Assembly (NCBI RefSeq): GCF_041146345.1
Contig: NW_027191408.1
Span: 248,001-312,000 of the forward strand
Source of the DNA: Neodothiora populina
Taxonomy: Eukaryota
Reading direction: 5' to 3'
DNA length: 64,000 bases
The translations under genes and the position numbers were made by a program. Shown here piece by piece: positions 1 through 64,000 of this stretch. Numbering within the stretch: position 1 is the first letter of the stretch; the number at the start of each line of letters is the position of its first letter. The notes under the pieces were generated by a model, which worked only from the letters and a program-made list of their open reading frames with translations, made no database searches and was not told the origin of the DNA.

Positions 1-202
1 GATATCTGAGATCTTGCCGGTATATGCTTTGTAACCGGGCATTCTGTGATAGCACTCGAGGTAGCGAACCACCTTGAGTTAGATAAGTATGCATTCTTTC
101 TCTCTCGGGAGCCACTAGACATACAGAGTCATGGTGGTCATTGTTCATGTGGGTAATGATCCGCTCCTTTGCCGCGGCATCTTTGGCAGCCTGGCCACTC
201 AT
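1..202 (-). CDS. DUF2470-domain protein, 5' part (runs off the left edge of the window)
   Basis: ATG at 202; exon 202-125 encodes MSGQAAKDAAAKERIITHMNNDHHDS; intron 124-73 (GTATGT...CTAAC..AAG); exon 72-1 encodes VVRYLECYHRMPGYKAYTGKISDI. IIxHMNxDHxDS is the DUF2470 signature. Not in the ORF track. Confidence 0.8.
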   Translation of the reverse strand, partial: MSGQAAKDAAAKERIITHMNNDHHDSVCLVAPERERMHTYLTQGGSLPRVLSQNARLQSIYRQDLRY

Positions 203-1226
203 ATTTGCAATTCTTTCTCAATCTGCTTGTGGCAGAAGGTTCAGATGGCAGCAGTTTCGAGATCGAGCGTCAGTGGTACTGTCGCAGCTGGGGAGCGTTC
301 AATCACAGCAGACGCCACGGCAATCGGAAGTGGCATCACTTTCCGGTGCCAGCATATCGCCAAGCCCAATGCAAACGCCTGGAGTCCCGCGGTGCGCACT
401 CGCCTTACAGCGACTTGTGGCTTACAGTGATTTACCTATATCTCATCACTTCAACATCTATCTTGTCAAGAATCTGGTGAACTTTGGACGGAACATTCTG
501 CGAGTAATTTAGAATACAGTAGTTGCCAGACGTTAGACTGACTAAATTGGTCTACTAAGAACGTGTACAGCTATGGCGAACAGGACAATCAATGATCCGG
601 AGAAGCACATTCGCCGGGCAAAGCAGGGTTCAATCACCCACGATCTCCACACACGCCCATGCCTTGCACAGGACATACTCGATATTGCCTTATACATGGA
701 TGCAAGAACTTGCTCATTATCGACGATGGACTCGATCAGAAACAGGATCGGGCGCTGACGAATGGCCGTAATATCTCACAGCAGCCCAATCCAACACATA
801 TCCCCTCACCAAGCTCGCTTGTGGCTAGGTACATCCTTGTCATCCGTGCAGCTGTGGCTGCGTCACCGCCTCACCACTTCTCGACAATACTTTCCCGATT
901 TTGAGATGTTCAAATGATCTGCGCCTCGCTTTGCGCCCGATGATCGTGGGCCGGCGCATCCTGTTTCTGACCCCTCCCTACAATGTACTGCACAGTAGCG
1001 AACTATGTGGCTGGTGAGCTCATCATACGTCAAATGTCCCAATGCCATTGAACCTGAGAGCGGGCCTACGATGTTGAAACCTGCTCCAGGTTTTGGCATT
1101 GGGTGGTTTGCGCCAAACTTATTTCCTTCTCTCCCACCTTCATTCTTCCTTCTTCTTCAAACAGTTTGAACGTCTCCACCACCGTGCAAACCCAATCCCC
1201 TAAATCTCACACTTTGATCTCACACA

Positions 1227-2003
1227 ATGTCTGAAAAGAACACCAGCGAACAACAAGCATCTGCCGGCGCAGAGGGCAATGCCAATGTCGGTGGAGGGGT
1301 CGGTGGTCAAGCATCTTCGAAGCAGACGTCTGAGAAGAAGAAGCCAGCCAAGCTAGGCTCTAAGAAGCAGCAACAACAACAGCCTACTCCAGAGCCTTCG
1401 CAGGGCGAGGATGAAGCAGACGTCAATGGTGACGCCGAAGCTGAAGCAAACGTCGAGGCCGACGGCGAGGATAACGAAGACGAACCTGAAACCCAACCTC
1501 AGAAGTCGCGCCAGCAGTCTCGACGTCGCCAAAGTCGAGGCCGCGGTCGCAAGCAAGTTTCCGAAAGTGACACAGAATCCATCGCACGTAGCGATGTTTC
1601 CGCCGCCGGAGGTCGTCGCCAGCGTCAACGCCAGAAGAAACAGCAAGGAGGCGGCGGTCCCCTCGATGACATTACCGAGAACGTTCCCGGTGGTGAGCTC
1701 GTTGGAGGCCTAGGCGACCAGGTTCAGAACACTGCTGGCAATGCCGTCAACTCTGTTGGTGACACCGCTGGCAAGGCTCTAGGCGGCCTTACCGGTGGCG
1801 GCAACAAGAAGCAGGAGGGTGGTGAGGAGAAAGAGGACAAGGGCGAGCAGCTTCGTCTAAGATTGGAGTTGAATCTCGACATTGAGATTCAACTCAAGGC
1901 AAAGATCCACGGTGATCTGACGCTTGGTTTACTGTGAGTATTTACGATGAAACAAAAGCTTGTGATGATTACGCTTCGCTGACAGCTTTTGGGTAGTAAC
2001 TAA
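1227..2003 (+). CDS. Hydrophilic disordered (LEA-like) protein with C-terminal LRLELNLDIEIQLKAKIHGDLTLGLL motif
   Basis: ORF 1227-1937, Q/E/G/R-rich, coding-like codon usage. Probable terminal intron 1934-1996 (GTGAGT...GCTGAC...TAG) gives the ending ..LLN* with stop at 2001-2003. Confidence 0.8.
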
Positions 2004-3300
2004 AACAAGAGCATACTCTATTTGTCGAGTGTACACCTATCACGCTACACAGGGATGAGCAATAATGTCGAGACGATGTCTACATGGTTATGTGTGCAGA
2101 ACGGCGTTGGATATCCAGAAATATTTCCTTTTTATTACATGTACATTAGATCTATTGGCACAAAAATTCAGACCAGGGACCACTTTCTAATGAGTATTGA
2201 ACCTCGCATAATTATCGATTGTGTCATGTGGAGTAGCTTCGCAACAGTAATGCGATAAGCTCGATAAGCAGAAGAGGAATGCCGACAAGCCAACACCATG
2301 GCGCGAACGTCCGACATCCATACCATGCAGCGCAACAGTAACAATCTCACCGCACCTCAGGTGTACGAGAACACCCCTCGCTGACGTCGCATTCCATCTT
2401 AGCGAACCCAGCAACAAAATGTGGCCAGCGAAGAAGCAGAAAAAGGTTCAACAATAAGCAGGTATCCACAATAAACACACGAGGAAATCAGAGATGCGGA
2501 TTGAAAAATCCGATCCACACTGCGACGCCGATTGACGCCACGAGCATGAACATACGCCATGTTTGCGCCCCACTTTGTGAGCCACGAGAGAGCCACTCGG
2601 AACTCACGAGCCACCTCATCGACAGCGAAGAAACACAGGACAAAACCCTGCTTCGCGGTTACAGATGCACTTTTTGCTCGCGAGGTGGAGCTTCAGCCTC
2701 TAAACGAGGCGTCAGACGAGTTGCTCTGATGACGTGTGGCGCAGATCCTTGCTGCATGCTTTGAATCAACCAGAGTGGAGCTTTTTCCATTCTCTGCTCT
2801 CGCAGAAAGGCGCGACCTTTCGTAGGAGTGGGCGGCGGCCGTGAGTGGCTGGGTCCTACTCCTCATGTCAGGGAACTGCAACGAAACAGGTTTCCGAGTC
2901 GTGGCTTTTGGTAGGGAGGAGGAAAAGAGTGATTGGTCGTGGTGGGTGCATATTGCGACAGCAGGAATCATGGATTGGATGGTAGCCGAGCACTACGCTC
3001 TTTCTCGTGTGCGCGCGCGCATCATGGTCTTGTCTGCTCCCTAAGGTCCGGTAATTGCCAATCTATTGCCTTTACCTTTGGTCTACTACCTTCACCCTTT
3101 CGTCATCCCAATTGTACTACTGTGATTCCTGACAATCTCTACTTTTGACCCTACCTACTTACTCCTCAGCCACAACCTCTTCCTCCTGTGACTACTACTA
3201 CTGCTCTTACTATACACCACTCTACCGTCGACCTTGCCTCATACATTGTATAAGACGACTATCCGCCGCTATAGGTAATCGTGCCTTTCGAAGATCCAAC

Positions 3301-3966
3301 ATGTCCGAGAGCGATCCGGAGTTCGTCAAGAAGCAGCAGGAGTTTCAGCCACAATGGGCAAAGGACAACCCAAGGTTCCCAGGCACAGAGGTAGAGCAGA
3401 GCCAACAGCAGAGGACGGTGACACAACAGAAGAAGCACGAAGCTCTGTTCAAGCAAGAACAGCGTGAAGCAGGTATGAAACATTATGGGAAACTAGAGAA
3501 AGCCATACAATCGCCCCAACATCCATCGGTCTGTGTTCAAGGTTACTGACAAGGTTCGGTGCCTCCAGGTCTTCAATCGAATCATTCACGATCCCAATCC
3601 CGACGAGCCAGACGAAAGCGTATACAAGAAGCCCAACGAGACGGCAAATTCATGCACACGAACTCCCTCGAGGCGCTCGAAGAAGCCGACGCAAACGGCC
3701 AGCTGCACGAGATGCAGCCCTTCGAGCGTATCGGACCAGACTCGACATCCATGGACGGACCAGTGACCGCGGCCCGCGCAGAGCGTGGCGAGATCCCAAT
3801 GCGTGGATCCAATCCCAATCAGCCCTACTACAAAACGCCGCCACCGAAGCAAGCGTCAAAACTCGACGATACCGATGGTCTCAAGCTGTCCCTTGAGGCT
3901 AATCTCGATATCGAGATCGAGCTCAAGGCTAGTATTCGTGGTGATTTGACGTTGAGTTTATTGTAA
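3301..3966 (+). CDS. Second protein of the same C-terminal motif family (LKLSLEANLDIEIELKASIRGDLTLSLL)
   Basis: Exon 3301-3472 (MSESDPEFVKK...EQREA), intron 3473-3568 (GTATGA...CTGAC...CAG), exon from 3569. GTAAGT donor at 3963 overlaps the TAA; a possible last exon at 4103-4142 is uncertain. Confidence 0.75.
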
Positions 3967-4380
3967 GTCCCAAGTAACCCCTCCGCCTTTGCCTGACTTG
4001 CGCGCTGCTTTGATCTTTTTTCCATCGTCTCGTGTCCTGGCTACTCTCCACGTTTTCCCTGATTCTTCCCGCATTCTACTATCTACGCCGTCCCGATGCC
4101 AGGACATGTGACGACAAGCGAGCATCGGCATACAATTTTTAGTACCCAGGAGTAACAATCTCTTTCAGTGCATGATCGGCTGACGGCGCGGTCCCACCAA
4201 CTTTGGCAGTGAATGAGAATCTGATGGAACATGAAGAAAAAATATATGCAGCGGGTTTTCCTTTCTTTTTCCTATGCTATATTTCCGCGGAACCTTTTTC
4301 CTTGTATGACTAGAGGAAGACATAATGAAAGGAGAATTTGGCGTCTTTCTTTACATTCAACCTTTATACTTTTCCCTCTC

Positions 4381-5031
4381 TCACTCCGTCGCAAATATTA
4401 CTGAAATCTCCACATATTGATCGTTGGGCAAACAGAGAGTAAAAACCCGTACACTGCCCGATGCTGGTATCGCCACCTTGGGTGAGTCCTTCTGAGAGAC
4501 ATGGATGTGACAACGTTCGATGTGCTGGTTGAGCGCGGATGTGCAAGATCGGGCGGGCGTATTGTCCAAAAACCGAGAAATCCAACTATGCGGACAAAGG
4601 GTCGAGTCCATGTAGGACCGCCTTGGGCGCTGTTGGCGATGTCACTCGCGTGGGACACTCGTCTCACTGTATTGTCGCAACCTGAAGGCAAGTCTGGCCT
4701 CCCGACCGACATTTCCTTTGTATGCCAACTCAAGCACCGCTGGACGTGACTCAATCGAGAAGGCGAAGTCGATCATTCAGCGCAGCCAGACGGTGTCTTC
4801 ATCCTTGTACGATATTACTCGCATCCAAATCGTCGTCCGCAGTTTTTGAAAGGGCCATGCATCTTGATCGCGTTGATGAATCATGAAAGTATGACGACCT
4901 TCATTCAAGTTTTGCTCAAGTGTGCTCTGAAATGCTTTTGTAATGACCAGGCACGTATATCTGTGACTATGCGGTTCTTCCGCCTCCACGAGATAGACGA
5001 AATGCGTAGTGGGTTCTTGCCGCCTTGCCAA
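4381..5031 (-). pseudogene. Possible decayed gene of unknown family
   Basis: ORFs 4777-5031 and 4381-4611 share one frame, interrupted only by TGA at 4779-4777 and 4644-4642; no recognisable domain. Confidence 0.2.
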
Positions 5032-5108
5032 AAAAATTCTGGGCAGGGTAGGTAGCCCGAGAGACGTGATTCTCCTTTACCTAGGTAGAATCGGACTGTG
5101 CAAGTCGT

Positions 5109-5472
5109 CTATGCAGCGACAGGTACACTCTGTGCACCAGCGCCCCCCTCAGACTTAGGCAGATCATCAACCTCGAAGATGACTCTGATCATGAGAGAGC
5201 AGCTGGGACACACGGCAATGTCCTCGCCGTCTCGTAGGTCATCAATGTTGATTTCGAAGCGATCGCCGCAGGGGCAGGGGTATGTGTATAGCTGGAGCGT
5301 GGGGTCGTAGGTCATATCCTGTGTTTGCAATGAGTATCTTGTTCGTGCAGCTTTTTCTTTCCTTCTGCCATGTTCTTTGGGTGCCGACGCGCTAGGAGTG
5401 GTGGCGAATTTGTGGTGAACGGATATCGCGACATACCTCGATCTCGATTTCATCATAGATATTGTCGGCCAT
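5109..5472 (-). CDS. DPH3: Diphthamide biosynthesis protein 3 (CSL zinc finger, Kti11)
   Basis: Exon 5472-5437 MADNIYDEIEIE, intron 5436-5319, exon 5318-5109 DMTYD...YPCPCGDRF...CPSCSLMIRVIF. Confidence 0.95.
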
Positions 5473-6126
5473 TTTCGCAAGTGTTACTACGACGTAATCA
5501 ACGGGAATGTATCCTGCGTGAGTGGTGGATGGAATATAGTACAAATGTTTGAGGCGCAAGAAAATGAAATAGAGGAGGATTGCGGAGGTGAGCCATCTCC
5601 TCCGCCCCCACACTTTGCCAAAACTCTTGGCGTGCAACCAGTCGTGACAGAGGGCAAGGCAGCTATCATGGTTTCACCTTGAGCGAATGATCCTAAAACG
5701 CATTCTTCCACAGACAAGTTTCAGCTTTGAGAACAAGCAAGATGGGATCATGCTCTTAACGGACAGTCTCATTATATCTGCTAAGGACTGTGTACTCTGC
5801 GAGTTTTGGGTGCTTCAGAACGGGAGGATATATGCGACAACAACTACATATATGATGCTCAGGGCATACATGTCGAAATTGTTGTAGAACACAGATCCGA
5901 AGCTTTGTCATGCCCGAAAGGGCAGTAAAGGTTCCAGGCGTGTGGATGAGACACTGGCCCCAACAATGAGGCTCTCTCGTATCAGAAGGACTGGTAATGA
6001 GATGTCCTTCACATCTTTTGCCTGCACTGGTTCTATCCAATGTAGATGTGATGAGTACGTGTTGGTGATGCATTCTCAGATGAGACAACACAACTCCCGA
6101 GATGCATGTCAATTCCCATCTTCGTT

Positions 6127-6876
6127 TCATGCAGATTTGGTATTCGTGAGATGCTCCTTCAATATACCAAAAGCCCAAGCGACGCAGACAGACATGTTAC
6201 CTTGTGCCTCTCTCGGCATGGCTTGTATATCCAATTGCTGGCAAACTTCGTCCTTGAGGTTTCCCTCTACGTCGCCATTCTCGAAAAGAAATGCATGTTC
6301 CTTTGCGTAATCTGGCCAGACTACGCTGTCGACGTAACCCGGAGGGTCCGCCCAGAAGCCTTCCAGTGTAACATAGCCAGATCTGGCCTCACGACGTGAT
6401 TTTGCGGTCTTGTAGTCTGTCCGAAGGAAAAGCTTGACATCGAACAGGTCCCGGATTGACTTCATGTCTTCCGAATAGAGTAGAAAGCCATCAATGATCG
6501 CTATGGGCAGATCTTGACAAGTAGAGAACAATTCCTTGGCCTGCTGGCTCAATTCTGCCATGAGCTCTCTACTAACGCCAGAGTCGCCCACGGAATTTTG
6601 ATCTTCCTTGGAGTCAAGCCAGTGGGGTAGCCTGCCGTGTGACTTTATGTAATCTAATGCCTTTTCAAGGTCTGGGAGATTGATAGACTCCAGACAGTCC
6701 CAGTCTTGTACTCCATCTTTGTTCACCGGTATTTCCGTATCGGTTTTGTAGAAGTCATCCTCGTGTAAGATGAATGTGTTAGGTAGTATATCCCGCAATA
6801 AACGCGCCAGAGTAGTTTTGCCTGAAGAAGACACACCACTAATACCTATAAGCACAGCTTTGTTTCTTGTTGACAT
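6127..6876 (-). CDS. NRK1: Nicotinamide riboside kinase (P-loop nucleoside kinase)
   Basis: IGISGVSSSGKTT P-loop, HEDDFYK, DGFLLY, RREARSGYVTLEGFWADPPGYVDSVVWP motifs; intronless. Confidence 0.88.
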   Translation of the reverse strand: MSTRNKAVLIGISGVSSSGKTTLARLLRDILPNTFILHEDDFYKTDTEIPVNKDGVQDWDCLESINLPDLEKALDYIKSHGRLPHWLDSKEDQNSVGDSGVSRELMAELSQQAKELFSTCQDLPIAIIDGFLLYSEDMKSIRDLFDVKLFLRTDYKTAKSRREARSGYVTLEGFWADPPGYVDSVVWPDYAKEHAFLFENGDVEGNLKDEVCQQLDIQAMPREAQGNMSVCVAWAFGILKEHLTNTKSA

Positions 6877-7114
6877 GATGTGTATGGTGTTGAGGACCAC
6901 GATTTGTCAAATCTCACAGGACTTGGTGCAACGTGGAGATCCCGGCCTGGCTGACGCGGAGTGCCAGGACCAATCACAAAGCCCCCTCGAAATTCAAAAT
7001 AACATCTCATTTAACAAGAATAATAATTCCTTTCCATTGTCCAGTATATGTCACGGAAAAACTGCAGACGCTCTGGATGACTCACTAGGGATATGAGTGT
7101 CGAGCTTTGCACCA

Positions 7115-9298
7115 ATGGAGCAATCACCCTTGACGCAACAAACCCGGCCTGATGCTTTCGAGCCGAAAGTGATCCAACTTTATCGAGCACTTCTCCAGGT
7201 TCGTGTCTTGTTGCTACTCCACAGCGCGCATATACTAATTCTTAGGTAGGACGGTGAAGATGATGAAAAGTCGGAGGGCTTTTGGAGAGAATTGTTCCTC
7301 CACAAGCCGGACACGGCTCGTTTTGCCCAAATGCTAGATGATGTTCCTCCAAATCAACTGATACACATTCAAGTAAACATTCTCCATATTTCATCTCATC
7401 GATATTCATTCTGACATAAGACCAGCATCATGCCCAGCAATTGCTTGTAAAGGCGGTGGCTACCGCTAAAACAGGCAATGGGCCTGCAGATGAGAACGCT
7501 CTCGATGTATGTTCTCGTCCCCATCGCCTCAAAAGACCTGAAGCTCACTAGCTAGACTGTAACCGTCTTTCTAAACAAAGTATTGTCCAAGCGGTATACA
7601 AACCCAAGTTCCGATATAATAGAAGTTCTTGCAGGGCTCGACGATGTAGATGTCGTGTTCACCGAGGTGGTAGGTACGCTGGACGTAACGATCCGGACAG
7701 GCAGAAGCAGTAAGTCTTCGTCTCACAGTTGCATCATCGCCTCCTTACAAATATCGTGTAGTTCAAGTGCGACTTAAGGCAGTCCGAGCAGCATTATGCA
7801 TAGCCTCCGGAGCTTTCCAGACAGGCCTGCTTACATACTTCACTCAGCGGGATCTCTTCCCATCTCTGATGAAGGCAAGTGTTCGTCTCCTATATTTGAG
7901 TAGTAGATTCTAACAGTGCTCAAAGCTCATACATGATCTTGAGGATCCAGCAGATGCGATACAGCCTTTCCTGCTCGCTGGCCTACTTGCGAACTACAAC
8001 AAATTCGAAGTGCGAAACCCGTATCATGTTCGGTTTGCCGACTTTGTCAATGATGACACCATCAGGAAGATTGTACGTTGTCTTGGAGTCACTCTTATAG
8101 CCATGCGCGACCGGTATGTTGCGATACAGGAGGATGTAGCTGAAAGTTGGAGTCTGGGAGGCACGTTGAGCTACATTGGACTCGGTTCGCTCGCAGGCGC
8201 AAAGCCAGCCGCACCGGTCCTGACCGAAGAGGAAATGAAGACTTTTTTCGCGGAACAGTAAGCATGACCACCTAGCTTGCACCAAACACTCGACTGACGA
8301 TCTCCAGGCCGGATGCGGATGCAGCATCTCTCTTGGCCATGTACGATTTTGTACTAGCGAATAAGATCTTCTGCCTCGAGCTAGTGCAGACAAAGTCCGA
8401 GAACAAACAAGACATCTCGACTATAGGCTCATTCTTGTCGTTCTGCTCTTATCTTTATCAGCATGCCCATCGATCCACCCGAGCAGGTTCGTACGCACAT
8501 CTGACTCTCTTCATCATCGAGATACTTGTCGAAGATCCCGGCGTCGTCAAGAGACTATGCGAAAACACGACTCCGGTCCGGCTCAGCCGGCAACGTCAAC
8601 CTTACCTTCCGATAGTCAAGGGCGACCGGACTCTGGCAGCCAACATTATCGACATCATGATGGACAGCATCAACCACAACCTCCGCAAGCGACTCGACAT
8701 CGATCTATACGTCCTCAACCTCGGCATTCTCCTGCGTCTGATGACATTCCTCAGCAAAGCACGCATAAGACTTTCGTACCATTGGCCAGAACTATGGCGG
8801 TCCATGCTCTCCTTCATGCGCTTCCTCACAGCCTACGCTACAGACCTAAAATCTCTCCTTCACATCGAGACACTAATAGCAAACCTCACACGAGTCACCA
8901 CTCTAGCCTTGACACAGGGCGAGTCCTTCCTGCCGGACATGACCAGCTACGACGACCTGGTGTACAAGCTCGTCGAGACGGGCGACTCCTTCGTCAAGTT
9001 TCGCGACGCCTACTCGCTAACGAATAACAGCGAGGCCGCCGCATCAATGAAGACTTTGATCGGTGTCAGCAAGCACTATGCCGACTTAATCGAGGGACAG
9101 AAGGGCATGATCAAGAACCTGAGCCCCAGAGAGGTGGGCAAGATCATCAAGCAAGGATATGAGACGCTCAGCATCGAGAGCAGAGAGGGCTTGGATCATT
9201 GGGAGCGTTTCCGCGAGGCGGACCACAAGGTCATGCTCAAGAAGCTGGCTAGAGTCGCCGTGGCGGACGCTAGAAATCTTTCGCTGGACCGAGAATAA
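7115..9298 (+). CDS. Armadillo-like helical protein (ARMH3/C10orf76-like, DUF1741)
   Basis: Seven exons splice in frame: 7115-7198, 7250-7372, 7426-7506, 7556-7709, 7762-7874, 7926-8257, 8308-9298. Motifs GLLANYNKFEVRNPY, INHNLRKRLD, YHWPELW, YDDLVYKLVE. Confidence 0.85.
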
Positions 9299-9734
9299 GA
9301 CCTGGTATACCTTTTGTCGTTCTCTGACTTGGGTCTTGATCCGTTAATTTCGTTGTGCGTGAGGGTAGTCTTTTCGTTGCGAATTTATTCAATTATTGGA
9401 GCTTGAGCTATATACATTATATACCATTGCATCGATACTACTCCCCCTCCTTCTCTTTCTCTGCCCTTTGTTGTTTTATGTTCAATCCCGCAACCAAGAA
9501 TAAGTATTAGTATATGTAAAAGGTTAAGATAAGACCCGTGGACGACTAGCGCCGTGAAGGCCAGCAGAAAACTGTTTCCAGCGGCCCAGCCACCAAAACA
9601 AGTGACGAATCGAGATCACCTCCAAACAACATATGTACAAGAACAAAAAGAAGGACAAGATATGCATGAAAGCCTCTCCGCCTGTGAGACAGCCTTCCCC
9701 GGACTGCACGCTACCTCCACGACTTCGAAAAGGA

Positions 9735-12068
9735 TCAAGACCCAGCATCGATCTGATCAACGACGTTGTTGGCGGTATAGTAGTCCCAATCAACGCAAGT
9801 CTGAGGCATGACATCAGGGATAGGCAGGATATCGTCGAGGCGAGACATGATGTTGATGGCCAGACCACCGCTCAAGTGCCAGGCGACGTGCTATACAGAG
9901 AGTCAGTTGAGACTACATAAAGGCATGATGAAATATGAGAAAAGCGAGGGAAGGAGAGGAAGAGTGGAACTTACGCAATGGAAAGGCCAGACTCCAGGGT
10001 TATCCGCCTCCATCTGAAAGACAGCGTAGCCCAGCGCAGGCACGACCTGCGTATCTCTGCGCATAGGGTTGTCCGCGTTCCTGACGGATCCGTTCCAGAC
10101 TCCTGTGCCGACATCCAGGACATAGAAATTGTGGCCGTGCATGTGGAAGGGATGGACGAATGGGGTGTTGTTTGTCAGGTTGAAGATGACAGAGGTGTTC
10201 TTGTCGAAGTTGTAAACGTTCCATTGGGGGTCGTTGGGGTAGGATACGTTGCCTTTGGCCGCGGAGAAGAGAATGGGGCTGTTGAAGTTTGCGCGGAAGG
10301 TTTGGTTGTTCAGGCGCCACTCGAAAGAGCCAGTCGCGTTGAGGTCGAGAGTTATGGCTAGGTCTTGTTGGAAGCTGGGTTTGCTGGGAGATACGGCGTA
10401 CTCTGGCGTGGTCCATGTGTCGGTTACATTGCAGACAGTCGTATTGAGGTAGTATGCTGGTGACGTTGTGGGCAGTTCGGAAGTGTCGGCGTCCTCGTTG
10501 TAGATCGCAGCAAGAGCGAGAGGGTTGTCTGATCCACCGCAAGTAACTCCACCCACATCCTCGGCACGCATCCAATAAGAGGCAGTCTTGTCGCTGGGTG
10601 CAGTGACCAGTACATCTGTTCTTTGTGCTACAGCAAGCGTGACAATATCAGTGTCATATGGGACCACAGGAACATAGTCCACTGCGATCACCGTCATTTT
10701 CGAGATACCATCGATGCGGAACTTCTGTACGCCGTCCGCTCCGTAATTGATAAGACGTAAGCGATGAGTCTTGCCGGCTTTGAATTTGAACTGAGACAAC
10801 GAAGCATTGGCCTGGCATTCGTATGTACCAAGCGTCGAGTTCACATGGCTTCCGAGGTAGTAGGTACCGTTATCATACGACTTACTCGAACAATTGAAAT
10901 TGTTGCGACCTTGGATGAGATTGTTGTCGCTGGTTGGAGGGATTACAGCCAGATCCGTACCGACCGCATCAGCGACAATGGAGAAGTATGGGATGTGGTA
11001 CCAATCCGAGAGCATGACAGGGCCAACATCACAGTCGTAGTCTTCTTGCGATGGTCCATATACCACCATCGGGCCGACGATTCCAGCTGTATATTGAGCC
11101 GAGTAGTGTGCGTGATACCATGAAGTACCATACAGCTCAGCTTGGAAGACGTAGGTGAAGGAATGCCCTGGGGCAATAGGGCACTGACCAATAGCAGGAA
11201 CTCCATCATACCATGGCGTCTTTTTCTGCAGCATGCCATGCCAGTGTAGGGAAGTACCCTCAGCAGGGTTGAAGATCTCGTTGTGGACAGTAATGTTTAG
11301 AGTGTCTCCCCAATTGGCCTCTATCGCTGGCGCAGGGAACTGTCCATTGATCAAAATGACGTCCCGAAGCACTCCGTCTGGCGCGATAGTACCACGCGAG
11401 ATTGTGAACTCGTAATAGCGTGTGACCCCAGTATTCTGGATGTCTTCGCTCAAGATAGCGTCATGGCTCTTTGTGGTGCGATTGCCCCAGGGGGCAACGT
11501 CGTATGAGCTTCCATCAGGCTTCGGAAGCCACTTGGGATAACACCCATTGTCCAGTGTTCCCCACGTAGAGTTGCCGACTTGAGTGGTGACAGCAGGTGC
11601 TGCAGTAGTTGTACTGACAATGAATAGTGTCGATTTTGCGGAAGAGGAATTTGATGTTGATACAGACGCCCACACTGTTGGAGAGCTGACGAGCGCGGTG
11701 GCAGAGCTCGGAGTAGCCGTGGCAGAGCTTACGTTGGCTGAAGTAGACGGGCCTGGAGCCTGGATTTGACCATCGGAAATTTGGCTCACAATTTTATTGG
11801 CGGATGATGTGGGCATGATCTGACCGGTGCTTGCCTCGGGCTCAGAACATGTAGTAGTGAATGAGGTAGTGAAACCGGTCTTCCATGCACTACTCTCTGC
11901 AACAGATCCTGATCCTGACCACGACACAGCCTGCGATGCGTTGGCATATGGCGGAGTAGGTAGATTTGAGGTTGGTCTTACTGATGTAGTATCCACCCAT
12001 GCAAGCGATTCAGCTGTCACCAATGATGCCCCACTGACAGCGGAAAGGGCAAGCCATGAAGAACGCAT
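9735..12068 (-). CDS. Secreted laccase-type multicopper oxidase with Ser/Thr-rich N-terminal stalk
   Basis: Signal peptide MRSSWLALSAVSG; copper motifs HWHG, WYHAHYSAQY, HPFHMHGH and, across intron 9974-9891, WPFHC|HVAWHLSGGL (Leu at the T1 axial position); stop at 9737-9735. Confidence 0.93.
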
Positions 12069-14621
12069 CCCAACGGATAATCGTGTGCTGATCACAGACG
12101 AAGAGTACTCTTGAAGGAAAAAAAGATCAATTATGCTGCAAACATAGACCAAATGCAATAAGAATATATGCTAGTATACGATGGAGATGAGAGTATCGAC
12201 AATGAGAAGATGATTGGGATGAGAGATATGAAAGACCTACTCTGGCGATGATACTCAACCTCTTTATACTGTTCTCATAACCTGAAACGGTATGTATCGA
12301 GCCTTGCTGCTGCTACTGCTACTCTTCAGGATGTCTCTCCAGCCATCTCGAGGTGTTGCATGGCAACTTGGTTTAAGTTCCCTGCCACTACATCTTGGGT
12401 AGTACTCCAACTTCAAGGTTGGATTGAATCTACTGATCACCCGAGAGACAGGATGCTGGAATGACAATGCGCATGGCAAAGCCTTAACCAGATTTGCTCA
12501 GCGTGTGTTCCCTGCAGACGATCTACACGGCCTGCGTCCAGACGACCAGAGGCATCAAGTGAGGTATACACTCGGTCGCGGACGTGGACTGGGTGATGTG
12601 AGCTACTAAGCCTGTGATATGCAGGGGATGTAGAAGCAGCTCAGCAACGGACCGGAATACAGCAACATCCATGCTAGCCACATGCATCCTTCCCGGTTGA
12701 AGCACCTGAAGACAGCTGAAACCTGCATCGTCAGATGCAAGTCATGCCTACGGTACATCGAGCAGTCCTGGATAGATCATCATTGACCATGACTTCCCAG
12801 ACTGGCGGTCGTCTGGTTTCGAAATATCGAAGGCGTGATCAGCAAGTAGCTGGTACACCCAAGACAAGAGGGTACTTCACCAAAAAGCGACCGGGAACGA
12901 AGCAGGTTGCCATTTGCGGAGAGATGCCAACTGCCTTACCGAAGTCGTACATGTCTTATGGCAGTTAGCGAGCTCTTGCCGATGAGAGAGCGGCAAATCT
13001 AGCATTCGATGTTTCCTCGAACTGTAATTCAATACACGAATGCATCAGCTCCCCCTCATTCACCACGGTTTGGGAAGCGTGGCTGAAAAGTAGACCAGAT
13101 TGAGGGGCCGTAGTGTCGACACGGCTGGTTAAGCTTTTGTGTTCGTTGGGAAACCACACGTGGAGGCGGGCTGCTGAACATGATTCTACAGTATCCTCGG
13201 CAAAACAGGCGAGTAGCTGTTGCCTGTGGTGTAACTGTATTCACGAGTGGTCGCGAACACGAATGACGGTGAATTAACTCGGATGTTGAGTTCGCACGTT
13301 TTCCATGTGTTATGCGAAACGGCAGAACCCCGCGACCGGCGGAAATGATGAGAATCTACCTACCTAGGCACTTCCAACTGGCACGTTCCCCCGCCTTCGC
13401 CCCAAGCTCGAGCCTCTCAGTCTATACCATTGACACATTGCTCCCGAGCCCTAGCGTTTGGTTAGTCCCAAAAGACCTACCCCTTGCACGTTAGTTCCAT
13501 AATTGGTCAAATCCGATCTTCGTTTATACATCAAGATCGTAATGTCTGAAACCTCACGTTGAAAGTCATTCACGAAGAACACATCCGAGATGCATTTTCG
13601 CGTGCTCTACTCTATGTACCGCACGAGTCGTACCGAGTCACATTGTCCAGCGACACAAAGAAATTGTTCATCTTGCCGTGCTCCCCAAGGTCCTACCGAA
13701 GAAAACTTTCACCCTGTGCTTCTGGATGTTTCATTAACAATTGCAATAAGGAGCTATTACGGTGCCAGATGACTGTACGTCATTTTGACTCTGATCCCAT
13801 GCTGATTATGAGCAGAATAAAAAGAAAAACGGGCGAGCATCATGAGGCCACACAAAATCGCTGTCTACGCGAAACACGAGTTCGGTAATGAAGTTATACT
13901 TCCGCGACGCTTGTGCATTTTACATCGGACGTGCGCATTACATCAGATATATCAGTCCTTATGCTCTGCTACCAAGTTCTGTTATGCCAGGCAGGGACAT
14001 GTTGTTTTGTCTGCAGAACGGTAACTACAAACGATTCATGTCCGGAGCGTATTCCTGTTCAGACAATAGACGTTGGGATAGTGAAGACCATGGGGTTGGT
14101 CTGTGCCAGTCACATTTCAATGGTACCGCGGTTTTCGCGGATATACAGTAGCCTGCCAACGTTGTGGTACGGTCATCTCGTACCTGAACATCCGGAACAC
14201 GAAGGTGTCATGCTGCGACTGTGGATGACCGATACATCCGCGCAAACAAGACGTTCATGATGATGAGAATTAAGTTAAATGATGGTTATATTCATTCAAA
14301 ATGCTATCTAATATGTAGAAACCGACTCATGAACACGCCTCAACTAAGTTCTGTTGAGCCTCGAAGGATTCGTCGTTGATAAGGAAAATGGGGTATCTTT
14401 GAAGTTAGAAGGAAATTTGCAGCGACAATCGTAGATCGCGAAGTTTTGCGGCCGGAAGGGACGCAGCTCATTATCATAACTTGGCGTCTAGGATTCGTCA
14501 TGCTTTCGATAGCTGCAGTTGATCGGTCGTCGAGTAGCATTAGTGGTCCACTAAGAACCTTGCATACTGCCATGAGAAAAGGAAATTTTTGGTATGAGAA
14601 CATTCATCAGCGTAGGGTTGC

Positions 14622-15933
14622 TCAAAACGATGGTGAGCGAGGCGGCAGGAGTGCATCCTTGGTGATGCATCTCGAAGGAGTCCTGGGCGATACGTCGGAA
14701 TATTTAGACGTCCAGCTATGTCCCCAGCTATCCGTCTGAGACGGAGTGGTAAGAAAGTACAAACCGGCTTCTTCCTTGCTGAACGGAGTCATGGAAACGC
14801 TCGGCTGTCTGTTTTCGGAGAATTGCCGTCCAGTTTCTGGATCCAACCCTTGTTCAACCTGTGTTCGTCGTTGGTTATTGGTGAACGGAACTGCGCTCCT
14901 CATTCGTGAAAGGGGGGTTGAGCCATAAGTTCCTTCGGATATCGTACTATCAAGGGCCTTGAACTTGAACACCCTACGTAGGACTGTCCAAATATATGGG
15001 AGATTCGTGACGAGAAGCGCTGTGCTACTCTCGCGGACATACTAGGATTTAGTGAGTAAGGCATCAAAGTAGCGGCAGGTATACGGATACATACCCAGAA
15101 CGTCCATAGACTGCCGAAAGGCTGCGTGAAGGAGTAATACTTGTTGAGTATTGCGCACAGGATCACGAAAAGACCGAGTCCGAAAACGGAGACCAAGGCT
15201 ATTTTCTTCCGTAGGGGGAATCGTGATCGAATAAACATCGGCAAGGCAATTATCAGAAGGATCGCATCTGACGAAAGGTTGAAAACGGCATTGGTGATGA
15301 GGTGATTGATTGCCGCATTGCACTGCTCCGATGGGGTTGGCACTTCGAAGTAGGCCTTGAACGGCCTACACCACACACCGAAATAGAATATCTCCATGAA
15401 GACGAAGCCAAATGCAACGTAGGCTGCCAAGATTTTAATGGCGATATTCTCCATGCGCCCAATAGTAAGTCGAGAATACATGATCAGAATGCAAGCTTTA
15501 GCTGCCCATCTGTAATAATATTAGTAAGATAGATGGTAAGATGCTCTATGAGACGAGAGTATTACACTGTGGCAATTTGACACTGTTCAACGACCAAGGT
15601 TAACTTGCTGCCATATTCCCGTTCTTTGATATCTTGTGGTGTCAAGGTACCGACGTCAAAACCAGGTGGGAGTAGATTGGTTGACGCGTGAGCGACATGA
15701 TTGATAGTGACGACCAGGGTTATGTAAGTGCAAAGCGCGAACACCATAACCAAATCATCCGACTGAAGTTTGCGGAGTGAGCCAACGGCCATTATCCGTG
15801 AAGTACTAGAATAACAAAAATCAGCAAAAGACAGTCTGAGTCGAGAGACAGCAAGATCGTCTCACAATCGACATATTGCCACAAGCATCACTACGCTGAA
15901 CCATATTCCTGTTTCGATAATCAAGGCCACCAT
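14622..15933 (-). CDS. PTH11-like/fungal rhodopsin-domain integral membrane protein
   Basis: MVALIIETGIWFSVV..., DDLVM, YGSKLTLVVEQ, WCRPFKAYF, NAVFNLSSD, FGLGLFVILCAILNKYYSF, W|YVRESSTA; three introns, multiple hydrophobic helices. Confidence 0.85.
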
Positions 15934-17147
15934 AGCTGGACTCGGAACCCCGGACCGCCGGGCTCGTGGGCCAAGGCAAGAGTGCTCTGAGTACTGCTTC
16001 CTAAGGGTACTCTTGAGGCGACTGGCAACTGGTGATCTGTCTTGAGATGTTCATTTTTACTCAGATCCGGCTCATCTCCCAGTATCAGTGGTATAAGGGA
16101 AAGTTGGAGAGGAGATGGGAGTCCAGAGAACTTTATTATTCGGTGAGTGGTGCCCGCTGACGATGTGCGGGAAGAAGCTGACGATCATGAGTGACCCCAG
16201 GGTCTCATCTCACACAAGCCGTTTCTGGATCCTTATCGGTAGCATAACGACCTTGTCCCGCATTGCCAGGCGAGGCGCTGCCACCCCATCCAATAGTCCA
16301 CGCCTCACACGTAAGTACAATTTGGCAAAAGCCAAAAGACTTTTTGCTCAAAAACTCCCCTCGATGTGGTCGCCAGTGTCCTGAATAATGGCTTCAAGCA
16401 CAATCTCAGCCAACTTTTTTGCATATGTTAATAGAAAGATTTGATTAATGATCGTCATGGGCCATTGCGGACATACGCATAATGCGTACAACCCCGACGG
16501 CACTCGTATAACTGCACGCTACCTTATTTTACCCTATCACCGCCGGTTGCAAGGGCCGCCTGCCTGTTATGCGGCAAGACTTGAGCACAGGCTCAACAGG
16601 CTCCGTGCCCTTACTCAGGCTTTCCACGGTTGTGGAGAAATGGCGATTGGGCTGCCCGGACACCTGGCGTGGCTAGATGCATAGAGCACATATGCGCTTA
16701 CAACGAGCCAAGCGACGCCATGACTCTACCCGACACATACCCCCATATGCCACATCGACATGTCAGCTTCAATGTACAGCTGTGCCTGGCGGGCTAGTGT
16801 TCGTACATCATTAGGGTTGTCATCGAAGTCAAAGTTTCTGGTAACACCCCTGACCTGGGTTCCGCATCCGTAATAGTCAACTTCGGATCGCGATGGGCTC
16901 GACTCTTTGGCGAGTCAAGATGAGATACGGCAGATCGTCTGTGTCCCAAGAATAATCTCATCGTGTCGGAAATTGCAGGAAGAATGGTAAAAATAACCAT
17001 AAAGTATACCAAGAAAAAGAGGATATCAAGTATTCTTCTATCATATGAACCAGTCCTTGACGCCTATGCAGTTCCCAAAGTCAATGACCATCTCACCAAT
17101 TGCGCCGTAGCTGATGCAAACCCCCCATTGCCACTCATCTTGGCGCA

Positions 17148-18676
17148 TTACTTCACCTTTTCTAGGTACTCCTGCGAAGCATGCTCATACTCAACGGAGA
17201 GATACTTCGCCATGTTCTTGCTGAGCCATGTAGTCATCTTGTGAAGTTCCTCGCGTAACCGGCTCACAGCCTGTGAGTCCATGTTCGTATGTGCGATGAG
17301 ATCCGGCATGGAGACTGCGGGTCTTCGTTCAGCTCTATGGGGTGTGAATATCATGTGGGATTATATACGTACCAAAAAGACGACAGAGATGTTCGACACC
17401 GTAGACATCTGCGACAGATTTGCCCGCCAATTCGCCTGTGCCCTTGACAAGTTGAGGATAGATCTCCTGGTACTGTGGTCTTTCCTGCCTGTAGAGCAGA
17501 ATCCGACCTAAGCTTTTGTTAAAATATTCTTTAACTCCAGCTATGACTTCCTCGAGGATGTCGTTCTCTGCGCTACCAGGTTGACGATTCGCGCTCTCCG
17601 ATGCAGCATAGTCCTCTAGGAATAACGTAACAGGAGCAGATGAAGGTAATGGCACAAGTCGATTTTCTCTTGTCACCTTCTCCCAGTCGTCGACAAGTAC
17701 TGCCTTGAGAGTTTCAGGCATGAAGATCTTTACTGCGGGTCTTCGAAGATAATCTTCCTCCTATAGTCATAACGTTAGCGACACCCAAAACATTTGCCCG
17801 TCGGATCAATCACATCGTGCCAATCTTGTGACGCTACAGTCTTGCTGCACAGCATAATATTATTGATGCACACACACTCATCACATCCGCTTCAGGAAGT
17901 AAGAAGTAATGACGGTGTACCAACATATACTGAAAACAGTAGTGTTGAGGTGAGATTTGGAACCACATACCTTATCAATACCTTCATACTCGCGACCCCT
18001 TTTAGTTCCTCTGGAAGGTGGAGCAGCTGCGGTCGAATTTCTCTCCTCGCTGCCTCTAGTTGAGGACGCAGGATTCAGATCACCGCCAAAAGCACGCTTA
18101 CGCGTAGACGTAGGTGCTGGTTTGGCAGCAGCTTTGCGTTGCGCATCCATTTCTTTTCGAAGATTTCGTGCAAGTTCAATATTTTCATCAGAATGCTTGC
18201 GCAGACGATCTTGCGGAACCCAATCATCCCAGCTGCGTTTGTTTTAAAGTCAGCATCAATCAAGAAGCAGGTGGCGCGATGCGCATAAGCTTCTTCACAA
18301 GTCGCCACACACACACGACTAACACAAAAGACGCAGTCTAAGGAAGCAGAAAAGGGTCATGATTGCTTCCTGATAAGCATACAGGATATGCAGGTAACGT
18401 GAAGACCAACATAATGCGGTTTCACGTACATTCAAGCAAGCATAGTATACGATATGTTTGTTCCGCGCAGGCAATCATGACCAAAGTGCGATGAAAAGAG
18501 TCAACTCACGTGTTTTTCCAGCCTTTGTAATGCACCTTGTACTGCCATGGGCCCTTCTTGTCACTGGCCTCGACAGGACGCGCATCGAGCACCTTTGCTT
18601 CGTAAAGGAGTTCGTGATGGAAGCAGAGAACTTTCTCATCCTTGTTGAAGATCTGGCCAGTAGTTGCAGGAGCCAT
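17148..18676 (-). CDS. EAF3: Chromodomain/MRG protein Eaf3 (NuA4/Rpd3S subunit)
   Basis: VLCFHHELLYEAK, VHYKGWKNT|WDDWV chromo barrel; LVDDWEKVT, GRILLYRQERPQY, YGVEHLCRLF, PDLIAHTNMD MRG domain. Introns 18509-18233, 17970-17761 and about 17370-17315. Confidence 0.95.
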
Positions 18677-19075
18677 CTTTGAAGCACACTGAGTCAATCG
18701 TTCAGAAGCGATTAGGACGAACTCGGTGGAGTATTTCGGATTGTTGTCTTTCGCAGGGAATCGTGCAAAAGGTGGGTGTCAAGATACAACTTTCAGTGAT
18801 GGTCGCGAAAGATGTCCAAAGCTTTGACCCCCGCGTGCTGTTCTCACGGCACGAACGGGCAAATCCTCACACTACAGCGTTTGTTTCACTTAACTCCTGG
18901 ACTCGGCAGGGCACAGCGATCAGTACCTAAGCAGGTGGTATGGAGATTGTGTAGAGATGGTATGTATCGTAGACACGAGAGTTGTGATTTATCTCATCTA
19001 TCTTACCCTACAATCTAATCTATGATACGATTTATTCATATATATGCAAACCGTACTGCAACGTCAATCCGTCCC

Positions 19076-20701
19076 TTAGTCCACTTTCTTCTGCAGCCCC
19101 ATTCTGGGCTTGTGAAGTAGCCCGAGAATGACGTTCAAGAACGCTCCAACTGGTGGGATAGCTGTGACAAGCCGTAATAGAAGGATTAGTCTGTAGATGA
19201 TCGAGATGCAAGCCCGTACGACGTAATCCTTAGCGTTCAACGATGGTGCTGTACCACGGGAGAAGGTCGAGTCTGTGTAATCGAAAGGTAACCTCGCGCC
19301 TAAGTGGTCGATAGCAACTTTCAGGCCACTGCTGAAGCCGTCTTCGTGAAACCCATATTTTGTCCATGCTCCACAGTAAGTGATACCAGATGTGTTTTGT
19401 ATCTCACTCAGCCTGTTTTGCGCACGTACTGCCGACACCGTATACAGTGGATGTCGGTACACGTATTTCCCTTGGGTATGACTTGGGTCAGGCGCATGCG
19501 GTGGATTCATAGTGACCAGGATTGGACCGTAAGTCTCCTCTGGTAGGTGCTGAAGCAAGTTCATCCAGTATGTGAGGCTAACACATGCTGGCTGGGACAA
19601 CTTGGACGGAGTAGATCTTGTGAGATAGTTCCATGCCGTCCATACTTGCCGCCGCTTTGGCATCAACGAGAGGTCAGAGTGAAGGTATGCTACATTTTCT
19701 GATGTTTGGAAAGCACCGAGTATGTCTTTTTCGGTGGTTGACGGAGCAAATTGGCCATCAGACGACAAGAGAGGCAGAATATCGTCGCCGTGACATGCCA
19801 TGATGACATGATCAAAAGTTGACGTCTCCAGGGCTCCTATTTTCTTGTTCGTGAACGTCAAATCGACTTTGAGCTGACCATTCTGTTGTTTTCGTGTCAC
19901 AGTAGTGACAGGCGAGTTGGTATGGAAGTGATGCTTCTGTGGGTCCGCTCTCTGCAGTATGGCATCAATGTAGTTCTGAGAACCGCCCTTGATCGTTAAC
20001 CATGTGGGTCGTGCGGCAATCGTAGATAGGAGATGATGGTTCCACATGAAGCGGACCAAAGTAATGACTGGGAACTCAAGACTTGTCTTGTCAGGGGAAG
20101 TACTCCATACGGCCGCAGTCATGGGTATCAGATAATCATCCTTGAATGCTTCCGAGTAGCCATGTTCATTTAGATACTCGCCAATTGTTTGCTCAGCACG
20201 ATTGACACCTTGGCTGAGCTTGTTGTCATATACAAGTAGATCCACGGCAAACTGATTGAATCTTATGATGTCAAATATCATGTGCCAGAAGCTGGGACGC
20301 CAGATGTTCTCCTTCTGAGCAAAGATACCTTCAGCGGTGCCAGACCACTCAAAGAGACCACTGTCACGCGAGACGCCAAAAGTCATCAAGGTTGGCACGA
20401 TCTTGACGTTGACCTCGTTTAGAAATCTGATCAAGTTGGCTACAGCTTGTCAGTACCCCGATGCTCCAAGAACTTCAGATCGAGGGGTGTACCAACGATA
20501 TGTCGCAGAATTCATGACAATGAAGCCGGTGTCGACAGCCGTGCTATGGGCGCCATGCTTCCAGACTTGAGTGTTCGTGTGACCACCTAGACGATCCGAC
20601 CGTTCGAATACATGTATCTCATGATCCGTACTTTGGAGAGCCCACGCGGCACCAAGTCCGGCGCAACCACTACCGATGATAGCAACACGCTTCCTCTCCA
20701 T
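19076..20701 (-). CDS. FAD-dependent amine-oxidase-like oxidoreductase (COG2907-type)
   Basis: GSGCAG Rossmann motif, RLGGHTNT, VDTGFIVMN.ATY|PNL, AWNY, YRHPLY, CGAWTKYGFHEDGFSSGL; one intron with a GTTGGT donor. Confidence 0.88.
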
Positions 20702-21433
20702 GCTAACTGTCGTGCTAAATGCTAAAGAATATGACGAGAGAAAGCGGTCTTCTCAGAAGAGTGAAACGGCATGGGCAGAGGCAGCCGTTGCCACAATTGT
20801 AAGACATTCTACGACGCGACCATGCTAGACAAACCGCGATGAAGCCTACCTGGTCTTGTTCACCCAGATCGTAACTGAGGGGAGCGATGTCATTGACTTT
20901 TGCGTGCCAAGACTATGCGCTGCACGAGAACGGGTCGTTCTCAGAGCCTGCAACAACATGGTCAATCGTCGACCTAGACTGTTGATGATGTCTATTCGAG
21001 TTCTAGCAGTAACTGTCTGAGAAGCGCTTGTACCCACAGTACGCAGTGACTGTCTAGACGAACACGAGAAGTCCATATTACTGTACTGTGATATTCAACA
21101 TTACAAGACGGCTAAGGACATTAGGGAGAACGCCAAGATGCCGAGGTGCGGAGGTCGGGGTGCCTTCCCTTCCCGCGACGTCAAGGGACGACTGAAAGCG
21201 GATGCCTTTATACCATACATTACTTTGCCTTAGCACTACAACTCTATGCGCCAATAAATCATCGTCAATTATTACATTGCCGTCTCTTCGAATTCCGAAG
21301 ACTGCTTCTGTGATATTTCTGGTACTAGTCATATCATCTCGCCTCAACTCAGGACAAGGACCATCGAACACCGCCCACCGCTACTAGTCAACACAGGCAG
21401 CAACCGCTCGCGCTCCTCGATCAGCAATACATC

Positions 21434-22230
21434 ATGGCCAACCCTCTGGACACAGATACTGGCTCCGAGCTCTTCAGCAATTATGAAGCAGAACTGAAAC
21501 TCGTGCAAGCCGACCTCAGCCAGGTCCTCGACCAAATTGTGGAGCTTTCTGGCGAGCAGCGCAAGGCTGCAATCGGCAGGGCAGAACGTTCGATAGAAGA
21601 GGCAAAAGAGCTTGTGAGTAGTCGCTTATCACGGATCGACCCATGCAATTGTCGCTGATTTGTCGTCTGTATTAGCTTGATAGCATGCGCATGGAGAAGG
21701 AGAATCTGCCCGCCAGTCAGAAGACCAAGACGAATGTCCGCTTCCGCAACTACCAGACCGATGTCGACATCGCCAAGCGCAAGTTGGACTCACTCACCAG
21801 CGATCGATCAGCGCTCTTCGGCAAGCGTTACACTGACAATCCGACCGAGGACGATCAAATGGCGCAGAGGCAACAGCTCTTGTCAGGAACCGATAGACTT
21901 GAAAGATCCAGCGGCCGCTTGCGGGAGAGTCAGCGTATTGCTCTGGAGACCGAGGATGTTGGCCGCAATACACTTGCCGACCTCGCCAGACAGCGCGAGA
22001 CCATTGAGCACACTCGAGGCACTCTGCTGGAGAGTGAAGGTTACACGGACAGAAGCAACAAGACTCTCAGGGGCATGGCCCGTAGGTAATGACCGGCCCA
22101 AGCTTACCCACAATACTGCACATTGGCTGACGTCTCACTCAGGATGGCTACGAACAAAATAATCACCATTTCGATTATAACGGTGCTGGTTCTCCTTATT
22201 CTCGCGGTCGTTGCTAGCAAGTTCAGGTGA
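21434..22230 (+). CDS. VTI1: Vesicle transport v-SNARE Vti1
   Basis: SELFSNYEAELKLV Habc domain, QRQQLLSGTDRLERSSGRL SNARE motif, C-terminal TM IITISIITVLVLLILAVVASKFR; introns about 21614-21675 and 22086-22142. Confidence 0.93.
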
Positions 22231-22372
22231 TGACAATATTTGTGAACGTTTCCATGGGTGTTGTGGCGTTTACTTGGATGGACCTTCAAAGGTCCGGAGG
22301 ATGAAGGACGGATGGCTCTGAAGATATACATTTAATTTCATCATTATGCAACGCTCTGCGTTTATGTTCGAT

Positions 22373-23349
22373 TCATGCTTCATTCGCACACTTCGTCGCA
22401 AAATCAAGCAGTGCGGCATTGACCTCGTCAGGATTGGAGAAACTCAAGTAATGCTGCCCACCGTCGACAACTTGCAACCTCGTGTCCGGACTGTTGACGA
22501 ACAACTTGATCTCTTCCGTCGCATTTTCGACGCTGTACACGACATCCGCAGTGCCTTGCATCCACAACACCGGGCACAGCACATCAAAGACACGTCCGTG
22601 GAGACCATCTCTGTCTCGGAGGCAGATCGCCGCCATTCGCGCCTGTCTGCGACCCGCATCGCCACCCCAATTCGTCTTGATCGCCTGCCTCCAGAAGTCA
22701 CGATCCGCGCTCGAGACGCCACTCCCGAAGCCAGTGTCGATGGTGAGGTCGCAGAAGTTGTCGTCGGGCTCAAAGTCAGGCATGCTGCCCGTGGTGCTCA
22801 AGGCGTCAATGATACCCGTCAGGATCTTGCCCGCGTCCCAGCAGCGTAGTTTCATGGTCCGCTCGGATTCGTAGTCTAGTGATGTTCCCAGCAGGACGAT
22901 ACCTAGCACCTATGCTGTCACTTAGCCTCCCATATCTATATGATCGTGATACAAGATGTATCAGATAATGAGAATGGTCCTACTGATTGAGGCGCAAGCA
23001 GCGCCATACGCACAGCAACAAATCCTCCCTGCGACGTGCCCACAGGCACATATCCCGCCTTCAAACCCAGCTGCTCCAAGACCTGCAGGTTCACAATAGC
23101 AGTGTCCCAATAAGTCCAATGCGGGCTCTTGGTTCGCGTCTTGCCATGACCGAGCACATCCACAGCGAGGAGATTATATCTCCCAGTCAGTGCGTTGTTG
23201 GAGAATTGAGGTCTGTAGATGTCCACGCTTGTCGCGAAGCTGTGGATTAGCACCAGAGTCGGCTTGGAGGCGTCGGCGGATGAGAGCCAGTAGTTTGCGG
23301 TCGTGCCGCCTAGGTGGGGGACTTCGAGGGTCTTTTGGACTGAGGTCAT
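22373..23349 (-). CDS. Alpha/beta hydrolase
   Basis: LVLIHSF, DVLGHGKT, GTSQGG nucleophile elbow, QGTADVVY, GQHYL; one intron about 22983-22910. Confidence 0.88.
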
Positions 23350-23460
23350 GGTTGGGGATTGTTATGCTGCTATGTTCGCTCTTTGATTGTAAGATAAGAG
23401 TTGCGACAGTCAACCTGCTAGCTGGGCATAGACTCGCGCAGACAAGTTGGGGTGGTATGT

Positions 23461-23470
23461 TATATATATA
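23461..23470 (-). promoter_or_regulatory. TATA-like element upstream of the alpha/beta hydrolase
   Basis: TATATATATA about 110 nt upstream of the ATG at 23349. Confidence 0.4.
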
Positions 23471-24190
23471 CATATTAATAGCCTTACGATACAGCCAATC
23501 ACGGCTATTACGGACCGCCGACGATAGCATGAATGACCAAAGTCAAAAGCATCGAGCTACGCCAGGCAAAGCCATGATCTGCCCCATGAGTGAGGTAAGA
23601 TGTGATACAGCACCTTAGTCGTCGCTTGCCGTGCCGCTGTGTGGATCCCACTTCCTCAGGTACCTATACCGCAGCAAAGTAGCTAATCAATCAGAACCCG
23701 CCAACTCATGTGATGCATATGACCGTTTGGGCTGCTCACTGCAGCTCGGGACTTGAGGGTCTCACATACTACAGTTCACAGCACAGTAAATGCTGCACTG
23801 CACTACGTGGGTTTATCTTCAACAGATGTGGTCTATGACAAGTACCGTACTTCGTGTGGGGTGATATGATGTGGGGACCACATCTTTACCTGAGTTATTC
23901 AGCTTTCTACACGTATGCGGGGAGGGCGACCCTGGCTGTGATTGACATTGCCCGGACGTCGACTTCTGCTATTTGTATCTACCATGCAGTGAGAATTATA
24001 GACGGAAAGCAAAGCAGCTCGATTACCACTGTAACTATCTTGATCTCCTCCAGGGAAGAGAAATGTTCCGACTTGTGCGATTATAGATCTGAGGACTCAG
24101 ATTGTGAGATCTTGCTTTACACGTCGTGAGTGTAATACTTCAACAACAGAAGAGACTAAGCCAAAATAGACCCACACCATCACCATCGCA

Positions 24191-25354
24191 ATGATATACG
24201 CGTGTGGGTTCAATGCATTTGGTCAACTGCGAAATGACACAAATGACGACATCTGCACGCCCCAGAAGATCCATGACACAGCAGACGACGTCTTCTTTGC
24301 CGGCTGGAGTGAAACGATCCGTACGGCGCACTTTATTCCTTTCGTAGTCCTACACTTACGCTGACCAATTAGACCAGTGAAGGTTGATAACACATTAATT
24401 CGCGCAGGCATTGAATGCGATGACTGGACGCAGATCGAAATACTGCTTGACTCAGATCAGAAGTTTGATCATGGCATCGGCGACCACAATGGCCTTATAG
24501 GGGCCTTGAACAGTAGCTTTAGGTTCTGCCAGATCACGACGCCTAATAGGCTGGCGCTGTTGTCAACACCCGACCGCCCCAAGATTGCACGTATAGCATG
24601 TGCTGGTAACGGCAAGGTAGCGATTGTATTGGGTCAGCCTGAGACAGGTCTTGCACAGATATTTGAGTTCCCTACTTTCATCGACTTCAAACATTGGGTT
24701 GTGGACTCTACGACAGGATCACTGGGACGTATATACCGCGGCAACAAAAGTCACGCTATAGAGGGCCGAATCAAACAGCTCACGGCGAGTGCCACCACTT
24801 TTGTTCTTCTCCTTGACAGCGGCGAGGTCTACACGTGGGGTGATGCGCGCCATCGTAATCTCGGACGCAACACCAGCACGGTCGACGAGACACTCGCGAG
24901 CGCCGATGAACCAGGCATGGTGGAGGCGCTCGGCGGAGTGAAGATTGCCAAGGTCGCAGCTGGATGCTGGATGACAATAGTATTGTCGGAGGATGGCGCT
25001 GCCTACATATGGGGAAGGGGAACGCCAGGTACAGAACACACCTTGCGTGCGTTGGCAGATCTTGACCCATCAGAGGTTGCTCTGATAGATATATTGGATT
25101 CGATCAATGGGGAGCCTATGGATGTGCTTGATATTGCTGTCGGAGACGGTCACGCACTGTTGTTGATGCAAGATGGTCACGTCTACGGAGCTGGAGAGAA
25201 CAGCAATGGTCAAGTTGGGATTGACAGCAAGTATCAATATGTGGACGATTGGAGAAGGCTAGACGTCGAAGCAGAATTGACATGCCTCGGGGTGCATGCG
25301 GGCTCGAAAAGCTCATTTATGAAGCTCAGGAACAACTCAGATGACCCGCTCTGA
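24191..25354 (+). CDS. RCC1/BLIP-II repeat protein
   Basis: Exon 1 MIYACGFNAFGQL..., intron 24322-24377, repeats GEVYTWGD, GAAYIWG, IAVGDGHALLL, VYGAGENSNGQVG. Confidence 0.85.
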
Positions 25355-26013
25355 GAGTATCTCTGTACAGCACCGATCTTGACGAATTTGCTCATCAGTT
25401 TATACCTGTTTACTGAGAAGACCATAAGAGCAGCAGCAGGAGTAAGATAGCTGCACAACGCATGCAGGATCATCAAACAAGCGAAGTGAGAGCAAGACCG
25501 AGGGCACGACATTTCGAGCCGCCATTGCTGCCGGCTCTACCTACAAGTAATTAAGACACGGATGCCGATTTCACACACACAGCACTTGACTTGTGGAGCA
25601 ATGTACTGGTCGACTCTCTGGGCTACGGCATGTGATGATGTGGTCATGAGGGTAACGCGTTTCAACAAATCGGCGTTACAAATACACGGGCAGTTCTCTA
25701 TCGAGCTTACAACAGCCTTATTTCACGTGGGATGGCCAACGAAGAAGATGCAAGGAAGCATGTTCGGCGGGAGTTGTTGATTCGACGTCCTCCGAACTCC
25801 GAATCCAGGTACAATCTTGGCGAATGACGTCGCAGTTCCCTCACTGGACATGCGTTTGACATGTGAAAGAGCTCCGTGGATAGCCTGAAGTTTGTTTGTC
25901 TTACTCTTTTTAACATGCAGAGCTCCTGTTCAAGAGCTTGCATTTGACTCGGATTACTCGAGTATATTGGTAGTATATAGCATTCTCCCCGTCGAAGAGC
26001 CTCAACAATCATC

Positions 26014-27789
26014 ATGGCTGGCCCACTCGATACCGTGGGACAGATGATTAACCGAATATTCATGGTCTGGTACAACATCTACCAGACCCTCCTCGCTAAA
26101 CTGCTTTCACCTATACCTCCACCTCCAGGAAAGAAACTCCGCAGACCCAGAATTGCTATCATCGGTGCCGGTCTCACAGGTGTCGCTGCTGCTAGCCACT
26201 GTGTTGGACATGGATTCGATGTCATGATCTTTGAGGCTGGCGGGAAGAATGCCATTGGTGGCATCTGGGCTGTGAGATGACATGAAGTGAAACTATGCAA
26301 ATTGCCTTGCTGACCAGAAATTTAGAAAGTGAATTCAACATCTGGTCTCCAGATTCATTCCATCATGTATCGCTTCTTCCCCTCGGTCTCATGGAGTAAG
26401 GGCTATCCTACTCAAAAAGAGATTGTCGACGAGGTCAAGAAGATCTGGGAGACATATGGTTTGCAAGACAAGACAAAGTTCAATTACAAGGTCGACTCAG
26501 TTCGTAAAAATCACCATGGCAAATGGGTCATTAACGACGGAGGTCACGGAACCTTTGACGGTATTGTGGCTGCAGTTGGCTCTTGCGGTGACCCTAAGAT
26601 GCCTAAAATTCCTGGCCAAGAGAAGTTCAAGGGTGACATCTACCACTCGAGTAGATTGGATGGCAAGAACGTGAAAGACAAGACGGTCCTCATCATCGGT
26701 GGTGGTGCGAGCGCCGTTGAAGCCATGGAGTTTTGTGCCAAACAGGGGGCCAAGAAGGCCAAAATCTTGTCGAGGGTGCGTACCGACATATATGTTCAAC
26801 TAGATGCTTTGCTAACCATCATGAATAGTCAGAGAAGTGGATCATACCCCGAAACCCGGTCATCGACATGCTCCTGGCCTTCAACATCTTCGGACAGGAG
26901 ACATTTCTTTCATGGATACCTGAGAAACTCCTGCGAATGTTCTTCTATCGTGACTTGACAGACATCTCGCCACCCCCTGGTACCGGTGGACTGTTCGAAG
27001 AGACGCCGATGGTGAACACGGATATCTTGGACCAGATTCGCGAAGGGAGAGCAGAATGGCTTCGAGGAGATATCGTCGAAGTCGAGGACAACGGTATACA
27101 GTTCAATCACAGATCCCAAGGCGTACCGAAGAATGGACCTGGCCGCGAGAAGCTTGTGGAAGGCGAAGTGATCATCATGGCGACGGGCTACAAGCGGCCT
27201 AGTCTGAAATTCCTGCCCGAGGAGTGTTTCGAGGAGCCGTACCTCCCGCCAAACTGTGAGTCTTTTCGCTAATGTACTGGCTATGCAGGAGTCCTGACAT
27301 TGAGTGACCAGGGTACCTTCAAACCTTCCCTCCCCAGCACAGGAGCATCTGCGCCAACAACTGCACCTACGTCAACGCCATCGGCACGGTCGGAAACTTT
27401 CACATCGGTGTCTACACACGTATCTTGCTCATGTTCCTGATCGATCCTCTGACTCGACCATCGACGTACTGGATGGAGAAATGGATCGACATGACGAAGT
27501 GGGTCAAGAGGATGAGCCCGACGGAAGCATTTGATTTCTTCACGTACAGCGAGCTGATCTGGTGGTTTACCTTTGTAAGTGCTGTCCAGGCTTGGGTGTA
27601 ATTGTTGAGAAGAGGCTGATTTTAGTGTCAAACAAACAGTGTGTGGTCATCAACCCGTTCCGCTGGAAGTGGGCGCTCTTTGTGTTTATGGGAATCGGCA
27701 TCAACTTGCCAGAGTATGTTGTGGAAAAGGAGACCGAGATCAGGAACGGACTCGGGATGCCTGCCGATGAGAAGACGCACACGTACTGA
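26014..27789 (+). CDS. Flavin-containing monooxygenase-like protein
   Basis: GAGLTG, IGGIWA, FKGDIYHSS, GGGASA, MATGY motifs; four introns splice in frame; stop at 27787-27789. Confidence 0.9.
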
Positions 27790-27963
27790 GGCCTTTGGTG
27801 TCAGGGGAGTCTTGGTCAGCCAGGGATGAATGGACGAGGCTGTCAGGCGGCGGAAAAGAGGAATCTGACGAGACACGCTAGACGGACGGTGAATGATGGG
27901 AATAGCATGACATAGAACATCCATAACAATGCTTCAACGCCAAACCTCGTAAAATTCCGACCA

Positions 27964-28660
27964 TCACCTAGCATCATTCCACGCAGGCGGCTTCTCGTCC
28001 CTGGTGAATTTATGCTGATACTTCTCCTCATACCATGTAACCGGAAAGAAAACATAACTCATAAGCACACAGACCCAAGTAGCCACAAGCTGCCAAAGCG
28101 GCACGAGCATCCAAAACCACGGCAAAATGAACTTGACAAACTGATCCGTCTGATACAGATCATTCTGACTTGTAATCAGCCACTTGCCTCCGCCCAACCT
28201 CACCTCCTCCTCCTTACTCCTCGCGGGCAGCCGCTCAAGATGCAGCACCGTGACAAGCGAAACCTCGGACCTATGCGTCGGCACCGCCCAGATGGCAAAG
28301 ACCTGCGTCATGCCGACATACAGCACGCCATTGGCCTCGTCGAACGACACGGACGTCACACGCGCGCTGATGCGCGGCGACATGATCTTGTACCAGCGGT
28401 AGATGCGCGAGATCAGGTAGCGAGAGTTGGAGTAGGAGCCGGTGCGGCAGAAGGGGTGCGTGAACTGCGCATTTGGGGTGAAGTATTTCTCTATCGCGCT
28501 GGCTTGCTCCTGGGGCGGGGTGCTGACTAGCTGGGAGATGACCGAGGGGATCTCGCGGACTGGTTGGAGAGGAGTTGGTTGAAAGGTCATGTTTAGGGTG
28601 GGGGTCTTTTTTGGGAGGGGATGATCGGGTGAGATGTAGGTATTTACCTGGGTCTTCCAT
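27964..28660 (-). CDS. NTF2-like fold protein with C-terminal hydrophobic segment (fungal conserved hypothetical)
   Basis: Micro-exon MEDP (28660-28648), intron 28647-28560, then VREIPSVI...YFTPNAQFTHPFC...IYRWYKIMSPRI...ITSQNDLYQ. Confidence 0.8.
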
Positions 28661-29286
28661 CTTGATGGATCTCGGATGGGTGATCTGCTGGGGAGGTTTG
28701 GTATTGGTTGCTGTAGAATGCTGCAATGTGAGGACAATGGCTTTTCTTGTTCCAATTGGGACAAGTGATGCGATAAGAAGCTGAATGGGAATCTGATATA
28801 GTATGAAGTGTCTTACAACTGTAAGGTAGAATTGGTAAAGACAAGGTAAGGTGTGTAAAGTCATATGGTTGTTTCGTCGACTGCGTAGAAATGAGGAAGG
28901 TACGATCACATGTCAATCATTCTATCAATCCTACGTCATGGCTCTTTCAAACTTCTGGTATATCACGAGTCAGCGATAAGGGACGATGGAGAGTGGTTCG
29001 AGTCATGAGAGGTCAAACAAACGCCAAGCTTTCGATCCTTCCTCTCCGGCTTATCGATAGCCCGCGGCTGCCCAATCTGGAATTTCTGAATTCGGACCCT
29101 AAAATCCATTCCATCTTTTTATTTTTGGATCAATTCATTTCTATCTCAGCCATCCAAGGAGCGAGAAGGAGGCACCCTTTGGCCTACACGAAAACCTCGA
29201 CTGCTTCCATGATATAGAAAAGAAACAGAAAACTGGATCACTCAATCCCGTTCAGATTCAAGGCCGGAGGCAGCAGCGGCGCCAAC

Positions 29287-31888
29287 ATGGTTTCCAACGA
29301 GCAGCACCACCACCGGAGCACCACCAAGTCTTCGCACAAGCCCTTCAAGTCCAAGCATCTGTCCAAGGGAGCGTTGAAGGAGAAAAGCAAGGGTACGTTG
29401 TGTTCTGTCGCTTCCACCTGCATACCATACCTGCACGAGTCTGACTAGACCTTTCTTCGCTCCAGGCAAAGTCGAGTCACTGTCATTCGAAAAAGGAGCG
29501 AGAAAGACGCCGCACCAGCAGGTCATGTCCAAGTTCGACCGTCGCAACAAGGCAAAGCAGCTCCGAATCACCAAAGGCGCCGAACACGACAAGGCCACCA
29601 GCGTCTTTGCCGGCAAGGATGGCGCTCCCAGGATCATCGCAGTCATTCCTCTCTGTGAAGATATTTCGAGCACCGAAGCTGTCAAGAGCCTGATGCAGAG
29701 TGTCGACGTCGAGGACGAGATCCCGCAGTCTGGAACATACCGATTGGACATCGCCAGATTCAAGCAGAAGCTGCAGTTCATCACGCTCGCACGAAGGAAC
29801 GTCATGGACGCCATGGATGCCTGTCGTCTGGCCGACTTTGTTCTGTTTGTTATGAGCGCAAACGAAGAGGTGGATGCCTTGGGAGACAGCATGCTGCGCA
29901 CCATCGAGAGCCAGGGTGTTTCCAACGTCATGACCGTCGCCCAAGGAATCGACAAGATCGAGCCCGCCAAGAGACGACCGCAAGTCCTGGCCAGTCTGAA
30001 GAGCTTCATCACCCATTTCTTCAACTCCCAGGAGCGTGTGCATTCTCTTGACTCCCGCCAGGACTCGTCCAACGTTGTCCGCTCACTCTGCACAACCACA
30101 CCCAAGGGCATCAGATGGAGAGAGGACAGGAGCTGGATGTTGCTGGACCACTTGCATCTTCCCGAGTCTGCAGAGGACAGTCTTGTTGTCACAGGTGTCG
30201 TAAGAGGAAGAGGACTCAAGGCCGACAGACTGGTTCAGGTGGGTGACTGGGGTGACTTCCAGATCGAGACGATTGTTGCCGCCCCGCTGGAGAGCAAGAA
30301 GAGAGGACCAAAGGACGCAATGGCTGTCGACGACGCCGCACCAGCCCTGGAAGTGCTCGAAGAACCCTCGGCCGACCAGGACGACCTGGAGGAGCTCGCG
30401 CCCGAAGAGATTGCCATGGACGACGCAGAAGACGATTATCCCGTCTCTCTAGCACCCACGGAGCAAAAGGGAGTCCTCCTGGATGACCATCACTACTTCT
30501 CCGACGAGTCTGATGTCGAAGAAGACCTGCCTAAGCGCATGCCCCGTGGAACCTCCAAGTACCAGTCCGCCTGGTACGCTGGAATCGGCGAACTCTCCGA
30601 CTCTGGATCCGATCTCGAGTCGGTCAACGGCGACGATGACGGTGACCTCAACATGGATGGACCTGCGCCTATTCCTGCTGACGGTGTCGAGGGAATGGCC
30701 GGACGCGAAGCTACCGAGTACGCTCCCTCTGAGTACCCACAAAGCGAGATGTTCCTCGATCCCTCGCCCGAGGATGAGGCCGAGCAACTCGCTGCTTACC
30801 GTGCTGAACGAAAAGAAGCCGAGGAAGATCTTGAGTTTCCCGACGAGATCGAACTCCACCCCAACGTCGCCGCGCGCGAGCGTCTGGCCAAATACAGAGG
30901 CCTCAAGAGTCTACGAACATCGCATTGGGAGACATCGGAAGACAAGCCGTACGAGCCGGAAGAGCAGTCGCGCCTGCTCGAGATTGGCAACTACAAAGCC
31001 GCCAAGCACAAGATGGTCAACGAGGCTCTCGTTGGTGGCGTCAAGCCCGGCACTCGAGTTGCAGTCTATCTGCGCGTCCCGGAGACTACTTCTGTACAGT
31101 CATTACGACTGCTACCCGCCCCTACCGGTGTCTTTTCGTTGTTGAGACACGAGCACAAGCGCACGACTTGCAACCACACAATCACGCTCAACAGCGACTA
31201 CCCCGAGCCCCTAAAGAGCAAGGATACGCTTATCATGCAATGCGGACCGCGTCGCATGCTCATCAACCCTCTTTTCTCCCAAGCAGGCAACACGCCGAAC
31301 AACGTCCACAAGTTTGAGCGTTACCTGCACCCGGGTCGCACCGCGGTGGCTACATTCACCGGACCTCTGATCTGGGGCAGCGTGCCGTGCCTATACTTCA
31401 AGCAGACGTCTACCATCCCTGAGCGCGAGATTGACTCGGACGACGAAGACAAGATGGCGGCTCTCGAGAGACCGGGTGAGAAGCCCGAGTACACGCTCAT
31501 CGCCACGGGCACCTCGGTCGCACCGGCCAGCAACCGAGTCATCGCCAAACGCGCCATCCTGACCGGTCATCCTTATAAGATCCACAAGCGTGTCGTCACC
31601 GTGCGCTACATGTTCTTCAACAACGAGGACGTGGCGTGGTTCAAGGCTCTGCAGCTGTGGACCAAGCGCGGCAGAAGCGGTTTCATCAAGGAGTCGCTCG
31701 GCACGCACGGTTACTTCAAGGCGCAGTTCGATGGCAAGATGAACCCCATGGATGCCATCGGTGTCAGTCTGTACAAGAGAGTGTGGCCCAGATGGGCGAG
31801 ACACTGGGTGCCTGGTCAAGAGGGCGGGGCTGCCGATCAGCAGGTCGAGGACGCAGAGGCGCCGCAGCTGGTGGAAATGGCAGAGTAA
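29287..31888 (+). CDS. TSR1: Ribosome biogenesis protein Tsr1 (Bms1-like, 40S maturation)
   Basis: HHHRSTTK.SHKPFKSKH N-terminus, intron 29393-29465, FPDEIELHP, ARERLAKYRGLKSLRTS, RYMFFN.EDV.WFK, IKESLGTHGYFK. Confidence 0.95.
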
Positions 31889-32401
31889 GGCATGGAGACA
31901 CAACAACGACCCGAGCAGAATCTTCCGAGACAGAAGCAAGACAAGGATGGGAAAGGATTCTTCTTCGTTTCTAGAGGTCCCATGGATGACCAAGACATAA
32001 AAGTGCACATGAAACGCGAGAATATAACGATACCTTGATCAACACAGTCTTCTTCTTTCTTTTCGTATGCCTTCGTACCGGGAAGCAACACTAAGTGTTT
32101 CTTCAATGAATTAGTCAGTCAATCAGTTCAAACCAATGCTTCAAACAGCCCACGCCAAGCCGCATTTCCACTTTCTGTTCCCAATCTAGACAAGACGCGA
32201 CTGACCAGAAACCAACGCGTCTTCCCCAGATGATCCCATTTATTCTACAGTAATTACCTACTCTCTACATGAATAATCACTTTACGACACACTCGACCCC
32301 TTCTTATCCTGATATCTCCAGACTACCAGCTCGGACCAGCAGCAACGGAGAAGCCCAGCAGCAAGCTCGCCTCGGGAAGAAAACCACTAGAAACAGAAGC
32401 A

Positions 32402-32989
32402 ATGGGCTGCATAACCCTGCACCCGCGACCTCTGCTGCAGCAGAACCCTCTGCATCCGCACTCGATACCGACGTCGTCATCAGTATCAACCTCGAGCGAC
32501 GACCATGCCGACGACGGAAAGACTGCAGCAGCGACAACAGCAACAACAACAAACCCCCTCCCGACCCTTCTACACACGCCCTCGGGGCTAGCGATCCTCG
32601 AAGTCCAAGGAACATTCAACCTGCCCTCACCCCCCTCTTCCTCATCCTCCCCCTCACTCTCCTCCTCAGACCCCATAAAGCAAGCAACAAAAGCAACAGA
32701 AGTCGGCCGCCTGGTATTTCCGCTATACGACTACTGCAATCCGACAAACAACGACGACGGCAAATGGATGAAACGCGTATACCTGTACATCGGCAAGCAT
32801 CAGCGCATGACGGGGGAAGTGAAGAAGTTGGGGAAGCCGCTGGCTGTGATTCGGAAGAGAGAAGGCACTCAGAACAAGGTCACTCAGAACACGGGAGAGG
32901 AGGAGGGGACAGAGGAATTGGAAATCGTCGAGATTGTCAGGTGCAAGATTCTGTTCGCCAATAGGCCCGAGCCGGTCGGTGAGGAGTGA
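32402..32989 (+). CDS. CTF8: Chromosome transmission fidelity protein 8 (Ctf18-RFC subunit)
   Basis: LPTLLHTPSGLAILEVQGT, VGRLVF, LYIGKHQRMTGEVKKL.KPLAVI, EIVRCKILFANRPEP. Confidence 0.88.
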   Translation: MGCITLHPRPLLQQNPLHPHSIPTSSSVSTSSDDHADDGKTAAATTATTTNPLPTLLHTPSGLAILEVQGTFNLPSPPSSSSSPSLSSSDPIKQATKATEVGRLVFPLYDYCNPTNNDDGKWMKRVYLYIGKHQRMTGEVKKLGKPLAVIRKREGTQNKVTQNTGEEEGTEELEIVEIVRCKILFANRPEPVGEE

Positions 32990-33798
32990 GCTTTTGTCTT
33001 GTCTCACGTGCGTCACGCAACACACATGCGTATACTGCGCCACTAGCTGGACCCGAGGGCGGGAGCCAGAGACGGGGCCAACTTGCCCAGCTCCGACTAG
33101 AAGCAGTCTGCTCGAGGCATCGCAAGAGTGGCATCACGCCGTCTCGGTTCAGAGCACACACAGGCAGAGAAGACACTGAGACTGTCGCCTGAGAGCTCAG
33201 CAGCATAGACGCTCGGCATAGACGCTCAAAGAAAGCAGCTAGGGGAAGCGCCGAAGACGCCTCTACGGTCTTTGCTTTCTTCTTTCAGCTCCTTCCTGGA
33301 TCGCTTGTCTTGATGCTGGTTCTCTTTACTGCGGACTCGAATCTACCTTCGAAAGGGTCACAGCAGCGGCAGAGGCAGGGACTTCCCTCATTGATCGATC
33401 GGGGAGGAGCCTGGCTATTGTCGTCAGCTATAACGAAAGGCAGACATTCACCTTCAAATGACTACAGAGAGTCACGTGAGACATCTACGACGCTGGTGTG
33501 CAAGGAAGAGAATGAAGGAAAGAAAGGCACCACGCAGTGGCGCCGTCCGCGCAGGACATCTTTTATGGCTTGGGACATGTTTTCTCTCTTGACACATGTT
33601 CGAAGGTCTATTATGCACGAATAGAGAGGCCGAGTTGTTCATCGTCATCTTAACTGCTTCTTGTTTCCGGATCAGGGAAGGTCCCGATTAGTGGTCATTT
33701 GTGGCTGTTAAAATTGTACATGTCTCTCTTCTGTCGTCGCTGCACGACTGTGGTTTGCGCTTATATCGCTCGCGCTTCTTTTTGGCTCTGGTCTTGCG

Positions 33799-33799
33799 C

Positions 33800-33853
<54 letters not shown>
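33799..33853. repeat. (CT)n microsatellite
   Basis: About 27 CT units with one CG interruption. Confidence 0.95.
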
Positions 33854-33857
<4 letters not shown>

Positions 33858-34396
33858 AGCTGTGTTGCTCTTTACATGCCCTCCTCCATCGTCACATTCT
33901 TCCACCACGGCGTTCCCGGCCGGTTTCTACCAAAGGGATATCCCCCGCTACTACTACTCCCACTCCTGCTGCTGCTGCCGCTACTTCTGTTTCCTTGCGG
34001 TTGCTGCTGACCTTCCTGTTGCTGCTGCTGCTGCATGTTCAGCTCCCTCTGCTCCGCATTCATCATCGACTCCTCCACATCGCCGACCTGTCTCCGCTCG
34101 CTGACTTCACGGTGATGATACGACGGCGACGACGACGACGACGACAGCGAAGACGAAATGGGTTTGAGGCGTTTGTTGGCGCGCGACGCCATGCTCAGGC
34201 TGATGGATCTGCTCGACGTCGATGTCAATCCTTGAGACGAGTGTCTTTTGTTTTTGTCTGAGTTATCGTTGTTGTTGTGGTGGTGGCTCATGCCGGGGCG
34301 GACTTGGTATTGTGGAATCGCTGTTGTGGATTCGCCGCTTCCTGCTAGTGATGAGCCCCGTTGCTGGAACCACTCGTCTCTCATGACTGGTCGTTG

Positions 34397-35905
34397 TCAC
34401 TGGAGGGGCTCGGAGGATGACGATAGACGGTTCAGGTGCAGGTAGACGTCGGTGCCGTAGCTGTTTTGTTGCTGGTTAGCTTCGAGGGGCTTTTTGGTGA
34501 GAGAGAAGGCAAAAGGCTTACCCTTCCATACTGATCAGCTTCAGATCCCCGCCAAAGTATCGCGCGTAAAGTCGGCTGATGGGCAGTCCATATCCGAATC
34601 CCGCCATGGGCGCTTTGAAGTCGCTTTTATTAAAGTCTGGATCCAATGTCGGCGTCTGGTCCACCGTGGTATACATGTACGTCCAGACCAGAGGAATGGA
34701 AGACCGGGGGATACCGCCACCTTCGTCCGAAATCTTGATCGTGATGTCCTCCTTGCCCTCGGCAACGACAACTTTGGTCACGGGAAACTCCTCCTTGTCC
34801 TGTCCGTGGGTTTCCACAACGGCGCGGAGAGAGTTCTTGAGAGTCTCGAACAGCATGTGCGACAAATGGCCCGGCACGTACATGAAGTGCAAGTCGGGAT
34901 TGCACACGAGCTGGACCTTGGGCGCGTCGAAGAGACCGTAGTGATCCTCACAGACGAAGCGCGCGTTCTCAATGGCTTCCTGAGCCAGATCGCGCACGTT
35001 CGTCTTGGTGCAGATGATTCCGACATAGTTCGGGTCCGAGTGGGTGCGCTGGTCGGTCAGAGCTATGTGCTGGCCGATCAGCATTCGTATGCCAATACGA
35101 GACATGTAGAAGCGATCGAGAAAAGCCTGGATGTTGTGGTCGATCTGCATGCGTTGCCGCTTGCGCTTGTACTCGAGGATGCCCTGGGCGATGGTGGTGA
35201 CGACGCTGTCGTGGCGCCGCTTGATCACGTCCAGAGTGCTGGCGAAGCGCGTGTTGTAGTCGTTGAGCTCTGGCGGCCACTCGCCGTTGTCGTCGGCCCC
35301 GCTGAAGTATCTCCTGGTGGCCGTCACTTTCTTGTTGTCGCCATTCTCGCTTCCGTTGCCGGTGCTCAATTGCGATCGGTACTGGCCTCGCGGCACGCTG
35401 GGGTTCTGCGTCGTCTCGCTCAAGACGCGCGAGTTTCTCCCGGCTTGTTTCGCGGGTTTCAATAGACGTTCCCGTATCTCGGCGCTCAGACTGGGTTTCT
35501 GGAGTGTTGTGATTTCCTACATGTGACGCCGTTTGTCTGAGCCTTATAGACCAAATTTGAGAGCATGTCATCATCGCTCACCTCGAATGACTGGGCGTAC
35601 CAATCCTGCACCCTCTTGATCGAGGGCATATCGTTCAGCCCATCAGGCAAGTCACTGAGCTCCTGCACACGGTGCGCCAACCGTATAGGTAGCTCCTCTG
35701 ACAAGAATTGCGAAGCTCTGAACAATGTTCCTGCATAACGTCATGATACTGTTTTTGTAGCAGTCAGGAAAGGCGGGCAATTGAACATACCAACAGAGGG
35801 CCTCTCTCCAAACTGCACCATCTGCCTCAGGCTCACGCCCGTGGCAGGGAATTTGGAGTAATGTCGGATCGTGTCCATGAGCTCGGCCGACTTCTTCCAC
35901 GACAT
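34397..35905 (-). CDS. Mitochondrial pyruvate dehydrogenase kinase (PDK/BCKDK family)
   Basis: FPATGVSLRQMVQFG, ELPIRLAHRV, FLDRFYMSRIGIRMLIGQH, ETLKNSLRA, ISDEGGGI, MAGFGYGLPISRLYARYFGG. Introns near 35789-35732, 35581-35517 and 34521-34461; ends LSSSSEPLQ*. Confidence 0.95.
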
Positions 35906-36118
35906 GATTGGCAGCAGTTGAAGGCCTCGCGGCCAGACTCAGCGTGGGGGTTTTACTGTATTATCTCAGACTAATATAGCAAAAGAGAGCAGAGGTATAT
36001 AGAGAATACAAGACAGAGGAACAAGCATGGAAAAGAGGAATAGAAGAAAGAAGAAAGAAAAATAGAGAGACAGAGCACACGAGTATCCTAAAAACCAAAT
36101 GTGAGTCAAATGTCATAT

Positions 36119-36232
36119 GAGAGAGAGAGAGAGAGAGGTCGTAAATCTACCCTACCCTTACTTTAGCCTTGCCCTCGAGTTTCGCCCCGGGCCTGCGGAG
36201 AAGCAGCAATAGACTGACTGACTGACTGACTG
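36119..36232. repeat. (GA)n and (GACT)5 microsatellites upstream of PDK
   Basis: GA run at 36119-36136; GACT x5 at 36212-36231. Confidence 0.85.
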
Positions 36233-37289
36233 TGCTCCAAGGTCCCCCAAGAATAATGCTGCTGCGGCTTGCTTCGATCTACACACGTTACCGTAGCCGA
36301 CTTACTAGGTAAGGTAAGGTACATACACTACTCGATCTTTCTCTGTGCATTTCCCCGTCACATGCACCACATCATCTACTTGCCTCACCCTACCCTACCC
36401 TATCCTACCTAGGCCCTTTGCACCTTGTGGCCCTTTCACACTCGACCCCCACACTTCGCAATCTCGCACCGAGGCCTGAACATCGGGCCAAAGCGCCCGC
36501 TTCGGCAATGTGATTGTCTCTCTGTAGGTTTTTGATCTGTACGAAGACAGTTCGGTACATGCGACAGTGACTATGTGAAAGAGAGCCCCCCTCCCGATTC
36601 GGTCCATTCGGCCCATATTTGCTGTTGTAATACCGCATACTTTTGGTATATATTGTGTGTCCACCTCTGTCGCAGGTCCAGGTCCAATCGTCGACATACT
36701 CCGCATGCATGCGCGCTGATAACGCTACAAAGTACAAGTAATTAACCTGCCTACATGGTCTCGCAAAAACCTACAGTGTTGCGCTACTCCGCTCTGTTCT
36801 CTTCAATTCAACCGTACCACAATGATCGTCAGAATCGTCGCGTCGTTTGTTGCCTATTGGAGTGGGTGGGTGGGTGGGTGGGTCGGTGGTGGAGGGAGTG
36901 CTAGCTCACAGACAGACCTACGGTAGGTCGAAGAGCAGCAGGCAGTCCTTGCCCCCTCATGTCGCGCGCACGCGGAAGGAGTGGATCGTCTTGAACTCAG
37001 TAGTACAAAGTGTCGTCGTCGTACAACCACACACAGCGTTGTGTCTAAACATACATCATCGTCTATAATCATACAAGGACGCGCCTGCCCTTCCACTGGC
37101 GCTATCCTGGAGAGCGGAAAAATTATGGTACACATTGAAAGTCTTTTTTTCTTTTGATGCCCACCGAAACGCCGCGCCAACTGCAAATGCATCCGGAATG
37201 AAGACCTGATCATGCAATGCCCATCCCAATAATCCCAAATCATGTGCGTCGCGCTGTACAGAGCTATCGTATCAGGGCGGGTGAGTGAT

Positions 37290-38130
37290 CTAAGCATTCT
37301 TGACAACGCCGACCTTGGCGGGCTGTAGGAAGTCAATTAGCACGCGGACAGAAAAGATGAAAGACAAAAAGCTTACCCTGATCACACGGCCGTTGAGCAG
37401 GAATCCCTTGCTCTGAGTGTAGAAGACGGTGCCGTCCTCCTTGTCGGGTTGAGGGGTCTGGAAGGTGGCCTCGTGTCTGTTGGGGTCGAACTTCTCGTTG
37501 GTCTCGGCGGGATCGAGCTTCTCGACGCCAAACTTCTTGAGCGTGTTCATCAGGATGGTCTCGGTCATTCTCAGGCCATCGTAGAGAGTCTTCAACTCCT
37601 GGTTGGAGCTCAGCTTGTCCTGGGGCACGGCGCCGAGAGCGCGGTCGAAGTTGTCGACACTGTCGAGCAGCTCTTTGGCGAATCTCTGGAGGGCAAAGTC
37701 CTTTGCGGCCTGCACTTCTCTCTTGGTCTGCTCTTGAAGGTTGCGGTACTCGGCCACCTGGCGCTTCCACTTGTCCTGTAGGTTGCCTGTCAGTCTGGTT
37801 GCGAATTCCCTTCCCAAGGCGCGCCACATGGAACAGAGACATGACTCTGCATCATGGGCGTCCTAGAGTCGAACATACTGTTGCCTCCTTGGCCTCTGCC
37901 TTGGCCGCCTCAATCTCCTTCGCGGGATCCTCCTCTTCCTTTGCCTTTGCCTCGGGCTTCTCGTCCTTGGTCTCTGCCGCCGAGTCTGAGTAAGGCCTCA
38001 AGCCTGAGAGGACGCGACCATTGCCGGGGTATGCTGCTCTGAATGAGGCGCGAGTTGCTTGTGGCAATCTGCTCTCGAACGATTGAGCGGCGAATGTGCG
38101 GGCCGAGCGGGCGAGGTACTTTTGAAGCAT
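37290..38130 (-). CDS. MGE1: Mitochondrial GrpE co-chaperone
   Basis: Arg/Ser-rich presequence MLQKYLARSAR; AEYRNLQEQTKREV, FAKELLDSVDN, FDPNRHEA, GFLLNGRVIR|PAKVGV; introns 37878-37776 and 37376-37323. Confidence 0.95.
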
Positions 38131-39592
38131 ATTGTGGGTGGATATGTGTGTGCGAGATGTGCCGAGTATGTGGACAGAAATCAAAAGGATGATATATCGC
38201 TGTAAGATGACGGTGCAAACAAGAAAATGTGGTAACGTAGTACGAACAAATGCGTAATTGTGACTTTCAAGCTGTATCCGCTAAATTTTTGGATCACTAC
38301 AGGCAGACAGACATACAGAGACGCCGAACCTCGCAATCCGAATATTCGCCGCCGAGACCCTGGACTTGTCGTGACGGATCACCTTATCTGCAGACCGATG
38401 ATGCAGTCTAATCAATTACAGTGTCACGCTGTCCGAGTATATAGATACTCGACTCCCTTACTCTTTGCTTGAGGTCTCGTCTTCGACAGTTTGGTCTATC
38501 GAGAATTGTCTGGGTCATGGTCCCCGCCACAGCACGATATATCTATGTACTACACATGAAAGATTTGTAACGGGCGTCGGTCACCTGTCTGGCTCTTATA
38601 TCCGGATCGTCTTGCATACTGTACTCTACATTACCACGGCATGTCGGCAGCCGAGCTCCAGTTTAGGACAATCAAGGACGATTCGCACAAATATCGTTGC
38701 CGCATCAGACCGCACTTGTAATTGTCCTGGATTTTATGATGCCGCCGCAGGTCCTATTCCGGAGTGCTAGCCCTAGACCTACCTGACCCTACCTTACTTG
38801 CCACAGTCTGGTCGCGTGGACATCCACTCAGATGGCTCGGAGATTATCCATAAGTCCTCAGCATCCGTCGACTCCATATGAACCAACACACGGGTCTCGT
38901 GGCAACACACGTAACAAGACATGAACACGAGTCAAGGATACACAGTACACAGGACAGCACGATATGACCAATCAAGCATGTACCAGCACATTGTTCGCTG
39001 CCCTGAAAGAGCGATGATTACTTTGTGCATGTCTGGTTATGCTTGAGACGCTGTCGCTTCGCTTCTTTCTTGATACAACATGCACTGAAAGATGAAGCAT
39101 GATCGTGCAATGTCCACGTCTCCTGTCACTAAAGTATGCTGATCTGACCATGGTTAGAGCTTCATCAATTGACACATACAGTATGCTCAAGTTAATGTCC
39201 AACAGTGCCAGAGCCTCGGCCTCTTTAGCCCAGTTACGAAGCTTCGCACCGGTAGCGAGCCTCGTTTGCTTAATCTTGTACTCATCATTGACTCCCTACT
39301 GCTGCTACAATTTGCAGGTCAGCATCTCGGACTACCTACCGTATGAACCATCGGATGCTGCACTTTGGTGTCGAGAATCATACCTTACTTCCGAAGACGC
39401 TGAGGCGTTAGCGTTGCGAGCGGTACGAGCCCCACGCTGCTTCTGGGCCAATCAGAGCACACATATCTCCCCCCGGATTACATCATGTATTTACCGCGCG
39501 ACCTACCTACCCCTCCCGGCGTCTCGGCCAAGAGGCGAAGAGTGTGGGCGTACCGACAATTATAAAGGTGCCATCCAGTTTCCTGAAGAGGA

Positions 39593-39600
39593 TATAAATA
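39593..39600 (+). promoter_or_regulatory. TATA box of the FAD monooxygenase gene
   Basis: TATAAATA about 145 nt upstream of the ATG at 39741; a second TATAAA at 39561. Confidence 0.45.
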
Positions 39601-39740
39601 TATGTTGAGCGAACTTGAAGCTTTAGTTCTCAAGTCTTGACCTTATCCTCCTCGTCCCAGAGCATTGTTTCCTATAGCCGCTAGGGTTCTCTGTATCTTC
39701 CCAGACACTCAAAGTCAAGAAAACATCAAGGCCGTACACA

Positions 39741-41240
39741 ATGACCACAAAACACAACCTAGGCTCAATTGCCATTGTCGGTGGAGGCATCTCAGGTGTA
39801 TGCCTTGGTATCGCGCTGCTTCAACGAGGCATCAAGGTAGAGATCTTCGAGCAAGCTGTGACCTTTGGAGAGATCGGCGCTGGAGTGGCATTCAATCCCG
39901 CCGCCGTCCGGGCGATGAAAAAATGCTCAGAGGATGTCTTCCAAGCGTTCGACAAAGTCGCAACTGTCAACGGATGGCCAGAGAAGAAGACTACGTGGTT
40001 TGACTGGGTTGACGGATACAATGACACAGAGATTGCCAAGGAGCAGTGGCACTTCACCCTCTCGAATGAAATTGGCGCAAATGGTGTTCACAGAGCACAT
40101 TTCTTGGACAACCTGGTCAAGGCAGTGCCGGAGGGTGTCACACATTTCAACAAGCATCTGGACACGATAATCGAGCACGACAATGGAAAGCTGACTCTGA
40201 GATTCCATGATGGCGTGACGCATGAGGCCGACGCTGGTACGTTCCCTCTCTTGATATGTGTTGTTTTCCGACCTCTGTGACATGACGATGCGAGTTTACT
40301 ACTGCAAAACATGTCCTGTGGCTAACATGATACCCTGCTAGTCATTGGCTGCGACGGCATCAAGTCCAAGGTTCGCGCATGGATGATGGGACCGGACAGC
40401 CCATGCACGCAACCTACCTATACCCACAAGTATGCCTACCGAGGACTGATCCCCATGGACAAAGCGAGAAAAGAACTTGGTGACGACCTTGGCCAGAACG
40501 CCAAGATGCACGTAAGTACCAGCGATCCTCCCTCTCATGTAGTCCGAAGGCGGTATACAGTCTAGCAACAGAGAGCTGATCAAAGCATACAGATGGGCCA
40601 AGATGGACACGTCTTGACGTTCCCTGTCGACAAAGGCCGTACTATGAATGTCGTGGCTTTCAAAGTAGACCCTGGCGAGTGGCCTTCAGCGACCAGACTG
40701 ACGCTTCCGACAACAAAGGAGGATGCAAAGCGTGACTTCAAGGACTTTGGCGTCACCGTGAACCGCATCATCGACCTCCTCGAACCCAACCTCGACCGCT
40801 GGGCAATCTTCGACACCGGCAAGCATCCCATGCCGTACTACAACAAGGGCAAGGTTGTCGTGCTCGGCGACGCAGGCCACGCCACCTCGCCGCACCACGG
40901 CTCCGGCGCAGGCATGTGTATCGAGGACGCAGCCATCATGGCCGAGTTGCTCGCCGACCCTCGTGTCGAAGAGCATGGCGACAAGGGCTTCAAGGCTGCC
41001 TTCGAAGCGTACAGCAAGCAAAGACTCGAGCGCACACAGTGGCTTGTGCAGAGCTCGGCGCGCAGCGGCAACCTCTACGAGTGGAGGCCGGAGCCCGAGG
41101 GCCGCGGCAGAGATCTCAAGGGTATTGAGAACGAGTGCCGAGAGCGTTGCGACAAGATCTGGAACGGAGACCTCACCGAGTACATTGCGGAAGCCAAAGA
41201 GCTGCTGGGCCAGGCTTTGAGCTCTCGTGAGAAGCTCTAG
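39741..41240 (+). CDS. Salicylate hydroxylase-like FAD-dependent monooxygenase
   Basis: GGGISG, EIGAGV, HRAHFL, IGCDGIKS, LGDAGHATSPHHGSGAGMCIEDA; two introns (about 40238-40340 and 40512-40591). Confidence 0.92.
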
Positions 41241-42059
41241 GTAGAGACTGCAAGAAGCTGTGTCGATGGAAGCACTGGCGAATATCTCCATGGTGCCATC
41301 CGATCATCCTGAACCTTTGTACACATATATATCCACATACAGAAGCTGACGGTGCGTCATCACTCAACGCATAATCTGTAACTAGATAATCACCATGCAA
41401 TACCACACGAGCAGCATCTGCCTCTTGACTCTTGTGTCGCATATCTCATTGCTACTCCATCCTTTCAGTATGATTCGTACATATATACAGTTAGGCCTAA
41501 CGAGTAAATCGCACAGAATCTCCGACAACCAGCTAGGCAGATCCCCCGTGTTCAAACGCAAAGTGGTCGTCCTCGCACAGTCCATCGAAAAGACAGAAGT
41601 CAATTCTTCCGCGGCCTAGCGACATCCTACCTCGAAGGAAGCATGGAGCTTCGTGCGGTGATGATTGGATGCTAACAAGCCTCTACTACTCCACGTGCAC
41701 ATGCGTATTGAACCGTCGACAAGCGTGGAGCATAAAGTGACCCGTCCTGTACGAAAGAATGTTGATAAGAGGTGATGTGTATCGTGTATTGAGCAAATGA
41801 AGCTTCCGTTACTGTACGATAGGTCTCTTCCTCTGTGTAAAGAATGGCTGCGATTCCGAGAGCCAGTTCATGGAATGGGGCTGATGCGATCCATCACATG
41901 CGGCATTGAGTTTGTGTCACACTGCAACAGAGGTCTTCTCTCGGTTTATATTCCACGCATTAACATACAAGGAACCTATCAACAGAAGAAGAGGAGAGAG
42001 ACAGGCAAAGCGACCAACGGAAGGAAACCCAATATAATACATAGCCCAACACGTTCCCG

Positions 42060-42754
42060 CTAAACCTTCTTCCTACCCCCACTCGTTTGCCCCAGATGCA
42101 TCGTAGCGACCGCATATCCACCCCAATTCATCAGCACCAGACTAGGGAACAACCAAACCTGCGGACTGCCGCTGGCAGGCGGATCACTCCAAGTAGTGCC
42201 GGGGTAGAGAATCGCACTCAGGCCCGCGAGGCAGTACAAGCAGCCTACGACTGCAGCGGTCCATAGGGAGTCCTTCTGCTGTTGAGCTGCGGCGACGGGG
42301 CTGCTGCTTGAGGCTGGGTTGCTTGAGCGGAAGGTGTGGTAGATACTTGTTGCCGCTAGCAGGACACCCAGTGTCATGGTTTGGCCGTTGTGGAAGCGTG
42401 CATGGCCTGTTGCGGTGGAAGTGGGCTGGTTAGTACTTGAGTGACTTGATGGAACATACTCCCCCTTTTGGCCCCCTGCCCCGCCCACCCCCCCCCCCCC
42501 CATCTCCATCTGGCCCCCTGCCGGGTTGGCTACTAGGGGGCCATTGAAGTGGCGGGTTTGACATTTTTCTTTTCCAGGGGAAAGAACAGTTTAAGCTAAG
42601 CATTAGGCAGTGTATGGATATGTACAGTACCTGGCCATGTAGGATTGTGGATGTGCGTTTCATTCCAATCCGCAATGAAGGCTCCGGCCGAATATACGAG
42701 CTGCGAGAAGACCATCATGCTACGCCCCAGCGTGAGCGTCGTCGATCCACTCAT
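42060..42754 (-). CDS. Small multi-pass membrane protein (DUF6640-like)
   Basis: Exon 42754-42631 ...FIADWNETHIHNPTWP, intron 42630-42407, exon GHARFHNGQTMTLG...AILYPGT.W.DP. Confidence 0.8.
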
Positions 42755-43408
42755 GATGTCTATTTTCGCTAACGATTTCCCGGAGAAAGGGCGGGCGGGT
42801 GTGTGTTCTCGTGTGCGCGTTCTGTCAATGCTATCTTATAAATTGATAGACTTGTTCCTTTCGGATGACTTTGGACACGGGCAGCGAGCTTGTGCTTTCT
42901 GCGGGCTGTGAATGACAGGGCAGGGAGGTAAGGATAGGGAAAGGATAGGTAATCAAGCACCAAATCTCCTTATCTGACGTGTTCCGTACGCTTTTTATTC
43001 TGCTGGCCTCGCGCAAGTAGACGTGACGTTGTTTTAGTGTGGTCATCACAGGAATCTTGCTGCTGCTCTGCTTACGGAGTCCGGAGGGGCACAGGCGTCG
43101 ACTGACCCAACCACCCCTCGTTGCCCCGCTTCAAATCCAATTCGACCAACCCTACTGGGCACACAAGTAATGCAGTGTGCTCAATTCATGTATCTTGGGA
43201 CAGATCTGACTGATGCCGCATCTAACACATGACAGCCATGCATGCAGCCTATTCGTGCGCTGCACAAGAACATGAGCTGTGTCGTGTGCGTGACTGACAG
43301 AAAACCATGTTTCGCTCTTCTGACAGGCGTCCATGCGTCAGCCATCCCATTTATCCAGTACAGCCATCAACAACGACGACGTGTCGCTAAAATAGGCCAC
43401 CCGGTCGC

Positions 43409-43699
43409 TTACAGATCCGGGTCGTCGTGGCTGTCAGCACGATGTCGTCGCAGTAAGCGTACGTTGTCTGCTTCGATCTGACGTAGATGTTGCATCCACG
43501 CTCCAGCGAGGCTGATCGTCGAATCGCCGTGGCCAACGCGAGTATGCCGCTTGACGTCCAAACTAATGTCAGACAGCTCGAGCGCTCGTCGACACGTACA
43601 CGTGAAGCCAGAGAACTCACTCGGCCACATGAAGCTAAGGATCCGAATCATGAGTTCCGCCGGGAGGCGTTCAAGGAGATCTGGTTTCATCGTCTGCAT
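43409..43699 (-). CDS. Small F-box-motif protein (boundaries uncertain)
   Basis: LLERLPAELMIRILSFM...TCRR resembles an F-box; the stop coincides with a GTAAGC donor, so the 3' end may be spliced. Confidence 0.45.
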   Translation of the reverse strand: MQTMKPDLLERLPAELMIRILSFMWPSEFSGFTCTCRRALELSDISLDVKRHTRVGHGDSTISLAGAWMQHLRQIEADNVRLLRRHRADSHDDPDL

Positions 43700-44730
43700 A
43701 GCTGCTGCCTTTCGTGTCTGTGTGCCTAAGTGCACATACAAGTACGTGTGACATGGCCAGGCTGGGGGGGGGGGAACTGGGTTGTCGGTGATGCTGCTGT
43801 GCTGCTTGTCGGGTGGCTGTATCCGGACCCCCGTCCGGATCGACGTTTCAAGTTTCGCTGATTATGACAGTGCTGCTGCTGCTGCTGTACGCTTGTCCGA
43901 CTTTCGCAAGCACTGTCGTTCCTGTCGGGTTCGTGTTAATCCAGTCGATCCACTTGCGCTTATAGGAGGCCAGTGCGTATAGCGAAACATTCTGGACGAC
44001 GATCCCTTAATTATTTTTGTAGGAACACATTGCACATTCTCACGTGTTGCATCTTACGATGAATAAGTCTTTTCAAGGGAATGTAACCATTGAATTTTTG
44101 TTCTGTAAGGACAGTGACTGTGTGTATATGGCCGAAATTGCAATAAAGAACAAGTTTTGATCCTCTTGCTCCATGTCGAAAGATCTCTATGTAACAAGTT
44201 TGGATAGCGTTCGTTCCTCGTCATAAGACACCTGATCGTCGTTGAAAAGGGATGGGTCCTGCCTGTCTTCGTTGCATAATGCGCAGCGGCTCAGCCGTGC
44301 CAAACGTTACTGCTGAAACCGTATGATGTGCGATGATACTGTCATGCAATTGGGTCCAGATACCCCCCTCATCGTAGTACATTTTTTCCTTTCTTCCTGT
44401 TCCTAACGACCAGCGCCATAAGCGCCGCTCTATCCTTAAGATAAAATGGGCTTTAGCAGTCCCATAAAAAAGTCCCATATTCCTCCCAAGTCATCAGAAG
44501 CGTAAAAAGCACCAAACCGAGATGTACGTCTCTCCCCCAACAAAGAAATGTGCACAGAAGAAGGGTAAAAAGGAATAAAAAGCAAGTGCGGCGTCGAGCG
44601 TGGCTCAGACACATGCAGATGACTTGTTTATTGTGAGAAAGTTAAGCGTCATAAAATCGGATCGAATAAATTTTGCTTTTGCATCAAAGCTCCGAATGTC
44701 AACATTCAAGGTAGCTGATGAAAAAGGTCT

Positions 44731-45498
44731 TTAAACGCGCTGGTGAGGGTGGCGAGCAGCGTGGTGGTGCTGGTGGGCATCACGTCTGCCGTTGTGGCCC
44801 CAGGTGTGAGTCCATGCAGTGGCGGTAGCGGTAGCAGTGGCGACCTCGGTGACGGTGATGATAACATCAGAGCCATCAGTGGCAGAGGACGCGGTGGTCA
44901 GGACCGAGGTCTGCAGAGTAGTGGCAGGGGCAGCGGTAACAGAAGGTGCCGAAGCAGTGGTGCTGTACACGGAGGTGGTCGACTGAGCGGCAACCGAAGA
45001 CGAGGCCGAAGCAGCGCCGTCATCGTTCTGAGACTCGCCGGAGCACAGAGTGACGGTGATGGTGGAAGAGTCAGGGCATGCTTGCATGCCATAGGCATCA
45101 TCGGTAGCATAGCGGTAAGCGGCCTGTCTAGGAGCACAGGCGGAGCTGTCGGCAGTGATCTCCCAGTCGCCATCCCAAGGGTTGCCGTCAACCTCACTCA
45201 GATCGTACCAGATGGTGCCATCGTTCTGGAAAGTGTACTCGTACTGGAGGATGTTTGCGAAAGCAGTGCTGTTGGAAAGCTTGATAGACCAGCCGTTGCC
45301 ATTGGTGAGCTCGGTCCACTGCTGAGTGTAAGTGCCGTCCTTGGACAGAGTCTTGTCAATCTCAGAGTAACCACCACCGGAGGAGGGAGTGTTGTAGAGG
45401 AAGACGTCATAGTTGCACTTGTTGACGACGATAGCGCTTCCGATGTTAGCAGCGGCAGCACCCACAAGGGCGGCGCATGCGATGATGGAGTTCTTCAT
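44731..45498 (-). CDS. Secreted Bys1/thaumatin-like protein with Ser/Thr tail and His-rich C-terminus
   Basis: Signal peptide MKNSIIACAALVGAAAA; AIVVNKC, GWSIKLS, ILQYEYT, IWYDLSEVDGNP, CPDSSTITVTLC; strong codon bias. Confidence 0.85.
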   Translation of the reverse strand: MKNSIIACAALVGAAAANIGSAIVVNKCNYDVFLYNTPSSGGGYSEIDKTLSKDGTYTQQWTELTNGNGWSIKLSNSTAFANILQYEYTFQNDGTIWYDLSEVDGNPWDGDWEITADSSACAPRQAAYRYATDDAYGMQACPDSSTITVTLCSGESQNDDGAASASSSVAAQSTTSVYSTTASAPSVTAAPATTLQTSVLTTASSATDGSDVIITVTEVATATATATAWTHTWGHNGRRDAHQHHHAARHPHQRV

Positions 45499-47380
45499 TG
45501 TGACGTGAGTAGTCTTGTCGGGTAGAAATCTTTTGCAATTGAAGGGAGTCAAGTCAAAAAAGTCTCGAAGAGGATGCTGTAATTGTTCTTCGCAAAGAGA
45601 ATGTGAGCGGAGCAGTGAAAGAGTGAACTGCGCAGCAGCGTTGCTAACCAGAGCAATTGATGGACGGATAGATAGTGGTGGTGAAGGGAGGGGGAATCAT
45701 CGATACGGGGCAGCAGAGTCGGCGGTTCTTATGCACATTGCATCGAGAAAAACATGGTGCTAAGGCTTGACCCGCCCCATGTGGGCCATCCCATCGAATT
45801 CACCATGTGCTTTTTATACGCGAAACCACATCGAGTGATAGTGGCAGAAAAAGGGAGCAATCACGGTGCGCGGCTGGCGCCGCGACGCCATCAAGCTAAG
45901 TCATGGTGGGAGGAAAACTTTGAGGTACGGGTCAGCCGTCCAGGTACCCGGACTTTCTGGCGCTGTCATTCGCAGGCCGTTTCAGGAACACCCGGTAAAA
46001 TCCTCGTTGTCATTCGCGGTACCAGCGGCTCATGTAGAACGGCGCCATGCTGGTGCTCGGCGTGTACAGACGTCTCCTGCAAGGCCCCGATCGATGCCCA
46101 GGAACTGGGCGACAGGGGACGTGCTAGGATGTGGTCTTACGTGGTCACTGTTGCTTGTACCTGACGCTACACACGGATCTTCCGTCACCTTTTCATATAT
46201 GTGTGTCGCGTGGTCGATCACGAAATCGAGCAGAATTTGGTAATGGGACTGTTTACTGGCATATTTGCAATCTTATAATTTGATTCACCTAGTAGCAAAG
46301 GCTATCTCGGGGAGAGGGCTAGATGTGGAAGATGTCGCAGTAGCCCCGACTCTGGAGCATTGGTAGAAGAGATTGACCGAGAAGCCAAAAGTCAGGCCCG
46401 GCAGCAATGTCATCTACCTTGTCGACCAACCCACAAAAACCCTGACTCTTTTGTTCTTCATTGGCTGTCGCTGGAAGTTTCTCACTCCAGACCCCAGCGG
46501 TACGTACCCATGGTGTACCAGTCAGTCACCGTCAATCTCCCGCGACTGGTAACCGATCAGCAATCGATAATCGTTAGTGCCGTTGACACACGGCCCAGTA
46601 TGTCGTACTGCCCGCCTATTCGTGGGCGCAGGCGCTAGAAATTGAACTGTGCTGGGGTATATTTGACCCACATCTGCCAACACGGCGCCCGCTCGGTCGT
46701 CTGGATGTACTGGAGCAGTAGAGTAGTCTACCCGTTCTTGCGAAGACTCTGCAAAGCATATGTGCTTGCGTGTCGAGTGGCATTTTCACGTCATTGATAC
46801 CTCAGAGAACACTGTTTCTGGGTAAATGTTATGTGATGGAAAAGGGTGTATAGAGGCTGAGTAACCAGACATTGTACCCTTTCAAGTAATTGTAAGTGTG
46901 CCGAGTTGCTTTTTCACCCCCATTAGTAACACCAACCCTCGTTGCACAAGTCTCATGCTGGTTCAGACCCTTGTTTGGTATCTCCCGGTCCATTCCTGAT
47001 AATAAGATACAAGACTATTGTGAAAAAGTCCGATGAAGGACTATAGTATACCCGATGCCTAAGCACTACGCGCTGGATGTTCGTCGCTACTGAGTTCACG
47101 GCACATAGAAGTTGGGGTGGGGACACCCTTGAACTGCCAAATGAACTTGCCAGCAAGTGATTGGACACTAGAATGTTTTTGCGGGTCGTGCGCAATACAA
47201 TGCCATGTCACTATCTGTCTGTCGCATAGCAGCAGCATGATGACCGAACTATCATTCTATTCAGCGCCTCTCTCTGCCACATCAATCCCTGCGAAGGAAC
47301 AGTAACATTCTATTCGTTTCGCAATGGAATAGCAAAGATTACAAGAGGCTGCAGGAAAGTTCTCAACATTGTGAGGCCTG

Positions 47381-48081
47381 TCATGTATCATTGATCTTGA
47401 CTAGCATCGCAAGGTCTTCCCATGGAGTATCGTATACATGGATGTTCGAGGGATGTAAGTCGATTAGTGACAAGCCACACCGACGATTAGACAGGGCTAT
47501 GGCGATAAGCTCAGGCAAGATGCAAGGGCAGCGTGCGCTGCGTCCTGGACCCAAATGCCAGCCATCACTTCCCAGCCATACTGAAGAGCTGGGTCGGCGT
47601 GCAGGCATTGTGCAGAAAGTCGGCAGGCATGACTCTACGTCCAAACTAATCTAAGTTATGAGGCGCACCCTGTGACACAACACTCTGCCTGCACGCGAAG
47701 ATAGTTCGCATGAAGAGCATGCGAGCGGCGGCCCTCTCACTGAACCCTTCATTCTACCACTGTTGCTTCAGCGGTGAGGGAGGCGGGGGCGGGATTATGC
47801 CAGCCTCGTCAAGTTGAGCTGCGTAAATGTGTTGGACTGTCAGATCCGAGCAGACAGCGAAGCGATATTCCAGTGTCCCGCGCAGGAGTTCTCGGAGCTC
47901 TCTCATAGATCTATTGTTGGGTTCCGACTCAGCAGGCTGGCGCAGACTTAGACTGTTCGAAATACTGCGCCTGAATGGAGGACCATATCGTTAGCATCCA
48001 CATGGGGGCTGTGTTACCACTGTTGAGACGACACTGAGCGGACCATTCTCGCTTCTTGCGATATCGTCCACATTGACTTAC
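47381..48081 (-). pseudogene. Possible decayed kinase-like gene relic
   Basis: Intron-like GTAAGT(48081)...GCTAAC...CAG(about 47970); protein-like frame with several stops; LIDLHPSNIHV...LVKIND resembles kinase subdomains VIb/VII. Confidence 0.25.
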
Positions 48082-51000
48082 CCGGTCATATTACTCGCCT
48101 TGGCAATACTCTAGGTGTCGCTTCTCCAGCGTTGTCCCGTGAAAGCGCACGATCTCTACCACTTATCAATCGCACGTGGGCAATCGATAAAAGGCTTCGC
48201 GCTAGCCGTCCGTTGTACTTTGAGCCAAGTCGCTAGAAGATTGCGACATTTTCTAGTCCGAGGAAATTACAGTACAAGCACAAGTACTGTACTGTAGCTT
48301 ACAGACACCACTCATATGTGGGGCCGTTGTAACTTTTTATGCTGCGTTGCTTCTGGTAGCGGAAGGCTCGTCGTTGCCTTGGCTCAAGTCTATCGAAGGC
48401 TGACCGCGCCGAGATCGCGCCTTCTAAATGGCACACAGTATGCAAGCCTCCATGAGTGACTACAGAAGAGCTGGCAAACAGAAATGCCACGCGGTATTTT
48501 TCAGCAGAAACGCAAATTGAGCTCACCAGAACATGGCAGCGACCACCATCGGGGCTGAGTCACTGTATCGAAGACGCAAAACCTGTCAGGGTATACTGGC
48601 TCACATACCGGGAAAACATTGTAGAGTGGTACATACTACTGTCATCTTGTACCGAACATATGTCACCTCGTCCCGACAAGAGCACGAACTTGCCCAGGAC
48701 ACTCGGCGCACAAATGGAAGACCGAGGCGAGTCAGCGCCCAGCATTCCGCCGTCTCCGTCTTTCTCGTAGGGATGATGCCGCCGCACGAGAAACAGTTGA
48801 GTGCCCTGTATGACTAAAATTGTTGTACAAGGTAGACCCATACTATGACGGAGAGGCGACCGGCAAATGCCATCTAGTTTGCAAGGAAAGTAATCTGTGG
48901 ACAGTTGATTCGACGCGAGTGTCCGTCTCGGCGCACGCCTCGCAAAACCGCCGGTCTTCGTCGGCGAAAAGCACGAAGTTATGCAATCGATCCCTACCTC
49001 CTACAGTACATTCACTCTCGCTACAGTAGCTCCCAAGGGCCGCCTACTAGTGACAGTGAAGAAGTCGGGCTCCGGTTCATCGCAGACCCTTTGACTTCTA
49101 GGTAATCGCTCTGTTGAAATTTTCCCGTTGACCCCACTCACCCACACTGAATATGGAGCCGACGGCAATTATCTTGAATCTTCGCAGATTGTTCGGCTCT
49201 CTTGCCCAACATTCACATGCGACATGAAGACTTCTTAGGTTGTCAGTGGACGGAATACAGTATTACGATGTATCTGACGCAACTCAATACACGCCGACAT
49301 TCGCGTCCCATTGATCAATGTTGAGCCAATGACATGTGAAGCGTATGTTAAATCGAGATTTCGAGACCCTGCCAATCCAGGTGAGGTAGGTAGGCTGCCT
49401 ATGCAATGAATGGATATCAGTTTGATACATGAGAACAGCGATACACTCAAGGTAGATCACCAATGGAACTGCCCATATAGTCGAATATGGATATGCCGGC
49501 TAAGATTTCATATTGAAGAGCATGTATCGTATGTGTGTACAGTACTTCACTACCCTGTGGACGGAAGCTTTACCAGAAACAAGCACACTTCGCAGTACCA
49601 AATAATCGACTCTCCAAGCACATGCTCTGGAGCCGCAGGGTAAAGCATGATAAACAATCTCGGGGAAACACTTCTCGAAAACAAGCCATTAATTTGACAT
49701 TGTGTTCCACTAACACAAACGGTAGGAGACAAAGTGGCTGAGACATTTCGAACCCTGGTGCGAGCATTAATCTGACTGGACTTCTTGGACTGCCTATAAC
49801 TCTCGCGCCGACTGCCTATTGTGTAGTAGCATGGAAAATGGAATAAGACACCCCGAGGTCAAGAGACTTCCCCATGGTCGCAGAAACTCTTTATGAAGTA
49901 GGTTGATGATTAGAATTTCATCTCTACCACGGAGTGTCCACCTTGTATTTGACAAGCTCGTTTAGGCGACTGGCCTTCGACGTTTATTTGTCGATTCGCC
50001 AGAAAAGACCAGACAGCCACAGCCCCAGATACTAGCCAGCTGTCGCGGCAACCAAGACAAAAATGTGTAGATGTATAACAGACTCAGCATTGGAGACCAC
50101 GTGACGTATACATACTTCTTAGACCAAGAGAGCTTGGTGGTCAAGAATGAAAGCAAATCATCTGACATCGAGTATCGGGCCACAAGACAATGCTATCGTG
50201 AACTTACTATGGAGGCGTTCGCAGCCAGGTTGATTTTGTAGCAGAGTCATTGGTCGCGCGTCAGTGGCTTCGCATCGACACCCTGCCAGTCGATGTGAAT
50301 TGGCTGAACGTGTGCAACTTCGAGAAGTCTTTTAAAAGTACGTAAAAGAGCCCAAAGCAAGTCAAGACTAACGAATTCGATATAATGATGTACGGGATCA
50401 CTGAGTCGGCGGGAGGCTCTGCAACTCGATGTGATGGACTGACCATGAGCACTGACATCGACGTTGCCTTGACACTTTACGTCCCTTCAAGCTACGTTGA
50501 GGAAGGCTGCAAGAGCTTGTGTGCATTTTCTCCCACCAGGAGGTACACTCGCAATACGACTTCCTTGAGGAATTAGTTATACCTCTTGCTTCGTTGAGGA
50601 GCAGTGGTACAATGCTTACCCTACCAATTCTCCCACATGAACGAATCCACATACAGCCGGATATCCTGCTTAGCACCTATCAATCGCAAATTTCAATCGA
50701 CATTTAGAGTAAGGCTCAAGTACCGTAGATTGAGGATTGATGGTCCGTCCTACCGTCAAAGTAGCGTTTATGAGCAATCCGAGACTTGTCGTTCAAATCA
50801 GCCATGAAAATTTGGAAGCCTGAACGCCTTCCTGTACTCTGGTATGAGACTGGCAATGACTCTTGAGGTAGTACTATCAACCATTCGGACTAAATATCCA
50901 TGTCCATGCGCGACACTGGGAATATATAATCTAAGCTATGAATGCTCTGTCTAAGCGGGACCGCATTTTTAGAAACCAACAGAAATAAATTCACCATATG

Positions 51001-52038
51001 AGCCTCGACTCGACCAAATCCAGGCCAGACGCTCGGCACCGATAGCATCTGTCATTGAAGATCAGAAGGCACTGATGACTAGATCTACAATTTATGATTT
51101 TCTCGAAGCATAAGGTACCTTTCGAATCCATGATGATGCCCCCGCAGCTCCGTCCGAGGACTTGGAGTGGGATGCTTCAAGACCGAACGTGCGTCGACAA
51201 ATGGGGTTGGTAAAGCAGTCACAATGTGTGGAGCTAGCCGTAAGAGGCTAGATCTTTGCTTTCTGATAGCTAATCTTAGAGAGCGAGCAACGCGCTACAC
51301 TTGACGACTGTTCGAGATGCAGTTTCGATAACACTGTCTTTTTCTCAGTATTGAAGGTAGTATCGACTACGGACTTATTGAGTAAGAATTTACCGGTAGT
51401 GAGCGTCTATGAAGTATGACCAAGTTGCCAGAATGCTCCTTCTGCCTGGATGTAAACCCTGAGACTACATCTTGCCACGGCTGGTGCCAAACGCCATAGA
51501 CATATGTACTACGTAGATGAGATATGGACATCACTTCTATATTCGACATGCTGGCTTCGTCTTTCGTGCTTTGACCTGTTGGATATCTATCTGTATAGGA
51601 GTTGTTAATTTGAATGATCATTGTATCACCCCTTGCTTGAGAAGGGGGAAGGTCCTTGACTATATGCACTAGCTACTTGAGTTCAAAACTCCTTGTAGAT
51701 CCGTCATAGCTTCGATATTATCCAGCTTTCTCAACAAGCATCAAGCTTCGATGAAACCATATCTAGGGACATGATGTTCGGATTCAGTGGTTGATGTGAA
51801 ATGTTTCGATGTCCCATTGTGGCGAGGCAATGCACGAGGTATCTGGAAACATCCTAGGTACATACGGCTTCCGATATAGAGCACGCTGATTGGATGTGCG
51901 AGCTTTCCACAGCATGTGAGATCCATCGTACCTGACCTTCGTTTTACCGCTAATCTTTCGGCCACACGTAGACCCAATGGGTGAATATGTGTATATCCTC
52001 GCCGTGTTTTACTGCCTCTCGAGCGACATCACACACGT

Positions 52039-52948
52039 CTATGCGCTTCTAGGAGTAGTGCTGGCTCCACTGGACCTCCACGAGCTCAGGATCAAGTCGA
52101 CAATGTGGTCGACACCCTTCCCGTTCTTGACTTGTGCGAAGAGCGTTGGTCCACCGTCGCTTGGATCTTGTCAGTACGATTCAGTGATAGTAAATGGTAC
52201 AAAAGTGAACATACCGCATTTTTCTGGCATCACGCTCCATAACGCCCAAGTCTGCACCGACAATTTCGGCGAGATCGGTCTTGTTGACGACAAGCAAATC
52301 GCTCTGCGTGATGCCTGGACCACCCTTTCTCGGAATCTTGTCGCCTCCGCTCACGTCGATCACGTAGATGATGTAGTCGGCGAGCTCGCGGCTGTAGTTG
52401 GCGGCCAAATTGTCACCACCCGACTCGATAAGCAGAAGTTGGGTGTCAAATTCGCGATGTAGGTCGGTCAAGGCAGCGAGGTTCGCGGAGATGTCCTCTC
52501 TGACGGCGGCGTGTGGGCATCCACCGGTCTCGATGGCAGTGATGCGCTCGGCTGGGAGCGCTTTGTGGCGAGTAAGGAACTCGCAGTCCTCTCGGGTGAA
52601 GATGTCGTTGGTCACGGCGGCGATACTGTATTTATCACGAAGGGCCAGGCACAGCGCCAGCATGAGAGCAGTCTTGCCTGATCCTACGGGACTGGAGAGC
52701 GGACATGATCAGTGGGATCCAGTGACTGGAAAGGTAGCAGAATGGGAACGAAGCACACAAAGAACATACCCACCGATTCCAACCGTGAAGGCGCGCTCAG
52801 CAAAGTCGCGACCTTGCACGATGGGCATCTCACGGCCCAGGAAAGAGCCAGGGCCATCGAGGATCTCATGAGTGTGGCCGTGATCGACGGCGGCATCATG
52901 CGAATGACCGGCTAGGCCATCGTGAGCGTGAGATTGACCGCTTGCCAT
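52039..52948 (-). CDS. ureG: Urease accessory GTPase UreG
   Basis: His-rich N-terminus, [48 protein letters not shown]; two introns; stop at 52041-52039. Confidence 0.97.
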
Positions 52949-53739
52949 GTTTGAAAGCTATGCGAGACAGAGAAACAACAACAAGACGACAGAAAGTTGT
53001 GTAGCTTTGGTAGCTTATATGTGTGTGTTATCTGCCAGCGACTCATAACTCGAGGTGGGGGGAACTTGGCGGGGTAAAACCCGCGTAGAGCTTCCCCATT
53101 GGAGAAAGCAACATCTCTCCTGTCGGCCAGGTCCGCAATCGGACAATCCGTATGTGATAAAGGCGGGTTGGAACGCCGACAGATTATGAGAATGTCGTGC
53201 AGGACAAGGCCTAGGTAAGCGGCGATTGCGTACAACACAGCATCTCGCATCGGCGTTGATGCTTGATCTGTGAAGCTCTACGGAAAGTATTCAAATAATC
53301 GTTGCGGTGTCGGATCCTGAAACTGATCTGATCGGAGCATCGGGAGCGCAGGAAATCAAGGGCCGTGTCCCGGTGACAAAAGTATAATGATGATGATATA
53401 GCGATTAGCGATCGCCCTAGCATCCCATACCTTAAGATATATTGGCTGAATCGACAAAAGCAAAGCAAGTCACAGCATATGTCTTAGCAACAATGATTGT
53501 CCGTCAATCACATCTCCTAGATCTTGCATCAGGAACAGAAACAGAATGCTGCTTCGGAGAACGGCAACCAACCCCTGGCATGCGCATCGAGCATGTGATG
53601 GAGCTGTTCCCGTTCCTTCCTTCTACGTCATAGTAACGACCGTGACTGCCGCAAGACATTCGCTTTCCCAGCTTGATGAATTCACCCTTCACTTCCTTCC
53701 AACTCCTTATCCATCCATCAATCACATCTACTCGACACC

Positions 53740-56052
53740 ATGAGTAGCATGTTCTCCAAGCTCCCGTGGGCTTCCCACGATGATTCTGGTGGGAAGCAGG
53801 ACGAACAGGAAGAGTCCTTGACCACAGTCTTGTCGAGTCCCCAGGACCGCAGTGAACTCACCATTCTCATCGCCAATTGCACAGAGACAATGCGAAAGGT
53901 CATCACAGACACCTTTGACGCCTCTCAAGTAGGAAAACCGCAGGATTCAGTTGTCGATATCAAGGCCGACGACGATGCTCCACTTGTCGACACCAGCACC
54001 CCTGAGCCTACCAAGGAGCACACCGTCACCGATGAGCAGGCTCGCAAAGATCAGGCGCAAAAGGAAGAGAAAGATCGAGCACAAAGAGAAAAGGAACAAG
54101 CACAGAGAGAAAAGGAGCTCAGCGCACCCAAGATGAAGGAGCTGCGCGACGCCGCCTTGCACGAGTTCGATGACTGGAGGGAGTCGGTCTTGTCGAGAAT
54201 AGGCGAGGTCGTCAATTCTCGAGACACTGCAAAGGCACAACAGAAACAGGCCAAAGCCACGACGCCCAAGTTGCCTCCGAGACATCTGTCTGAACCGCCC
54301 AAGTATGATCAGGGCGTGGCAAAGGCGATCAAGGAATTATACCCTCCCGTCGAAACTCCTTTGAACAGGCTGGACGAACCGCACAGAGCGCTGATCCTAC
54401 ATTCTGTGCTATTGCTGCTGTTGAGTCTCGAGCACTACTCTGCCCACTCACGTGTCCTGCTGTTGCACCTCATGAGCAGTCTCCAGCTTTCCATCTCCTT
54501 CTTGGCTGATGATGAGAGCAAGATAGCTCGTGGCTTGTTGAAGGCTGCCGACATGAAGGCCGAGGATGAGACAAAGAAGAAGGCCGAAGAGAATCACGAC
54601 AGTCGCAAATGGAAGGTCGGTCTCGCTACTGTTGCTGGCGCTGCTTTGATCGGTGTGACAGGTGGTCTGGCCGCACCACTGCTGGCTGCAGGAGTTGGCA
54701 CAGTAATGGGTGGTCTCGGTCTCGGTGCAACCGCCACCGCTGGCTACCTTGGTACCTTGGCCGGTAGCTCTGTCCTCGTGGGTGGGTTGTTTGGTGCCTA
54801 CGGAGGACGCATGACCGGAAAGATGATGGATCAATACGCCAAGGAAGTCGACGATTTTGCTTTCATCCCCATTCGTACACACCACAAGCCTAGAAAGATC
54901 GAGAAGGAATATCGACGTTTACGCGTTGCCATTGGTATCTCTGGCTGGTTGACTGACAAAGAAGATGTTGTCGATCCCTGGACGGTCATCGGACCCGAGA
55001 TGGAAGCCTTCGCCCTTCGCTTCGAACTCGAAGCCCTGATGAACCTGGGAAACTCGCTCACAGCCATGATAAAAAGCGCGGCATGGGGATATGCCAAATC
55101 CGAGATCATCAAACGTACAGTCTTTGCCTCTTTGACCGCAGGACTGTGGCCTCTTGGTCTGCTGAAAGTCTCCCGTATCATCGACAACCCCTTCAGCGTG
55201 GCCAAATCGCGTGCGGACAAGGCCGGTATCGTTTTGGCCGACGCTTTAATCAATCGTGCCCAGGGTGAAAGACCCGTAACGTTGATAGGTTATTCTCTCG
55301 GCGCACGTGTCATCTACACCTGTCTCAAGACCCTCGCCGATCGCAAAGCTTTTGGCCTCATCGAGTCTGTCGTCTTGCTCGGCGCACCGACTCCGTCGAC
55401 GGCTGCAGACTGGCGTCTCATCCGCAGTGTTGTCTCGGGACGGGTCGTAAACGTCTACAGCACCTCTGACTACATCCTTGGTTTCCTATACCGCAGCAGC
55501 AGCATCCAATACGGAATCGCCGGTCTTCAAGCCATTCCCTCCGTCGCAGGTGTCCAAAACGTAGACGTCAGCGACATCGTCACCGGCCACACAGCATATC
55601 GCTACCTCACAGGAACCATCCTGAAGAAAATCGGCTTCGAAGACGTGGACGTCGAGGCTCTGGCCAAGGAAGAAGCGCGCTTCAGAGAACAACAGGCAAA
55701 AGAAGAGCAAGCGCGTCAGAACGCCGAGGCAAAAACGACGACGATAAAGGCCGACGAAGAACACGACCACGACCAAGAAGTGGAGAAGTTGGAGCAAGAA
55801 GTCAAACTCAAGAACAAGGAAAGCATGATGGACCGGATGACGGAAAAAATGAAGATCGGTCGCCGCTCTTCGTCGCGTCGTAGTAAGTCCGGGTCAGGCG
55901 CGGACACTCCACCTCCCGCTGCTTCTTCGTCTCGCTCTTCCCATGATGCTGCTGGCGGCTATGGAGAGAGTAATCTCATTCACATGGATCCGGGAACTGA
56001 TGGCGAGGAGGAGAAACCACCCCTGCCTCCTAGGATGCAACAGCAGCATTAG
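53740..56052 (+). CDS. DUF726 protein (TMCO4/Mil1-like, alpha/beta-hydrolase-like membrane protein)
   Basis: KWKVGLATVAGAALIGVTGGLAAP, IIDNPFSVA, RPVTLIGYSLGARV, VVSGRVVNVYS.SDYIL; intronless, 770 aa. Confidence 0.9.
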   Translation: MSSMFSKLPWASHDDSGGKQDEQEESLTTVLSSPQDRSELTILIANCTETMRKVITDTFDASQVGKPQDSVVDIKADDDAPLVDTSTPEPTKEHTVTDEQARKDQAQKEEKDRAQREKEQAQREKELSAPKMKELRDAALHEFDDWRESVLSRIGEVVNSRDTAKAQQKQAKATTPKLPPRHLSEPPKYDQGVAKAIKELYPPVETPLNRLDEPHRALILHSVLLLLLSLEHYSAHSRVLLLHLMSSLQLSISFLADDESKIARGLLKAADMKAEDETKKKAEENHDSRKWKVGLATVAGAALIGVTGGLAAPLLAAGVGTVMGGLGLGATATAGYLGTLAGSSVLVGGLFGAYGGRMTGKMMDQYAKEVDDFAFIPIRTHHKPRKIEKEYRRLRVAIGISGWLTDKEDVVDPWTVIGPEMEAFALRFELEALMNLGNSLTAMIKSAAWGYAKSEIIKRTVFASLTAGLWPLGLLKVSRIIDNPFSVAKSRADKAGIVLADALINRAQGERPVTLIGYSLGARVIYTCLKTLADRKAFGLIESVVLLGAPTPSTAADWRLIRSVVSGRVVNVYSTSDYILGFLYRSSSIQYGIAGLQAIPSVAGVQNVDVSDIVTGHTAYRYLTGTILKKIGFEDVDVEALAKEEARFREQQAKEEQARQNAEAKTTTIKADEEHDHDQEVEKLEQEVKLKNKESMMDRMTEKMKIGRRSSSRRSKSGSGADTPPPAASSSRSSHDAAGGYGESNLIHMDPGTDGEEEKPPLPPRMQQQH

Positions 56053-56496
56053 ACATCATCTCTGGAGTTTCGTTGAGTGGTCAAGGGCTGGCAAGCACTA
56101 ACCCTAGAAGCTGGTCGGGGGGTTGAGGGTAATGAAACAAATATCATGAAGTGTATACACACACAAGTATAGAATACCATTTCGCATTTTATTCCTGGTC
56201 TGTCTTCCTAGTCTGTCACAATCCGGTTACAGGTGTGTTTATGATGGGAAGGGACTACCTTTCCTGTTCCTACATACATACCATTCCTCCTTTCTTGACT
56301 GTCTACTGTAGCTTCATCATTCCTCCTTCATTACTATCCACTGTATCATCACCATTGTTTCCACCTGCCCCTCTCCACCATCGTCAGATTCATTAGTCGC
56401 ATCGTATACATCCCCAACGCAGAGCCGCGCCTCAAAACCAGAGATCTTCTGTGTCTTTTTTTTTCCCCTTTTCTGCTTCATTGTCTATTGTCTTCA

Positions 56497-59400
56497 TCAC
56501 TTGCCACTCTCATCCCCTGCACTATCACCGCCGCCGCCGCCGCCGCCGAATAAACTCACGCGACGTACAGCTGTAGCTTTCCTCTGTGCGAAGATTTGAT
56601 TCATAGCTTGAGAGGAAGAAGACGACAAGGCTTGACCTATTCTGACCACGGACGGATGTGACACGGACGGTTGGGGTATAGGTACCGGGGCTGTACTGTC
56701 TTCTGCGGCATCTATGATTCGAGCGGGCTCGGAGGGGTTTTCGATTAAAGTATTGCGTAGCATATCTGTGCTTGTCGTTTTTTGTTTCTTTGAGGGCGTT
56801 GCTGTCGTATTCTGGTCGTCTTCGGGTATTGCTTTTGCTGCGGTTCTTTTCTTGTTGCTGCTGCTGCTCAGAAGTTCGTTGGTTCCTTTGCTATGTTTCT
56901 CGTCTTTGATCGTCGCATTGTTTTTCTTCTTCCACGTTGCCCAGCCGGCTCGACTCCACAGCTGCTGAGGGTCCGCGAGCAAAGCGACGTTGTGGTTCCT
57001 GTCTTCGTCCGAGATGGGCAATGGTCTCGCCTGCTGGATGATTTCTTTGATCCCTCGGTCATCGTCTAGCATCTTTGCGTCACTGTGCTCTGCTCGCGTC
57101 ATGCGCCGGGCTCGCTCGAACATTTCCTCTTCGATGGTGCCTTCTAGTATCAGCGTCTCGACGACCACGGGCTTCGTCTGTCCGATTCTGTGCGCGCGTT
57201 TGATGGCTTGCGCTTCGATTTGCGGGCGGCAGAAGTTGATGAAGAAGACCCGCGATGCGGAGGATACGTTTAGACCGTAGGCTGCTTGACGGACGTCCAT
57301 TAGTAACACGCGGTAGCTGGAGTCTTTGTCGAAGAGCACGATGTATTCTGATTTCTTCACTGGAGACAGCGTGCGTTCGTAGATGAGGTGGTTGATGTGC
57401 AGGAGCTCTAATGCCTGCGCTATGTAGTAGGCTGAGTTGTCCCCGTCATAGAAGACGAGAATCTTCTCATCGCGGTATAAGCTCCAGATCTTGGACATCA
57501 GGTAGCTCAATTTTGCAGATGTGGTGCCCGTCACGGAGGTTTTGAGGAGGGGAGAGTTCGCTGGTAGCTCCTGAGGCTCGCCGCTTTGGTCATGAGTACT
57601 TGTGCGTGCCGCGCTGACACTCTTGTTCTTTGGCGTAGATCGCTTGGTACCGTCTTCTCTGGCAGGCATGTTGTGCCGGCGATGATCGAATTTTGATTGA
57701 ACACTAACACTAGACGAAGGGACACCACCTTTGGCAAGAATCGATTTCTTCTCGTGTCCATCAGCTGCATCTGGCTGTTGCGTGCGTAAAATCTTCAACG
57801 CGCGCAGACCTGTTCCAGCTAACCCGCTAGTTGGATCTTCTGACTCTGCTTGCTGGTTGACAAATGCTTGCGCTTCGAGCAACTGCGTCACGCCACAGAG
57901 GAAAGCTTGACCTTCGTTGAACGACCAGAATTCTGCGCAGTCCTCCGGCCAGTCATTCACGGATAAGCCCACTTCATGGGATCTGCTGAGCGCCGTCCAG
58001 CAAGGAGACGATAGCATCGACTTTGCCTCTTCTACACATTGTTTCAACAAGGCTCGATCCTCGGCGGTGCAACCGGTGTTGACTTTCGCAAGATAGCGCT
58101 CACTGTTGCCGATGGTAGCAAGAATATCTGCTTCACTGAAGCCAGTCCATGTAAAGGCACTCTGCCGCAGGTTATAGACCAGTTGATACCGCTCTTTCTG
58201 ACTGTTGGGGTGGAACAGATAATCCGTGTCGGTGCGTTCACTAGTTACCGCGTTCGCAGTCAGGACGAAGTTGAAAGCGTTTGCTGTGTATTTGTCGAAT
58301 AGGCATGGCTTGAGACGCACTATCCGATGCTCCAAGGGTGGGAGGACAATGTCGCGCTCGATATCCTCAGGCTGTGTCTTCACAACTATACTCTCTAGCG
58401 TGCGCCCTAGACTTTTTGAAAATGCGGCAATGCCGATCTTGGTACGTGGATCTTCGAATCTGTAGATGTCGTATTTCCATTCCGCTGAACGCTCCTCGGA
58501 TGCGGTCCAAGGCCGGATCTTGAGGAAATGGGTGACCAGCTCCCCAAGGCTACGTATCGCACCACTCGTGTCTTCCTTCACGTTGAATTTCCTCCTCTGT
58601 GCAAGTGCACCTCGGCGCTGTTCATCTGGGACAGTCGTAGGGTCGGACGTGATCGAGTCCAGCTCAACGCCTAAAAGATCCTTCGCTGGAGTGCCACTCA
58701 CTACCCATCGGTGATCAGTCACTACCATCTGATTGGCAACGTGCGCAGCCACAGATCTCGAAGAAGAGAAGAAATGGCCTTCATCGATGATGAGTCGAAG
58801 AAAGTGTATGTGTTTGAGCGGCGAGTCGTACAAATCTTCTTCTCGAAGACATGTGCAGTCGCGTCTCCGACTGGCGCCGATGTAAGGACAATTGCATGAA
58901 ACAGGATATCGTACTTGTCGTCTGCCTTGACGATCTGACCCATCCTTGTGTTCTTGCTCGAATCTGGTCCGGCTAAACAGGATCACGTCGTACAATGTAA
59001 GTTCCTTGCGATCGGGTAGATCTGTCTTTGGGTCATCCATGAACAAGACGCTGAGAGCATCTTTCTCCACATGCTTGTCCATCTCCGCTCTCCACTGAGC
59101 AAACAAGTTTCGGGGAACAACAATAATCGTGGTAGAGGCAAGCATGAGGCGCTTCGGAGGCGGTGTGGTAGTCTTTCGATTCCATCGTATTGGCTCTTGT
59201 GGTATCTCGTATATGGGCGCATTTTGGCGCAGCAGCTTTATGCAGCCCTCCATGTATTCGCCAGTCCTCGCAGCATGATCCGCGAAGAAAGTTTTCCATG
59301 GCGCCGAATGCTTATTCACAGAGGAAACAGCCATCTCTGCCAGACTCCCTACTCGAGATCTCTTACGAATGGTCTCGTACTGTGCTGGAACCTTTGGCAG

Positions 59401-60342
59401 ATAGCCCTTAGTGGTCAGTATCAGAGCGATACACATCACCGTTTTACCAAGGCCCATGGTCTCTGCTAATATGCCTCCCTTACAAGACTCGTAGTACTTG
59501 GGAGATCGGAAGAAGACAGCCTCGCGAGGTCCATAGAAATACATGGAGCCATCTGGGGCTATCCTTTGTTCTAGGCGGGGGTCCAGTTCTAACCTAGACT
59601 CGCTTTCACGTTGAAGCATCAGTCCCGCGGATCTCCTTTGGTATGGATACAAGACAGATCTTAGTCCCGGGAGATCGTATGTGTGATCGAGGAGGTGCCC
59701 TAACGCCTCGCGATGAAAGTGCGACGTGACATGCTCAGGACTAGGAGCTGGCGATTTAAGGGTGTTGAACATATAGTACAAAGAACCCTCATCTGCTGCT
59801 GCTAACGGGTCGAAAGCCACATGATTTCCTGCGATATACTTGCCTTCCCACGTTGCGGGAGAAACATCAAGCTCTCTGACTAAGGAGTGCACAGCCCTTG
59901 ACAATACCTTACTGGAGTGGTCGACGTATCTATTTCCGACATCACCTGGTAAAAAGTAAAGACGACTGATATGAGCAGAGCCAGTGCAATTTGCTGATAC
60001 TCGGATCCAGGCGTTCTCAAGGAGTTTCGTAATTCCCTGAACAAGTTTATCAGGTAGACCCGGAATGCTGGCTGGTCTGGTGACTTCCTTCCATTTATGG
60101 CAACAGAGATTGGAATGATCCGTGACAGTCTTGGTTTCTTGTACGAGGCAACCAAGAGGTATATAGTTTTTGATATCTTGAAAGAAACGTGATGCTTCCG
60201 GCGATCGTGGGACTGTGTTGAAAGTCGACGTCTTGGCAGGAACTGGTGTAAGTGGCGATACTGAAGTTGCGGGTGTATCAAGATCGGAGTCTCGGTGATC
60301 ATCCAAGTCTACAACGACTACCGGTCTAGAGTGGTCGGCCAT
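56497..60342 (-). CDS. SNF2-family (Rad5/Rad16-like) helicase/ATPase
   Basis: LYPYQ, GGILAETMGLGKT, TIIVVP, RLIIDEGH, WVVSGTP, AYGLN, QAIKRAHRIGQTKPV; intronless, 1281 aa. Confidence 0.92.
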   Translation of the reverse strand: MADHSRPVVVVDLDDHRDSDLDTPATSVSPLTPVPAKTSTFNTVPRSPEASRFFQDIKNYIPLGCLVQETKTVTDHSNLCCHKWKEVTRPASIPGLPDKLVQGITKLLENAWIRVSANCTGSAHISRLYFLPGDVGNRYVDHSSKVLSRAVHSLVRELDVSPATWEGKYIAGNHVAFDPLAAADEGSLYYMFNTLKSPAPSPEHVTSHFHREALGHLLDHTYDLPGLRSVLYPYQRRSAGLMLQRESESRLELDPRLEQRIAPDGSMYFYGPREAVFFRSPKYYESCKGGILAETMGLGKTVMCIALILTTKGYLPKVPAQYETIRKRSRVGSLAEMAVSSVNKHSAPWKTFFADHAARTGEYMEGCIKLLRQNAPIYEIPQEPIRWNRKTTTPPPKRLMLASTTIIVVPRNLFAQWRAEMDKHVEKDALSVLFMDDPKTDLPDRKELTLYDVILFSRTRFEQEHKDGSDRQGRRQVRYPVSCNCPYIGASRRRDCTCLREEDLYDSPLKHIHFLRLIIDEGHFFSSSRSVAAHVANQMVVTDHRWVVSGTPAKDLLGVELDSITSDPTTVPDEQRRGALAQRRKFNVKEDTSGAIRSLGELVTHFLKIRPWTASEERSAEWKYDIYRFEDPRTKIGIAAFSKSLGRTLESIVVKTQPEDIERDIVLPPLEHRIVRLKPCLFDKYTANAFNFVLTANAVTSERTDTDYLFHPNSQKERYQLVYNLRQSAFTWTGFSEADILATIGNSERYLAKVNTGCTAEDRALLKQCVEEAKSMLSSPCWTALSRSHEVGLSVNDWPEDCAEFWSFNEGQAFLCGVTQLLEAQAFVNQQAESEDPTSGLAGTGLRALKILRTQQPDAADGHEKKSILAKGGVPSSSVSVQSKFDHRRHNMPAREDGTKRSTPKNKSVSAARTSTHDQSGEPQELPANSPLLKTSVTGTTSAKLSYLMSKIWSLYRDEKILVFYDGDNSAYYIAQALELLHINHLIYERTLSPVKKSEYIVLFDKDSSYRVLLMDVRQAAYGLNVSSASRVFFINFCRPQIEAQAIKRAHRIGQTKPVVVETLILEGTIEEEMFERARRMTRAEHSDAKMLDDDRGIKEIIQQARPLPISDEDRNHNVALLADPQQLWSRAGWATWKKKNNATIKDEKHSKGTNELLSSSSNKKRTAAKAIPEDDQNTTATPSKKQKTTSTDMLRNTLIENPSEPARIIDAAEDSTAPVPIPQPSVSHPSVVRIGQALSSSSSQAMNQIFAQRKATAVRRVSLFGGGGGGGDSAGDESGK

Positions 60343-60913
60343 TGTGAAGCCTTTTAGATCGTGTCTTACAACGACGATGATCGCATCTTATGACCTGTAG
60401 AGCTTCGATTGGAGGCGACGAAGTGGCAACCGAATGCTTGAACTTCAGGATCTAGAGTCCTCCGCGACGGAACCAGTGATACAAATCGGCTTTCCACATC
60501 AATTTCATGTATACATGGCAAAGGAAAGAGGTCTGAATCAATAAAGCAGCGTAGATCAGACAGGGTACTGTCGGTACGTTATCTTCACATGGATTATATC
60601 TTCTAGAGATGACTAGCGCATGCAGGTGAAGCGAAAGGTAGGTTTGCAGAAGTCTTGGGATGCCAAGAGTACTAGACCATCCTTCCTCGAATGGAAGGTA
60701 CAATGCAATACTAAGGTATCTGGTCAAGCCAACGACATATGTTGACTTTCATGAGAAGTATTGATCAAATAACACAAAACCATTAGTCTCCTCGGACAAG
60801 CATGTCGAGCGGCAGGGTAAATGCTGGTAACAAAGTGATATCTAGAGGACAAGGAAATAAAAAAACGCCTCAGCTCATGCATTATGTTTCGCGTCCTCAA
60901 GAGGAGCTCGATT

Positions 60914-62788
60914 CTAGAACGAATCTTCAGACTCCCGCCTGTCGAACCATCGTCCCCAAACACCCTTTGAGCCCTCGCTACCTGCGTAGCCGCTCTCTTC
61001 TTCCTCCCACTTCAGTCTCTCCACCCTTCTGCGTGCGTTGTATGCGCGCGTAAAGCGCCAGATTTCTGTATCTGCCAGGTTCCATGCTTCAACGACATCT
61101 CTGATCTGTACTACCTGTCGAACGTTATTCTTCAGAGCGGCCCTAGCTTTGTCGAGTAAAGTCTTCTCCCTCATCAATTCCACATGATCAGGCACCTTGC
61201 CTTCCGGCTTCGGAGGTGGAGGTCGACGTTCAGGGCCGGGAACTGGTGTCTCTGACTTTCCATCATCCGCAAGCTCTGATGGCACGGGGAAGCCGAAAGT
61301 CCAAGCAAGGTCCTTCCTGTAGGTCTCGGAGTCGGTGTACTCGGCTGTAAGCCAAAGGGAATGAGACGATCCATAGTCGGAAGCTATTGCATCTTTTACA
61401 TGGATCAGACGTGCGAAACTACTTAGGCCAATCCCTAGTAATTCTTTCGTGGTAGCTATAATCCATGTATCGCGCTGAGTCTGACGGCGGATGAAACGAA
61501 TCGTGAGGGCTTCTGTTTGGTGCTGTAGCGAGGCAAATGTATATGGATGAGGAACGGTTCCGATGGTGAAGAGGGTAGAAGTGTTGCGGAAGACGGACGG
61601 TTGGCTGATGAGCATGGGATGGCTGCTGACGCATGGCTGGCATCGGTCTTTGTTGGGCGGGCACGATGCAGGATATGGCGAGGTCGTGCATTGCGACAGA
61701 TTACGCGCAAGATCGACAGCTGGCTTGACTAGGTGAGTGGAATGATCTGGAAGCGGATTGAGTACAGCAATGCCGGAGGAGAAGGTATTCTGCCAGGTCA
61801 TATGAAGATGGGATGTGATCAATTGAGCCAGCGAGTGAAGGCCCTCTGCGCGACCGTCCTTGATCATGAGCTTTTCGGAGATGCCTTTGTACTTCTTTAC
61901 TATATTGACAGTCGAGTAGAACGCTATCCCGTCGTGTTGAGGATCGACCTTGAACGTGTCATCAGGTGCGACATCAACAAGTGATTTGCCCTTGATGGGC
62001 TGTTTCAGATCTAATGCTGTCTGAATGGCTTTGTTGATGGAATCTTTGCCTCCGGTGAACAGGCCGCTTTCGAGGCCTTCGTATCTGGTCAAGTCAGGAT
62101 ACACCCCACGTCGCAAGAAAGAGAGAAGTGGATCGGTGTGAGGTGCCATGGGAAGGACAAGCCAATTGACAAGGATTCCATTTCCCATGTTTCCCCATGC
62201 GAGCCAGCGCATGAGATCATTCTCGAGTTCGGCCTCGAGCTCGAGATTCTGGAGTTTGCGATAGAGGGGGTTATTGATGGCTTCGGCCCTTCCTAAGACA
62301 ATAGGCCTGAAACCCTGTGCCCACCAGGCTCGTCTCCAAATAAGCAGGAGGCGATGTGTGGCATCCTTTGAATCTTCATCCTTGTCCCACTCCGTATCAT
62401 AAAAGGTATAGATTGGCGGTCTCTTGTTGAGTGGTGGTAGGACTGCTCGGTTCTCGTCCAATGTGATGGAAGAGGAGAAGGGGTTCATCCACTTGAAATC
62501 GCTGAACCATCTCGCCTCTCCGCTGGTACTGTTCGCTTGTTCCGGCGGAGGCGCATGGGCAGGAGCTCTGAAGGGGTTGAGAGATCCTGCCGATGGCAGC
62601 TTTGGTAGTTGTTTGGGGAGATATTTGGCGGCTCCTTGTGCAGTTTCCTGGATATTTTCTGCGTATGGTACTTCGTAGGAGGTGTTGCCAAAGAAGACGA
62701 TGCAGAGGACAACAAAGAGGGCTAAGCTGGTGACAATCTGGAGTCGTCGTGGGAGGTATGAACACGGATTGAGCCTTCGTGGTGCCAT
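60914..62788 (-). CDS. Conserved fungal type II membrane protein, possibly Golgi glycosyltransferase-like
   Basis: Short basic N-terminus, TM segment IVTSLALFVVLCIVFF, Pro-rich stem, RPPIYTFYD, WRRAWWAQGFRPIVL, RWLAW; function is an inference. Confidence 0.75.
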   Translation of the reverse strand: MAPRRLNPCSYLPRRLQIVTSLALFVVLCIVFFGNTSYEVPYAENIQETAQGAAKYLPKQLPKLPSAGSLNPFRAPAHAPPPEQANSTSGEARWFSDFKWMNPFSSSITLDENRAVLPPLNKRPPIYTFYDTEWDKDEDSKDATHRLLLIWRRAWWAQGFRPIVLGRAEAINNPLYRKLQNLELEAELENDLMRWLAWGNMGNGILVNWLVLPMAPHTDPLLSFLRRGVYPDLTRYEGLESGLFTGGKDSINKAIQTALDLKQPIKGKSLVDVAPDDTFKVDPQHDGIAFYSTVNIVKKYKGISEKLMIKDGRAEGLHSLAQLITSHLHMTWQNTFSSGIAVLNPLPDHSTHLVKPAVDLARNLSQCTTSPYPASCPPNKDRCQPCVSSHPMLISQPSVFRNTSTLFTIGTVPHPYTFASLQHQTEALTIRFIRRQTQRDTWIIATTKELLGIGLSSFARLIHVKDAIASDYGSSHSLWLTAEYTDSETYRKDLAWTFGFPVPSELADDGKSETPVPGPERRPPPPKPEGKVPDHVELMREKTLLDKARAALKNNVRQVVQIRDVVEAWNLADTEIWRFTRAYNARRRVERLKWEEEESGYAGSEGSKGVWGRWFDRRESEDSF

Positions 62789-63062
62789 GATGGACGACGT
62801 TGGCCAAACCTGGCCGTGGCCTTGCAGTCTATCAATGCAGCATGCGCTGGTCAAGACGGTCTTGGGAAGATCTCAGATCTCAGATCTCAGACCAGCTCCG
62901 GGCACTGCGTGGCTGAGTTCTGCCGGTGCAAGTGTCAGTATATCAATTTGTATACTCTACAGGTCCAGGCGCGATATGCGATATGCAACCCCGTAGATGT
63001 GGCGGGCCGTCGAGCTTCGGTGTTGAGATACCAAGAGCTATAGAGAGAACTTGCTGACTGAC

Positions 63063-64000
63063 TCAACAAGAATCCTCAAATGTGCAAAGTACACAAGGTA
63101 AGACACGATTAATTATCCAGGAGAGCTTGTATTCGCGACAATTAACGAGAGCCGCGCAAGCTAGACATGGTTCTGATGGCGTATATCTTGTACAGTACTG
63201 TATGCACATCCCATACCTTGTCGTCCGTGCGTCTCCCCACACGCGCACAGGAGTCGACTCGCGCGTTTTGCAGTATAAAATCTCAACTCATTGTTCTTGA
63301 TGCCGCTTCTCTAACAACCGTCCTTTTCAAGATAGTCAAGCCAAAGGACATCTTGAATTCTGAGAGAGTGGTCGTTTTCGACTTCGCATCTTCGTGGTAT
63401 TCTGGTCGCAATAATCTACTGACAGGTATGTTTATCCCCCTTGTTCAACACCCATCTCCGCATTGATGATAAAACTTCATGCACCACGCAGAGGCCTCCG
63501 GGCTTTGCTGAGAAACACCATATCAAAATATCTGAGCATTCTTATCCTCCTTGCATATTCACCATTGATCTTTGCTGGAGCGACGCTGACAGTGTCGCAA
63601 CAGTGAGAAGTGAGAACAACGCCATAGCTGATAGCGACAGAAGCTTCATACTCAATCGTTCGGCGCGTTCGCTATACTTGTCTTAGTCAATCTTTCTCAA
63701 TGCCAATAACTTTCTCCATGCTCATTCCAACCTTCGGGCTCTCGAACCGGCGAACTAGTCTCTTAGAGTTTTTCTGCTGCCGTCAAGTCCTGTGATCCTC
63801 TTTGCCCTCAATGCTTTGCGCTCTCGCTTCGAAGTCCTCGCCGTACCATGATTGCTCGAAATCGACGAGTGATCGACTGCTGATGTTATCGAGGCGGTAC
63901 TTCAATTGTGCATTTCTGATTAATTCTCAAACTCCTCCTCCAATTCGAACATGTGCTTAAGCGACGTTATATCCCCTCTCGTCTGAACATCAAACAACGG
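63063..64000 (-). pseudogene. Possible degraded gene relic at the right edge
   Basis: Protein-like fragments (PLFDVQTRGDITSLKHMFELEEEFEN*, DHSLRIQDVLWLDYLEKDGC*RSGIKNNELRFY) broken by many stops. Confidence 0.2.

Follow-up and report, generated by a model that had tools for sequence, protein, structure and literature searches.

A pyruvate dehydrogenase kinase (PDK) gene of Neodothiora populina probably encodes two kinases that differ at their C-terminus, the longer of which would be made by conserved programmed stop-codon readthrough, a reading to which we give a probability of about 0.85. The gene lies on the minus strand of a 64,000-nucleotide stretch of contig NW_027191408.1 (the window; all coordinates refer to it), and a first-pass annotation made from the sequence had proposed such a readthrough-extended isoform as its main inference, which the comparison with related loci supports through the conserved frame, indels in multiples of three, a dN/dS of 0.27 and a leaky stop codon context. 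In the proposed mechanism, most ribosomes would terminate at the TGA at 34399-34397 and release a tail-less kinase of 440 aa, but the stop stands before CAA CGA, a leaky hexamer of the TMV and yeast type, so that in a fraction of ribosomes a near-cognate tRNA would decode it, and these ribosomes would then translate 174 further codons up to the TAA at 33874-33872, yielding a kinase of 615 aa that bears a C-terminal tail. Both the passage of ribosomes past the PDK stop and its rate are inferred from the sequence. Readthrough at UGA most often inserts Arg, Cys or Trp, and readthrough at UAG most often Gln, Tyr or Lys, according to the review PMC13517186.

The PDK gene and its annotated stop codon

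Joining four exons across three GT..AG introns gives a PDK reading frame of 1323 nt (440 aa) on the minus strand: exon 1 at 35791..35905 (ATG at 35905-35903), exon 2 at 35582..35730, exon 3 with the kinase core at 34522..35516, and the coding part of exon 4 at 34400..34460, which ends in YGTDVYLHLNRLSSSSEPLQ. The model is 89% identical from end to end to an intron-free contig from a relative (L009), and at the last exon a 20-residue peptide matches at 19-20 of its 20 positions in 54 related loci. Exon 3 matches the Pfam families BCDHK_Adom3 (1.8e-28) and HATPase_c (5.4e-09), as expected of a PDK or BCKDK, and in a PDB search the product of a related intron-free contig (L037) matches human PDK1-4 at E values from 6e-74 to 8e-82, versus 8e-55 for BCKDK. 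A homologue search with this exon retrieved 5337 homologues, the best named of which are Dothideomycete PDKs (88%); among the matches listed, the closest to the PDK of the window reaches 92% and the closest named one, from Cryomyces, 88%.

The last exon reads GAG CCC CTC CAG TGA CAA CGA CCA GTC ATG AGA, as the first-pass annotation had it, so that the annotated PDK stop is the TGA at 34397..34399, directly after the codons for EPLQ. A stop codon occupies this position in all 45 unique versions of the locus, the window included.

An open frame downstream of the stop codon

Downstream of the TGA the PDK frame stays open for 174 codons (33875..34396, minus strand) to a TAA at 33872..33874, the predicted end of the long isoform, again as first described. 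The frame opens with QRPVMRDEW (34370..34396), a segment that aligns with the (e)rlpvynksaw of the human PDK2 tail and contains an in-frame ATG 12 nt past the stop (34382..34384) that could serve as a separate start. Four further segments are recognizable as conserved in alignments with relatives: SSQGLT (34223..34240), the basic motif MASRA.K.LK (34163..34192; consensus LASRAMKLK), REVSERRQVGD (34079..34111) and the C-terminus PWWKNVTMEEGM (33875..33910). Lineage-specific poly-S and poly-Q expansions (34016..34156) flank REVSERRQVGD and are found in none of the 42 other aligned versions. They are encoded by triplet repeats, CTG x6 at 34016-34034 and ACG x12 at 34120-34156, and the dinucleotide array, a (CT)27 microsatellite at 33799..33853, begins in the 3' UTR just past the second stop, in agreement with the original description of frame-preserving repeats inside the extension and a dinucleotide repeat beyond it.

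Within the region the extension is the longest stop-to-stop ORF, the other frames reaching at most 133 aa. When the window alone is considered, 58 of 5000 dinucleotide-preserving shuffles and 8 of 5000 mononucleotide shuffles leave the frame open, which makes the open frame moderately unusual; the decisive support comes from relatives. No Pfam family was found in the extension, and a search of the PDB with the last exon and extension alone returned low-complexity matches only (the Shaker channel and similar). A search of the ESM Atlas with the protein P0124 gave a best score of 0.80, under the level at which a match is meaningful. AlphaFold2 modelled the readthrough product of L037 from a 38-row alignment with a mean pLDDT of 54, the extension staying below 45 in every 10-residue block, and a complex prediction of the PDK core against the extension, run without controls, scored 0.00, a value that speaks neither for nor against an interaction. 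From a single sequencing run (X1, share 0.13, probably DNA) only two near-identical contigs were obtained (33572-33788 and 34975-35279), the other matches being of low complexity.

Coding signature of the extension in relatives

We retrieved 58 metagenome loci using two motifs of the extension only, and 54 of these reach the last PDK exon, the other four starting too near the match to reveal their upstream sequence. As the loci were picked by extension motifs, the counts below describe extension-bearing PDK loci only; these are phylogenetically related, and the counts do not represent independent events. In 54 of 54 loci the last exon of PDK lies directly upstream of the extension, and in none of the 58 does the extension adjoin anything but PDK. 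In 53 of 54 loci the SERRQVGD motif shares its frame with PDK, and 52 of 54 have a single stop between EPLQ and an open extension of 71-141 codons that ends in PWW[KR]NV.MEEG, which means that all length differences among them are multiples of three. The two exceptions are L055, with a second in-frame stop 21 codons into the extension, in place of a CAA in its nearest relative (L044), and L057, in which an intron-like GTAAGT...CTGAC...CAG follows right after the stop; removal of this segment restores the frame, and the CAA context is missing.

In a codon alignment of 43 sequences the median pairwise dN/dS of the extension is 0.27, versus 0.90 and 1.35 when the frame is shifted by one or two bases, and dN/dS is below 1 in all 497 unsaturated pairs (of 903); the alignment is protein-guided, which favours a low dN, and the frame-shifted control was run on the same alignment. 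Variability by codon position is 0.35/0.30/0.52. The second stop marks a further boundary, as the majority-base fraction is 0.67, with codon periodicity, over the last 60 nt of the extension and 0.37 past it. The comparison of 3' regions that the first-pass annotation had proposed thus returned a conserved frame (53 of 54 loci), indels of 3n, conserved DEW and PWW motifs and a dN/dS of 0.27. These alignments show the extension to be coding sequence in the frame of PDK.

A conserved leaky context at the nucleotide level

We recorded the stop codon and its 3' context in the 45 unique versions. The stop is TGA in 23, TAG in 19 and TAA in 3, and never a sense codon. The hexamers that follow are CAACGA (24), CAATTA (11), CAACTA (5), CAATCA (3), CAACAA (1) and one other, so that CAA-NNA follows the stop in 44 of 45 versions, with CAA at +4 to +6 and A at +9 in 44 of 44; in the window this element is the CAA CGA at 34391..34396. 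Positions +7 and +8 vary, so that R, L, S and Q all occur as the residue of the second codon after the stop. The Gln codon before the stop is likewise free to vary (CAA 33, CAG 11), as are synonymous sites further upstream. Because the A at +9 is invariant while the residue encoded by the second codon changes, the constraint on CAA..A acts on nucleotides, not on amino acids.

The consensus strings for readthrough at +4 to +9 are CAR-YYA and CAR-NBA, and it is by comparison with these that CAA-NNA in 44 of the 45 versions qualifies as a leaky 3' context. Positions +4, +5, +6, +8 and +9 are described as key for readthrough and +7 as without effect, with the CAA UUA of TMV as the most effective motif, in PMC9272376. 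The original claim of a leaky TGA-C/CAR context is therefore borne out by conservation at the nucleotide level. RNAalifold detected no conserved RNA structure around or downstream of the stop in 20 sequences (-0.58 kcal/mol, 0 compensatory pairs), which fits a signal that consists of context only. TAA is generally the least leaky stop, as PMC13517186 has it, and the three versions with TAA, expected to be poorly leaky, count against readthrough. We rejected selenocysteine decoding, as the stop is not always TGA, and frameshifting, as the extension is in frame 0.

The stop codon in mRNA-like contigs and protein records

Eight contigs of 1.7-2.1 kb (L009, L010, L027, L035, L037, L042, L049 and L051) contain an intron-free PDK ORF, the stop, the extension and then 166-288 nt more. 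L037 and L049 are 98.5-100% identical to the genomic contigs L038 and L053/L052, respectively, save three gaps in the genomic copy at intron positions, and are colinear with them through stop and extension. Because these intron-free contigs are colinear through the stop, the mature mRNAs of those lineages, as far as they are represented by such contigs, keep the stop, are unspliced around it and are not polyadenylated before the end of the extension. Polyadenylation upstream of most of the extension, which would have spoken against the isoform, is excluded for relatives with mRNA-like contigs by the 166-288 nt past the second stop.

Searching 1.8 billion representative proteins with the extension uncovered five small ORF products of 88-127 aa, all of which end in PWW[KR]NV.MEEG and four of which begin with MR[DE]EW, the fifth (P0121) beginning with MTS. 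In the best 120 of the 5337 PDK homologues, the tail is present in nine Dothideomycete models, in a model from the Leotiomycete Hyphodiscus and in one record filed under oak, which is likely a contamination; the tail shared by these gene models carries REVSER[RK]QVGD.. and mostly also PWW[KR]..MEEG. A profile search identified 12 longer proteins with the extension, and all 12 are PDK models. Among 132 collected proteins none reads from EPLQ through a sense codon into Q.PV, and 55 end at EPLQ. These records also expose systematic annotation errors: public PDK models in at least 12 Dothideomycete genomes invent differing introns to skip the stop.

Other routes to a longer or separate product

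A separate small protein (MRDEW...MEEGM, 85-170 aa) could be translated from the ATG 12 nt past the stop, by reinitiation or from a short transcript of its own, and the first-pass annotation had named an ORF from the ATG at 34384 as its fallback. In 37 of 44 unique versions the ATG is indeed there, and among the stand-alone proteins predicted by ORF callers (88-137 aa) most start with MR[DE]EW. In the remaining 7 of 44, however, it is replaced by CTG, ACG, AGG or ACT, and the next Met there follows conserved residues. Moreover, the four codons between stop and ATG are conserved and can be aligned to the tail of human PDK, 53 of 54 loci preserve the frame relative to PDK, and a 5' leader would not explain the nucleotide constraint on CAA..A. 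Nor is reinitiation after a 440-codon ORF established as a mechanism in cellular eukaryotic mRNAs. With the ATG missing in 7 of 44 versions and conservation beginning at the first codon after the stop, we regard a separate start as improbable.

Alternative splicing could also remove the stop, such that the long isoform would arise from a minor mRNA and not from recoding. The 12 longer PDK models and the Hyphodiscus model (P0095) indeed join PDK to the extension via predicted introns, but these models disagree on the junction (EPLQ|PMVDEG, ISMEG|PMVDEG, YGTD|DEW, YGTD|QLPV, LSSS|ELIRS and others), as expected of gene finders that force their way round a stop. Since all eight mRNA-like contigs without introns are colinear across the stop, and splicing leaves unexplained why the codons right after the stop and CAA-NNA are conserved, this route is very unlikely.

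A-to-I editing of the mRNA, which the first-pass annotation had mentioned as a route to extended isoforms in fungi, would turn the stop into TGG, as in sexual-stage transcripts of Sordariomycetes. Stop-loss by editing exists in filamentous ascomycetes, where the DBF2 stops of Sordariomycetes are strongly biased to TAG and sit in hairpin loops, according to PMC13123824, and a single edit makes TGG from TAG or TGA. By contrast, the PDK stop varies (TGA 23, TAG 19, TAA 3), with TAA needing two edits, and RNAalifold found no conserved hairpin; on both counts editing is not favoured. In addition, the conserved element is a known readthrough hexamer, and the eight cDNA-like contigs carry the genomic stop, though contigs hide minor variants. 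Taken together, we consider editing an outside chance at best. Finally, that the extension is a chance open frame without coding function in a GC-rich triplet-repeat 3' UTR, a caveat raised at the outset and compatible with the 58 of 5000 open dinucleotide shuffles, the other frames open for up to 133 codons and the lack of a Pfam family in the extension, is contradicted by 52 of 54 related loci, across which motifs, frame, dN/dS and the second stop are conserved, and has a probability close to nil.

Taxonomic range of the arrangement

By a crude best-match assignment, versions with TGA-CAA-CGA group with Aureobasidium, Friedmanniomyces, Meristemomyces and Cryomyces, and those with TAG-CAA-TTA/CTA with Pleosporales. 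The protein of L003 is 100% identical to the A. pullulans PDK over 377 residues, and that of L015 is 100% identical to the F. endolithicus PDK over 419 residues. In L056, a Leotiomycete-like contig with TAA CAA TCA, the tail is 74% identical over 46 residues to that of the Hyphodiscus (Leotiomycetes) model. The arrangement, as traced by sequence similarity, thus occurs in dothideomyceta as well as in one lineage of sordariomyceta.

Short similarity of the extension to animal PDK tails

In animals, the PDK tail at the C-terminus reaches across to the partner subunit and contributes to holding the E2 lipoyl domain. The first-pass annotation had remarked that mammalian PDKs possess a Trp-containing tail that the canonical fungal product would lack, and HMMER does align residues after the stop with the human PDK2 tail, although the match is short. 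When the L037 product was searched by phmmer with its stop written as X, the alignment to human PDK2 (2btz_A, E 2e-77) runs through the stop, pairing '..eplqXqlpvm.rdgwasselih' with '..dsv---erlpvynksawrhyqtiq'. About 15 residues after the stop (LPV..W) align with PDK2 and five with PDK3, reaching l-p-v, a similarity that is short and seen only with the kinase domain as anchor. A profile of the tail alone found no PDK in the PDB at E values up to 10, its best match being a nickel-binding protein (E 0.23). In the animal PDK1-4 structures (PDB 2btz, 1y8n and others) the aligned LPV and W are as far from the kinase core as in the fungal product. The animal tail, however, is part of one uninterrupted ORF, and the fungal tail exceeds it in length and otherwise shows no sequence relation to it. 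The first residues after the stop (Q-[RL]-P-V-M-R-D-E-W) are thus likely, but not proven, to be homologous to the first part of the tail in animal PDKs.

The long form produced by readthrough may constitute a kinase pool that docks on E2 or is otherwise differently regulated, and how leaky the stop is would then determine the ratio of short to long form. By analogy, we speculate that the tail restores an animal-type C-terminal arm and that readthrough efficiency sets the fraction of docking-competent kinase. A broader proposal, which we advance tentatively and hold to be somewhat doubtful, is an ancient two-isoform switch in PDH control, in which a stop inside an animal-type tail has been kept leaky since before the split of Dothideomycetes and Leotiomycetes, with the tailed fraction docking on the E2 core or being otherwise differently regulated and the bulk of the kinase remaining tail-less. 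If true, the efficiency of translation termination would feed directly into carbon flux through PDH, and if the tail equals the animal PDK tail, the pair of short and long forms would be a natural experiment on tail function. Functional conserved readthrough of cellular genes is rare, and the documented fungal cases mainly concern peroxisomal targeting. PDK would add to them a central metabolic regulator whose comparative signature is unusually clear and whose signal is of the textbook type. A search of open literature found no paper linking PDK with readthrough.

Relation to known readthrough and stop-loss systems

The closest parallel in signal is the TMV replicase (UAG CAA UUA), a type I case that depends on the hexanucleotide only. 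In 11 of the 45 PDK versions (TAG CAA TTA) the same six bases follow the stop, and the other versions are one or two changes away from the TMV hexamer while keeping CAA and the A at +9, likewise with no conserved downstream RNA structure. The proteins differ, as TMV encodes a viral polymerase and PDK is a nuclear-encoded mitochondrial kinase of fungi whose stop is TGA, TAG or TAA. The leaky stop context of yeast is CA(A/G)-N-(U/C/G)-A; this context, together with readthrough genes found with it, was reportedly described by Namy and colleagues in 2001 and 2003 (reference 35 of PMC9272376). It fits 43 of the 44 CAA-NNA hexamers and also the TGA CAA CGA of the window, the remaining one being the CAACAA of L055, which has A at +8. 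No yeast readthrough gene is known to have an extension that is conserved at class-level distances, and PDK is not known to be among these genes.

In fungi and animals, glycolytic and related enzymes gain peroxisomal isoforms by readthrough in a short UGA CUA context that uncovers a cryptic PTS1, with the extension ending in an SKL-like tripeptide. Like these, PDK would be a case of conserved cellular readthrough that gives fungi a second form of an enzyme of central metabolism. Unlike these, it has CAA-NNA instead of CUA and a long extension (71-174 aa) that ends in ...MEEG[MLV]. Since the ends observed (EGM, EGL, EGV, EGT or GEV) are not SKL-type tripeptides, the sequence does not indicate peroxisomal targeting of long PDK.

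Another fungal kinase, DBF2 of Fusarium graminearum, likewise gains a C-terminal extension past its stop, in this case by stage-specific editing at a TAG in a hairpin and with a compositionally biased extension, as reported in PMC13123824. PDK departs from DBF2 in that no hairpin was found, the type of stop is variable and the motifs of the extension are strongly conserved.

Public gene models and neighbouring genes

In public models of the pyruvate dehydrogenase kinase (PDK) gene from about a dozen fungal genomes, the in-frame PDK stop is skipped by means of predicted introns whose junctions are all different (database proteins P0009, P0012, P0029, P0030, P0050, P0061, P0095, P0101, P0107, P0130, P0131 and P0132). 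For example, the Aureobasidium-like DNA of the metagenome loci L003, L006 and L030 reads EPLQ, the stop and then QRPVMRDEWFQPVIDRPMVDEG, whereas the A. melanogenum model P0009 joins EPLQ directly to PMVDEG across a predicted splice junction. These intron bypasses look like systematic annotation artefacts. P0131, an Aureobasidium model of 587 aa, unites PDK, the extension (the in-frame codons that follow the PDK stop) and a Ctf8 domain in one fusion, which looks like an annotation merge and shows that Ctf8 adjoins PDK in that Aureobasidium genome too. Downstream of PDK in the window, Pfam matches identified the ribosome-biogenesis gene Tsr1 (29525-31888, plus strand; RIBIOP_C, 5e-109, with Tsr1_G-like and AARP2CN) and Ctf8 (32402-32989, plus strand; Ctf8, 6e-47), the latter convergent with PDK and leaving ~880 bp for both 3' UTRs. 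The 5' flank of PDK (36032-36321) abounds in short tandem repeats, among them (GA)9, (GACT)5 and an AAAGAAG array.

The metagenome collection also includes intron-free contigs of 1.7-2.1 kb (L009/L010, L027, L035, L037, L042 and L049/L051) that behave like assembled fungal mRNAs, with a 5' leader, a whole ORF and a 3' tail; each organism concerned is also represented there by genomic contigs that contain the introns. Such contigs are useful as transcript evidence for eukaryotic genes.

Variation in the extension

At 174 codons, the extension of the window is the longest seen, compared to 71-141 codons in relatives, owing to poly-S and poly-Q/Gly-Ser-rich insertions (34016-34156) that are placed between its conserved motifs, one of which, AMKLK, is changed to ANKRLK in the window. 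Two relatives are exceptional. L055 (1097-1380) harbours an extra in-frame stop, TAA, after the first 21 codons of the extension; its nearest relative, L044, has CAA there. Beyond this second stop the extension is intact and the frame is kept. Possible explanations for the stop are a mistake in the assembly, a recent onset of decay and a double stop. In L057 (613-830), where the CAA-NNA context is absent, the PDK stop is TAG and is directly followed by an intron-like segment of ~210 nt (GTAAGT ... CTGAC ... CAG), the removal of which brings a divergent extension (..REISERRQVGDLEEM..) back in frame.
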